32,000 bases of DNA, from the NCBI RefSeq assembly GCF_001462395.1, contig NZ_LNTB01000001.1, positions 840,001 to 872,000 on the forward strand. The letters run 5' to 3'. The stretch comes from Pyrodictium occultum (lineage in GTDB: Archaea > Thermoproteota > Thermoprotei_A > Sulfolobales > Pyrodictiaceae). A model generated the notes under the pieces. It worked only from the letters and a program-made list of their open reading frames with translations, ran no database searches and was not told the DNA's origin. Position 1 is the first letter of the stretch, and every line of letters begins with the position of its first letter. The position numbers were made by a program, and so were the translations under genes. Below, one piece after another: positions 1 through 32,000 of the stretch.

Positions 1-18
1 AGTACTAACATTACAGTT

Positions 19-447
19 GTGATGGTTGTGATGGAGGTAATATTCGTGGAGGAGCACCCGCTCCGGGCCCGGATACTCCAGCTGCTCAGGGAGCATGGCG
101 CGGTATACTATAGCGAGCTCCTGCGCAGCCTTGAGGCCTCGCGGGCTACGCTCAGCTGGCACCTCTACGTGCTGCTGCGGGAGGGGCGTGTCGGGGCCAT
201 CCGGTACCGTAGGTATACCATCTACTACCTCCGGGGCCGCGAGCTCGAGGCCGTCAGGAGTATAGCTGGGAGGGATAGGCTGTTCTGCAGCGTTCTACGC
301 GACCTGGCGGCGGGCGCCCGGCCGGAGGAGGTGGCGGCTCGCTACGGGATAAGCGTCAGGGGGCTAGAGGGCCTGCGGGAGCTCGCCAGGAGGCTCCGGG
401 GCAGGCTCGATGAGGTCTGCGGCGAGGAGCAGAATGTAGGCGAGTGA
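19..447 (+). CDS. winged-helix (ArsR-like) transcriptional regulator
   Basis: 142-aa ORF (GTG 19; ATG alternatives at 22 and 31). The segment RARILQLLREHGAVYYSELLRSLEASRATLSWHLYVLLREGRV has the helix-turn-helix-plus-wing pattern of ArsR/SmtB-type wHTH proteins. It sits directly upstream of the secreted-protein/signal-peptidase operon. The upstream region is cut by the window edge. Confidence 0.6.
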   Translation: MMVVMEVIFVEEHPLRARILQLLREHGAVYYSELLRSLEASRATLSWHLYVLLREGRVGAIRYRRYTIYYLRGRELEAVRSIAGRDRLFCSVLRDLAAGARPEEVAARYGISVRGLEGLRELARRLRGRLDEVCGEEQNVGE

Positions 448-747
448 ATGGCTCCCAGGCCAATCCCCGGGCTCTCCACGCCCGACCCCCCAGCCAGGCC
501 CCTGCCCGGGCGGGGGTGGAGGGGCCCCGAAGGGATAGGGGGCTGGAGACACGTCCCCTAGGGGCAGCGTATCCGGCGGCCAGGGGGATGAGGCCCCTGC
601 CCCCAGGCCTCCCCTCGGGGAGCCTCCACTGCATCACCCTGGCGGCAGTCTAGGGGGCTCGCAGCCGGCCTCCGCTGGAGGCAGCCCTCCCCTGCGGCAC
701 CCCTGGGCACTCCCCCGGGGCTCTAGAGCAGTAGTGTTCGAGAGCCG

Positions 748-767
748 TACTATACCCCTTATATTGG
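748..767 (+). promoter_or_regulatory. TATA-like promoter element upstream of the first secreted-protein gene
   Basis: TACTATA (748-754) and TTATATT (759-765) form the only AT-rich patch in a ~370-bp G+C-rich spacer. They lie ~55-70 nt upstream of GTG 820. The resulting ~30-nt leader contains GGAGG (806-810). Confidence 0.35.
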
Positions 768-819
768 CTGAAAGCCTCCCAGAGGCCCCGGCGGCCATGG
801 AGTTCGGAGGTGGCTGGCG

Positions 820-1536
820 GTGAGGCTGCAGGGCAGGCGCAGGGCAACCCTACTAGTCATCCTGGCGGCGGTGGCAGCCCTGTCGGTAGCTAACGCGAGC
901 GTTTTCGCCTACCGGACACTCTATGGCAACGTCAAGATAGCTGATATAACGCAGGGCCAGGACCAGACCAGCATAACGCAGTATGGCCTGGCATGCGTAG
1001 GCTTCTACACGAGCGACTCTATAGAGGATCGGGGTGTGCTGCCCACCGCGGGCACGAACTACAACGCTGCGCCGATAGGGACCACGAGCACCGGCGGCTG
1101 GTACGGCGTGAATGTAGTCCCCGGAGACGTTGCCTGCAGCTGGACAAACACGAGCACCAATAACACCAACACGCTCTACAAGACAGCGACAGTGTATATA
1201 AACGTCACTAACGGTGACTGGTACTTCAAGGACATACTCGGCTTCGGCTACCCCAACATAACGAGCAGCCCAAGCCCCGCCTACGTGACAGTGCGTGTCG
1301 AGGGAGCCCTCAGCAACACCAACATAACTGAAGCTCTACTGAAGATATACGATGCTAGTAGCGGGAACCTCAGAGGGCAGATAGACCTGAAGAACAACGG
1401 CGACTACATCAACTTCACGCTGATGCCCGGCCAGGGAGTCCAGATAGACCTGGATCTCTCCGCCACCGGTGCTGTATCACTCGACAACTTCACAGTGAGG
1501 TTCTACATATCGCCGAGCAGCGAGCAGCCTAGGTAG
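820..1536 (+). CDS. secreted, N-glycosylation-sequon-rich protein with SipW-cognate-like signal peptide (candidate fibre/pilin major subunit)
   Basis: 238-aa ORF from GTG 820, preceded by GGAGG 10 nt upstream. The N terminus has a basic n-region (RLQGRRR), a hydrophobic h-region (ATLLVILAAVAALSV) and the motif ANASVFAYRTLYGNV, which recurs in ORF 3555..5117. The mature part is T/N/S/Y/G-rich and beta-like, with 8 N-x-S/T sequons. G+C is visibly lower than in the flanks. A hairpin plus T5 tract follows. Confidence 0.75.
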   Translation: MRLQGRRRATLLVILAAVAALSVANASVFAYRTLYGNVKIADITQGQDQTSITQYGLACVGFYTSDSIEDRGVLPTAGTNYNAAPIGTTSTGGWYGVNVVPGDVACSWTNTSTNNTNTLYKTATVYINVTNGDWYFKDILGFGYPNITSSPSPAYVTVRVEGALSNTNITEALLKIYDASSGNLRGQIDLKNNGDYINFTLMPGQGVQIDLDLSATGAVSLDNFTVRFYISPSSEQPR

Positions 1537-1576
1537 CCGGCACCCGGTGGCCGGGGTTAGCTCCCTCTCTTTTTCC
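1537..1576 (+). terminator. candidate intrinsic terminator (hairpin + oligo-T) after the 238-aa secreted-protein gene
   Basis: CCGGC-N8-GCCGG hairpin (1537-1554) starts immediately after the TAG stop. It is followed by the pyrimidine tract CTCCCTCTCTTTTTCC with T5 at 1570-1574. Oligo-T tracts act as archaeal termination signals and are rare in this G+C-rich window. Confidence 0.35.
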
Positions 1577-1675
1577 ACGGTCTTTGCCGCCTCTTGCATC
1601 TGCTTCACCGCGCGGCTCCCAGAGGGTCTCGGGGGCGCCGGCCCCAGCAGGGGTGCTTGATGGTGCAGAGACGCC

Positions 1676-2863
1676 ATGCCGGGGCTTGCCAGGGCTCTGG
1701 GCTACCTAGCGGCTGGTGTGCTGCTAGTCCTCCTCGCGGGTAAGATGCTCCGCCTACCCGTGGCCCTCATGATTGTCTACGGCACCTCCATGGAGCCTAC
1801 GTTTGAGCCCCTGGACCTGGTTCTCGGGGTGGAGCCTTGGCTGGCTGGGGGCGTGGAGAAGGGCGATGTAGTGGTCTGGTGCCTTCCGGGCGACTTCTGG
1901 AGGAGCAGCTGCGTCGTCCACCGCGTGGTGGACCTGGTGAACACGAGCAGGGGGGTGCTGGTGGTCACTAAGGGCGACGCGTTGGATGTCAGCGACCCGC
2001 CGGTCCCCATGGAGAGGGTTGCATATGTTGTAGTCTACCGGGCTCCCCGGGGGCTCGTTCTCCCCCTGCTCGCTGCTGCAGCCGCCGCGGCTGCAGGGTA
2101 CTACTACCTCTACCTCCCCTACGTGACCCACCGCCGCTACGCGCTGGAGCCCGGGGCCCCGGCGCTGCTCATGGTGCTCGCCTACGCCCTCTTCAACATC
2201 GCCTACGTGGGCTCCGGCATGCTAGACGCCTCGCCCGTCATCATCGACCTCCCGAGGGTCTATGGGGAGCATCTATCCTTCAACCTCTCGGCGGGCCTCC
2301 TGACGGTGAAGCTGAGCTACAATACTAGCCTCCACCCCTCCGGGCTCCCGAGCTGCAGCCTCGTGGGCGGGTTCAACGCGTCGCCGGTGGTCGAGGGCTT
2401 CAGCGCCCAGCCCGGGGAGGCGGTGATGGCTATACGCATCCCCCAGGAGGCTTTCATGGAGCTATGGCTCCTGGACACCAGGCGGGTCTCCAGGACAGCG
2501 CTCCCGCCTCCCCCAGCGAAGGTGGCTACCGGGCTCATGCTCCGCTGCAGCCTAGACTTCGACAAGGGGGTTCTCGAGGACACCTACCCCGTAGCCTTCT
2601 CGTGGTCCGAGCCCGTGGTGGAGGCCTCCGGGAAGACCCTGGTCCTCGGGAACCACAACCCGGTGCCAATCCCCGTGGAGGTCGTAGTCTACGCGCCCAG
2701 CCCCGGGGGAGGGTATAGGCTGGTCCACCGGGAGAGGCTCGTCCTAGACCCCTTCACCGTGGAGAGGCTCGACCTCTCCAAGCTCCCCGGGAGCCTCCGC
2801 GCCTACGTCCGCTACACCTTCCTAGGCCACTTTAGGAGCGTAGGGGTGACCCTCCATGGCTAG
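1676..2863 (+). CDS. signal peptidase I, S26B (SipW/Sec11-type, Ser-His) with two extra TM helices and a ~210-aa C-terminal domain
   Basis: 395 aa. An N-terminal TM anchor is followed by the S26B boxes: catalytic Ser in VYGTSMEPTF, catalytic His in CVVHRVVD, and TKGDALDVSDP (compare SipW SGSMEP / HR / KGDNN..D). Then come a poly-Ala/Tyr TM (LLAAAAAAAAGYYYLYL), a second TM (ALLMVLAYALFNIAYVG) and a beta-rich domain of unknown function (residues ~185-395). Confidence 0.85.
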   Translation: MPGLARALGYLAAGVLLVLLAGKMLRLPVALMIVYGTSMEPTFEPLDLVLGVEPWLAGGVEKGDVVVWCLPGDFWRSSCVVHRVVDLVNTSRGVLVVTKGDALDVSDPPVPMERVAYVVVYRAPRGLVLPLLAAAAAAAAGYYYLYLPYVTHRRYALEPGAPALLMVLAYALFNIAYVGSGMLDASPVIIDLPRVYGEHLSFNLSAGLLTVKLSYNTSLHPSGLPSCSLVGGFNASPVVEGFSAQPGEAVMAIRIPQEAFMELWLLDTRRVSRTALPPPPAKVATGLMLRCSLDFDKGVLEDTYPVAFSWSEPVVEASGKTLVLGNHNPVPIPVEVVVYAPSPGGGYRLVHRERLVLDPFTVERLDLSKLPGSLRAYVRYTFLGHFRSVGVTLHG

Positions 2864-3119
2864 CGGCTGGAACGTGTACGAGGCACGGGAGGCAGCCCTC
2901 AGGGCCTCCAGATACTACATGCTGGGCAGAGCCGCCCGGCTGGGAGTTGCAGCGGCCTCCCTGCTGGCCATAGCATCCTCCCTGCTGGTGCTCTTGCTGG
3001 CCCTCACCCCGCTCTACCGGTTCCAGGGGATTATGCTCAGCGGCTGGATCAGGCTCACCGGGTACCAGCTGGCCCTCTACGACGCCCCCTCCGCGTCCCC
3101 GTGCTCGACTCCCTCGTGA
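2856..3119 (+). CDS. small membrane protein (operon member, unknown function)
   Basis: 87 aa. Its ATG overlaps the peptidase stop by 8 nt (ATGGCTAG), suggesting translational coupling. It has one clear TM helix (LGVAAASLLAIASSLLVLLLALTPL) and overlaps the next ORF by 19 nt. It could be the 5' part of a single longer gene with 3101..3535 if a frameshift is present. Confidence 0.45.
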   Translation: MASGWNVYEAREAALRASRYYMLGRAARLGVAAASLLAIASSLLVLLLALTPLYRFQGIMLSGWIRLTGYQLALYDAPSASPCSTPS

Positions 3120-3535
3120 GGCTCTCCTTCACCCTTGTGCTCGGCCCCCTGCTCTCAACAGCCCTCGTCTCCCTAGCCCTGGCCTCCACAATCATGAGCC
3201 CCAAGGTGCCCAGGGTCTACCTCGAGGCGGCGGCGGCCGGCTACGCCGTAGCCGGGCTCACAGTAGCCCTACTCATATCCTTCCTCCGCGTCCTCTTCAG
3301 GGACATAATACCCTCCATACCCCTCGGCGGCCGCTTGCCCACAGCCTACGGGGTCTTCACCCTCCGCGGCTCGAGCGGCTGGTACACCGACGCGGGGCTC
3401 CTAGCCCTACGCCTCTGGAGCCTCTACCCCCTGCTCGCAGCCCTCCTCATAGCCGCCGCCGCGGCCCTCGTATACTACCTGGCACGCTACTACGAGGACC
3501 TCCTCGAAGAACCCCTCGTCTACAATACCAGCTAG
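3101..3535 (+). CDS. polytopic membrane protein (operon member, unknown function)
   Basis: 144 aa from a GTG start. Hydrophobic helices include LSFTLVLGPLLSTALVSLALAS, AAAAGYAVAGLTVALLISFL and LYPLLAALLIAAAAALVYYL, followed by an acidic tail (YYEDLLEEP). A 20-nt gap separates it from the next gene. Confidence 0.55.
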   Translation: MLDSLVRLSFTLVLGPLLSTALVSLALASTIMSPKVPRVYLEAAAAGYAVAGLTVALLISFLRVLFRDIIPSIPLGGRLPTAYGVFTLRGSSGWYTDAGLLALRLWSLYPLLAALLIAAAAALVYYLARYYEDLLEEPLVYNTS

Positions 3536-3554
3536 CCGGGGAGGAGGGAGAGCC

Positions 3555-5117
3555 GTGATGCGCGGGGGGCGCAGGAGGCTAGCTCTCGCGGCCCTGGCTC
3601 TAGCCATGCTAGCGCTTGTGGCCGACGCCACGCTCTTCGCTGTCAGGAGCCTGGAGGGGAGCGTCCACGCCGAGCCAACCTGGCTGATATGGTACCAGGA
3701 TCCCGGCACCCCGGGCGTGGTAACGAGCATAGATGGGCTGGAAGCTAGCGCGACCGTGGAGGTGCCGACGGGCATAGTGCTTGAAAAGAGGCACGCAATC
3801 TACTACGACACGTTCGACCAGCAGCCCAACTTCACATCCTCACCATACTGTAGCGGCGTCCTGGAGTGGAACCAGACGGGCCACTACATGGTGGTAAACA
3901 TAAGTGCCCTTGGATGGTATTATGACAGGCGGTATGGTGTTTACCAGCTTCCTAGGTGGTACTGCTACTTCTACCCGTCAAGCCTCGATATAAGCAGCTA
4001 CGTGGCCAACGGTAGCGGGGTCTACGCGGCAGCCATAATGTGGCGTAATGGATACTACTATGTTGGCGATTGGCTGCGCGTGGGTTTCGCATACGCTAAC
4101 GACACCACCTGGGATAGCTACCTCATAGGCCTACGCGATGAAGTTCTCGCTGGTCTTACCGGCGATAATGCTAATGCTACAGCGTATTACTACAATTATT
4201 CTCAGGGGACGTACTACGTCTCGTTGCTGAACGAGTCGTCTCTCCCAAGCGGCGCGTATGGCTTCGAGGGACTATACCACCATAACATGAGTGCCGGTAT
4301 AGACTTCAACGCATGGGATGCGGGGTTCTGGAGCATAGGCCTTACCGTGAACTCTTCGAGCACGCTGCGAGCGCTCAAAGCCTATATAAACGAGTCGTAT
4401 AGGTTCACGCCTAATCGCGTCGGCGTGGGCGTCGACACAGAGTATATCTACGCCTATACCCTCGATGGACTCCCATACATATACTTTGACAACTTTGTTG
4501 TCACTGTTGACGCTTATCCCTGGCTGGTTAATGTCACGGGGCTCTTGCCCGGCTGGAGGGTTGTGCTGCTGAACTCTACCGGCGGGGTGGTGGACGAGGC
4601 TACCGCTGGGAGTGATGGCGTTGCCTCGCTGAGCGTCTGGGGCTACCTGATAGTCCCCAATGCCTCGATAGAGGTCTACGACGACCAGGGCCGGCTGGTG
4701 GCCAGGGCGAGCTTCAGCTACGTTGTCGGCGGCGACGTCTACAGGGTTGAGCGCTTCGCCGGCAGGGTGCTAGACATCTACTCGGACCTCGCCCAGGGCT
4801 TCGTGACGTGGCTCGAGCTCGTGGACACTAACTGCACCCTGCTGGACAGCGGCCATGTCTACATCTTCCTCTACAACTCGTCGGGGGCCGCGGCGGCGCC
4901 CATAGAGGTAGTGGACGGGGTCATAGTGTCCAGCAGCACCGGCCAGGTCTCGGCCGCGCCTACGGGCTCCGGGGGGAGCTGGCTGGCCGGCTGGATATGG
5001 GCCACCGCCTACCTGCCCGGCGGGGCCCGCTGCTTCGTCGACCTTAGGGAGGTGTTTGAGGTGGCCCCCGGCGTCTACACCTACGGCCGCGCCAGGATAG
5101 TCTTTAGCGCCCGGTAG
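3555..5117 (+). CDS. large secreted sequon-rich protein with the same SipW-cognate-like signal peptide (candidate minor/tip/anchor subunit or adhesin)
   Basis: 520 aa (GTG 3555 or ATG 3558) with GGAGGAGGGAG just upstream. The N terminus is RGGRRR + LALAALALAMLALV + ADATLFAVRSLEGSV, parallel to ORF 820..1536. The protein is Y/W/N/G-rich and beta-like, with 16 N-x-S/T sequons. G+C is markedly lower between ~3780 and ~4540. Confidence 0.8.
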   Translation: MMRGGRRRLALAALALAMLALVADATLFAVRSLEGSVHAEPTWLIWYQDPGTPGVVTSIDGLEASATVEVPTGIVLEKRHAIYYDTFDQQPNFTSSPYCSGVLEWNQTGHYMVVNISALGWYYDRRYGVYQLPRWYCYFYPSSLDISSYVANGSGVYAAAIMWRNGYYYVGDWLRVGFAYANDTTWDSYLIGLRDEVLAGLTGDNANATAYYYNYSQGTYYVSLLNESSLPSGAYGFEGLYHHNMSAGIDFNAWDAGFWSIGLTVNSSSTLRALKAYINESYRFTPNRVGVGVDTEYIYAYTLDGLPYIYFDNFVVTVDAYPWLVNVTGLLPGWRVVLLNSTGGVVDEATAGSDGVASLSVWGYLIVPNASIEVYDDQGRLVARASFSYVVGGDVYRVERFAGRVLDIYSDLAQGFVTWLELVDTNCTLLDSGHVYIFLYNSSGAAAAPIEVVDGVIVSSSTGQVSAAPTGSGGSWLAGWIWATAYLPGGARCFVDLREVFEVAPGVYTYGRARIVFSAR

Positions 5118-5126
5118 AGCCCCCCT

Positions 5127-7589
5127 CTAGCCTCCTGCCCTCCTCCTGGCCGCTGCCGCGGCTGCAGCCGCTGCCGCCAGCGCTGCTGCTAGGAGCGCGG
5201 TGCCCGCGCCCGCGTGCGGGAGCGGGCTGGGCTTCTCGGCGGGGCTGGCTTCGGCCAGCCTTGCGGTGAAGGGCGTGGTTATAGGCCTCAACTTCCCGGC
5301 GGGCAGCTCTACCCGGAATAGCCTGGCCAGCTTGGCCTCAACGCTCTCCACGAACTCGCCGCCGTAGATTGCGTCGTAGCGGTGGACAGGCTCCACGGCG
5401 GCCACCGCGCCCCGGGCCCGGGGCCCGAGCATCGCGAGGGGCAGGGTGTAGCTCGTGGAGCCGCCCGGCAGCAGGGTGGCGGCTGTACCGTTGAGGGTTA
5501 GGAGTAGCGGCTCGTCGCCCACGGTCTCCAGCACGTCTAGGCCCCGGAGCACCAGCGTGCCGTTGCCCGCGTCTAGCCAGGCTCCTGCCGCGACCAGGTA
5601 GTAGGCCGTGGCCCTCCCGCCCCACATGGCGACTATCCTGACTAGGCCGGGCGAGTCGAGGGGCAGCCTTATCCTGGCCACGCACTCCCCGCCGCTCCTC
5701 TTGACGCTGGCGTCGAGCCTCCGGAGGCCCAGCAGGTAGACCCCCTCCACCCGGTAGACCGCGTTGGCCGCGATGCTGTCGGGGCAGGCCCCCTGGAAGC
5801 CCAGGGCTACCTCCGTGGAGCCGCCGGGGTTGAAGGCCGGCAGGCTGCCGGAGGCGTAGCGGGCCAGCGGCATCGCGAGCAGCGCCGCCCCGACCCGTAT
5901 GCTCCCCCTGGGCGGCACCAGGCCCGGCGGCTCCCCCTCGCCGCCGGCCCCGCCGCTCCTCCAGGGGTTGGGGGCCGCCGGGTCCCCGAGGAACGCTGCC
6001 TCGCGCAGCACCAGCTCGCCTATGTCCTCCTGGCCGCTGGTGAGGTAGGCCCGGTAGTGGCTGGCGGGCGACACGGCGTAGGCGTTGAGCGCCTGGAGCC
6101 AGGCGTCGCCGAGGGTGTTGGCGGAGCCAAGGCTGCGGAGGAAGAGGAGGAGGGGCGCGTCGGCCCCCGCGAGGCTCACCTCGACGCCCCTGTCGCCGGC
6201 GCTGACCCCGTCTACCATCTCCACGGCTATCCTGGTGTAGCCCAGGTAGGCCACCGCGTCGCCGCGGCCGAGGAGCGCGTCTGCGAGGCTCGGCGGCTTG
6301 AAGGGCGGGTCTACGAGGTCGTAGTCCCAGAACGCTGAGCGGCAGGCGGGGGTGACGAAGACCCCGGGCTCACCCGCCGCGGTGACCTGGTCGCTGCGCA
6401 GCTTCTCCTCGAAGTCGTAGTTCCACAGCCCGCCCGGCACGTAGTCCAGGAGCGCGTTCCCGGCCCCGTGGGTGACCAGATAGTAGAGCCCGTAGTCTCC
6501 CAGGCGGCTGGCGAACCCCGTCCCGGTGTAGCCCCCCAGGCTGAGCATCATGACGTCGGGCTTCAGGGGGAGCCCCGAGGCCTCCTCGAGGGCCTTCACA
6601 ACCGCGGCCTCGCCCACCATGAGGTCGGTGGCGAAGGGGGCTCCGCCGGCTAGGAACGCCTCCCCCTGCCAGCTGCCCCCCTCGACCCACCTCCGCAGGG
6701 CCTCGACGTAGGCCTGGAGCATGCCCCGGTCGGTGAAGGGTATCCTGCCGACCGCGAGCTCCGCCAGCCCGTCGTAGTTGGGGTCTGCGTAGTAGTAGTC
6801 GGTTGGCACGGCCGCCTCGTCGGGGCCCACTAGCTCGCGGAGGATGGGGCTGCAGTAGTAGATGGGGGGCACGTCCCTGGCGCCGCCTATTATGAGCACG
6901 TACCTGGCCCCCTTCCCCGCGGCCTCCCGGAGCATGGATACTATCCTGAGCGCCAGGTCCATGTCGTATTTGGGTCCGTTCTTCCCCGGCCTGCACGCCC
7001 CGGGGGGCTGCGGCGCCGGCTTGTAGCTGGAGCGTATCTCGTCCACGGTCACTATCCTGACGCTGAGGCCCTGGCTCTCGTGGATCCTGGCTATCTCCCC
7101 GGCGGCCTCCAGGGCGGCGGGCTCGCCGGGCACGACTATTATCATCGAGGCTGCGCCGCCCGCGGCCTGGCGCCCGGCCCCCGCCTCCTCCAGCACGACC
7201 TCTACGGTGGAGCCTGGCCTGCCCGGCACCCAGGCGTAGAGCTCCACCCCCCAGGGCCGCTGGACAAGCCTAACACTGGGCCCCAGGCTCTCCGCGGGCG
7301 CGGCTACTGCGAGCCTGCTGAGCCTGCTCCATAGCTCGGGGTCTGGTGTGAAGCTGAGGAGCAGCGGCCTTGGGTTGGCGGCCCTGGGCTCCCAGCCCTG
7401 GACTCCTGCCACCCGGTAGCTGCCGGGTGGGAGCACGGCGTGGATGTAGGCCCAGCCGTCGCCACCCACCCTGGCCGTCAGTACCACCCTGCCCTGCTGG
7501 CCGCCCGTGGCGGCCCCTGCGTGGGCGTGGATTAGCAGGGCGAGCAGCAGGATGAGGAGCGCCGGCGGGAGTAGACGCCTCAAAACCAT
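5127..7589 (-). CDS. membrane-anchored clan CD cysteine peptidase, C25 (gingipain/PorU-like) family
   Basis: The track ORF runs to GTG 7676 but then overlaps rbcL. ATG 7589 gives a classic signal peptide (MVLRRLLPPALLILLLALLIHAHAGA). C25-like motifs are YVLIIGGARDVPPIYY, PTDYYYADPNYDGLAELAVGRIPF, a catalytic-His context YYLVTHGAGN and a catalytic-Cys context GVFVTPACRSAFWD. The C terminus is a poly-Ala TM plus basic tail (GTALLAAALAAAAAAAAAARRRAGG). Confidence 0.8.
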   Translation of the reverse strand: MVLRRLLPPALLILLLALLIHAHAGAATGGQQGRVVLTARVGGDGWAYIHAVLPPGSYRVAGVQGWEPRAANPRPLLLSFTPDPELWSRLSRLAVAAPAESLGPSVRLVQRPWGVELYAWVPGRPGSTVEVVLEEAGAGRQAAGGAASMIIVVPGEPAALEAAGEIARIHESQGLSVRIVTVDEIRSSYKPAPQPPGACRPGKNGPKYDMDLALRIVSMLREAAGKGARYVLIIGGARDVPPIYYCSPILRELVGPDEAAVPTDYYYADPNYDGLAELAVGRIPFTDRGMLQAYVEALRRWVEGGSWQGEAFLAGGAPFATDLMVGEAAVVKALEEASGLPLKPDVMMLSLGGYTGTGFASRLGDYGLYYLVTHGAGNALLDYVPGGLWNYDFEEKLRSDQVTAAGEPGVFVTPACRSAFWDYDLVDPPFKPPSLADALLGRGDAVAYLGYTRIAVEMVDGVSAGDRGVEVSLAGADAPLLLFLRSLGSANTLGDAWLQALNAYAVSPASHYRAYLTSGQEDIGELVLREAAFLGDPAAPNPWRSGGAGGEGEPPGLVPPRGSIRVGAALLAMPLARYASGSLPAFNPGGSTEVALGFQGACPDSIAANAVYRVEGVYLLGLRRLDASVKRSGGECVARIRLPLDSPGLVRIVAMWGGRATAYYLVAAGAWLDAGNGTLVLRGLDVLETVGDEPLLLTLNGTAATLLPGGSTSYTLPLAMLGPRARGAVAAVEPVHRYDAIYGGEFVESVEAKLARLFRVELPAGKLRPITTPFTARLAEASPAEKPSPLPHAGAGTALLAAALAAAAAAAAAARRRAGG

Positions 7590-7617
7590 CCAGCCCCTGG
7601 GGGAAGGGGCCCCGCCC

Positions 7618-7628
7618 AGTATAAGAAG
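7618..7628 (-). promoter_or_regulatory. TATA-like box for the C25 peptidase gene
   Basis: The minus strand reads CTTCTTATACT, ~30-40 nt upstream of ATG 7589, in the 62-nt gap after the rbcL stop. This supports the shorter start at 7589 with a very short leader. Confidence 0.35.
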
Positions 7629-7651
7629 GGGGCGCCGGCCTGCAGCGGGGG

Positions 7652-8977
7652 CTAGACGGGGCGGGTGTGGCCCCACTTCTCCAGCGCCCGGGCCAGCTCG
7701 CGGTGCTTCTCGGCATACTCCTCGAGGGGCACGCCCTCCACAGCAGCCTCCACCGCCTGCCTCATCGCCGCCGCGCCCGCCCTGGGGCCGTCGGGGTGGC
7801 CTATGACGCCGCCGCCCGCCTGGATGATTATGTCCAGGCCCAGGCTCCTTATGACGGGCTCGATGTTGCCCGGGTGGAGGCCGCCGCTGGAGACGGGGAG
7901 CACCGGCCGGAGCCCGGCCCAGTCCTGCTCCATGTGGATGATGTCGCCCTCCCGTGGCTTGTAGACGGGCTCCCGGAGCACGCGGGCGTACTCGACCACC
8001 TCCCCGGCCCGGGCCTCCATCTTGCCGACGCCGGGCGTGCCCACGTGGAGGTGGTCGAGCCCCGCCAGCCTCCCGAGCTTCGCCACCACGAACATGGAGA
8101 CGCCGTGCCGGGGGTTCCGGGTGAACGCGGCGTGGAAGGCGCGGTGCCCGTGGATCGCTAGCCCGTATTCCCCGGCTAGCTCCCTGGCGTGCTGGAGCGC
8201 GGCCCAGCCGGCGGTGAGGAAGTCTATCATTATGAATTTGTTGCCATAGTCCGCGACCAGCTTGATCCTCCGCTCCATCTCCTTCACTGGCGCGGTCACG
8301 TTGGCCAGGTAGCCCTTCCTCTCCCCCGTCTCCTTCTCAGCCCTCTCGACGGCCTTCATCACCTCCCGGAGCCTTGCCTCGAACCTGCAGAGCCGCTGGC
8401 CGGCAACATTCTCGTCATCCTTCACGAGGTCCACCCCGCCCGCGAGTATCTCGTAGGCCGTCCTCCCATACTCCTCGGGGGTGTACCCCATCTTCGGCTT
8501 GGGCACAGTGGCTAGGATGGGGCGGCTCTCGACGCCGAGTATCTTCCTCACGCCCTCTACCCCGTGGCCGGGGCCCGGGAAGCTGGCGACGTAGCCGCGG
8601 GGGAGCCTTATCTCCTCTAGCCGCAGGGCCTCGACAGCCCTCATGCCGAAAACGTTGCCCATGACGCTGCTTGCCAGGTTCGGTATACTCCCCTCCTCGA
8701 AGAGCTCCGAGGGGTAGGCTATCCAGACGAGCCAGCTCCCATCCCCCAGGCTGTGGAACCGGTATGCCCTGGCGCGGAGCCGGTCGTAGAGGCTCGGCTT
8801 AACGCTAAGCGTGGTCCAGGTCCCCACGCTGCTCTCAGCCGCCACCCGGGCGGCGGCGTCGCGCACGCTGAGCCCCTCAGCCGGCGCGACGCGGAACACG
8901 GCGACGAGGTCCCCGGGGCCGGGCTCGTAGCCCTCATCCACGAACTCCTGGTAAGCGTCGCGCGGCACGCTGGGCAC
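7652..8977 (-). CDS. rbcL: ribulose-1,5-bisphosphate carboxylase/oxygenase large subunit, form III
   Basis: RbcL motifs are GTWTTL, VPKPKMGY (carbamylated Lys region), GGVDLVKDDEN, GLAIHGHRAFHAAFTRNP, LHVGTPG, SSGGLHPG and QAGGGVIGHPDG. The C terminus ELARALEKWGHTRPV closely resembles Thermococcus kodakarensis RbcL as I recall it. The longest ORF opens at GTG 9049 (465 aa). I place the start at in-frame GTG 8977 (441 aa), which puts FVDEGYEP at residues 12-19 as in the characterised archaeal enzyme. GTG 9049 is only ~10 nt downstream of a TATA-like TTTATGA (9056-9062, minus strand). The start remains uncertain. Confidence 0.93.
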   Translation of the reverse strand: MPSVPRDAYQEFVDEGYEPGPGDLVAVFRVAPAEGLSVRDAAARVAAESSVGTWTTLSVKPSLYDRLRARAYRFHSLGDGSWLVWIAYPSELFEEGSIPNLASSVMGNVFGMRAVEALRLEEIRLPRGYVASFPGPGHGVEGVRKILGVESRPILATVPKPKMGYTPEEYGRTAYEILAGGVDLVKDDENVAGQRLCRFEARLREVMKAVERAEKETGERKGYLANVTAPVKEMERRIKLVADYGNKFIMIDFLTAGWAALQHARELAGEYGLAIHGHRAFHAAFTRNPRHGVSMFVVAKLGRLAGLDHLHVGTPGVGKMEARAGEVVEYARVLREPVYKPREGDIIHMEQDWAGLRPVLPVSSGGLHPGNIEPVIRSLGLDIIIQAGGGVIGHPDGPRAGAAAMRQAVEAAVEGVPLEEYAEKHRELARALEKWGHTRPV

Positions 8978-9196
8978 CCACGCACGTACGCTCTGCTCCC
9001 TGCATGGTGTAGGAGGAGCCCGGGGGGCTCCACGTAGAGCCGGCACCACGAGCCCTCATAAACCCTGGCAGAAGCCTGCCCGTGCTACGGGCTCATCCCG
9101 GGGTATTAGCGCGGCCATGGAGCAGGCCTCTTGCTCCAAGGCCATGTAGCTTTAAAACCCCGGCCCCTGCTAGCAGAGGGCGGAGGATAGAGGGCA

Positions 9197-9352
9197 ATGC
9201 CTGGTATGGGGGCGCGCCGCCTCCACGTACTCGCGCTGTTCCTCTCCATAACCGGTGCCCTAGCCTTCGCGCTCGAGAACAACCTCGCGGGCGCTCTCCT
9301 CGCCGCGCTGTTCGCGGTGCAGAGCGTCCTGTCCCTCTTCTCGGGCAGGTAG
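9197..9352 (+). CDS. small two-helix membrane protein (51 aa, below the ORF-track cutoff)
   Basis: Hand translation from ATG 9197 to TAG 9350-9352 gives MPGMGARRLHVLALFLSITGALAFALENNLAGALLAALFAVQSVLSLFSGR. That is two hydrophobic helices after a basic N terminus. TTTAAAA (9151-9157) lies 40 nt upstream. The ORF ends 4 nt before the convergent gene 9356..9763. No homology evidence is available. Confidence 0.35.
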   Translation: MPGMGARRLHVLALFLSITGALAFALENNLAGALLAALFAVQSVLSLFSGR

Positions 9353-9355
9353 CCT

Positions 9356-9763
9356 CTAGGCCATCTTCATCAGCACCGGCGCCAGTATCCTCCGGGCCTC
9401 CGCCTCCGCGTCCCCCTCCCCGTAGCTGCGGAACCGGTAGCGCCTGCCCAGCTCCCTCAGTATCTCGGGGCCGGGCTCGAGGACCCCCATCTCGACTAGC
9501 TCCTGCAGCAGGTCGGCCGCCAGGGCGGCGGTGTACTGGGCGCTCTCCACACCCCAGCTGATCTCGCCCCTTGTTTCCTCTATTATCCTCCTAGCCTCCT
9601 CGGCCACGCTCGCCGGGGTTATGGGCTTCTCCTTCTCCCGCAGCTTAAGCGCCGCGACGAGGGTTAGGAGAAGCTTCCCCCTCCTGCCCGCCTCCTGGAA
9701 GTCCTTTAGGAGCCGCTGCAGCGCCTCTCTCAGCTCGGCTATGGCCCTCTTGCCCGCCGTCAT
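9356..9763 (-). CDS. hypothetical protein (helical, charged)
   Basis: 135-aa ORF with coding-like composition and no off-frame-type R/P/G bias (MTAGKRAIAELREALQRLLKDFQEAGRRGK...). I recognise no family. Confidence 0.65.
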   Translation of the reverse strand: MTAGKRAIAELREALQRLLKDFQEAGRRGKLLLTLVAALKLREKEKPITPASVAEEARRIIEETRGEISWGVESAQYTAALAADLLQELVEMGVLEPGPEILRELGRRYRFRSYGEGDAEAEARRILAPVLMKMA

Positions 9764-9834
9764 CCCGGCGCCCCGGGGGAGGAGGGCCTAGAGGGTGGGT
9801 GAGAGTAATAACGTGGCGCCCTCAGCCCCTGGAG

Positions 9835-10254
9835 CTAGTGCTCCAGGTGCCTCTTTATCTTCTCCCCTATCTCCCGCAGCTCCTCCATGCTGGGCTTGGA
9901 GCGGCTGCAGTCCATCTGGCAGCCGTCGCCCTCGAACCTCGGCACTATGTGGAAGTGCACGTGGAATATAACCTGGCCCGCGGCCCGCCCATTATTGGCT
10001 ACAACGTTGTAGCCCTGGGCGCCCACGGCCTCGACGATCCTCGGCGCCAGCTTCTTAACCACCCGTATCAGTGCAGCCGCTTCCTCGTCGCTGAGCTGCT
10101 CGAGCCGCTCCACGTGACGCTTGGGCACGACCAGTGTGTGGCCTGGGTTTATCGGGTATATGTCGAGGAACGCCACCACGTTCTCGTCCTCGTAAACCTT
10201 CGCTGAGGGCAGCTCGCCGCGGATTATCTTGCAGAACACGCAGTCCTCCGTCAC
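9835..10254 (-). CDS. HIT (histidine triad) family nucleotide hydrolase
   Basis: It carries the histidine-triad motif HVHFHIVPR plus CVFCKIIRGE and FLDIYPINPGHTLVVPKRH. The longest ORF opens at TTG 10326 (163 aa). In-frame GTG 10254 gives MTEDCVFCKII and the usual ~139-aa length. The TATA-like CTTTAAGA (10331-10338, minus strand) lies only 5 nt upstream of TTG 10326, which argues against that start. Confidence 0.88.
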   Translation of the reverse strand: MTEDCVFCKIIRGELPSAKVYEDENVVAFLDIYPINPGHTLVVPKRHVERLEQLSDEEAAALIRVVKKLAPRIVEAVGAQGYNVVANNGRAAGQVIFHVHFHIVPRFEGDGCQMDCSRSKPSMEELREIGEKIKRHLEH

Positions 10255-10444
10255 AGCCCTCCACCCCTGCGCGGGGAGAAGCTCTTCAAGGATCCGTGTA
10301 GAGGCTAATCCCGCCGCCGGGCTCAATCGTTCTTAAAGGCTCCGCTCCTCTGCACCGGAGGCTGCGGCCCCCGCTGGGCGGAGAGGCGGGTGGCGGGGCT
10401 TCTCGACTGCTGCAACCCCGCCCCGAGCTGCCCAGCCGCCTCCC

Positions 10445-11209
10445 CTACCGGGCCCCCATCATGGCTTCGAGCTCCCTGGCGGCGGCTGGCAGTATCTCGC
10501 CGGCCCTACGCCTCGATACGAAGACTGCGAGGCTGTCGAGGCTGGTCGGCTCCAGGTTGATTATTGCCAGTCTCGCGCCCCTCCGGGCGGCGTACTCTGG
10601 TATCAGGGCGGCGGGGTAGACTGTGAGGCTGGAGCCGACCACTAGCACGAGGTCCGCGCGCCCGGCCTCCCGGTAGGCCTCCCGCAGCGCATCGTCCGGC
10701 AGGGGCTCGCCGAAGAACACGGCGTCGGGCTTGAGGACGCCGCCGCACCGGGGGCAGCGGGGGAGCCTGCCCTCCTCCACCTCCCTCAGCGCCTCCTCGA
10801 GGGGGACGCGGTGGCCGCAGCGGGTGCAGCGGGCCCAGCGGAGGCTGCCGTGGAGCTCTATAACCCTCCTGCTCCCCGCCGCCTGGTGGAGCCCGTCAAT
10901 GTTCTGGGTTATGACAGTCTTTACGACGCCGAGTTCCTCCATCCTGGCCAGGGCGTGGTGGGCGGGGTTGGGCCGGGCTCCGCGGAACCCTGCGAAGAGC
11001 TCTGCGAAGAGCCTCCAGACGCCCAGCGGGTCCTCCATGAAGTACTCTATGCTGAAGACCTCCGGGTCCACGCGGCGCCAGAGCCCCTGGGGGCCCCGGA
11101 AGTCGGGGATGCCGCTCTCGGTGCTCACCCCCGCCCCGGTGAAGGCTACCGCGTAGCGGGAGCCTGCCAGTAGCCTGGCCAGCCTCCTGGCCTCCTCGGC
11201 TAGGCCCAT
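10445..11209 (-). CDS. cobB: NAD-dependent protein deacetylase, Sir2 family
   Basis: 254 aa. Motifs are GAGVSTESGIPDFRGPQGLW, TQNIDGLH, the catalytic His in ELHGS, the Zn ribbon CTRCGH...CPRCGG, and GSSLTVYPA. Confidence 0.93.
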   Translation of the reverse strand: MGLAEEARRLARLLAGSRYAVAFTGAGVSTESGIPDFRGPQGLWRRVDPEVFSIEYFMEDPLGVWRLFAELFAGFRGARPNPAHHALARMEELGVVKTVITQNIDGLHQAAGSRRVIELHGSLRWARCTRCGHRVPLEEALREVEEGRLPRCPRCGGVLKPDAVFFGEPLPDDALREAYREAGRADLVLVVGSSLTVYPAALIPEYAARRGARLAIINLEPTSLDSLAVFVSRRRAGEILPAAARELEAMMGAR

Positions 11210-11313
11210 GGCCCGCGGCGCCCTCCTCCCGGGGGATGGGGCTGGAAGCCCCTATAAGCCCGGGGCCATGCCTCTAGGCCCGCCTCCCCCGGGGGAGGGG
11301 CGGAGGACCAGTC

Positions 11314-11619
11314 ATGGACTCCTGTGGCGGGGGGCTCGAGAGGGGCCGCGAGTACATAGCGGTTTTCGTCCACGGCAGGGACCGGCCCGGCATAGTAGCC
11401 GGGATAGCTGGGGTGCTTGCGGAGGCGAACGCAAACATAATGGACATCTCGCAGACTGTTATGAGGGGCATATTCACCATGGCTATGGTGGTCGATGTCA
11501 CTGATGCGAGGCTCGGCGTCGAGGAGCTGCGCCGCCGGCTCGAGGAGAAGGCGGCGGAGCTTGGCGTGGAGGTCAGCGTCCACCACATAGACGTGGTAAG
11601 GTACCTGGAGAGGCCCTAG
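11314..11619 (+). CDS. ACT domain protein (UPF0237 family)
   Basis: 101 aa. IAVFVHGRDRPGIVAGIAGVLAEANANIMDISQTVMRGIFTMAMVVDV fits the ACT fold pattern. It is followed 16 nt later by its usual UPF0210 partner. The TATA-like CTATAAG at 11252-11258 lies upstream. Confidence 0.85.
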   Translation: MDSCGGGLERGREYIAVFVHGRDRPGIVAGIAGVLAEANANIMDISQTVMRGIFTMAMVVDVTDARLGVEELRRRLEEKAAELGVEVSVHHIDVVRYLERP

Positions 11620-11635
11620 CGGGGGTTGCCTGGGC

Positions 11636-13024
11636 TTGTCTACGAGGTTCAGCGTGTCGGAGATAAGCGAAGTAGCCGAGATGATACGCTACCGCAGCCT
11701 GGATGTGAGGAGCGTCACTCTGAGCATAGACGCCGGTGTCTGCTCCTCCCCCAGGCCCAGGGAGCTGGTCGACTGCCTGGCCCGCCTCGTCGAGGAGCAT
11801 GGCCGCCGCCTACGCCGGGCTGTGGAGCGGGTCTCCTCCAGGCTCGGGGTACCCGTGACCACGGCCAGACTCGCGCTCACTCCAATGGAGCAGCTGCTTG
11901 CTCCCGTGGCCGGCTCGCTAGGCGTGGAGAAGGCAGCCGAGGCGGGCTTTGAGGCCGCGGCCGAGATGGAGCGGGCCGCGGAGCGGGCCGGCGTTGACTA
12001 CATCGGCGGCTTCTCGGCCTTCGCCGACCGGGGTGTGGGGCCCGGCGGCAGGGCGGTGGTGGAGGCGCTCCCCAGGGTGCTGGCGGAGACCGGGAGGGTG
12101 ATGGGCTTCGTCAACGCTGCCTCCACGATGCTGGGGCTGAACATGGAGGCGGTGGCGGCGGCTGTGAAGGCGCTGCTGAGGGCGGTGGAGGCGGCGGGCT
12201 CCCCGCTGCCGGGGGCGAAGTTCCTGGTCACGGTCAACGTTGCGCCCGATATACCGTTCCTCCCCGCCGCCCACCACGGCCTCGGAGAGGCTGATGGAGC
12301 GGTCAACGTTGCTATAAGCGGCCCTGGTGTCGTGGCGGCTGTGCTCCGCTCCCTCCCGCAGGACACGCCCCTAGAGAGGCTCTACGAGGAGCTGAAGAGG
12401 ATAGGCTTCAAGATATCCAGGCTGGGCCAGCTCGTGGCGGAGTGGGTCGCAGCGGAGGCCGGCTACACGCTGGGCAGCGTCGACCTCTCCCTGGCGCCCA
12501 CCCCCGAGCCTGGTGACAGCATCGCCGCAGTGCTGGAGGCCATTGGCGTCGAGTTCGGCGCCCCGGGCAGCATAGCGGCGCTAGCTATGCTCATAGACGC
12601 GCTTCGGAAGGGGGGCGGCATGGGAGTCTGCTGCGCCGGCGGCTACAGCGGCGCAATGATACCCGTCTCCGAGGACAGCGGCATTGCAGAGGCAGCGGCC
12701 CGGGGCCTGGCCACCATGTACAAGCTGATAGCTATGACGGGTGTCTGTAGCACCGGGCTCGACATGGTCCCGGTGCCCGGCGACACTGACTGGAGGAGGC
12801 TCGCAGCCCTCACGGCGGACGTGCTCGCCCTAGGCATGGCGCAGGGGAAGGTGCTTGGAGTCCGCCTCCTCCCGGCCCCAGGGAAGAAGCCCGGCGACAC
12901 GGTGAGCCTGGGAGGCCTGCTCGGCGAGGCCCCGGTCATGGACCCGGGGCCGGGCAGGGTGGAGGAGTTCATCGAGAGGGGTGGGAGGATACCGCCGCCC
13001 CTACGCAGGCTCCTAGCCGGCTAG
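11636..13024 (+). CDS. UPF0210 (DUF711) family protein
   Basis: 462 aa. The N terminus EISEVAEMIRYRSLDVRSVTLSI, the overall length and the Gly-rich C-terminal half (GGYSGAMIPVSEDS, TGLDMVPVPGDT) match the UPF0210 family, which is typically encoded just after a UPF0237 ACT protein. Confidence 0.82.
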   Translation: MSTRFSVSEISEVAEMIRYRSLDVRSVTLSIDAGVCSSPRPRELVDCLARLVEEHGRRLRRAVERVSSRLGVPVTTARLALTPMEQLLAPVAGSLGVEKAAEAGFEAAAEMERAAERAGVDYIGGFSAFADRGVGPGGRAVVEALPRVLAETGRVMGFVNAASTMLGLNMEAVAAAVKALLRAVEAAGSPLPGAKFLVTVNVAPDIPFLPAAHHGLGEADGAVNVAISGPGVVAAVLRSLPQDTPLERLYEELKRIGFKISRLGQLVAEWVAAEAGYTLGSVDLSLAPTPEPGDSIAAVLEAIGVEFGAPGSIAALAMLIDALRKGGGMGVCCAGGYSGAMIPVSEDSGIAEAAARGLATMYKLIAMTGVCSTGLDMVPVPGDTDWRRLAALTADVLALGMAQGKVLGVRLLPAPGKKPGDTVSLGGLLGEAPVMDPGPGRVEEFIERGGRIPPPLRRLLAG

Positions 13025-13795
13025 CCTCTCCCCCAGCAGCTTCCAGTACTCCTCGTCCCCCAGTATAGTCTCCTGCTCCCTCCTCACCTTGAAGAGCAGC
13101 CCCGCCGCGCCACGCCTCACGAAGCCGGCTAGCCGCTCAAGCCTCTCCCTCGGAGGCATGGGCCTCGAGGGGAGCCCGCTCCTCCCGATACTCGCCTTAG
13201 CCACCAGCCAGAGCCCCACGTTGCCCGGTGTCGCCAGCTCCCTGACCTGCTCCTTCTCCAGCTCCCCGCCATGAGCCCACCAGAGCTCCCGGACGAAGGA
13301 GATGCCGAGAGCCCTCATTATCTTGTCCTCCCAACCGGCGTAGAGCTCGTCAGCCCTCTCCAGCACCTCTCTAGCCACCTCCTCCACGTCGAGGCCCCGG
13401 AGGGGCGCCCGGGTCGCGGCGGAGATCAGCGCGGTATCAGCGACGGGCTTAACGCTCCCGTGCAGATAGGCCACTGCAGCCGCGTAGGCGCTGTGGAGCA
13501 CAGCCTCCATGAACTCCTCCACCGGGTCCCCCGCCTCCAGCGGGCCCTCGCCGAGCAGTATGGCCTCAACCTCGGCAGGCTCCACCGGGTCCGTTGCGAC
13601 GGGTACCTCGTCCACCACCAGCCAGGGCACGCTCCATACAGAGCGCCCGAGAACCTGAGAGGCGGCGGGCTCCGCCGTGGAGACAAGCCTCACGCTGTCT
13701 AGCAGCCCTTTGCCCGCCAGGTGCTTCACGACCTCGTAGCTGCTGGCGCACGTCGGGTGGATGTAGAGCGTATACTTATTATACTCCCCCGGCAA
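13013..13795 (-). CDS. thioredoxin-fold N-terminal domain protein with helical C-terminal domain (function unknown)
   Basis: 260 aa. YTLYIHPTCASSYEVVKHL (CxxS in a glutaredoxin-like position) and SVPWLVVDE (cis-Pro region) suggest a thioredoxin fold. The remainder is helical and unassigned. It converges on UPF0210 with a 12-nt overlap. Confidence 0.6.
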   Translation of the reverse strand: MPGEYNKYTLYIHPTCASSYEVVKHLAGKGLLDSVRLVSTAEPAASQVLGRSVWSVPWLVVDEVPVATDPVEPAEVEAILLGEGPLEAGDPVEEFMEAVLHSAYAAAVAYLHGSVKPVADTALISAATRAPLRGLDVEEVAREVLERADELYAGWEDKIMRALGISFVRELWWAHGGELEKEQVRELATPGNVGLWLVAKASIGRSGLPSRPMPPRERLERLAGFVRRGAAGLLFKVRREQETILGDEEYWKLLGERLAG

Positions 13796-13893
13796 GGCGT
13801 GCGCACCGTGTTCTAGTGCTTCCCCGCGGAGAAGACCGGGTATTGATAAGGCTAGCCGTGGCGCCTAAGGATGCTAAGGAGGAGAAAGCGGGG

Positions 13894-14484
13894 CTAGAGA
13901 CTGAGGGCCTCCCTGGCCTCGCGGATAGCCTTCTCGGCCTCCTCTAGCTTGCCGGAGGCCTGGCGGACCGCCTCCCTAAGCCGGCCGAGCTTCTCCCGCA
14001 TCTCAGTGTTCTCGGCGCGTAGCTGCTTCAGCTCCTCCTCCAGCTTCTTCACCTGCTCGTGGAGCTGCTTCAGCTCCGTCTCGGCCTCCGGGCTTACTAT
14101 GGGGACCGCCAGCTTCAACTCGCCCCGCGTCAGCATCTCGTAGGTCTCCCGGACCAGCTTGCCCGCCTTGGTCTCCCCGCGGAGGTGGCGGCGTATCGTA
14201 GCCTCGGTGCGGCCCAGCTCCTCGGCTATCTGGCTCACAGTGTACCCGGCCTTCTCCATGGCGAGCGCTGCCGCCGCCACCGCGAGGCTGTCGACCCAGG
14301 TGAGGAACTCCTCCTTGTTCAGAGCAGCCTTTATAACGTCCGGCCTGAACATGGTGCCTATTATGAGCATTGCCTCGAGCTGCCTAACCTCCCTCTTGGA
14401 GACGGGCTTGACCGGAACCTCTACCGGCAGGGAGACCTCGCGTAGCTTGAGGCCCTCCTCCTGGTTAGACTCCTGGGCGGCCAT
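13894..14484 (-). CDS. HTH domain protein with C-terminal coiled coil (putative regulator)
   Basis: The track ORF opens at GTG 14631 but overlaps the radical SAM gene. ATG 14484 (MAAQESNQEEG...) follows a T-rich box. An HTH-like segment (GYTVSQIAEELGRTEATIRRHLRG) is followed by a heptad-like E/K/L-rich coiled coil (ELKQLHEQVKKLEEELKQLRAENTEMREKLGRLREA...). Confidence 0.65.
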   Translation of the reverse strand: MAAQESNQEEGLKLREVSLPVEVPVKPVSKREVRQLEAMLIIGTMFRPDVIKAALNKEEFLTWVDSLAVAAAALAMEKAGYTVSQIAEELGRTEATIRRHLRGETKAGKLVRETYEMLTRGELKLAVPIVSPEAETELKQLHEQVKKLEEELKQLRAENTEMREKLGRLREAVRQASGKLEEAEKAIREAREALSL

Positions 14485-14518
14485 ACGTACACCCGTAATA
14501 TGGTGTAGGGGGCTCCTT

Positions 14519-14529
14519 GAAATAAAAAG
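14519..14529 (-). promoter_or_regulatory. T/A-rich element: TATA box of the HTH/coiled-coil gene and/or oligo-T terminator of the radical SAM gene
   Basis: The minus strand reads GCTTTTTATTTC. It lies ~30 nt downstream of the radical SAM stop (14556) and ~35-45 nt upstream of ATG 14484. Confidence 0.4.
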
Positions 14530-14555
14530 CTGTCCTCCATGCCCTCGGGCCCACC

Positions 14556-15683
14556 CTAGTATATCATGAGGGGCAGTATGTCGCCGCCCCCGCCATGGAA
14601 CCTGCCTCTTATGTTTATCCTGTAGCCGCACTTGGGGCAGCGGTTGTCCCGGGTGAGCCTCCAGGCCAGTATAGCGAAGCCCCTCCTCTCTATCACCTTG
14701 TAGCCGCAGCGTGGACAGTAGGTGCTCTCAAGCGGGTGGCCCCACACGTTGCCTATGTAGACGTACTGTAGACCCTCCTCCTTCGCCGCATTGGCCAGCC
14801 TCTCCAGGGTCTCCACGGGTGTGGGCGGCACATCCCTCATCCTAAAGTCTGGATGGAAGCGGAGCAGGTGGAAGGGCGTCTCCGGGCCGAGGTTCTCGAC
14901 TATCCAGCGTGCGAGCCTCCTAATATCCTCCACTCGGTCCCCATACTTGGGCACCACCAGGTTGGTGACCTCTATGAACCAGCCGGCCTTCTTCATCTCC
15001 AGCAGCGCGGTGTAGATTGGGGAGGGGTCGGGGACAGCCATAAACCTGCGGTAGAACTCGGGGTTCCCGCCGCCCTTGAAGTCCACCGTGGCGGCGTCCA
15101 TGTAGGGGGCTAGCGCCCTTATCGCTTCGGGGGTGGCGTAGCCGTTGGTCACCATCATGTTGAAGAGCCCGTGCTTCTTAGCTATCTTAGCTACATCCCT
15201 CATGTACTCGAAGAATATTATAGGCTCGTTGTAGGTGTAGGCTATCCCGTCGGCCCCATACTCTAGGGCCTTCTCTACGACCTTCTCGGGCTCCACGTAG
15301 CGGCCGTAGAGCCCTCTCTCGAGCCGGGACTGGCTTATCTCCCAGTTCTGGCAGAACTGGCAGTAGAAGTTGCAGCCCACAGTGCTTATCGAGAGAACCT
15401 GGCTCCCGGGCTCGAAGTGGAACATGGGCTTCTTCTCTATAGGGTCAATATTCATCGCCGTGAGCAGCCCGTAGACGAGGGTGTAGAGCCTACCCCCTAC
15501 GTTCTTCCGGACCCCGCAGACCCCATACTTGCCCGGCGCTATGATGCAGCGGCGGGCGCAGAGGTCGCAGCGCACGTAGCCCGGCCTATCCCGGAGCGGC
15601 ACCCACAGCTCGGCCTCACGCACATAGGGACGCCGGGGCAGGCTCTCCTGCCTCACCTGCCCGCCGGAGGTAGTGGACGCCAC
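14556..15683 (-). CDS. radical SAM enzyme, AmmeMemoRadiSam-system type (PflA-activase-like)
   Basis: 375 aa. It has the CxxxCxxC cluster in GCNFYCQFCQNWEISQ and the N-terminal Cys motif CDLCARRCIIAPGKYGVCGVRKN. IDPIEKKPMFHF and the C-terminal zinc ribbon CPRCG...CPKCG are also present. This combination is typical of the radical SAM member of the AMMECR1/Memo/radical SAM triad. Confidence 0.88.
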   Translation of the reverse strand: MASTTSGGQVRQESLPRRPYVREAELWVPLRDRPGYVRCDLCARRCIIAPGKYGVCGVRKNVGGRLYTLVYGLLTAMNIDPIEKKPMFHFEPGSQVLSISTVGCNFYCQFCQNWEISQSRLERGLYGRYVEPEKVVEKALEYGADGIAYTYNEPIIFFEYMRDVAKIAKKHGLFNMMVTNGYATPEAIRALAPYMDAATVDFKGGGNPEFYRRFMAVPDPSPIYTALLEMKKAGWFIEVTNLVVPKYGDRVEDIRRLARWIVENLGPETPFHLLRFHPDFRMRDVPPTPVETLERLANAAKEEGLQYVYIGNVWGHPLESTYCPRCGYKVIERRGFAILAWRLTRDNRCPKCGYRINIRGRFHGGGGDILPLMIY

Positions 15684-15780
15684 AGCCTGCTACCCAGCCT
15701 TACGGATGGGCGCCGGCCCCGTATCAACGATACCCCAGCCCTGGCGCCCCCGAGAAGGGGGCCCGCGCGCCGGCCCCTCT

Positions 15781-16200
15781 CTACACATCCCTCGGGCCAG
15801 CCGCTGCCTCTACAAGCCGGTCTAGACCCTCCTCAATCCTCATACGGCCCTGAAGCCTCATGACCGGCTCTCCTCCAATATACAGCACCACCGCGGGGCT
15901 CGCTATCACGTGGTGGTGGTAGAAGAGGCTCCGGGCGTCCGCGTCTAGGCACGTCTTGTGGAACCTGGTGCACACCACCAGGTATACTTTCAGCTTGGTG
16001 CCCAGGGCCTCTCCCAGCTTCTCGGAGAGCTTCTGGAGCACCTCGTTGCAGGAGTGCCTGCACACAACATTAACGAACACGAGTATCGCGCTATCGAGGC
16101 CCGGCTGCCCCTTGACGCGCTGCCAGCCATGCTCTGGATCGTAGCTGAAGACGCCCTCCTCCAGCTCCGGGCACAGTAGCGGTCCACGGGCCTCAGCCAA
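15781..16200 (-). CDS. thioredoxin-like fold protein (hypothetical)
   Basis: 139 aa from TTG 16200. AILVFVNVVCRHSCNEVLQKL (Cys pair after a beta strand) and SPAVVLYIGGEPV resemble a thioredoxin-like beta-alpha-beta core. The assignment is weak. Confidence 0.5.
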   Translation of the reverse strand: MAEARGPLLCPELEEGVFSYDPEHGWQRVKGQPGLDSAILVFVNVVCRHSCNEVLQKLSEKLGEALGTKLKVYLVVCTRFHKTCLDADARSLFYHHHVIASPAVVLYIGGEPVMRLQGRMRIEEGLDRLVEAAAGPRDV

Positions 16201-16434
16201 AGCCGCTCCCGCGAATTTCAGCGAGGTTTTCGCAAGATTTCCAATTAGCTTTGCGCTTATGGCCCGCGGGCCCCTGGCGCCCGGGGGCTCGGGCGTGTAG
16301 GGGGCGTCAGGGTCGCTCCACCACTCCTCATCCAGGGGGTGTTGGCGTCGGCACGTCCCTACTACCTCACCCGCCCCCTGGTGGTCCAGGGTGCCCGCCC
16401 ACCCGGTGCTAATATAGCCGTGGCCCTCCGGGGC

Positions 16435-17304
16435 TTAGGGTAGGCTCCTTAGCTTCTCGAGCCCCTTGCCGGGCTCCACCCTGTAGACGCCCTCCAGCTC
16501 GACCGTCTCGAGGGCCAGCCCCTCCTCAAGGGCTAGGTCGCGGAGCGTGCTTGATATGTATCCCGCGGCGCCCTCCGCCTGGAAGCCTATGGGCTGGTAG
16601 TACCTCTTCCTGGCCTCGTCGAGGCCTGGCCTGAGGTAGCCGGTAACGTAGAGGCTCGGCTCGATGCCGTCACGCCTCCTCTCCAGAACCACTACCGCGA
16701 GGTCGAGGGCGTTCCTGGTGAACGCCGTGGCCTCTGCCAGCGCCTCCGCCAGCCCAACGCCCATTCTAATCCTTCTTGCGAGTAGCACGGCTAGCATGTG
16801 GCTGTCAGTGTACATGTCTGCCTCCAGCCCTAGAGCCCCGGCCAGCTTCTCCTTATCGAGCCCACCGTTGTGGGCTAGGTAGAGCTCGAGGCTGCCTCCG
16901 GGCGTTTCCAGCGTGACGGGGTAGGGGTGGGCGTTCAGCGTGCCCCGGGGCTCCCTCCGCCCAGCCCTCCTGGCATGGGCCACCACGTAGGCCTCCTCGG
17001 CAGCGGCTATGAGGCCCGCCGCCCGCTCTGCGGCGCCGCTCAGCGCTTCAAGGTTGGCCTTGCAGGCCTCCTCCTCGCCGGCGGCGGGGGTCTTGGCGTC
17101 GAACCTCTCGTAGAGGAGCCTCCAGGAGCCCGCCAGCCTGGCGGCTATGAGGAAGCCGTAGCCGTGGCAGTGCCTGGCCTCGCCCCCGGTAACCTCGGCA
17201 AGGTAGGGGTCGCCCGATGCGGCCCTCGCGAGGAGCCGTAGCAGCCTTGCCAGGAGCCAGGCGCCGTCCCTGCTCCACGCGGCACCCGCCAGCATGCGGC
17301 ACAA
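16435..17304 (-). CDS. class II (Ntn-type) glutamine amidotransferase-like protein
   Basis: Family motifs are CRMLAG at the would-be N terminus, HCHGYGF, HARRAGRREPRGTLNAHPYP and LAHNGGL. Class II amidotransferases need Cys as residue 1 of the mature protein. An in-frame TTG (17304) immediately precedes that Cys (TTG TGC CGC ATG CTG). The longest ORF (ATG 17553, 372 aa) adds 84 R/P/G-rich residues and runs through the AT-rich putative cobT promoter. The longer form with an autoprocessed propeptide cannot be excluded. Confidence 0.7.
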   Translation of the reverse strand: MCRMLAGAAWSRDGAWLLARLLRLLARAASGDPYLAEVTGGEARHCHGYGFLIAARLAGSWRLLYERFDAKTPAAGEEEACKANLEALSGAAERAAGLIAAAEEAYVVAHARRAGRREPRGTLNAHPYPVTLETPGGSLELYLAHNGGLDKEKLAGALGLEADMYTDSHMLAVLLARRIRMGVGLAEALAEATAFTRNALDLAVVVLERRRDGIEPSLYVTGYLRPGLDEARKRYYQPIGFQAEGAAGYISSTLRDLALEEGLALETVELEGVYRVEPGKGLEKLRSLP

Positions 17305-17430
17305 GGCCCGGCGGCCACCAGGGCTTCGCAAAGGAGGGGCGGCTGGGATAATGTGGCTGCCGGCGCCGCGTGGGCGGCCTCGGCTCACGGCCGTAGCCCA
17401 CACCGCCCCCTCCGCCCCGGGGGCTTCGGG

Positions 17431-17448
17431 CTGACGTGCACACGTCAG
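17431..17448. repeat. 18-nt inverted repeat CTGACGTG-CA-CACGTCAG in the divergent amidotransferase/cobT region
   Basis: Perfect 8-bp arms, read directly from the sequence. The repeat is intergenic only if the amidotransferase starts at 17304. Confidence 0.5.
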
Positions 17449-17525
17449 CGGCCTCCAGAGGGCCTTCCCCGCATCCTCGGGGCGCTCTATAAGCTTGTAG
17501 CCGCCGGCCAGCCCCGCGGGTAGAG

Positions 17526-17535
17526 GTAAATAGTT
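17526..17535 (+). promoter_or_regulatory. TATA-like box upstream of the cob operon
   Basis: GTAAATAGTT lies ~40 nt upstream of ATG 17573. A second box, TCTATAAGC, at 17487-17495 lies ~80 nt upstream. Confidence 0.3.
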
Positions 17536-17572
17536 GGACCCTAGGGCCAACATCCTTCGGGGCTCCTAGGCC

Positions 17573-18685
17573 ATGCACACCTCTCAGGGGTTGGACGCCT
17601 ACGGCCCCGCTGCCGGGGAGGTGCTGGAGGCGCTGCGAGGCCGGGTCCTCTTCTCCGTGGTGGCCGGGAGCACGGCGACGTCCACCATACCGGGGATAAG
17701 CATAGCCGGGCCCAGCCCGGAAGCCACCGTCCTCACCCCCACGCTCGACGCGGAGTACCTGCTGGCCGGCCGCCCCCTAACGCTCAGCGTGGTCCCCGTC
17801 TCGCCCGAGGGCCTCCCGACGCCCGCGGTCATATCGAGGGCCATAGTGGCTAACAGGCTTGGGCTGCCCCTGCTCGTCGTCGACGCGGGCTGCAAGCAGG
17901 TACCGAGGGTGCCTCACGCAGCCCTCCCCTCGAGGATGCCTGGAGGGAGGATAGACAAGGAGCCCGCGCTTCCCAGGGGCACCGCGCGCAGCCTCTACAT
18001 GGAGGCCCGGCTCTTGGGCTCCAGCCTTGCGCGGGGCCTCGACGCGCTCGTGGCGGGCGAGACCATACCCGGCGGCACCACTGTGGCGGCAGCGGTTATG
18101 GAGGCCTTAGGCTACCGGGCGCTGGGCAGGGTGAGCAGCAGCTCCGCGAGCAACCCTCACGGGCTCCGCGAGCGGGTTGTGAGGGCAGCCCTCTCCAGGC
18201 TGCACGGCGCCGGCGACGTGTTCGAGGCTGTAGACGAGATCGGGGACCCGGTCCACGTCTCCCTCGCCGGCCTGGCGGCCGGCGCCGTGGAGGCGGGCGC
18301 GTGGGCCGTGCTGGCCGGCGGCACCCAGATGGCCGCGGTGCTGGCGATACTCTCCAGGGCGGAGCCCAAGGCGCTGGAGAGGGTGGCTGTGGCGACCACG
18401 CCGTGGATAATCAGGGACGGGACGGCCGACCTCCTGGGCCTGGTGCGCGACATAGCCCCCAGGGTGGCGGTGCTAGCCGCCAGGTTCTCCATGGCCGGGT
18501 CGAGGCACGCCGGGCTCCGGGCCTACGAGAAGGGCTACGTGAAGGAGGGTGTGGGCGCCGGCGGCGCGCTAGTCCTCGGCGCGGCCCGCGGGCTCCCGGC
18601 CAGGGAGATGCTGGAGGCGGTCGAGGAGGAGTATGAGAGGATAACCCGTGGTGCCGGGGATGCCGGCTCCCGGGGCCAGGCTTGA
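17573..18685 (+). CDS. cobT: archaeal-type nicotinate-nucleotide--dimethylbenzimidazole phosphoribosyltransferase (UPF0284/MJ1598-like CobT)
   Basis: 370 aa. TIPGISIAGPSPEATVLTPTLDAEYLL, PTPAVISRA and GETIPGGTTVAAAVMEALGY....SSSSASNPHGL match the archaeal CobT family as I recall it. It is the first gene of a cobalamin operon. Confidence 0.82.
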   Translation: MHTSQGLDAYGPAAGEVLEALRGRVLFSVVAGSTATSTIPGISIAGPSPEATVLTPTLDAEYLLAGRPLTLSVVPVSPEGLPTPAVISRAIVANRLGLPLLVVDAGCKQVPRVPHAALPSRMPGGRIDKEPALPRGTARSLYMEARLLGSSLARGLDALVAGETIPGGTTVAAAVMEALGYRALGRVSSSSASNPHGLRERVVRAALSRLHGAGDVFEAVDEIGDPVHVSLAGLAAGAVEAGAWAVLAGGTQMAAVLAILSRAEPKALERVAVATTPWIIRDGTADLLGLVRDIAPRVAVLAARFSMAGSRHAGLRAYEKGYVKEGVGAGGALVLGAARGLPAREMLEAVEEEYERITRGAGDAGSRGQA

Positions 18686-19742
18686 GGGCGACACCCTGGT
18701 GGTGGAGCTGGGGGGCAGGTACAAGGTCCTCTCCAGCATCTCAGGGCTGGTCTCCTCAGAGCACATAGTGTTCCACCACGTGCCCAGGGGCTTCAGCGTC
18801 CGCGACGTGGAGGCCTACCGCCGCGAGGTGGCTAGAAGCCACGGGCTCCCGGAGGAGACGCCGGTCTTCCTCACAGCAGTGGAGCCCGGCCGCCACCAGG
18901 TGCTGAGCAGCGGCGGCGTCCACGTGGTGGCCACGGTGGGGCTCGAGCCCCCGGTCTGCGTGGAGCAGGAGCGGCTCTACGAGCCCCCCATGGCCGGCAC
19001 GATAAACATAGCAGTGATAGTGGAGGAGCAAGTCCTCACGCCGGCGGGGCTCGTGGACCTCCTCCGCGTGGCCGTGGAGGCTAAGACGCTCGCGGCCTCC
19101 CTCCTCCTGCTCCCCTGCAGGGGCCGCGCCTCCGGCACAGCCACCGACGCGGTGGCGGTGGCGGCCAGGGTGGATGAGAAGGGCCTCCCCTGGGCCGGGA
19201 TGGCCACGAGGCTCGGCAACACCGTGGCGAGGCTTGTCCGCGAGGCCGTGCTCCGGGGCGACAGGAGGAGCCTAGGGGAGAGGCTGCGCGGGGCGCTGGG
19301 CCTCGGCCCCGAGGAGCTGCTCGAGGACATGCTGCGGATGTACCGCCGCGCCCCGGTGCCCGGGGTGAGCCTGGAGGAGGCCTCCAGGCTGCTCCAGGAG
19401 ATGCTTGACAGGGTGCTCCGCGACCCCAACGTCTGGGCCTTCCTCGTCGCCGCCAGGGAGCTTGACATCCACGGCGTCTCTGGCACCCTGCCCGGGCTCA
19501 GCCGCGGGGGCTTCGAGGCGGACAGCAGGGGCATAGTCGCTGACGAGGCGCTCGCAGCCGCGCTCGCGCTCTACCTGGCGGGGTTCCGCGGGCTCCTTGC
19601 AGCCTACTGGGTCGACCGCTCCAAGCACGAGGCTGGCCTGCGCCTGGCCAGCCTGCCCGTCTTCGGGGATGACGCGGCCGCCGCGCTCGCGGGGGCGCTG
19701 CTCGCCAGGCTCTACGACCGGCTGCTGGGCACCGGCGTCTAG
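18648..19742 (+). CDS. cbiZ: adenosylcobinamide amidohydrolase CbiZ fused to a PgpA/CobZ-like C-terminal domain
   Basis: 364 aa, overlapping cobT by 38 nt (ATG alternative at 18660). CbiZ motifs are GTINIAVIVEE, LLRVAVEAKTLAA and SGTATDAVAVA. The C-terminal ~150 aa carry GIVADEALAAALALYLA and FGDDAAAALAGALLARL, reminiscent of the PgpA-type (V/I)(I/V)DE and DDxxAG motifs of the alpha-ribazole-phosphate phosphatase CobZ. Confidence 0.78.
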   Translation: MVPGMPAPGARLEGDTLVVELGGRYKVLSSISGLVSSEHIVFHHVPRGFSVRDVEAYRREVARSHGLPEETPVFLTAVEPGRHQVLSSGGVHVVATVGLEPPVCVEQERLYEPPMAGTINIAVIVEEQVLTPAGLVDLLRVAVEAKTLAASLLLLPCRGRASGTATDAVAVAARVDEKGLPWAGMATRLGNTVARLVREAVLRGDRRSLGERLRGALGLGPEELLEDMLRMYRRAPVPGVSLEEASRLLQEMLDRVLRDPNVWAFLVAARELDIHGVSGTLPGLSRGGFEADSRGIVADEALAAALALYLAGFRGLLAAYWVDRSKHEAGLRLASLPVFGDDAAAALAGALLARLYDRLLGTGV

Positions 19743-19756
19743 GGCGTGGACCCGGC

Positions 19757-20293
19757 TTGATGGCCGCGGCCGCGGTGATAATGGCCGGCGGGAGGGCTAG
19801 GAGGCTGGGGGGCGTGGCTAAGCCCCTGCTCCGGGTCTGCGGCTCCACGATTCTCGAGCGCGTAGCGGCCGCCGCCCTTGAGGCTGCGCGGAGGGTGGCG
19901 GTGGCTCTCTCCCCCTACACGCTTCCCGCGGCCAAGCCTCTCTGCCCCCGGCTCCCGGTAGACGCGTGCATGGAGCTCCCGGGCGCCGGCTACCCAGCCG
20001 ACATGAGGCTCGCGGCCGAGGCTGTGAGGGCTAGGCCCCTCCTGTTCCTCCCCGCGGACACGCCCTTCCTCAGCCCCCGGAGGCTCAGGAGGTTTGTCAG
20101 GGAGGCTGTGGCGGCGGCCGCGGGCCTGGCCACCCTCGAGGCAGGCGGCCGGGGGCCGCTGGGCGTCTCCCTGCTCCTCGGCGGCTGGGAGCCCTGGGTG
20201 ACGATCCGGCAGGAGTGGGGGCCCGACCTCCTCAACGTGAACACCCCGGAGGACCTTGTGGAGGCTGAGAGGCTTTGCCGGCGGCTAGCCTGA
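19757..20293 (+). CDS. cobY: adenosylcobinamide-phosphate guanylyltransferase, archaeal CobY type
   Basis: 178 aa (TTG 19757 or ATG 19760). It has the nucleotidyltransferase motif VIMAGGRARRLGGVAKPLLRVCG, FLPADTPFLS and LLNVNTPEDLVEAE, similar to M. jannaschii CobY as I recall it. The cob operon context agrees. Confidence 0.75.
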   Translation: MMAAAAVIMAGGRARRLGGVAKPLLRVCGSTILERVAAAALEAARRVAVALSPYTLPAAKPLCPRLPVDACMELPGAGYPADMRLAAEAVRARPLLFLPADTPFLSPRRLRRFVREAVAAAAGLATLEAGGRGPLGVSLLLGGWEPWVTIRQEWGPDLLNVNTPEDLVEAERLCRRLA

Positions 20294-21333
20294 GGATCCA
20301 CGGGGGCAGCCCGCCGCCCTGCTGCCACGACTTCAGCGCTCCTGCCAACCCGCTGGGGCCCCCGGCCTGGCTGGGCGAGCTTCTGGAGGAGTGCATGGCG
20401 AGGAGGGTTCACCTCCGCTACCCGAGCCCTGGCCTCGAGGAGCTGCGGGAGGCTATAGCCTGGTTCCACCGCGCCGACCCCCGGATGATAGTGGTGGTTA
20501 ACGGCGCAGCCGAGGCGCTGGCGGTGCTCCCGCTCCTCCTCCACGCGGAGAGGCTCGTCGTGGTCGAGCCCGGGTTCGGGGACCACGGGGTCCAGGCGCC
20601 GGCCATGGGGCTGGGGCTGGCAAGGGTGGTCATGGAGAGGGGCGGGGAGGGCTTCACTATCGACGAGGCCCGTGTGCTCGAGGCGGCGGAGGAGGGCTCA
20701 GTGGTGGTCCTCTCCAGGCCCAGTAACCCGACCGGCTACCTGGCGCCCGCCGACCTCCTCGCGGACCTCGCCCGCAGGCTCGCGGAGAGGGGCTCGTGGC
20801 TTGTGGTGGACGAGGCTTTCATCGACCTCTCGCCGGGCGCGGAGCCGCTGGAGCCGGGCCCCGGCCTGGTGGTGGTCCGGAGCCTCACCAAGACCTTCGC
20901 CTCCCCGGGGCTCCGGCTGGGCTACATCTACGCCGAGGAGTGGCTGGCCAGGAAGCTGGACGGCGCTCGCCAGCCCTGGCCCGTAGGGGGTCTCGAGGCC
21001 TGCGTCTACCCCAGGCTGCTCCACGACCCCCGGAGCCGGGACTACGTCGCCAGGGGCCGCGAGCTGGCGGCGCTGGAGTCCAGGAGGCTCGCCCGGAGGC
21101 TCGCGGAGATGGGGCTGCGCGTCTACCCCTCCAGGGCGCCCTTCCTGCTCCTGGGGCATCCCTGGCTCCCCCACCCCGCGATGCAGGAGGCCCTCACGGC
21201 CCAGGGGGTCTACGTGAGGGATGCCTCGAGCTTCCACGGGCTGGGCCCGGGCTACAGCAGGGTCTCGATCAGAACCCCTGGTGAGAACGATGTCCTCCTA
21301 CGCGCGTTCGAGAGGGCGCTCGAGGGGGGCTAG
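20275..21333 (+). CDS. cobD: L-threonine-O-3-phosphate decarboxylase (class I/II aminotransferase fold)
   Basis: 352 aa. Motifs are IHGG....DFSAPANPLGPP at the N terminus, SRPSNPTG, VVDEAFIDL and the PLP-lysine motif SLTKTFASPGLRLGY. It overlaps cobY by 19 nt. HisC-like function cannot be excluded on sequence alone. Confidence 0.8.
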   Translation: MPAASLRIHGGSPPPCCHDFSAPANPLGPPAWLGELLEECMARRVHLRYPSPGLEELREAIAWFHRADPRMIVVVNGAAEALAVLPLLLHAERLVVVEPGFGDHGVQAPAMGLGLARVVMERGGEGFTIDEARVLEAAEEGSVVVLSRPSNPTGYLAPADLLADLARRLAERGSWLVVDEAFIDLSPGAEPLEPGPGLVVVRSLTKTFASPGLRLGYIYAEEWLARKLDGARQPWPVGGLEACVYPRLLHDPRSRDYVARGRELAALESRRLARRLAEMGLRVYPSRAPFLLLGHPWLPHPAMQEALTAQGVYVRDASSFHGLGPGYSRVSIRTPGENDVLLRAFERALEGG

Positions 21334-22072
21334 GCCTCCGGGGGCTGCTAGGAGGCTGGCCTGCCTGGCGTCGTTCCTCACGCGGCTCCCTCTGGGCTGC
21401 CACGATATCGAGGAGGCTGCCAGGGGCTACCCCCTGGTCCCCCTAGTCGGGCTAGTCGAGGGAGTGCTCGTCTACGCTGCCATGCTGGCCTCCCGGCTCC
21501 CCGGCGTAGCGGCCGCCCTCGGGCTGGCGGCCCACGTGCTGGTGACCGGGGCCCTCCACTTGGACGGCTTCGCCGACTACAGCGACGCTGCCGGCGCCGG
21601 CGCTCGCGGCGACAGGGCGCTGGAGGTAATGAAGGATCCGAGGCGCGGAGGCTTCGCGCTAGCCTATACGGCCACCCTCCTGCTGGCCAAGTACGCGGGC
21701 TTCATGGCGGCGTGGCGTCGCTGGCCGGTGGTGCTCGCCTCCTACCTGGCAGCAGCCGAGGCCATGTACATGGTCTCCCTGCTCCTCCCCGCCCCGGGCT
21801 ACGAGGGGCTCGGCAGTCTCTTCCGGAGGCTCGGCACCGGGGGAGGCGCGGCCACGGTTAACATGGCCGTCTACGCGCTTGCGGCCCTGGCGCTCCTGCT
21901 CCAGGATCCTCTGGGGGCTTCCGCGGCGCTGGCTGGGGGCGTGGCGGCCGCCCTGGTGGCGGCCCGGGACGCTCGGGGGAGGCTCGGCTACGCCTCGGGC
22001 GACGTGCTCGGCTTCGCCTACGAGCTCGCCCATACATCCGCCCTCCTAGCGGCCGCGCTGCTCGCCGGCTAG
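21290..22072 (+). CDS. cobS: adenosylcobinamide-GDP ribazoletransferase (cobalamin synthase)
   Basis: It has FLTRLPLG near the N terminus, HLDGFADYSDA and multiple TM helices. The track ORF opens at 21221, deep inside cobD. In-frame ATG 21290 (MSSYARS...) is the first plausible start and still overlaps cobD by 44 nt. Confidence 0.82.
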   Translation: MSSYARSRGRSRGARPPGAARRLACLASFLTRLPLGCHDIEEAARGYPLVPLVGLVEGVLVYAAMLASRLPGVAAALGLAAHVLVTGALHLDGFADYSDAAGAGARGDRALEVMKDPRRGGFALAYTATLLLAKYAGFMAAWRRWPVVLASYLAAAEAMYMVSLLLPAPGYEGLGSLFRRLGTGGGAATVNMAVYALAALALLLQDPLGASAALAGGVAAALVAARDARGRLGYASGDVLGFAYELAHTSALLAAALLAG

Positions 22073-22087
22073 GGGTGCCGCGGCGCC

Positions 22088-23039
22088 ATGGCTCCCGCGT
22101 GGCTCCCCGTGTGGCTCTATCCCGGGAGAGTCCTTCTGGCCGAGGCTATCCTACTGGCTCATGTGCTCGACTTCATCTACCCCTTCCACCGGGGCCTCCT
22201 GCTCCGGGTGCACCCCGTCCACACCTCCTACTTCATGGCCAAGCGGCTGGCTCCCCCCCGGCTCGGGCAGGCTCCGGGGCGCTGCGGCCTGGGCGGCTGT
22301 GGTGGGCTCCCACCTGGCGGGCTACGCGCTCCTCCTCTACGCCGCGTGGAGGCTCAGCCCCCTGGCCTGGCTCCTGGCCGCCTCCTGGGTGCTGAAGACC
22401 TCGTTCTCGCTCCGCCTCCTACTGGAGACCGTCTGGCGGGCCGCGGCGCTCATGGAGAAGGGCTGCGTCGACCAGGCCCGCAGCCTGGTCCAGGGCCTGG
22501 TGCGCCGCGACGTCTACAGGCTGGGCCCTGGCCACGTGGCGAGCGCGGCGGTGGAGAGCCTCGCGGAGAGCCTGGTGGACGGCTACACCTCGCCGCTCTT
22601 CTACACGCTGCTCCTCGGGCCGCTCGGCGGCCTCCTCCAGAGGCTGGCTAACACGCTCGACGGCGCCCTCGGCTTCAAGACGCCGGAGTACCTGGAGGCC
22701 GGCTGGGCGAGCGCATGGGTGGACACGCTGCTCAACTACGTCCCCGCCCGCGTCACCGCCGTGCTGATAGCCCTGGCCTCCCCCGCCGCCGGGGGCAGCG
22801 TGGCGGCGGCGCTGCGGGTCTGGAGCCGCTACGCCTCCTCCACCGAGAGCAGGAACGCCGGCCACCCGATGAGCGCCATGGCGGGCGCGCTGGGAGTGAG
22901 GCTGGAGAAGCCCAGCAACTACGCGCTCGGGGAGGCCCAGCTACCCGGTCCCCGGGAGATGAGGCGCGCTGTGCGCGTCGCCCTGCTGGTGGCCGCTGCC
23001 TGGCTCCTGCTGGCACTGCTCGCCCTCACGCTGGCCTAG
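22088..23039 (+). pseudogene. cbiB: adenosylcobinamide-phosphate synthase CbiB, interrupted by a +1 frameshift in a C7 homopolymer (or a sequencing error)
   Basis: The frame opened at ATG 22088 encodes a genuine CbiB N terminus (LLAHVLDFIYPFHRGLLLRVHPVHTSYFMAKRLAPP) and then degenerates. The frame of track ORF 22161..23039 is junk until ~22260. It then encodes the rest of CbiB (VESLAESLVDGYTSPLFY, ANTLDGALGFK, DTLLNYVPARV, SRNAGHPMSAMAGALGVRLEKP). The switch coincides with CCCCCCC at 22253-22259. Removing one C gives one 316-aa ORF. Confidence 0.8.
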
Positions 23040-23815
23040 CAGTGGCAGTCCGGCAGCTCTATGCCGGTGAGGGCCTCCAGCTCCGTCCTGCCCAGCGCCT
23101 CGGTGCCGGCTCCCTGCTCCGCGGGGGTCTTCGGCCTGTCGGCGACGAGCGTGAGGCCGTGGCGGCGGAGGATGCTGCGGAGCAACTCCTTCCCCTCCCA
23201 CACGCTCTGCCGGAGGCACTCGAGGGGCGTGCTCATAACAGTCTCGAGCACCTCGTCGCTGAGCAGGGGTGCGTGGGCCTCCACGCCGATACACTCGGCC
23301 AGCTCCATGCCCGGGTACCTGCCCCTAGCGGCCATCCGGAGTATTGTATCCCTCAGTTCCCCGGGGCCTAGGCTCAGCATGAACCGGTAGCCAGCGAACA
23401 CCTCGTCGCCCCCCTCGCCTAGGAGGATGTAGCGGCAGCCAAGCCTCCTAGCCTCCTCAAGCGCCCGGAGGAATACAATGTCGTTCCTCAGCTCCACGTG
23501 GTCCCTCCTGCCCGTGCACCTTATGACCAGTGGTGCGTGCCCCGCTATGTAGCCCGGGTCTACGGGGACAACGTGGAGCTCTATCCCCAGCTTGCCGGCC
23601 ACGTAGAGTGCGTAGGGGAGGTCTCTCGGCAGCCCCCGGGTGTAGAAGGCCGTGACCCCGCGTAGGGGCAGGGCCTCCAGCCTCGCGGCGAGCGCCACCA
23701 CGGTGGTGTCGATGCCGCCGCTCATAGCTATGCAGTCGCAGCCCACGCTTCCGACGTAGCGGCGCAGGGCGCTTAGCACAAGCTCCTCAGCCGCTCTGCA
23801 GGAGAGCCCGGCCAC
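23036..23815 (-). CDS. asparagine synthetase-like PP-loop ATP pyrophosphatase (synthetase domain only)
   Basis: 259 aa. It has the PP-loop AMSGGIDTTVVA and the AsnB-type motif LLGEGGDEVFAGY, with no N-terminal glutaminase domain. Its stop overlaps the cbiB stop within CTAG (23036-23039). Confidence 0.72.
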   Translation of the reverse strand: MAGLSCRAAEELVLSALRRYVGSVGCDCIAMSGGIDTTVVALAARLEALPLRGVTAFYTRGLPRDLPYALYVAGKLGIELHVVPVDPGYIAGHAPLVIRCTGRRDHVELRNDIVFLRALEEARRLGCRYILLGEGGDEVFAGYRFMLSLGPGELRDTILRMAARGRYPGMELAECIGVEAHAPLLSDEVLETVMSTPLECLRQSVWEGKELLRSILRRHGLTLVADRPKTPAEQGAGTEALGRTELEALTGIELPDCHC

Positions 23816-23819
23816 CCAG

Positions 23820-24443
23820 CTACACCACCCTGAGGAGATGATAGCCCTGGATCTCCAGCTTTTCCACCACCTGGTAGGGGAGCCTCTCCTCGTGCCTGGG
23901 GCTGTCGATGACCAGGGTGTGGTACTCTCCCTGCTCGCCGAGGGGGTCTACCCCGGCCCGCTTGGCGTCCTCCACTAGCTCCTCCACAGTATCGCGTGAG
24001 AAGACCCTGCCCAGCCACCGGCTAAGCCTGGCGTCAACCCCGGTGAAGAGCGCCTCTATCCCCGCCTCGGCCTCCCGGTAGGCCAGCTCCACGGGATCCA
24101 TGCCCCAGAGGGGCTCGCTCAGCCTGGCCCCCGCGTCTGCAGCCACAGCCTCCATGTAGCGGAGGTGGTCCTCGACATAGACGTCGCCCGCGACCACCTC
24201 GTCCGCGCCTAGCCTGCGTAGGATCTCGACAGTCTCTTCCCTCTCCCTCCCCCTGTGGAGCCTCGCCACCACCACCGGTATCCCGGCCAGGTTGAGGGTC
24301 TCCACGGTCTTCCCGAGGTTCAGCAGGTGGGGGCTGGGCCTGGGGAAGCGGTAGACCAGCACCAGGCCGAGGTCCACCGGCCACCTCTGCATCGCTGCGT
24401 AGAGGGAGTCCTTGCCCCCGGATAGCAGGGCCACTCGGACCAA
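23820..24443 (-). CDS. diphthine--ammonia ligase-like ATP pyrophosphatase (MJ0570/Dph6 family)
   Basis: It has the PP-loop VALLSGGKDSLYA and the C-terminal GEQGEYHTLVIDSP typical of the family. The longest ORF opens at GTG 24503, but its first codons are the AT-rich TATA region itself. Plausible starts are TTG 24443 (MVRVALLSGGKDS), GTG 24455 or GTG 24461. It lies 4 nt upstream of the AsnB-like gene. Confidence 0.78.
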   Translation of the reverse strand: MVRVALLSGGKDSLYAAMQRWPVDLGLVLVYRFPRPSPHLLNLGKTVETLNLAGIPVVVARLHRGREREETVEILRRLGADEVVAGDVYVEDHLRYMEAVAADAGARLSEPLWGMDPVELAYREAEAGIEALFTGVDARLSRWLGRVFSRDTVEELVEDAKRAGVDPLGEQGEYHTLVIDSPRHEERLPYQVVEKLEIQGYHLLRVV

Positions 24444-24470
24444 TGGGCTGCCCACCGGCACCCTTCCAGC

Positions 24471-24490
24471 AATATCCTTAAATAATATCT
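24471..24490. promoter_or_regulatory. shared AT-rich divergent promoter (TATA boxes) between the Dph6-like gene and cbiM
   Basis: AATATCCTTAAATAATATCT is the only AT-rich block between the two divergent genes. The minus strand reads ATATTATTTAAGG, ~30-45 nt upstream of the 24443-24461 starts. The plus strand reads TTAAATAATAT, ~55-65 nt upstream of TTG 24544. Confidence 0.45.
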
Positions 24491-24543
24491 GGTTATGGTG
24501 CACCGCTGGCCCCGGAAAGGTGTACCAGGGGGCGTGTGACGGG

Positions 24544-25209
24544 TTGCATATACCCGACGGCTACCTGGATCCATACTGGTGCGCAGCCACCTACGCCGTC
24601 AGCGTGGCCTACCTGGCGGCTGCGTGGAGGAGGCTCCGCGGCCGCCTGACACGCGAGCAGGTGACAGCCGCGGCGGTGCTGGCGGCCGGCATATTCGTGG
24701 CGCAGATGCTGAACTGGCCGATACCGGGCGGCACCTCGCTCCACTTCGTGGGCGGCGCTCTCGCCGCCATACTGTTCGGGCCCTGGCTCGGCCCCTACGT
24801 GCTAGCCCTGGTTGTAACCACCCAGGCGCTCGTCTTCCACGACGGCGGGATAACAACGCTGGGCGCCAACATACTGAACATGGCTATCATAGACGGTCTT
24901 GTGGGCTACGCGGTGTACCGGGCCACGGTGAGGGCGCTGGGGGCTACGCGTGGAGCGAGGCTGCTGGGTGCCTTCCTGGGGGGATGGCTAGGCATAACCC
25001 TGGCTGGAGCGATGGCCGGTGTCGAGATAGGGCTTAGCCCGTCGTTCCCCTACGGTGTGAAGATAACTGTGCCTGTAATGGCTGGCTGGCACGCCCTCCT
25101 AGGTATAATAGAGGGTGTGATAACGGCGCTGGTTGTGGACTACCTGTACCAGCACCGCAGCCCGCTGGTCGAGGCGGCTGAGAGGGCCACCCTAACAGTC
25201 AAAGCCTAG
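24544..25209 (+). CDS. cbiM: ECF transporter substrate-capture component CbiM/NikM (cobalt or nickel)
   Basis: Family motifs are GTSLHFVGGALAAILFGPW, QALVFHDGGITTLGANILNMA and multiple TM helices. The family needs the N terminus MHIPDG, because the amino terminus and His2 bind the metal. In-frame TTG 24544 gives exactly MHIPDGYL. The track ORF (TTG 24412) adds 44 junk-like residues. Confidence 0.88.
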   Translation: MHIPDGYLDPYWCAATYAVSVAYLAAAWRRLRGRLTREQVTAAAVLAAGIFVAQMLNWPIPGGTSLHFVGGALAAILFGPWLGPYVLALVVTTQALVFHDGGITTLGANILNMAIIDGLVGYAVYRATVRALGATRGARLLGAFLGGWLGITLAGAMAGVEIGLSPSFPYGVKITVPVMAGWHALLGIIEGVITALVVDYLYQHRSPLVEAAERATLTVKA

Positions 25210-25214
25210 AGGGG

Positions 25215-25517
25215 GTGGGGGCCGTGCCCGGCCTCTTCTCGAGGTACCGGGGCGCGTTCATAGCCATGGCCGTGCTGTTGGTGGTGAGCCCGGTCTTCGG
25301 CGTGATACTGGCGGACAAGCTAGGCTACCACGAGCCCCTCGACGTCGCCGCCGAGAAGCTAGGGCTCCAGGAGAGGAGCCTTGGCGAGTGGACGCCGTTC
25401 AGCGACTACACGTTCCCAGGGCTGCCCGACACGCTGGGCTACATAGTCGCCGGCGCCGTAGGTGTAGCAGTGATCCTCGCCATAGGCTACGTGGCTGCGA
25501 GGCGCGTCGGGCGGTGA
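25215..25517 (+). CDS. PDGLE-domain small membrane protein (CbiN/NikN-like auxiliary component)
   Basis: 100 aa from GTG 25215. An N-terminal TM is followed by HEPLDVAAEKLGL (PDGLE-like), FSDYTFPGL and a C-terminal TM with basic tail (GYIVAGAVGVAVILAIGYVAARRVGR). It lacks the canonical CbiN PPSGEIESLLF motif. Confidence 0.68.
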   Translation: MGAVPGLFSRYRGAFIAMAVLLVVSPVFGVILADKLGYHEPLDVAAEKLGLQERSLGEWTPFSDYTFPGLPDTLGYIVAGAVGVAVILAIGYVAARRVGR

Positions 25518-26299
25518 GCAGAGGACGGGGCTTGCTGGACGAGGCACTGGCGGGCTTCCTCAGCGAGCTTAGGGAGGCGGCTCTCTACCTGGCGGCCGGC
25601 GAGGGCCCAGTGGAGCCCCGCCACCCTGGCCTCGTTTTTCTTCTCCTCGTCGTGGGCGTGGCCCTCGTCTCCTACTCGCCGCCGCTCCCAGCAGCCGCGG
25701 GGCTCCTCGCCTCCATGCCCGTGCTCGCCTACGCTGCCCTATCCCGCCGAGGCCCCGTAGCCCCGGTGGTCAGGTCGGCAGCCTACGTGGTGGGGGCCTC
25801 AGCCCTGGTCGCCCTCCCCCTGCTGCCCCTCCACCGTGGGTCTCAGGCGCTCCTCTTCCTCCTGCGGGTCTCCGCGGCCTCCGCCATGGTGGCCTCCGTG
25901 GCGGCCCTGGTGGGGTGGAGGCGGCTGGCCGAGGGCCTGGGGGAGCTCGGGCTCCCGGGAGAGATCGTGGAGGGCCTCAGCCTGGTGGCCCGCTACGTGC
26001 CCCTCCTCGCCTCGGAGATGCTCCGGCTCCTCGCTGCCAGGAGGGCCAGGAGCCTTGGGCGCCCGGGGCTCCGCGAGGCCTGGAGGCTCCTGGCCGGTGC
26101 TGCCGGGGAGCTCCTGGAGAGGAGTATGCAGCGCGCCACGCTGCTCGGCATGGCTATCGAGGCTAGAAGCCTGTCCCCGCTGACCCGGGGCCGGGGGCGT
26201 GGAGGGGGGTGGGCAGGCTCAGCCGCGGAGCTTCTCGCCTATCTCCCCCCGGCAGCGGTAGTGGCGGTGGAGGTGGCGGCCCTGCTTGCCGGTTGTTGA
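25514..26299 (+). CDS. cbiQ: ECF transporter transmembrane (T) component CbiQ/EcfT
   Basis: It is polytopic and Ala/Leu-rich, with the C-terminal coupling region LLAARRARSL....MAIEARSL. The track ORF opens at 25388, inside the previous gene. GTG 25514 overlaps the upstream TGA in GTGA, a typical coupled start. Confidence 0.78.
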   Translation: MSRGRGLLDEALAGFLSELREAALYLAAGEGPVEPRHPGLVFLLLVVGVALVSYSPPLPAAAGLLASMPVLAYAALSRRGPVAPVVRSAAYVVGASALVALPLLPLHRGSQALLFLLRVSAASAMVASVAALVGWRRLAEGLGELGLPGEIVEGLSLVARYVPLLASEMLRLLAARRARSLGRPGLREAWRLLAGAAGELLERSMQRATLLGMAIEARSLSPLTRGRGRGGGWAGSAAELLAYLPPAAVVAVEVAALLAGC

Positions 26300-27098
26300 G
26301 GCCCGTGGCGTCTGGTTCGAGTACTCCCGCGGCAGCCCGGTGCTGCGGGGCGCCAGCCTCCGGGCGGGCCCCGGCGAGGTTGTGGCGCTGGCCGGGCCCA
26401 CGGGCTCTGGGAAGTCGACGCTCCTCCTCATCCTGGCCGGGCTGCTGAGGCCGAGCCGGGGGGAGGTGCTTCTCGACGGCAGGCCGCTGTGGAGCCAGCT
26501 GCCGGGGGCTAGAAGGAGGATAGGCTTGCTCTTCCAGAACCCCGACGACCAGCTCTTCAACCCCACGGTGTACGATGAGATAGCCTACGCTCTCCGCGGC
26601 CTCGGGCTCCCCGGGCGCGTGATTGAGGAGAGGGTGGAGAGGGTTGCCCGGAGGCTAGGGATCCAGGGGCTCCTGAGCCGGCCGCCCTACAGGCTGAGCG
26701 TGGGGCAGCGCCGTCTGGTAGCCCTTGCCTCCATACTTGTCTACGACCCCGACGTGCTGCTCCTGGACGAGCCCACTGCCAACCTGGACCGGGCCGGGGT
26801 GGAGAAGCTGTTCAGCATAGTGCGCGAGGCGGCTGCGAGGGGGAAGACAGTGATTATGGCCAGCCACGACCTGGACGCTGTGCTGGAGCTGTCCACGAAG
26901 ACGTGCATGGTCAGGGAGGGGGCTCTCGACTGCCACCCTACCCTGGAGGCGCTCGCCGAGGGCCTCTTCGAGGACACCTCGCTCCCCATACCGATATCCA
27001 TGAGGCTTCTCCGTGACCGGCTCGGCGGCTGGAGGAGGGTGGCGGAGGAGCTGGCGGCGGCGCGGCGGCTAGGCGGTGGTGTAGGCGTAGAGGGTTAG
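26286..27098 (+). CDS. cbiO: ECF transporter ATPase component CbiO/EcfA
   Basis: 270 aa. It has Walker A GPTGSGKST, the Q-loop FQNPDDQ, the signature LSVGQRR, Walker B LLLDEPT and the H-loop ASHD. It overlaps cbiQ by 14 nt. Confidence 0.92.
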   Translation: MPVVEARGVWFEYSRGSPVLRGASLRAGPGEVVALAGPTGSGKSTLLLILAGLLRPSRGEVLLDGRPLWSQLPGARRRIGLLFQNPDDQLFNPTVYDEIAYALRGLGLPGRVIEERVERVARRLGIQGLLSRPPYRLSVGQRRLVALASILVYDPDVLLLDEPTANLDRAGVEKLFSIVREAAARGKTVIMASHDLDAVLELSTKTCMVREGALDCHPTLEALAEGLFEDTSLPIPISMRLLRDRLGGWRRVAEELAAARRLGGGVGVEG

Positions 27099-28520
27099 CC
27101 CGTACCCCTCCCAGGGCGCCAGCCCGAGCAGCACGGTGAAGAGCGCCGCTATCAGCGCGGCCGCCTCCCGGGCCCCCGGCCTCCCCCCGGCCGCCTCCCG
27201 CGGCCCCGTGAACACCATGTATATCATGTAGCCGTAGTAGAATACCGCCACAGCGAAGTTGATAACCATGAGGGCCGCCAGGGCGGGGCTAGCCGAGACA
27301 GCTGCTATGAGCAGGTATAGCTTCCCCCAGAACCCTAGCGTGGGCGGCGCCCCGGCCAGCGAGGCGAGGGCCAGCACCAGCGCTGCCGCCGCCACGGGGC
27401 TCCGGTAGGCGAGGCCGCGCAGCCTCTCCCAGCTACAGGGCCTATCGTCCTCGCAGGCCGTGTCTAGCACCAGGAAGCTCGCGAGCTTGGAGAACGCGTA
27501 GCCAGCCGTGTGGAGCGCTATACCCGCCAGCGCGGCCACGTTATCTATGCCCGGGAGCCGGGCGAGCGCCGCGAAGCCGACGACGATGTAGCCGGCCTGG
27601 GCCACGCTGCTGTAGGCTAGCAGCTTCTGGGGCGAGTCCCTCACCGTGAGCAGCGCCCCCAGGTTGCCGTAGAGCATCGTAAGGGCGGCGAGCACACCCA
27701 TGGTCCAGAGCACTATGTGTGGCTCCACCACCGCGAAGGGCGCGACCAGCTTGGCTATCATAAGCGCCGCTATTATCTTCGCGGCTGCGCTCGCGACAGC
27801 TATCACCAGGGGCTTCGCGTTACCGTAGACGTCTATTAGCCAGCCGTGGAAGGGGACAACACCCATCTTGAACCCTACAGCCACGGCCACCATTGCGACT
27901 GTGGGGGTCACGAGCAGCGCATCGCGGATCAGGAGCCCCGGCGATATGGCGGCGTCCCCGTGCACGATGTAGAAGAGCGTGAGCCCCAGTAGGAGTATAA
28001 TGGTTGCAATGGTCCCGTTTACAGCGTACTTTATAGCAGCCTCCGCCGATATGGCGTCGCGGTAGAGGGCCACCAGGATGTAGCTTGAGACGGCCGCGAG
28101 TATCCAGCCCACGTAGACGAGGTAGAGGAGCCGGGCGAGCCCGAGCACTATGACGCCGAGCGCCATAAGCCCCATGACGGCGTAGAAGGCCTCGCCCGCC
28201 TCCCAGTAGTCGACTATACGCGACGCCGCCATAGCCGCTAGGGCGAACACGATAACCACTGTGGAGAGTAGGAACACGGAGTAAGTGTCGATAACCAGGG
28301 CCCCGTTGAACGCTGTGGTATAGCCCTGCGCCGGCGCGAAGGCCAGGCTCATGTAGAGCGCTGCGGCGAGAGCCACGGCGGTGGCGGCGTAGAGGCTCAC
28401 CCTCGCGGCCCGCGGCCCCCAGAGCGGGGCCACCAGGCCGGTGAAAGCATAGCCCACGAGCACGGCGAGGAAGCTGTAGTCGGCCACGCCAGTGAGGACG
28501 GGCGGCACCACGGCTACCAC
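27069..28520 (-). CDS. nuoN: NADH-quinone oxidoreductase subunit N-like (ND2/Mrp antiporter-like)
   Basis: 483 aa with ~14 TM helices. VPFHGWLIDVYGNAKP matches the NuoN PFHxWxPDVY motif. It overlaps nuoL by 7 nt and converges on cbiO with a 30-nt overlap. Confidence 0.82.
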   Translation of the reverse strand: MVAVVPPVLTGVADYSFLAVLVGYAFTGLVAPLWGPRAARVSLYAATAVALAAALYMSLAFAPAQGYTTAFNGALVIDTYSVFLLSTVVIVFALAAMAASRIVDYWEAGEAFYAVMGLMALGVIVLGLARLLYLVYVGWILAAVSSYILVALYRDAISAEAAIKYAVNGTIATIILLLGLTLFYIVHGDAAISPGLLIRDALLVTPTVAMVAVAVGFKMGVVPFHGWLIDVYGNAKPLVIAVASAAAKIIAALMIAKLVAPFAVVEPHIVLWTMGVLAALTMLYGNLGALLTVRDSPQKLLAYSSVAQAGYIVVGFAALARLPGIDNVAALAGIALHTAGYAFSKLASFLVLDTACEDDRPCSWERLRGLAYRSPVAAAALVLALASLAGAPPTLGFWGKLYLLIAAVSASPALAALMVINFAVAVFYYGYMIYMVFTGPREAAGGRPGAREAAALIAALFTVLLGLAPWEGYGLTLYAYTTA

Positions 28521-30595
28521 CCTGGAGCAAGGCTTGCCAGCGCGGGCCAGGCCGCGTGGGCTATGAAGAATATCACCACCGTGGAGAGGATCGCCGCGAG
28601 CACCATTCCAGCCATGAAGTACACGATATAGATCCTCACGTCCCCGCTCTGCAGCCTCCTAACGGCCGCACTCAGCCCCGCAGCCGCGGCGGGCAGCTCC
28701 ACGTGGAGCGCCCGGTCCAGCCTCAGCTCAGCCCCCTCCTGCAGCGCCCCAATCATCCTCCAGCCCGCCCGGGCCACGCCGCCGTGCACAGCCAGGTCCA
28801 GCAGCTCCTCCACACGGGCCAGGGCGCGCGAGAGCCACGCGCCCGGGTAGACTACGAGCCTGTATATCAGAGGGTTCACCAGCCACCTGTCGTAGAGGAA
28901 CCCGTGGAGAGCACCCAGCAGGGGCCTCTCTTCAACCCCCCGTAGGGGGAGGAGGCGGGCGCGGTAGAGCAGGATCCCCGACGCCCCCAGCGCTGCAGCG
29001 AGGGTGCCGTAGGCCACCACGCCCAGCTCCTCCCTGAAAGCATGGAGCCCCACGGCCTCCTCCAGGAGGCGCGCGAGCCAGGGCCAGGCGAGGCCGAGGC
29101 CCAGGGAGGCCAGGCCGAGGGCCAGGTAGGGGCCCAGCATCAGCCAGCCGGGCTCCCCGGCGTGGCGCTCCCCCCGGGGCGGGGCGAGGAACACGTAGTA
29201 GATCATCCTAACTGTGTAGAACGCTGTGAGCACAGCGGTGGCCAGCGCGGCTAGGCTGGCCCAGCCGCCGAGCAGGCCTATCGCCTCCACGGCCAGGTCC
29301 TTGCTCCACCAGCCCGAGAAGGGCGGCAGCGCGGCCAGGCTCAGCCCGGCCAGGAGGAAGGCTAGGAACGTGTAGGGCATTGAGCGCCGCAGCCCGCCCA
29401 TGTCTGTTATGTAGCGGCTGCCCACCTCGTGTATCACCGCGCCGGCGGCGAGGAAGAGCGCCGCCTTGAACACGGCGTGGGAGATTAGGTGGGCCAGCCC
29501 CCCGAGGCTGCCGAGGGCCGGGCTCCCCGCGGCCGCGGCGGCGAAGACGGCGGCCATCATGTAGGATAGCTGGCTGGCCGTGGAGAATGCTAGTATGAGC
29601 TTAAGCTCCCTAGCCACTATAGCCATTGTAGCCGTCGAGAAGGCTGTGAGCAGGGCGAGCCAGGCCAGCCCCCGATAGACGCCGGCGCCGGCGCCGTGGA
29701 AGAGGGCCAGCCCCGCCGCTATGGCGGGGGTGAAGCGGAGCGCGAAGTAGACACCCGCCTTCACCATGGTTGCCGCGTGTATCAGCGCCGACACCGAGGT
29801 GGGGCCCGTCATGGCGGTTACCAGCCACTCGTGGAAGGGGAACTGGGCGCTCTTCGCCAGCGCGCCTAGGTAGAAGAGGGCGAGCCACGCAGCCAGGAGC
29901 CCCCTCATGTTGAGGTCCGAGAGCAGCCAGGCGGCGTGCCCCTCCATCCCCGACATGCTCGTGGAGCCGAGGGAGGCGGCCACGAGGCCCATGCCTATAA
30001 GCATGCCCATATCGCCGAGCCGCGTGAATGAGAGTGCCCGGAGCCCGCTATGAGTTGGCGTGAACCACATGGGCACCCCGAGCCTGGAGCGGCCGGGGTC
30101 GCCCACCCACGCCTCCTCCCGGTCGTCGTGGTAGAAGCTTATGAGGGCCCAGCTGGAGAGCCCGGTGCCCTCCCAGCCTATGAACATTACAACAAGGTCG
30201 TCGGCGTAGACGAGCAGCAGCATGCTAGCCACGAAGAAGCTGTAGAACAGCCAGTACCTGGCCGCCCCCCACTCTCCTATGTAGTCGACGCTGTAGAGGG
30301 CTATCAGCAGGCTGAGGGTGGAGACGACCACCCCCACTATCCCGGAGAGCGCATCCACCCGGAGCGCCAGGTCGACGCCGAGCCCGGGCACCCAGGGATA
30401 GCTGAGCCTCCCCTCCCCCGCGGCGAGCGCGAGCCAGGAGAACACGGTGGCCGCTGCGGCGCCCGCCACCCCGGTCCAGGCAATCCTCCTCCAGCCGGAG
30501 CCGAGCACGGCGAGCAGCACCACGGCTAGGGCCGCCAGGTACTCGGACGCCACCGCCGCCAGCGCCAGCAGCCCGGGCGAGGCCATCCAGCCCAC
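28514..30595 (-). CDS. nuoL: NADH-quinone oxidoreductase subunit L-like (ND5)
   Basis: 693 aa (GTG 30595 or ATG 30586). FPFHEWLVTAMTGPTSVSALIHAATMVKAGVYF is the NuoL/ND5 signature. The long C-terminal extension is consistent with the lateral helix. Confidence 0.88.
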   Translation of the reverse strand: MGWMASPGLLALAAVASEYLAALAVVLLAVLGSGWRRIAWTGVAGAAAATVFSWLALAAGEGRLSYPWVPGLGVDLALRVDALSGIVGVVVSTLSLLIALYSVDYIGEWGAARYWLFYSFFVASMLLLVYADDLVVMFIGWEGTGLSSWALISFYHDDREEAWVGDPGRSRLGVPMWFTPTHSGLRALSFTRLGDMGMLIGMGLVAASLGSTSMSGMEGHAAWLLSDLNMRGLLAAWLALFYLGALAKSAQFPFHEWLVTAMTGPTSVSALIHAATMVKAGVYFALRFTPAIAAGLALFHGAGAGVYRGLAWLALLTAFSTATMAIVARELKLILAFSTASQLSYMMAAVFAAAAAGSPALGSLGGLAHLISHAVFKAALFLAAGAVIHEVGSRYITDMGGLRRSMPYTFLAFLLAGLSLAALPPFSGWWSKDLAVEAIGLLGGWASLAALATAVLTAFYTVRMIYYVFLAPPRGERHAGEPGWLMLGPYLALGLASLGLGLAWPWLARLLEEAVGLHAFREELGVVAYGTLAAALGASGILLYRARLLPLRGVEERPLLGALHGFLYDRWLVNPLIYRLVVYPGAWLSRALARVEELLDLAVHGGVARAGWRMIGALQEGAELRLDRALHVELPAAAAGLSAAVRRLQSGDVRIYIVYFMAGMVLAAILSTVVIFFIAHAAWPALASLAPGW

Positions 30596-30608
30596 CTCTC
30601 GCCGGGGA

Positions 30609-32000
30609 TCAGCCGTAGACCTGCCTCAGCAGGGAGAGCACCGGGCCGGCAACCAGGTTGACGAGTATGAAGAGGGCTACGCCGAGCACCGCCAGGGCCA
30701 CGAGGGGCGCGAGCAGGCCCCGCACGCCCTCCTCCCCAGCCCTCTCGTACGCCCTCCCCGGCCTGCCGAGGAACATGTTCCTGAAGGCGAGGAAGCTGTA
30801 GACAGCAGTGAGCGTCATTGCCGCCGCGACGCCTGCCGCGAGGACCACGAAGGCGCCGGGCCCGTAGCCGCTGGCCCACCTGGCGAATCCGAAGACCAGG
30901 TAGACCTCGCTCCACATGCCCAGCGTCGGGGGTATACCGGATATCATCATGAAGCCGAGGAGGGCTACGGCAGCCGTGTAGGGCATGCGCTGCAGCAGCC
31001 CACCCAGCTCCCCGAGGTCGCGGGTGCCCAGACCCACTATGAAGACGCCGGCGACGCCGAAGAGTATTGCCTTGCCCAGCGCGTGGGCCATATAGTGGAG
31101 CACCGTCCCGGTCTCACCCACCGGGTTTGCGGCCGCGAGCCCCAGCATAAGGTAGCCCATCTGCGATATGCTGCTATAGGCTAACAGCCTCTTCACATCC
31201 CTCTGGGCGAGCACCAGGAAGCCCCCGTAGAGCATGGTGGCCAGGGCCCAGAGGAGGAGGATGGGGCTAACGGAGCCCCAGAGGCGGGGGAAGAACCCGA
31301 CACCGGCCCGGAGCATGGCGTAGGCCCCTATCCCTATCAACAGCGGCGAGAGCAGCGCCGAGACCGGGGTAGGGGCCTCAGCGTGCGCGTAGGGGAGCCA
31401 GAGGTGGAGCCCAGACATGGCCATCTTGACCGCGAGCCCCACGACTATGAGCGCGAGCGCCAGCGCGTGGCCCCCGCCGGCCCCGGTTACGTAGCCGGAG
31501 CCAGGCAGGTAGAAGTCGTAGGAGTGGATGAGGAAGAGGCCCAGGAGGTAGAGGAGCGCGCCCAGGTGGGTCCAGACGAGGTAGATGAGGCCCACGCGCA
31601 CCCGGTCACCGTAGCCGTAGAGGACTATGAGGAGCGCGCTCGGGATCAGCGTGAGCTCGAGGAAGAGGTAGAAGAGTATACCGTTGCCAGCCATGACAGC
31701 GCCCAGCATCCCCGCGGTGAATAGCTGGTAGAGCAGGTAGTAGACGCCCCAGTGCCTCTCATCCAGCCCCATCTCCTCGAAGCGGTGCTCCATGTAGGGG
31801 CTGGAGTAGAGGGCCACAAGCAGGCTCACAACCGCGATGGTGAGGGCCATCGCAGCCCCCACGGCGTCGAGGAAGAGGCTGAACACCCCGACGCCGGGCA
31901 CCCTCGCCCAGAGAGGGTCTAGGACAACCCTGCCTCCCAGCGCGGCCGCGGCCGGGGGCAGGAGGAGGAGCAGGGAGATCAGCCAGCTGCCCGAGTTGAG
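30609..32000 (-). CDS. nuoM: NADH-quinone oxidoreductase subunit M-like (ND4), 5' end beyond the window
   Basis: HLWLPYAHAEAPTPVSALLSPLLIGIGAYAMLR is the NuoM/ND4 signature. My hand translation shows the frame stays open from 31901 to the window edge (...WLISLLLLLPPAAAALGGRVVLDPLWAR-VPGVGVF...). The track start at GTG 31901 is therefore probably internal and the gene is partial here. Confidence 0.85.
   Translation of the reverse strand, partial: LNSGSWLISLLLLLPPAAAALGGRVVLDPLWARVPGVGVFSLFLDAVGAAMALTIAVVSLLVALYSSPYMEHRFEEMGLDERHWGVYYLLYQLFTAGMLGAVMAGNGILFYLFLELTLIPSALLIVLYGYGDRVRVGLIYLVWTHLGALLYLLGLFLIHSYDFYLPGSGYVTGAGGGHALALALIVVGLAVKMAMSGLHLWLPYAHAEAPTPVSALLSPLLIGIGAYAMLRAGVGFFPRLWGSVSPILLLWALATMLYGGFLVLAQRDVKRLLAYSSISQMGYLMLGLAAANPVGETGTVLHYMAHALGKAILFGVAGVFIVGLGTRDLGELGGLLQRMPYTAAVALLGFMMISGIPPTLGMWSEVYLVFGFARWASGYGPGAFVVLAAGVAAAMTLTAVYSFLAFRNMFLGRPGRAYERAGEEGVRGLLAPLVALAVLGVALFILVNLVAGPVLSLLRQVYG

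Follow-up and report, generated by a model that had tools for sequence, protein, structure and literature searches.

In Pyrodictium occultum PL-19, a signal peptidase gene lies among genes for secreted and membrane proteins, and the question raised by this locus is whether these genes together build a surface fibre that has a signal peptidase of its own. The original prediction, made from a stretch of 32,000 nucleotides (the window), had read five genes as such a system and had likened them to the Bacillus subtilis tapA-sipW-tasA operon. All five open reading frames are present on the plus strand, three of them as listed in Table 1 and the other two, of 87 aa and 144 aa, at 2856-3119 and 3101-3535, respectively. 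As described below, they represent a cassette of four genes encoding a 238-aa subunit, an S26 signal peptidase, a four-transmembrane (4-TM) protein and a 520-aa protein, which most likely builds a thin, sugar-coated fibre akin to the threads and bundling pili of heat-loving archaea. The core of the prediction, a conserved operon that encodes a secreted, probably polymerising protein of the TasA superfamily together with its own ER/SipW-type signal peptidase, was upheld.

Table 1. Features of the locus in P. occultum PL-19 (positions counted from the first letter of the window)
Feature	Position	Strand	Basis and remarks
ArsR/HTH_20 winged-helix regulator	19-447	+	Pfam/NCBIfam; neighbour, outside the conserved cassette
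TATA-like box TTATATT, putative archaeal promoter	759-765	+	Sequence reading; ~55 nt 5' of the subunit start
SD-like GGAGGTG	806-812	+	7 nt ahead of the GTG start at 820
Major filament subunit precursor (probable), 238 aa (WP_058370724.1 / CF15_04495)	820-1536	+	Homology, AF2/Foldseek
GC hairpin + T5	1537-1574	+	Sequence reading; 5-bp stem, 1537-1541 with 1550-1554; T5 at 1570-1574
S26B (ER/archaeal-type) signal peptidase I, 395 aa (WP_058370725.1 / CF15_04500)	1676-2863	+	TIGR02228, catalytic residues
4-TM protein, 226 aa, one gene (CF15_04505 / CF15_04510 in the assembly)	2856-3535	+	Overlaps the peptidase stop by 8 nt
Cap / tip-adhesin candidate, 520 aa (WP_168371274.1 / CF15_04515)	3555-5117	+	N-terminal homology, AF2/Foldseek
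Peptidase_C25 protein	5127-7676	-	E 1e-25; neighbour, not conserved with the cassette

A conserved cassette of four genes

The 87-aa and 144-aa frames had been taken as two genes with a 19-nt overlap. The window has a run of five C residues at 3085-3089, whereas the near-identical contig L001 has six and encodes a single protein of 226 aa, and this form is intact in three further assemblies. All homologues of the protein are single open reading frames, of about 230 aa beside the peptidase gene in close relatives and of 203 aa in contig L018. By comparison of these sequences, the two short frames and their overlap are an artefact of a missing C, and the cassette therefore has four genes rather than five. 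The 226-aa protein has four hydrophobic segments and belongs to no Pfam family.

Conservation of the gene neighbourhood had been proposed as a check of the prediction, and the cassette genes are indeed co-conserved in relatives. The cassette recurs, with its order sometimes changed, in Stetteria, Staphylothermus, Desulfurococcus, Ignisphaera and metagenomes; the four genes are contiguous in Pyrodictium and in the first three of these genera, while in Ignisphaera and in a metagenome contig with a thread-like subunit they are all present in a different order. The flanking genes vary across all loci compared. The winged-helix regulator and the C25 peptidase that had been included in the prediction do lie beside the cassette but fall outside the conserved unit, and the ArsR/HTH_20 gene is missing at the equivalent position in the Stetteria, Staphylothermus, Desulfurococcus and MAG loci. 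In P. occultum, its product is a possible local regulator of the cassette. In Ignisphaera and Infirmifilum, other HTH proteins are encoded close to the locus.

The 238-aa protein is a probable fibre subunit

The SD-like sequence and the hairpin with its T5 run that had been claimed for the subunit gene could both be read (Table 1), and a sigma-70 scan marks the same AT-rich spot as the TATA-like box. The hairpin probably acts as a partial terminator, which would increase the subunit:accessory ratio; a bacterial terminator scan left it unmarked because the T run starts 16 nt past the stem. The 238-aa protein has a signal peptide (residues 1-26, predicted cleavage VANA↓S), the conserved residues Cys59 and Cys106 and the predicted 8 sequons, 7 of which are in the mature part, compared to 3.5 ± 1.6 in composition-matched shuffles.

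The family of this protein (A3, 27 full-length members) was compared with known subunits at the level of profiles. It aligns with a thread-like family of 184-206 aa (A6; hhalign, 99.8%, E 2.9e-28), whose profile in turn matches Saci_0406, the thread subunit of Sulfolobus acidocaldarius (7PNB), over its full length (E 1e-10); compared directly, A3 and Saci_0406 gave 77% (E 2e-5, 109 columns). Since the link is transitive (A3-A6-7PNB) and the direct match stands at 77%, the 238-aa family is, by sequence, a distant relative of the 0406 thread family (arCOG10215) and not an orthologue. By the same comparisons, this thread family, and not TasA/camelysin, is the nearest characterised family. The predicted cleavage site A26↓S27 aligns with the N-terminus of Saci_0406 established by experiment (A23↓D24). 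The thread hallmarks, an N-terminal Asp (Asp24) and YYY, which the thread papers describe as conserved in true thread homologues, are absent from the 238-aa family. The models for TasA/camelysin and SipW-cognate signals, to which the prediction had pointed, fared otherwise: neither secreted protein matched Peptidase_M73 or TIGR04088 at E ≤ 1 in Pfam and NCBIfam, which excludes the TasA/camelysin family proper and leaves the TasA superfamily.

The likeness to a fibre subunit that structure comparison had been expected to reveal was found in the AF2 model. This model is of moderate confidence (pLDDT 68, below 60 in the N-terminal half), and its jelly-roll or beta-sandwich core, typical of the TasA superfamily, has the bundling-pilus subunit AbpA (7UEG) as its top and only match at E < 1e-3 in a Foldseek comparison with the PDB (E 7.9e-5, prob 1.0, modest TM of 0.42/0.54). 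The FimA donor-strand pilins rank after AbpA, and 7PNB was not among the top 50 matches. Direct profile comparison of the 238-aa family with AbpA gave a weak 31%. Overall, the homology and the model suggest that the 238-aa protein is probably a polymerising fibre subunit of the TasA superfamily.

Both secreted proteins share an N-terminal strand

The prediction had noted a common motif in the signal and cleavage regions of both secreted proteins, and this motif proved to be family-wide. After the Ala at the cleavage site, the subunit continues with SVFAYRTLYGNVKI and the 520-aa protein, which has a signal peptide with predicted cleavage VADA↓T, continues with the strand TLFAVRSLEGSVHA; the two N-terminal modules align at 95.4% (E 2e-8, hhalign). 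The motif is kept throughout both secreted families, with the strand motif present in 27 subunit members, whose mature N-terminus reads S/T/A and then (V/A)F(A/I)YR. The strands of the subunit and the tip protein co-vary genome by genome. The hydrophobic h-region and VANA↓S of the subunit align with the experimental N-terminus of Saci_0406, and by this alignment SVFAYRTLYGNVKI is a putative donor-strand-like N-terminus, with strand donation itself putative.

The signal peptidase carries an extra domain

The 395-aa protein aligns with the archaeal signal peptidase I model TIGR02228 at model positions 26-118, scoring 46.6 bits against a cut-off of 51.85; it reaches 23 against a cut-off of 190 with the SipW model (E 4e-5), and weakly matches Pfam Peptidase_S26 (13.6 against 22.9). 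Because these scores lie under the curated cut-offs, we regard the protein as a divergent S26B member. Ser38 (SMEP), His82 (HR) and Asp107 (DPP) are invariant in seven homologues, giving the Ser/His (not Lys) and conserved Asp that characterise the S26B type. The extra TM helices and large extra domain that had been claimed for the peptidase were both found: it has three hydrophobic segments (3-21, 127-145 and 160-178), and the peptidase part is fused to two extra TM helices and an extracellular C-terminal domain of ~215 aa that is beta-rich and bears sequons. Five such C-terminal domains and five 4-TM proteins had no Pfam match at E ≤ 10, DUF5305 included. In every locus compared, the peptidase gene adjoins the subunit gene, and this synteny, together with analogy to known systems, suggests that the peptidase is dedicated to the cassette.

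These observations bear on a simpler explanation, in which neither the 238-aa nor the 520-aa protein polymerises, both being ordinary glycoproteins that are secreted or associated with the S-layer, such as a lectin with a partner, and the peptidase is a general one that happens to be encoded beside two abundant substrates. Plain secretion would have no need of a co-varying strand after the cleavage site of both substrates. The subunit family has a proven donor-strand filament subunit among its homologues, and the peptidase, with its family-specific domain and a score under the housekeeping cut-off, moves with the subunit gene through rearrangements. We therefore consider this explanation improbable, even though no filament has been observed for the 238-aa family, the peptidase match is to a generic archaeal SPase I model, and jelly-roll and lectin folds are common among non-polymeric surface proteins. 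Older electron microscopy of P. occultum reported cannulae alone.

A second alternative accepts the filament but places the S26 homologue mainly in assembly or in cross-linking, for instance as catalyst or template of the bonds between subunits, while a housekeeping SPase does the cleaving. The large extra extracellular domain and the obligate 4-TM neighbour would suit such a role, as would the thread literature, which names no enzyme for the isopeptide bonds and no assembly machinery; however, the catalytic triad and the small residues at -1 and -3 in both substrates suit ordinary SPase chemistry, the Asp N-terminus of the thread isopeptide is missing here, and SipW, TafD and the AbpX-linked SPase have all been interpreted as true signal peptidases. 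Taken together, this makes an enzyme mainly of assembly or cross-linking quite improbable, and a peptidase that processes both secreted proteins is the reading that we retain.

The 520-aa protein is a candidate cap or tip adhesin

The 16 sequons counted in the original prediction are present in the 520-aa protein, compared to 2.8 ± 1.5 in composition-matched shuffles. Its AF2 model (pLDDT 82, with residues 29-40 disordered) has a ConA/legume-lectin-like domain at ~45-320 followed by two more beta domains, and Foldseek matched it to legume lectins (E 1.6e-6, prob 1.0, TM ~0.5 on target). The top 50 matches were mainly legume lectins with scattered others, and TapA (6HQC) was not among them; the protein may work like TapA without belonging to the TapA family. 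In Infirmifilum lucidum, a member of the 520-aa family is the second gene after an AbpA homologue (7UEG, E 1.3e-16), the intervening gene encoding 481 aa. In one MAG, an unrelated DUF2341 protein, which we take to be lectin/LamG-like, replaces the 520-aa protein at the same position while the subunit, peptidase and membrane protein are kept, indicating that the 520-aa protein is an exchangeable part. Its family is broader than that of the subunit, and some of its members lie apart from the other cassette genes. We hardly credit the idea that the 520-aa protein is instead the centre of the system, as a lectin or as an enzyme that resembles thermopsin or acts on glycans, matured by the other three genes with the 238-aa protein as chaperone or inhibitor, since, despite this wider distribution and a UniRef label of 'Thermopsin' on the 519-aa form, no family member matches Pfam Thermopsin or any enzyme family, the fold matches are lectins and not peptidases, and the MAG cassette retains the rest of its genes after the swap. 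From its N-terminal homology and its model, the 520-aa protein is a candidate cap or tip adhesin, an accessory like TapA, AbpB or Saci_0405, and not the fibre subunit.

Proposed assembly of the filament

Threads, ABP, AbpX, TasA and Tafi filaments are described as assembling by donor-strand complementation, several of them with dedicated SPase I genes. We think it likely that the four-gene module builds a filament of the same donor-strand kind, a non-type-IV filament within the TasA superfamily, for which the Sulfolobus thread and Pyrobaculum bundling-pilus group is the nearest. In this model, the subunit gene would be driven by its own promoter, and the hairpin and T5 would pass only part of the transcripts onward, with read-through reaching the translationally coupled genes of the peptidase, 4-TM protein and tip. 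By homology, Sec would export the 238-aa pre-subunit and the 520-aa pre-tip, and the Ser/His/Asp peptidase of the cassette would cleave both after small residues, at VANA↓S and VADA↓T, exposing an N-terminal amphipathic beta-strand; both proteins would also be N-glycosylated. Subunits would then polymerise head to tail, the N-terminal strand of each entering the jelly-roll groove of its neighbour. The 520-aa protein, with the same strand and a lectin-like body in place of the subunit body, would sit at one end of the filament as cap, nucleator or adhesin, in the manner of TapA, AbpB or Saci_0405. The outer domain of the peptidase and the 4-TM protein would probably form a platform in the membrane at which cleavage is linked with assembly or anchoring; this is the least supported step.

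A tentative extension, which we hold to be rather unlikely, is that the peptidase fusion and its obligate 4-TM partner are the assembly platform of thread- and bundling-type archaeal filaments. The signal peptide would tether the pre-subunit, with the acceptor groove or donor strand kept in place by the outer domain or by loops of the 4-TM protein, and cleavage would pass the new N-terminus straight into the filament base, so that processing and polymerisation become one coupled step. If true, such a platform would replace the bacterial chaperone-usher pair, and Saci_0407/0408 of the Sulfolobus thread cluster would be the same machine.

Comparison with known filament systems

The closest parallel is the S. 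acidocaldarius thread (Saci_0404-0408; subunit 7PNB/8RZL), to which the subunit is linked through A6. Both have a Sec/SPI signal cleaved after Ala at the aligned position, an N-terminal donor strand and heavy N-glycosylation (both predicted here), a second protein with the same strand that is proposed as a cap (Saci_0405; the 520-aa protein here), and uncharacterised accessory genes that occur alongside, including a pair that is a single gene in some strains and divided in others. In contrast to the Asp-x-x-YYY of the thread, the mature N-terminus here is Ser/Thr/Ala with FAYR, and the Asn57-Asp24 isopeptide is therefore not expected. The subunit is also 30-40 aa longer, with two invariant cysteines in the insertion; the candidate cap combines a Sec signal with a large lectin-like body, in contrast to Saci_0405, which resembles the subunit and is without a predicted signal; and the literature reports no dedicated signal peptidase for the thread cluster.

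The ABP operon resembles the locus in its 4-TM proteins, its large protein with a beta-rich ectodomain and its wHTH regulator, and the Infirmifilum relative of the 520-aa protein lies within an AbpA locus. However, AbpB is a TapA-like beta-sandwich while the 520-aa protein is lectin-like. In the 2022 ABP paper, no signal peptidase dedicated to the operon was found; the 2026 AbpX preprint describes abpA genes as often co-localised with an SPase I gene. As for tapA-sipW-tasA, whose fibre subunit is placed by the literature in the same superfamily, the parts list of the predicted analogy held (fibre subunit, dedicated ER-type signal peptidase and an accessory with a donor-strand mimic) but the roles were reversed, with the 238-aa protein as the likely subunit and the 520-aa protein as the accessory. 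SipW is minimal, without the extra domain, and the B. subtilis operon has no 4-TM partner.

The system had also been called undescribed, which is true only in part. The 238-aa protein of P. occultum (WP_058370724.1) was named "putative ABP" in 2025 (PMC12518558), and AbpX (Thermoproteota) and Tafi (haloarchaea) loci have been published with a filament subunit, dedicated SPase I, DUF5305 accessory, tip, minor subunits and a transcription factor as regulator; what appears to be new is the fusion in the peptidase, its 4-TM partner and the connection with thread-type subunits. The cassette shares with these loci the overall parts list, variable tips and occasional transcription factors, and an SPase-accessory fusion is known there as a concept. 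In contrast to these loci, DUF5305 was undetected by Pfam in the peptidase tail or the 4-TM protein, and export here is predicted to be by Sec and not Tat. With three TM helices, the cassette peptidase also differs from the AbpX-linked SPase I, which has ten, and the subunit is of a different clade and not acidic, with 7% D+E compared to the ~15% reported for AbpX.

A conserved four-gene cassette

The genes for the 238-aa secreted protein, an S26-type peptidase, a four-helix membrane (4-TM) protein and the 520-aa secreted protein form a real and conserved cassette, which is probably a donor-strand filament module, related to the Sulfolobus threads and the archaeal bundling pili (ABP), with its own signal peptidase. 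Every ORF of the original prediction was found at its place in the window, which is from P. occultum PL-19, and an exact-sequence look-up linked five of them to public records (see table). Only three ORFs were recognised by Pfam and NCBIfam, namely the upstream ArsR/HTH_20 ORF, the convergent downstream Peptidase_C25 ORF and, weakly, the peptidase; when all cassette proteins were searched against both collections, there was no match for the 238-aa protein, the 4-TM protein, the 520-aa protein or the tail of the peptidase. The predicted sequon counts of the two secreted proteins (8 and 16) were right and lie well in excess of the shuffled expectation. The predicted expression signals of the 238-aa gene were likewise present (Shine-Dalgarno sequence, stop codon, a 5-bp GC hairpin and then T5 16 nt further on), and a TATA-like TTATATT is located about 55 nt 5' of this gene. 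The hairpin and T5 were not flagged by a terminator scan, which was of the bacterial type.

Features of the cassette, its surroundings and related loci (window ORFs with accessions identified by exact-sequence look-up)
Feature	Sequence	Position	Strand	Identifier	Remark
wHTH ORF	window	19-447			upstream of the cassette
238-aa ORF	window	820-1536	+	WP_058370724.1 / CF15_04495	probable filament subunit
395-aa ORF	window	1676-2863	+	WP_058370725.1 / CF15_04500	database name "S26 family signal peptidase"
87-aa ORF	window			CF15_04505	part of the 4-TM gene
144-aa ORF	window			CF15_04510	part of the 4-TM gene
4-TM gene	window	2856-3535	+		226 aa
520-aa ORF	window	3555-5117	+	WP_168371274.1 / CF15_04515	read as tip or cap
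Peptidase_C25 (gingipain-type)	window	5127-7676	-		849 aa; convergent with the cassette
Type III RuBisCO	window	7652-9049	-
AbpA-type locus	L008, Infirmifilum lucidum CP062310.1	4996-9971			in a row: membrane-anchored HTH, 184-aa AbpA homologue, 481-aa secreted protein, 656-aa relative of the 520-aa protein
Subunit paralogue	L013, Ignisphaera MAG	14312-14842			176 aa; downstream of the cassette, past a divergent membrane HTH gene
145-aa and 994-aa genes	L018, hot-spring metagenome contig	1547-4928	-		adjoin a thread-like cassette

The original prediction had counted five genes, among them two small TM proteins of 87 and 144 aa overlapping by 19 nt. At nt 3085-3089 the window reads C5, whereas the near-identical P. 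occultum-like contig L001 reads C6 and encodes a single 226-aa protein. The intact 226-aa form is present in three independent assemblies, and homologues of the 4-TM protein are all encoded by a single ORF, whose product is about 230 aa long in close relatives and 203 aa long on the hot-spring contig L018; every one of them aligns straight over the 87-aa/144-aa junction. Therefore, the two ORFs are one four-helix membrane-protein gene with a homopolymer frameshift, and the cassette consists of four genes. An assembly error is the most likely cause of the frameshift, although a real mutation is possible. The Sulfolobus thread cluster is similar in this respect, since Saci_0407/0408, termed "elusive" in the thread literature, are separate genes in strain DSM 639 and a single fused gene in SUSAZ.

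The 238-aa protein is a TasA-superfamily member

A word-indexed search returned nine close homologues of the 238-aa protein, and an exhaustive profile search returned about 27 full-length relatives. Common to this family are an N-terminus of the form VVNA↓(S/T/A)VFAYRxLxGxVxV, two invariant cysteines, the motifs GFY, LPxAGTNY and GFGY, and a C-terminal ExP. The weaker matches of the profile search comprised an intermediate family of 184-206 aa (A6). The homology of A6 to the 238-aa family is clear (hhalign 99.8%, E 2.9e-28), and the A6 profile matched Saci_0406 (PDB 7PNB), the thread subunit of Sulfolobus acidocaldarius, over its full length (E 1e-10). The profile of the 238-aa family itself found nothing among the PDB sequences, and in these searches the thread link was seen only via A6; when the 238-aa family was aligned directly with Saci_0406, the result was 77% (E 2e-5). 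In hhalign comparisons with AbpA, A6 reached 76.5%, and the 238-aa family was only weakly matched (31%) to a two-sequence AbpA profile. The AlphaFold2 model of the 238-aa protein (pLDDT 68, and 75-90 in the C-terminal two-thirds) had one significant PDB match, the Pyrobaculum bundling pilin AbpA (7UEG; E 7.9e-5, probability 1.0), followed by FimA pilins. In addition, A26↓S27 of the 238-aa protein aligned with A23↓D24, the experimentally observed processing site of Saci_0406. Given the homology to A6 and Saci_0406, the match to AbpA and the aligned cleavage site, the 238-aa protein is a member of the TasA superfamily, akin to threads and ABP. It does not have the Asp-YYY N-terminus that marks the true thread orthologues, and it matched neither the TasA/camelysin Pfam family nor the SipW-cognate signal model, both of which the original prediction had named as checks.

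The 520-aa protein as a proposed exchangeable cap

The family of the 520-aa protein (26 matches) is wider than that of the subunit, and some of its members occur without the other cassette genes. Directly after its signal peptide the 520-aa protein carries the strand motif of the subunit; the two families aligned across the N-terminus (hhalign 95.4%, E 2e-8), and the alignment with A6 (84.5%) reached through the PPxxF element. The strands of subunit and tip were more alike within than across genomes (RTL/RSL, YRW/YRW and YYP/YIP), with a mean BLOSUM62 score of 26 within genomes compared to 14 across them, and the observed sum was reached in 8 of 5040 pairings, a signal to which shared ancestry alone also adds. 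In the AlphaFold2 model (pLDDT 82, a good value), the strand at residues 29-40 was disordered, residues ~45-320 matched legume lectins (E 1.6e-6, probability 1.0, TM ~0.5 on the target), and two further beta domains followed. We read the 520-aa protein as an exchangeable cap, nucleator or adhesin, which would act like TapA, AbpB or Saci_0405 without belonging to their families. The original prediction had followed the tapA-sipW-tasA order, with the 520-aa protein as fibre subunit; since this protein is read as a cap-type accessory, those roles are reversed. UniRef names the 519-aa form "Thermopsin", and this label looks wrong, because the tip and its 22 relatives (23 of 23 family members) had no Pfam thermopsin match.

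At the I. lucidum locus, the 184-aa homologue matches AbpA (7UEG, E 1.3e-16), and a 656-aa relative of the tip lies two genes 3' of it, with the 481-aa protein between them and the membrane HTH upstream. This relative carries an insertion, an extra N-terminal module of about 190 aa. Its N-terminal 220 aa appeared AbpA-like by eye, and single-sequence profiles gave 19% (E 0.0012); the likeness of the start of the module to the AbpA N-terminus is thus only suggestive. The arrangement suggests that one tip body is joined, from locus to locus, to the donor module that fits the local pilin.

A peptidase fusion and its 4-TM partner

The peptidase scored 46.6 bits against TIGR02228, below the cut-off of 51.85, and as a query in the word-indexed search it returned only two proteins. 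Ser38 (SMEP), His82 (HR) and Asp107 (DPP) are invariant in 7 homologues, and this predicted catalytic set has the pattern of ER/archaeal S26B enzymes. To the usual helix-domain-helix layout the protein adds one more helix, its third, and a conserved domain about 215 aa long with the invariant residues Cys291, Phe295, W310xEP and N326xNP; this domain is probably extracellular, since it contains three sequons. No Pfam family, DUF5305 included, was matched by this domain or by the 4-TM protein. We infer that the peptidase would be dedicated to the cassette because its gene always adjoins that of the subunit, even where the cassette is rearranged, and by analogy with known systems; no second SPase I was found elsewhere within the 32-kb window.

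Conservation of the cassette among genomes

The order subunit, peptidase, 4-TM protein and large secreted protein is also found in three cultivated species, Stetteria hydrogenophila, Staphylothermus hellenicus and Desulfurococcus kamchatkensis. In the Ignisphaera MAG the order is subunit, large protein, peptidase and 4-TM protein, and this order recurs on the hot-spring contig L018, where the subunit is shorter and thread-like. In one MAG the first three genes are retained, and an unrelated 762-aa DUF2341 protein takes the place of the fourth. Overall, in no fewer than five genera of the Desulfurococcales a thread-related subunit is combined with three invariant partners, the peptidase fusion, the 4-TM protein and a swappable lectin-type cap. 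When genomes were scanned with the tip alignment, five loci were retrieved, and known loci were missed; a metagenome scan with the A8 alignment returned two, one of them informative. The contigs that carry three of the A6 members were too short to reveal their gene neighbours. Near the Ignisphaera cassette are a membrane-anchored HTH protein and the 176-aa subunit paralogue, a candidate minor subunit with the N-terminus ANA↓SAYTYIATANFY and a conserved Cys-x-GF, which has no counterpart at the P. occultum locus.

The flanking genes differ in every genome compared. The wHTH and C25 genes, which the original prediction had placed beside the operon and which we considered as parts of the system, adjoin the cassette in no other genome and are therefore rejected as members of the unit. 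The C25 protein has an N-terminal hydrophobic segment and an Ala-rich hydrophobic C-terminal tail ending in RRRAGG. From 7652 to 32000 the window holds housekeeping genes: type III RuBisCO, Sir2, DUF711, a radical SAM protein, cobalamin salvage (CbiZ, CobS and CobD), the cobalt transporter CbiM/Q/O and, at the 3' end, three Mrp/NuoL-type antiporter subunits.

On L018, the N-termini of the 145-aa and 994-aa proteins resemble the signals of archaeal type IV prepilins, and part of the 994-aa protein, recognised by eye only, is presumably DUF2341-like. This pair may form an adhesive pilus system distinct from the adjacent donor-strand one.

Relation to described filament systems

For the archaeal donor-strand filaments (threads and bundling pili), assembly and anchoring are openly stated to be unknown, with no chaperone, usher or enzyme assigned. 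In threads, the heavily glycosylated Saci_0406 polymerises by donor-strand complementation, and Saci_0405, which has a donor strand without a groove, is the proposed cap. In the ABP operon, AbpA and AbpB are accompanied by 4-TM proteins and a wHTH, and a dedicated peptidase was not found there by the 2022 paper; in contrast, the 2026 AbpX preprint describes frequent co-localisation of abpA with a gene for SPase I. AbpX and Tafi loci contain a dedicated SPase I, which in AbpX loci has ten TM helices. They also encode DUF5305 accessories, in some cases as fusions with the peptidase, together with variable tips, minor subunits and regulators. The 238-aa gene has already been flagged in print as a putative ABP (PMC12518558), and no description of an operon holding it was found in the literature. 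The cassette is thus not categorically new, and since the design of fibre, dedicated peptidase and tip is established, the advance is incremental rather than conceptual. Three things appear to be new: this form of peptidase fusion together with its 4-TM partner, the tie of both to thread-type subunits, and the lectin-type, strand-matched and swappable cap. These supply concrete candidates for filament-assembly machinery and a few predictions, on the cleavage site, on strand-swapped oligomers and on a complex of peptidase and 4-TM protein, and they bring the way in which archaeal threads and ABP are assembled closer to a direct test. The cassette would be a third TasA-superfamily system in Pyrodictium, beside cannulae and AbpX, and bears on how the extracellular matrix is built.

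Variation between P. occultum assemblies

About 20 positions in 6 kb distinguish the window from L001. The subunit gene has four SNPs, each of which is non-synonymous (E69K, T157I, R185I and M202T), a short patch of the tip gene at 3927-3950 (about residues 125-132) is rewritten, and the peptidase gene is identical in both. Small as these numbers are, the differences hint at diversifying selection on exposed surfaces.

Follow-up and report, generated by a model that had tools for sequence, protein, structure and literature searches.

A shared N-terminal motif in an AbpA-like pilin and a lectin-type large protein of Pyrodictium occultum: a probable donor strand in a putative archaeal pilus cassette

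Two otherwise unrelated secreted proteins encoded in the window (the whole stretch of 32,000 nucleotides of Pyrodictium occultum DNA that was analysed) share a genuine N-terminal motif. This motif probably unites a signal peptidase I site with a retained N-terminal donor strand, through which both proteins would dock in the same pilin groove. The genes concerned would form a four-gene pilus cassette encoding a major pilin, a two-domain S26 signal peptidase, a small membrane protein and a large subunit of the lectin type. The donor-strand building principle is already known, and the archaeal family that carries it here was previously unannotated. All features for which coordinates are given below lie on the + strand.

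The first copy of the motif (positions 889-933) is translated as ANASVFAYRTLYGNV and corresponds to residues 24-38 of the 238-aa protein encoded by ORF 820..1536, and the second copy (positions 3621-3665) is translated as ADATLFAVRSLEGSV and corresponds to residues 23-37 of the 520-aa protein encoded by ORF 3555..5117. Both are preceded by the sequence GRRR and a hydrophobic stretch, of 15 residues in the 238-aa protein and 14 residues in the 520-aa protein. Of the 15 positions, eight are identical and five differ conservatively, giving a BLOSUM62 score of 39 between the two 15-mers. Among 11,211 15-mers taken from the window ORFs with a length of 150 aa or more, no other one reached this score, nor did any of the 62,696 15-mers from non-cassette ORFs of related loci. 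A regular expression of the motif, searched against the six-frame translation of the whole window, retrieved only the two known copies. The best BLASTP match between the two proteins had an E value of about 0.4 (0.42) and consisted of the N-terminus itself; the remainder is unrelated and the predicted folds are different. Thus, the first-pass annotation was right in describing a near-identical 15-residue motif placed 14-15 residues behind the basic n-region of two proteins that are otherwise unlike. At the DNA level the two copies are only ~60% identical and differ at synonymous positions, which rules out recent gene conversion at the 5' ends of the two genes and indicates selection on the peptide.

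A family profile of the motif was derived from the distinct N-terminal segments of 59 pilins and 22 large proteins. Conservation extends from -3 to +14 in both families, numbered from the predicted cut. The shared pattern consists of V/A at -3, A/G/S at -1, T/S/A at +1, F/Y at +3, Y at +5, R at +6, W at +7 (T/S in the clade of the window), M/L/I at +8, G at +10 and V/I at both +12 and +14. At -3 the pilins (n=59) have V or A and the large proteins (n=22) A or V, with Y once; at -1 the pilins have A, G or S and the large proteins A, G, S or Q, and Q or P occupies this position in some large-protein orthologues. The +1 to +14 profile of the large proteins is the same as that of the pilins, whereas position -2 separates the two classes, with N in the pilins (54/59) and Y in the large proteins. 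A pilin-motif HMM run against 1,068 ORFs, major pilins excluded, placed mostly cassette proteins among the top matches, pilin fragments first and then large-type proteins, with E values down to 2e-7. The only other secreted protein of the window, a C25 peptidase, lacks the motif in its signal peptide. Among the proteins compared, the refuting case named in the first-pass annotation, a generic motif on unrelated secreted proteins, was therefore not observed.

Pilins and large proteins from the same locus resemble each other in the motif more than non-cognate pairs do (36.9 versus 29.8 BLOSUM units; pairing-shuffle p = 1.2e-4, a value in which kinship is ignored), and this co-variation amounts to a few clade-level changes. 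At position +7, for instance, the window clade combines a pilin T with S/N in the large protein, and in most other loci a pilin W is paired with a large-protein W/Y. The n-region of the two window proteins contains RRR, while the orthologues have KHK, EKR, EKK or NRK there. Since the orthologues do not keep the RR pair, Tat export was ruled out and export is predicted to be of the Sec type. The N-A-(S/T) of the pilins forms an N-glycosylation sequon that overlaps the predicted cut; it was discarded as the source of the similarity, N being replaced by Y or D in the large proteins. The signal-peptide model of the SipW-cognate class (NCBIfam TIGR04088) matched neither of the two 51-residue N-termini (NCBIfam, E <= 10) nor the full proteins (E <= 1).

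The 238-aa protein (820..1536) is predicted by AF2 modelling and Foldseek to be a major pilin with a jelly-roll like that of the AbpA/TasA superfamily. The monomer model, computed from 10 input sequences, is of moderate quality (pLDDT 73.6). Its top Foldseek match in the PDB was AbpA (7UEG_A; E = 5.8e-6, prob 1.0, TM 0.47/0.60, 11% identity), followed by 9bab, a cannula-like Hyper2 tube, at 3e-3, and by chaperone-usher pilins. Hence, this moderate-quality model has a jelly-roll/beta-sandwich core like that of the solved members of the TasA superfamily, and at the sequence level the protein matched neither Peptidase_M73 nor a solved member. It belongs to no Pfam or NCBIfam family. Among 25 members of the pilin family no Pfam match was obtained at E <= 5, Peptidase_M73 (PF12389) and DUF1102 being absent, and Pfam returned nothing for the distant pilin HMM matches P0068-P0087. 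The pilin profile found nothing better than E = 0.17 among PDB sequences, where the matches were unrelated SMC proteins.

A Sec signal peptide, M1-A26 (820..897), is predicted for the pilin from its basic n-region and 15-residue h-region, and the cut is predicted, by the -3/-1 rule only, at A24-N25-A26 / S27. The part of the motif that would be retained, S27-I40 (898..939; SVFAYRTLYGNVKI), is a predicted donor strand on account of its conservation and low pLDDT. Residues N25, F29, T33, L34, G36 and V38 are invariant among the pilin orthologues. The motif is unstructured in the monomer model, with pLDDT <50 at residues 10-31 and about 50 up to residue 40.

The large secreted protein (520 aa; 3555..5117) was modelled with a pLDDT of 84 and, according to AF2 and Foldseek, would comprise the donor-strand-like peptide, a legume-lectin/ConA-like domain and beta-sandwich domains. 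Its Foldseek matches included the binding region of the L-lectin adhesin SraP (2.5e-8), legume lectins and the fimbrial adhesin CfaE, and no recognised pilin domain was found in it. As in Tafi-type tip proteins, a ConA/laminin-G-like domain (in the model) occurs together with a pilin-like N-terminal motif. By the same -3/-1 rule, the signal peptide is predicted to span M1-A25 (3555..3629), with the cut at A23-D24-A25 / T26. The donor strand predicted from the family profile, T26-A39 (3630..3671; TLFAVRSLEGSVHA), represents the second motif copy. Residues 21-40 have pLDDT <50, the motif being unstructured here too, and R31 is almost invariant across the orthologues, which are found in Desulfurococcaceae, Ignisphaera and Infirmifilum. 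This protein is a putative tip adhesin or assembly initiator, and we infer a location at the tip.

The gene located between the two motif-bearing genes (1676..2863) encodes a two-domain homologue of S26 (SipW/ER-type) signal peptidase I, of 395 aa, as indicated by NCBIfam matches and catalytic motifs. Its catalytic domain is followed by hydrophobic segments and by a conserved C-terminal domain of ~215 aa. Model TIGR02228 scored 46.6 bits, under its cutoff of 51.85, and the SipW model gave E = 4e-5; the catalytic Ser (GTSMEP), His (CVVHR) and Asp (KGD) are intact. A comparison of the peptidase-family and pilin profiles with hhalign revealed no similarity (prob 1%), and therefore a pilin-like C-terminal domain, as reported for TafD, is unsupported by sequence. 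No match to DUF5305 or DUF1102 was obtained with any protein of the cassette. A word-based protein search with the peptidase retrieved only two matches; the set of orthologues was drawn from the related loci.

Close homologues of the pilin are few and come from Stetteria hydrogenophila, Staphylothermus hellenicus, a Pyrodictium MAG and metagenomes. A profile search among 1.8 billion representatives yielded 62 proteins with E <= 1e-3 (24 of these with E <= 1e-10), and a scan of genome contigs with a narrow pilin alignment detected one locus. Fetched genome contexts and 53 metagenome loci were then searched with HMMs of the four cassette proteins. The recurrent gene order was (minor pilin)-pilin-peptidase-membrane protein-large protein, and the cassette ranges over Desulfurococcales genomes and hot-spring metagenomes. 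Many loci contain, upstream of the pilin, a divergent paralogue (minor pilin) with a related motif, e.g. LVNPWVYSFKP, in which Pro replaces the Ala found at -1 in the major pilins (N-P-W versus N-A-T). Eighteen non-redundant loci extend at least 1.2 kb beyond the pilin gene on its downstream side, and a homologue of the peptidase was present in all of them.

An alignment of the peptidase homologues divides the loci in two. Ser, His and Asp are kept and TIGR02228 is matched in eight loci (the window, L001, L003, L008, L011, L023, L033 and L037). In the other ten (L009, L020, L022, L042, L044, L045, L048, L049, L051 and L057), all three residues are lost and TIGR02228 is unmatched. The N-terminal domain of these ten catalytically dead homologues is still clearly homologous and their C-terminal domain is well conserved, the latter being conserved in 18/18 loci. 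The pilins of the same ten loci retain the motif (VNATVYAYRWMTGTV...), indicating that it is not conserved merely as a specificity determinant of the neighbouring active site. The term "catalytically inactive" was absent from the donor-strand papers matched by a full-text search, and no published description of such dead homologues was found. Dead peptidase homologues thus occur in over half of the related cassettes, and this side observation is the one likeliest to offer a new lesson on chaperone-free archaeal fibre assembly.

Retention of the motif as a strand for donor-strand polymerisation, one of the two roles originally suggested for it, is the best-supported reading in view of the AbpA-like fold, the conservation up to +14, the unstructured state of the motif and the precedents of TapA/TasA and TafC/TafA. 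According to this proposal, motif residues 1-3 (A-x-A) would provide the -3/-1 site at which a Sec signal peptide is cut off, and the rest up to about +14, (S/T)-x-F-A-x-R-(T/S)-L-x-G-x-V-x-(I/V), would stay on the mature proteins as the donor strand. Both the cleavage position and the strand insertion are what we infer. In Pyrodictium occultum the strand would most likely be freed by the peptidase encoded between the two genes. The strand of each pilin would enter the open jelly-roll groove of a neighbouring pilin. With the same strand, the 520-aa adhesin might plug the groove of the first pilin; by analogy with the proposals for TapA with TasA and for TafC with TafE/TafA, it would then occupy one of the fibre ends and might nucleate assembly. 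That the two strands are alike and change together between lineages would be explained if they fit the same groove. The pLDDT below 50 of the motif in both monomers is expected where the partner of a strand lies in another subunit. The predicted mature N-termini are hence S27 for the pilin and T26 for the large protein, and the strand should be needed for polymerisation.

The other role first suggested, in which the motif would be the hallmark of the substrates of a dedicated peptidase, stood up in part: the A-x-A site at -3/-1 and a window peptidase with Ser, His and Asp are both there, whereas the dead-peptidase loci and the unmatched SipW-cognate model speak against it. If the motif were mainly a recognition mark for such a SipW-like enzyme, serving cleavage and not assembly, the position of the peptidase gene between both motif-bearing genes, its presence with the pilin in every one of the 18 loci and the high conservation of -3, -2 (N in nearly all pilins) and -1 would be readily understood. 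It would also be in line with the Tafi system, in which TafA processing needs TafD (PMC11821415). This interpretation is nevertheless unlikely. The motif is kept in the 10/18 loci that have lost the catalytic residues and the TIGR02228 match, -2 differs between the two classes of supposed substrate, models of the TIGR04088 type are unmatched, and the strongest conservation is found at +3 to +14. The usual signal peptidase I subsites of S26 enzymes end short of these positions. A related and somewhat more credible, still doubtful, idea gives the S26-like protein itself a different task, i.e., that it is primarily a pilus-assembly factor and not a processing enzyme. This idea derives from the clade of dead enzymes with a conserved, presumably extracellular C-terminal domain. 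Such a protein might play a chaperone/usher-like role on a signal-peptidase scaffold, and the motif would then be bound by it in addition to serving as donor strand. It may hold or pass on the N-terminal strand of membrane-tethered subunits, and the copies that are still active may couple signal-peptide cleavage to donor-strand insertion.

It is improbable that the N-terminal segment stays uncleaved and that the motif is a juxtamembrane stalk contacting the membrane protein or the peptidase-like C-terminal domain. Cleavage is here a prediction from sequence, the Pro at -1 of the minor-pilin paralogues would disfavour signal peptidase I, and the pseudo-peptidases suggest binding over cutting. 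However, small residues of the canonical kind occupy -3 and -1 in the major pilins and in most of the large proteins, and an AbpA-like subunit with a lectin adhesin would be easier to reconcile with a released fibre than with one bound to the membrane. Moreover, AbpA, the closest solved pilin by structure, is cut at the equivalent A-x-A/T, cryo-EM having shown its mature N-terminus at AMA/TL (PMC9245690). Least probable by far is a resemblance due to chance, or to a generic bias in the cleavage region of a high-GC, Ala-rich proteome. The A-x-A part is indeed generic, the pairwise BLASTP value is poor, and the large protein of the window scored just 5 bits (E = 0.9) with the pilin-motif HMM. 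These figures have to be set against the score unmatched among the window and non-cassette 15-mers, the persistence of the motif in both orthologue families and in the minor pilins over dozens of loci, and its absence from the C25 peptidase signal peptide of the same window.

The retained donor strand proposed here has parallels in bacteria. The tapA-sipW-tasA operon of Bacillus subtilis includes a dedicated ER-type signal peptidase I, and the N-terminus of TapA is similar to the TasA donor strand and has been modelled as the donor of the first strand (PMC9674648). A second, non-catalytic role is attributed to SipW in that paper (PMC9674648, citing Terra et al. 2012). As in TasA fibres, an accessory protein and the major subunit are alike at the N-terminus and a signal peptidase belongs to the cassette. 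The differences are considerable: the host is archaeal, no sequence similarity was detected, either to TasA/Peptidase_M73 or to the model of SipW-cognate signal peptides, the accessory protein is a lectin-type adhesin and not a beta-sandwich like TapA, and the peptidase, unlike SipW, has a large extra C-terminal domain. The strand has aromatic residues at +3/+5 and a basic one at +6, whereas that of TasA has A-F-N-D.

Among archaeal systems, Tafi (tafA-G) is haloarchaeal, with taf-like clusters in Thermococcales and Archaeoglobales (PMC11821415, PMC12337348). Its tip protein TafC has a ConA/laminin-G-like domain and donates an N-terminal strand (PMC11821415, PMC12337348); it shares N-terminal similarity with the major subunit TafA and has been proposed as strand donor/nucleator for TafE/TafA (PMC11821415). 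TafD is a two-domain peptidase consisting of an N-terminal peptidase domain, four transmembrane helices and a beta-rich, Ig-like C-domain, and its deletion blocks TafA processing (PMC11821415). Transcription factors accompany both the Tafi and the AbpX loci (PMC11821415; 10.64898/2026.01.04.697558). The cassette described here resembles Tafi in its pilins, lectin-like tip candidate, putative TafD-type peptidase and nearby transcription factor; the likeness to TafD, compared by architecture, consists of the S26 domain, the hydrophobic segments and the ~215-aa C-domain. It differs in that the pilins are not DUF1102/TafA-like in sequence and have a fold nearest to AbpA, no recognisable DUF5305/TafG gene lies in the cassette, and export is predicted to be of the Sec type instead of Tat. 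The Tafi paper reports the ABP and thread loci of Crenarchaeota to be devoid of tafD/tafG homologues (PMC11821415), unlike this crenarchaeal cassette, which has a TafD-like gene. The pairing of a crenarchaeal AbpA-like pilin with a TafD-like two-domain peptidase connects systems whose gene content that paper had regarded as different.

The ABP locus of Pyrobaculum calidifontis encodes, downstream of AbpA, the large secreted beta-rich protein AbpB, which has been proposed as the first-strand donor, and no dedicated peptidase was found there (PMC9245690). An AbpA-type fold, a Sec signal with an A-x-A/T cut and an N-terminal donor strand (both predicted here), and a large downstream protein are common to both, although the present cassette has a peptidase gene, its large protein is lectin-like whereas AbpB is TapA-like, the pilin has ~11% sequence identity with AbpA, and the lineage is Desulfurococcales instead of Thermoproteales and Thermofilales. 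[quoted passage not shown] These loci and the present cassette type share a major subunit, minor and tip subunits (candidates here), a signal peptidase I and a membrane protein, with a transcription factor nearby in the window. The AbpX strand, however, carries an acidic residue at +4 in addition to an aromatic one at +2 and binds calcium, whereas the strand here is F(+3)-x-Y-R, and the AbpX-associated peptidase, with ten transmembrane helices, is of a different architecture. The analysis thus proposes a function for "hypothetical proteins" of Desulfurococcales and related hot-spring metagenome lineages, which would build a lectin-tipped surface fibre held together by donor strands; Staphylothermus hellenicus and Stetteria hydrogenophila are cultured carriers.

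Two further genes of the locus deserve mention. An ArsR-type winged-helix regulator (19..447; PF12840 HTH_20, 1.1e-8; NF033788) is located directly upstream of the cassette and possibly controls it; the gene at this place differs in relatives. The cassette membrane protein (2856..3535), 226-232 aa long in relatives, is split in the window into ORFs 2856..3119 and 3101..3535, both halves of which were matched by the HMM. Comparison with an otherwise identical intact gene in contig L065 revealed that the split is due to a 1-nt deletion in a C-run near position 3084.

The catalytic Ser, His and Asp residues have disappeared from the S26 peptidase homologue in 10 of the 18 related cassettes (the non-redundant loci with enough sequence downstream of the pilin), and the proteins of these same ten cassettes no longer match the signal peptidase I model TIGR02228. 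They are encoded at positions 7881-8909 of locus L009, 7522-8721 of L044, 779-1888 of L045 and 8611-9780 of L020, and in six further loci. The C-terminal domain is well conserved in these ten homologues, and the pilins of the corresponding cassettes retain the N-terminal motif found in the pilin and the large lectin-type protein of the window. The expression "catalytically inactive" had zero occurrences in the donor-strand papers found by full-text search. One locus from a Pyrodictium MAG (L008) encodes an additional short signal peptidase I (162 aa; 9336-9824), with its catalytic motifs intact, directly upstream of the pilin, besides a 395-aa two-domain homologue located downstream of the pilin.

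In the cleavage region of the pilin, the residues N-A-(S/T) also constitute an N-glycosylation sequon straddling the predicted cut, at 892-900 of the window and at equivalent positions in 54 of the 59 pilins whose N-terminal segments were aligned. Position -2 is a nearly invariant N in the pilins, whereas Y or D is present in the large proteins. Besides the major pilin, many related loci encode a divergent pilin paralogue of about 175-200 aa immediately 5' of it, for instance at 791-1360 of L013, 7280-7858 of L020, 7292-7858 of L024 and 6555-7097 of L009, among others; this paralogue is absent from the window. Its motif (LVNPWVYSFKP) carries Pro in place of the -1 Ala of the major pilin. This replacement should disfavour cleavage by signal peptidase I, so that the paralogue may remain uncleaved and serve as a base subunit anchored in the membrane.

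Some cassettes encode large motif-bearing proteins of a second type (…VYASVFSTRYIGANVKVANIQLVNIDP…), located at 8723-10252 of L033, 3470-5566 of L064, 10474-10857 of L020 and 1150-1440 of L052. Since a protein of this type either replaces or accompanies the lectin-type protein, the tip component appears to be exchangeable.

The membrane-protein gene of the window is divided into two ORFs (2856..3119 and 3101..3535) because a C-run near 3084 has one C fewer than the otherwise identical gene of contig L065, in which a single 226-aa ORF is present. This indel is either a homopolymer sequencing or assembly error or a strain-specific frameshift.

Convergent with the cassette, the minus strand encodes an 849-aa Peptidase_C25 (gingipain-type) protein (5127-7676; E = 9.8e-26), which has a signal peptide without the cassette motif. 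It ends in an Ala-rich hydrophobic segment with RRRAGG as the final residues; this C-terminus resembles a membrane anchor or a sorting signal. This gene adjoins the cassette in contig L065 as well, which is near-identical to the window, but it does not do so in Stetteria or Staphylothermus. Next to it, on the minus strand, lies a 465-aa RuBisCO large-subunit ORF (7652-9049), and the equivalent gene of L065 contains the Pfam domains RuBisCO_large_N and RuBisCO_large. A Desulfurococcales-type hyperthermophile is indicated as the source by this RuBisCO gene together with the GC content of 62-73% and the relatives Stetteria, Staphylothermus and Pyrodictium.
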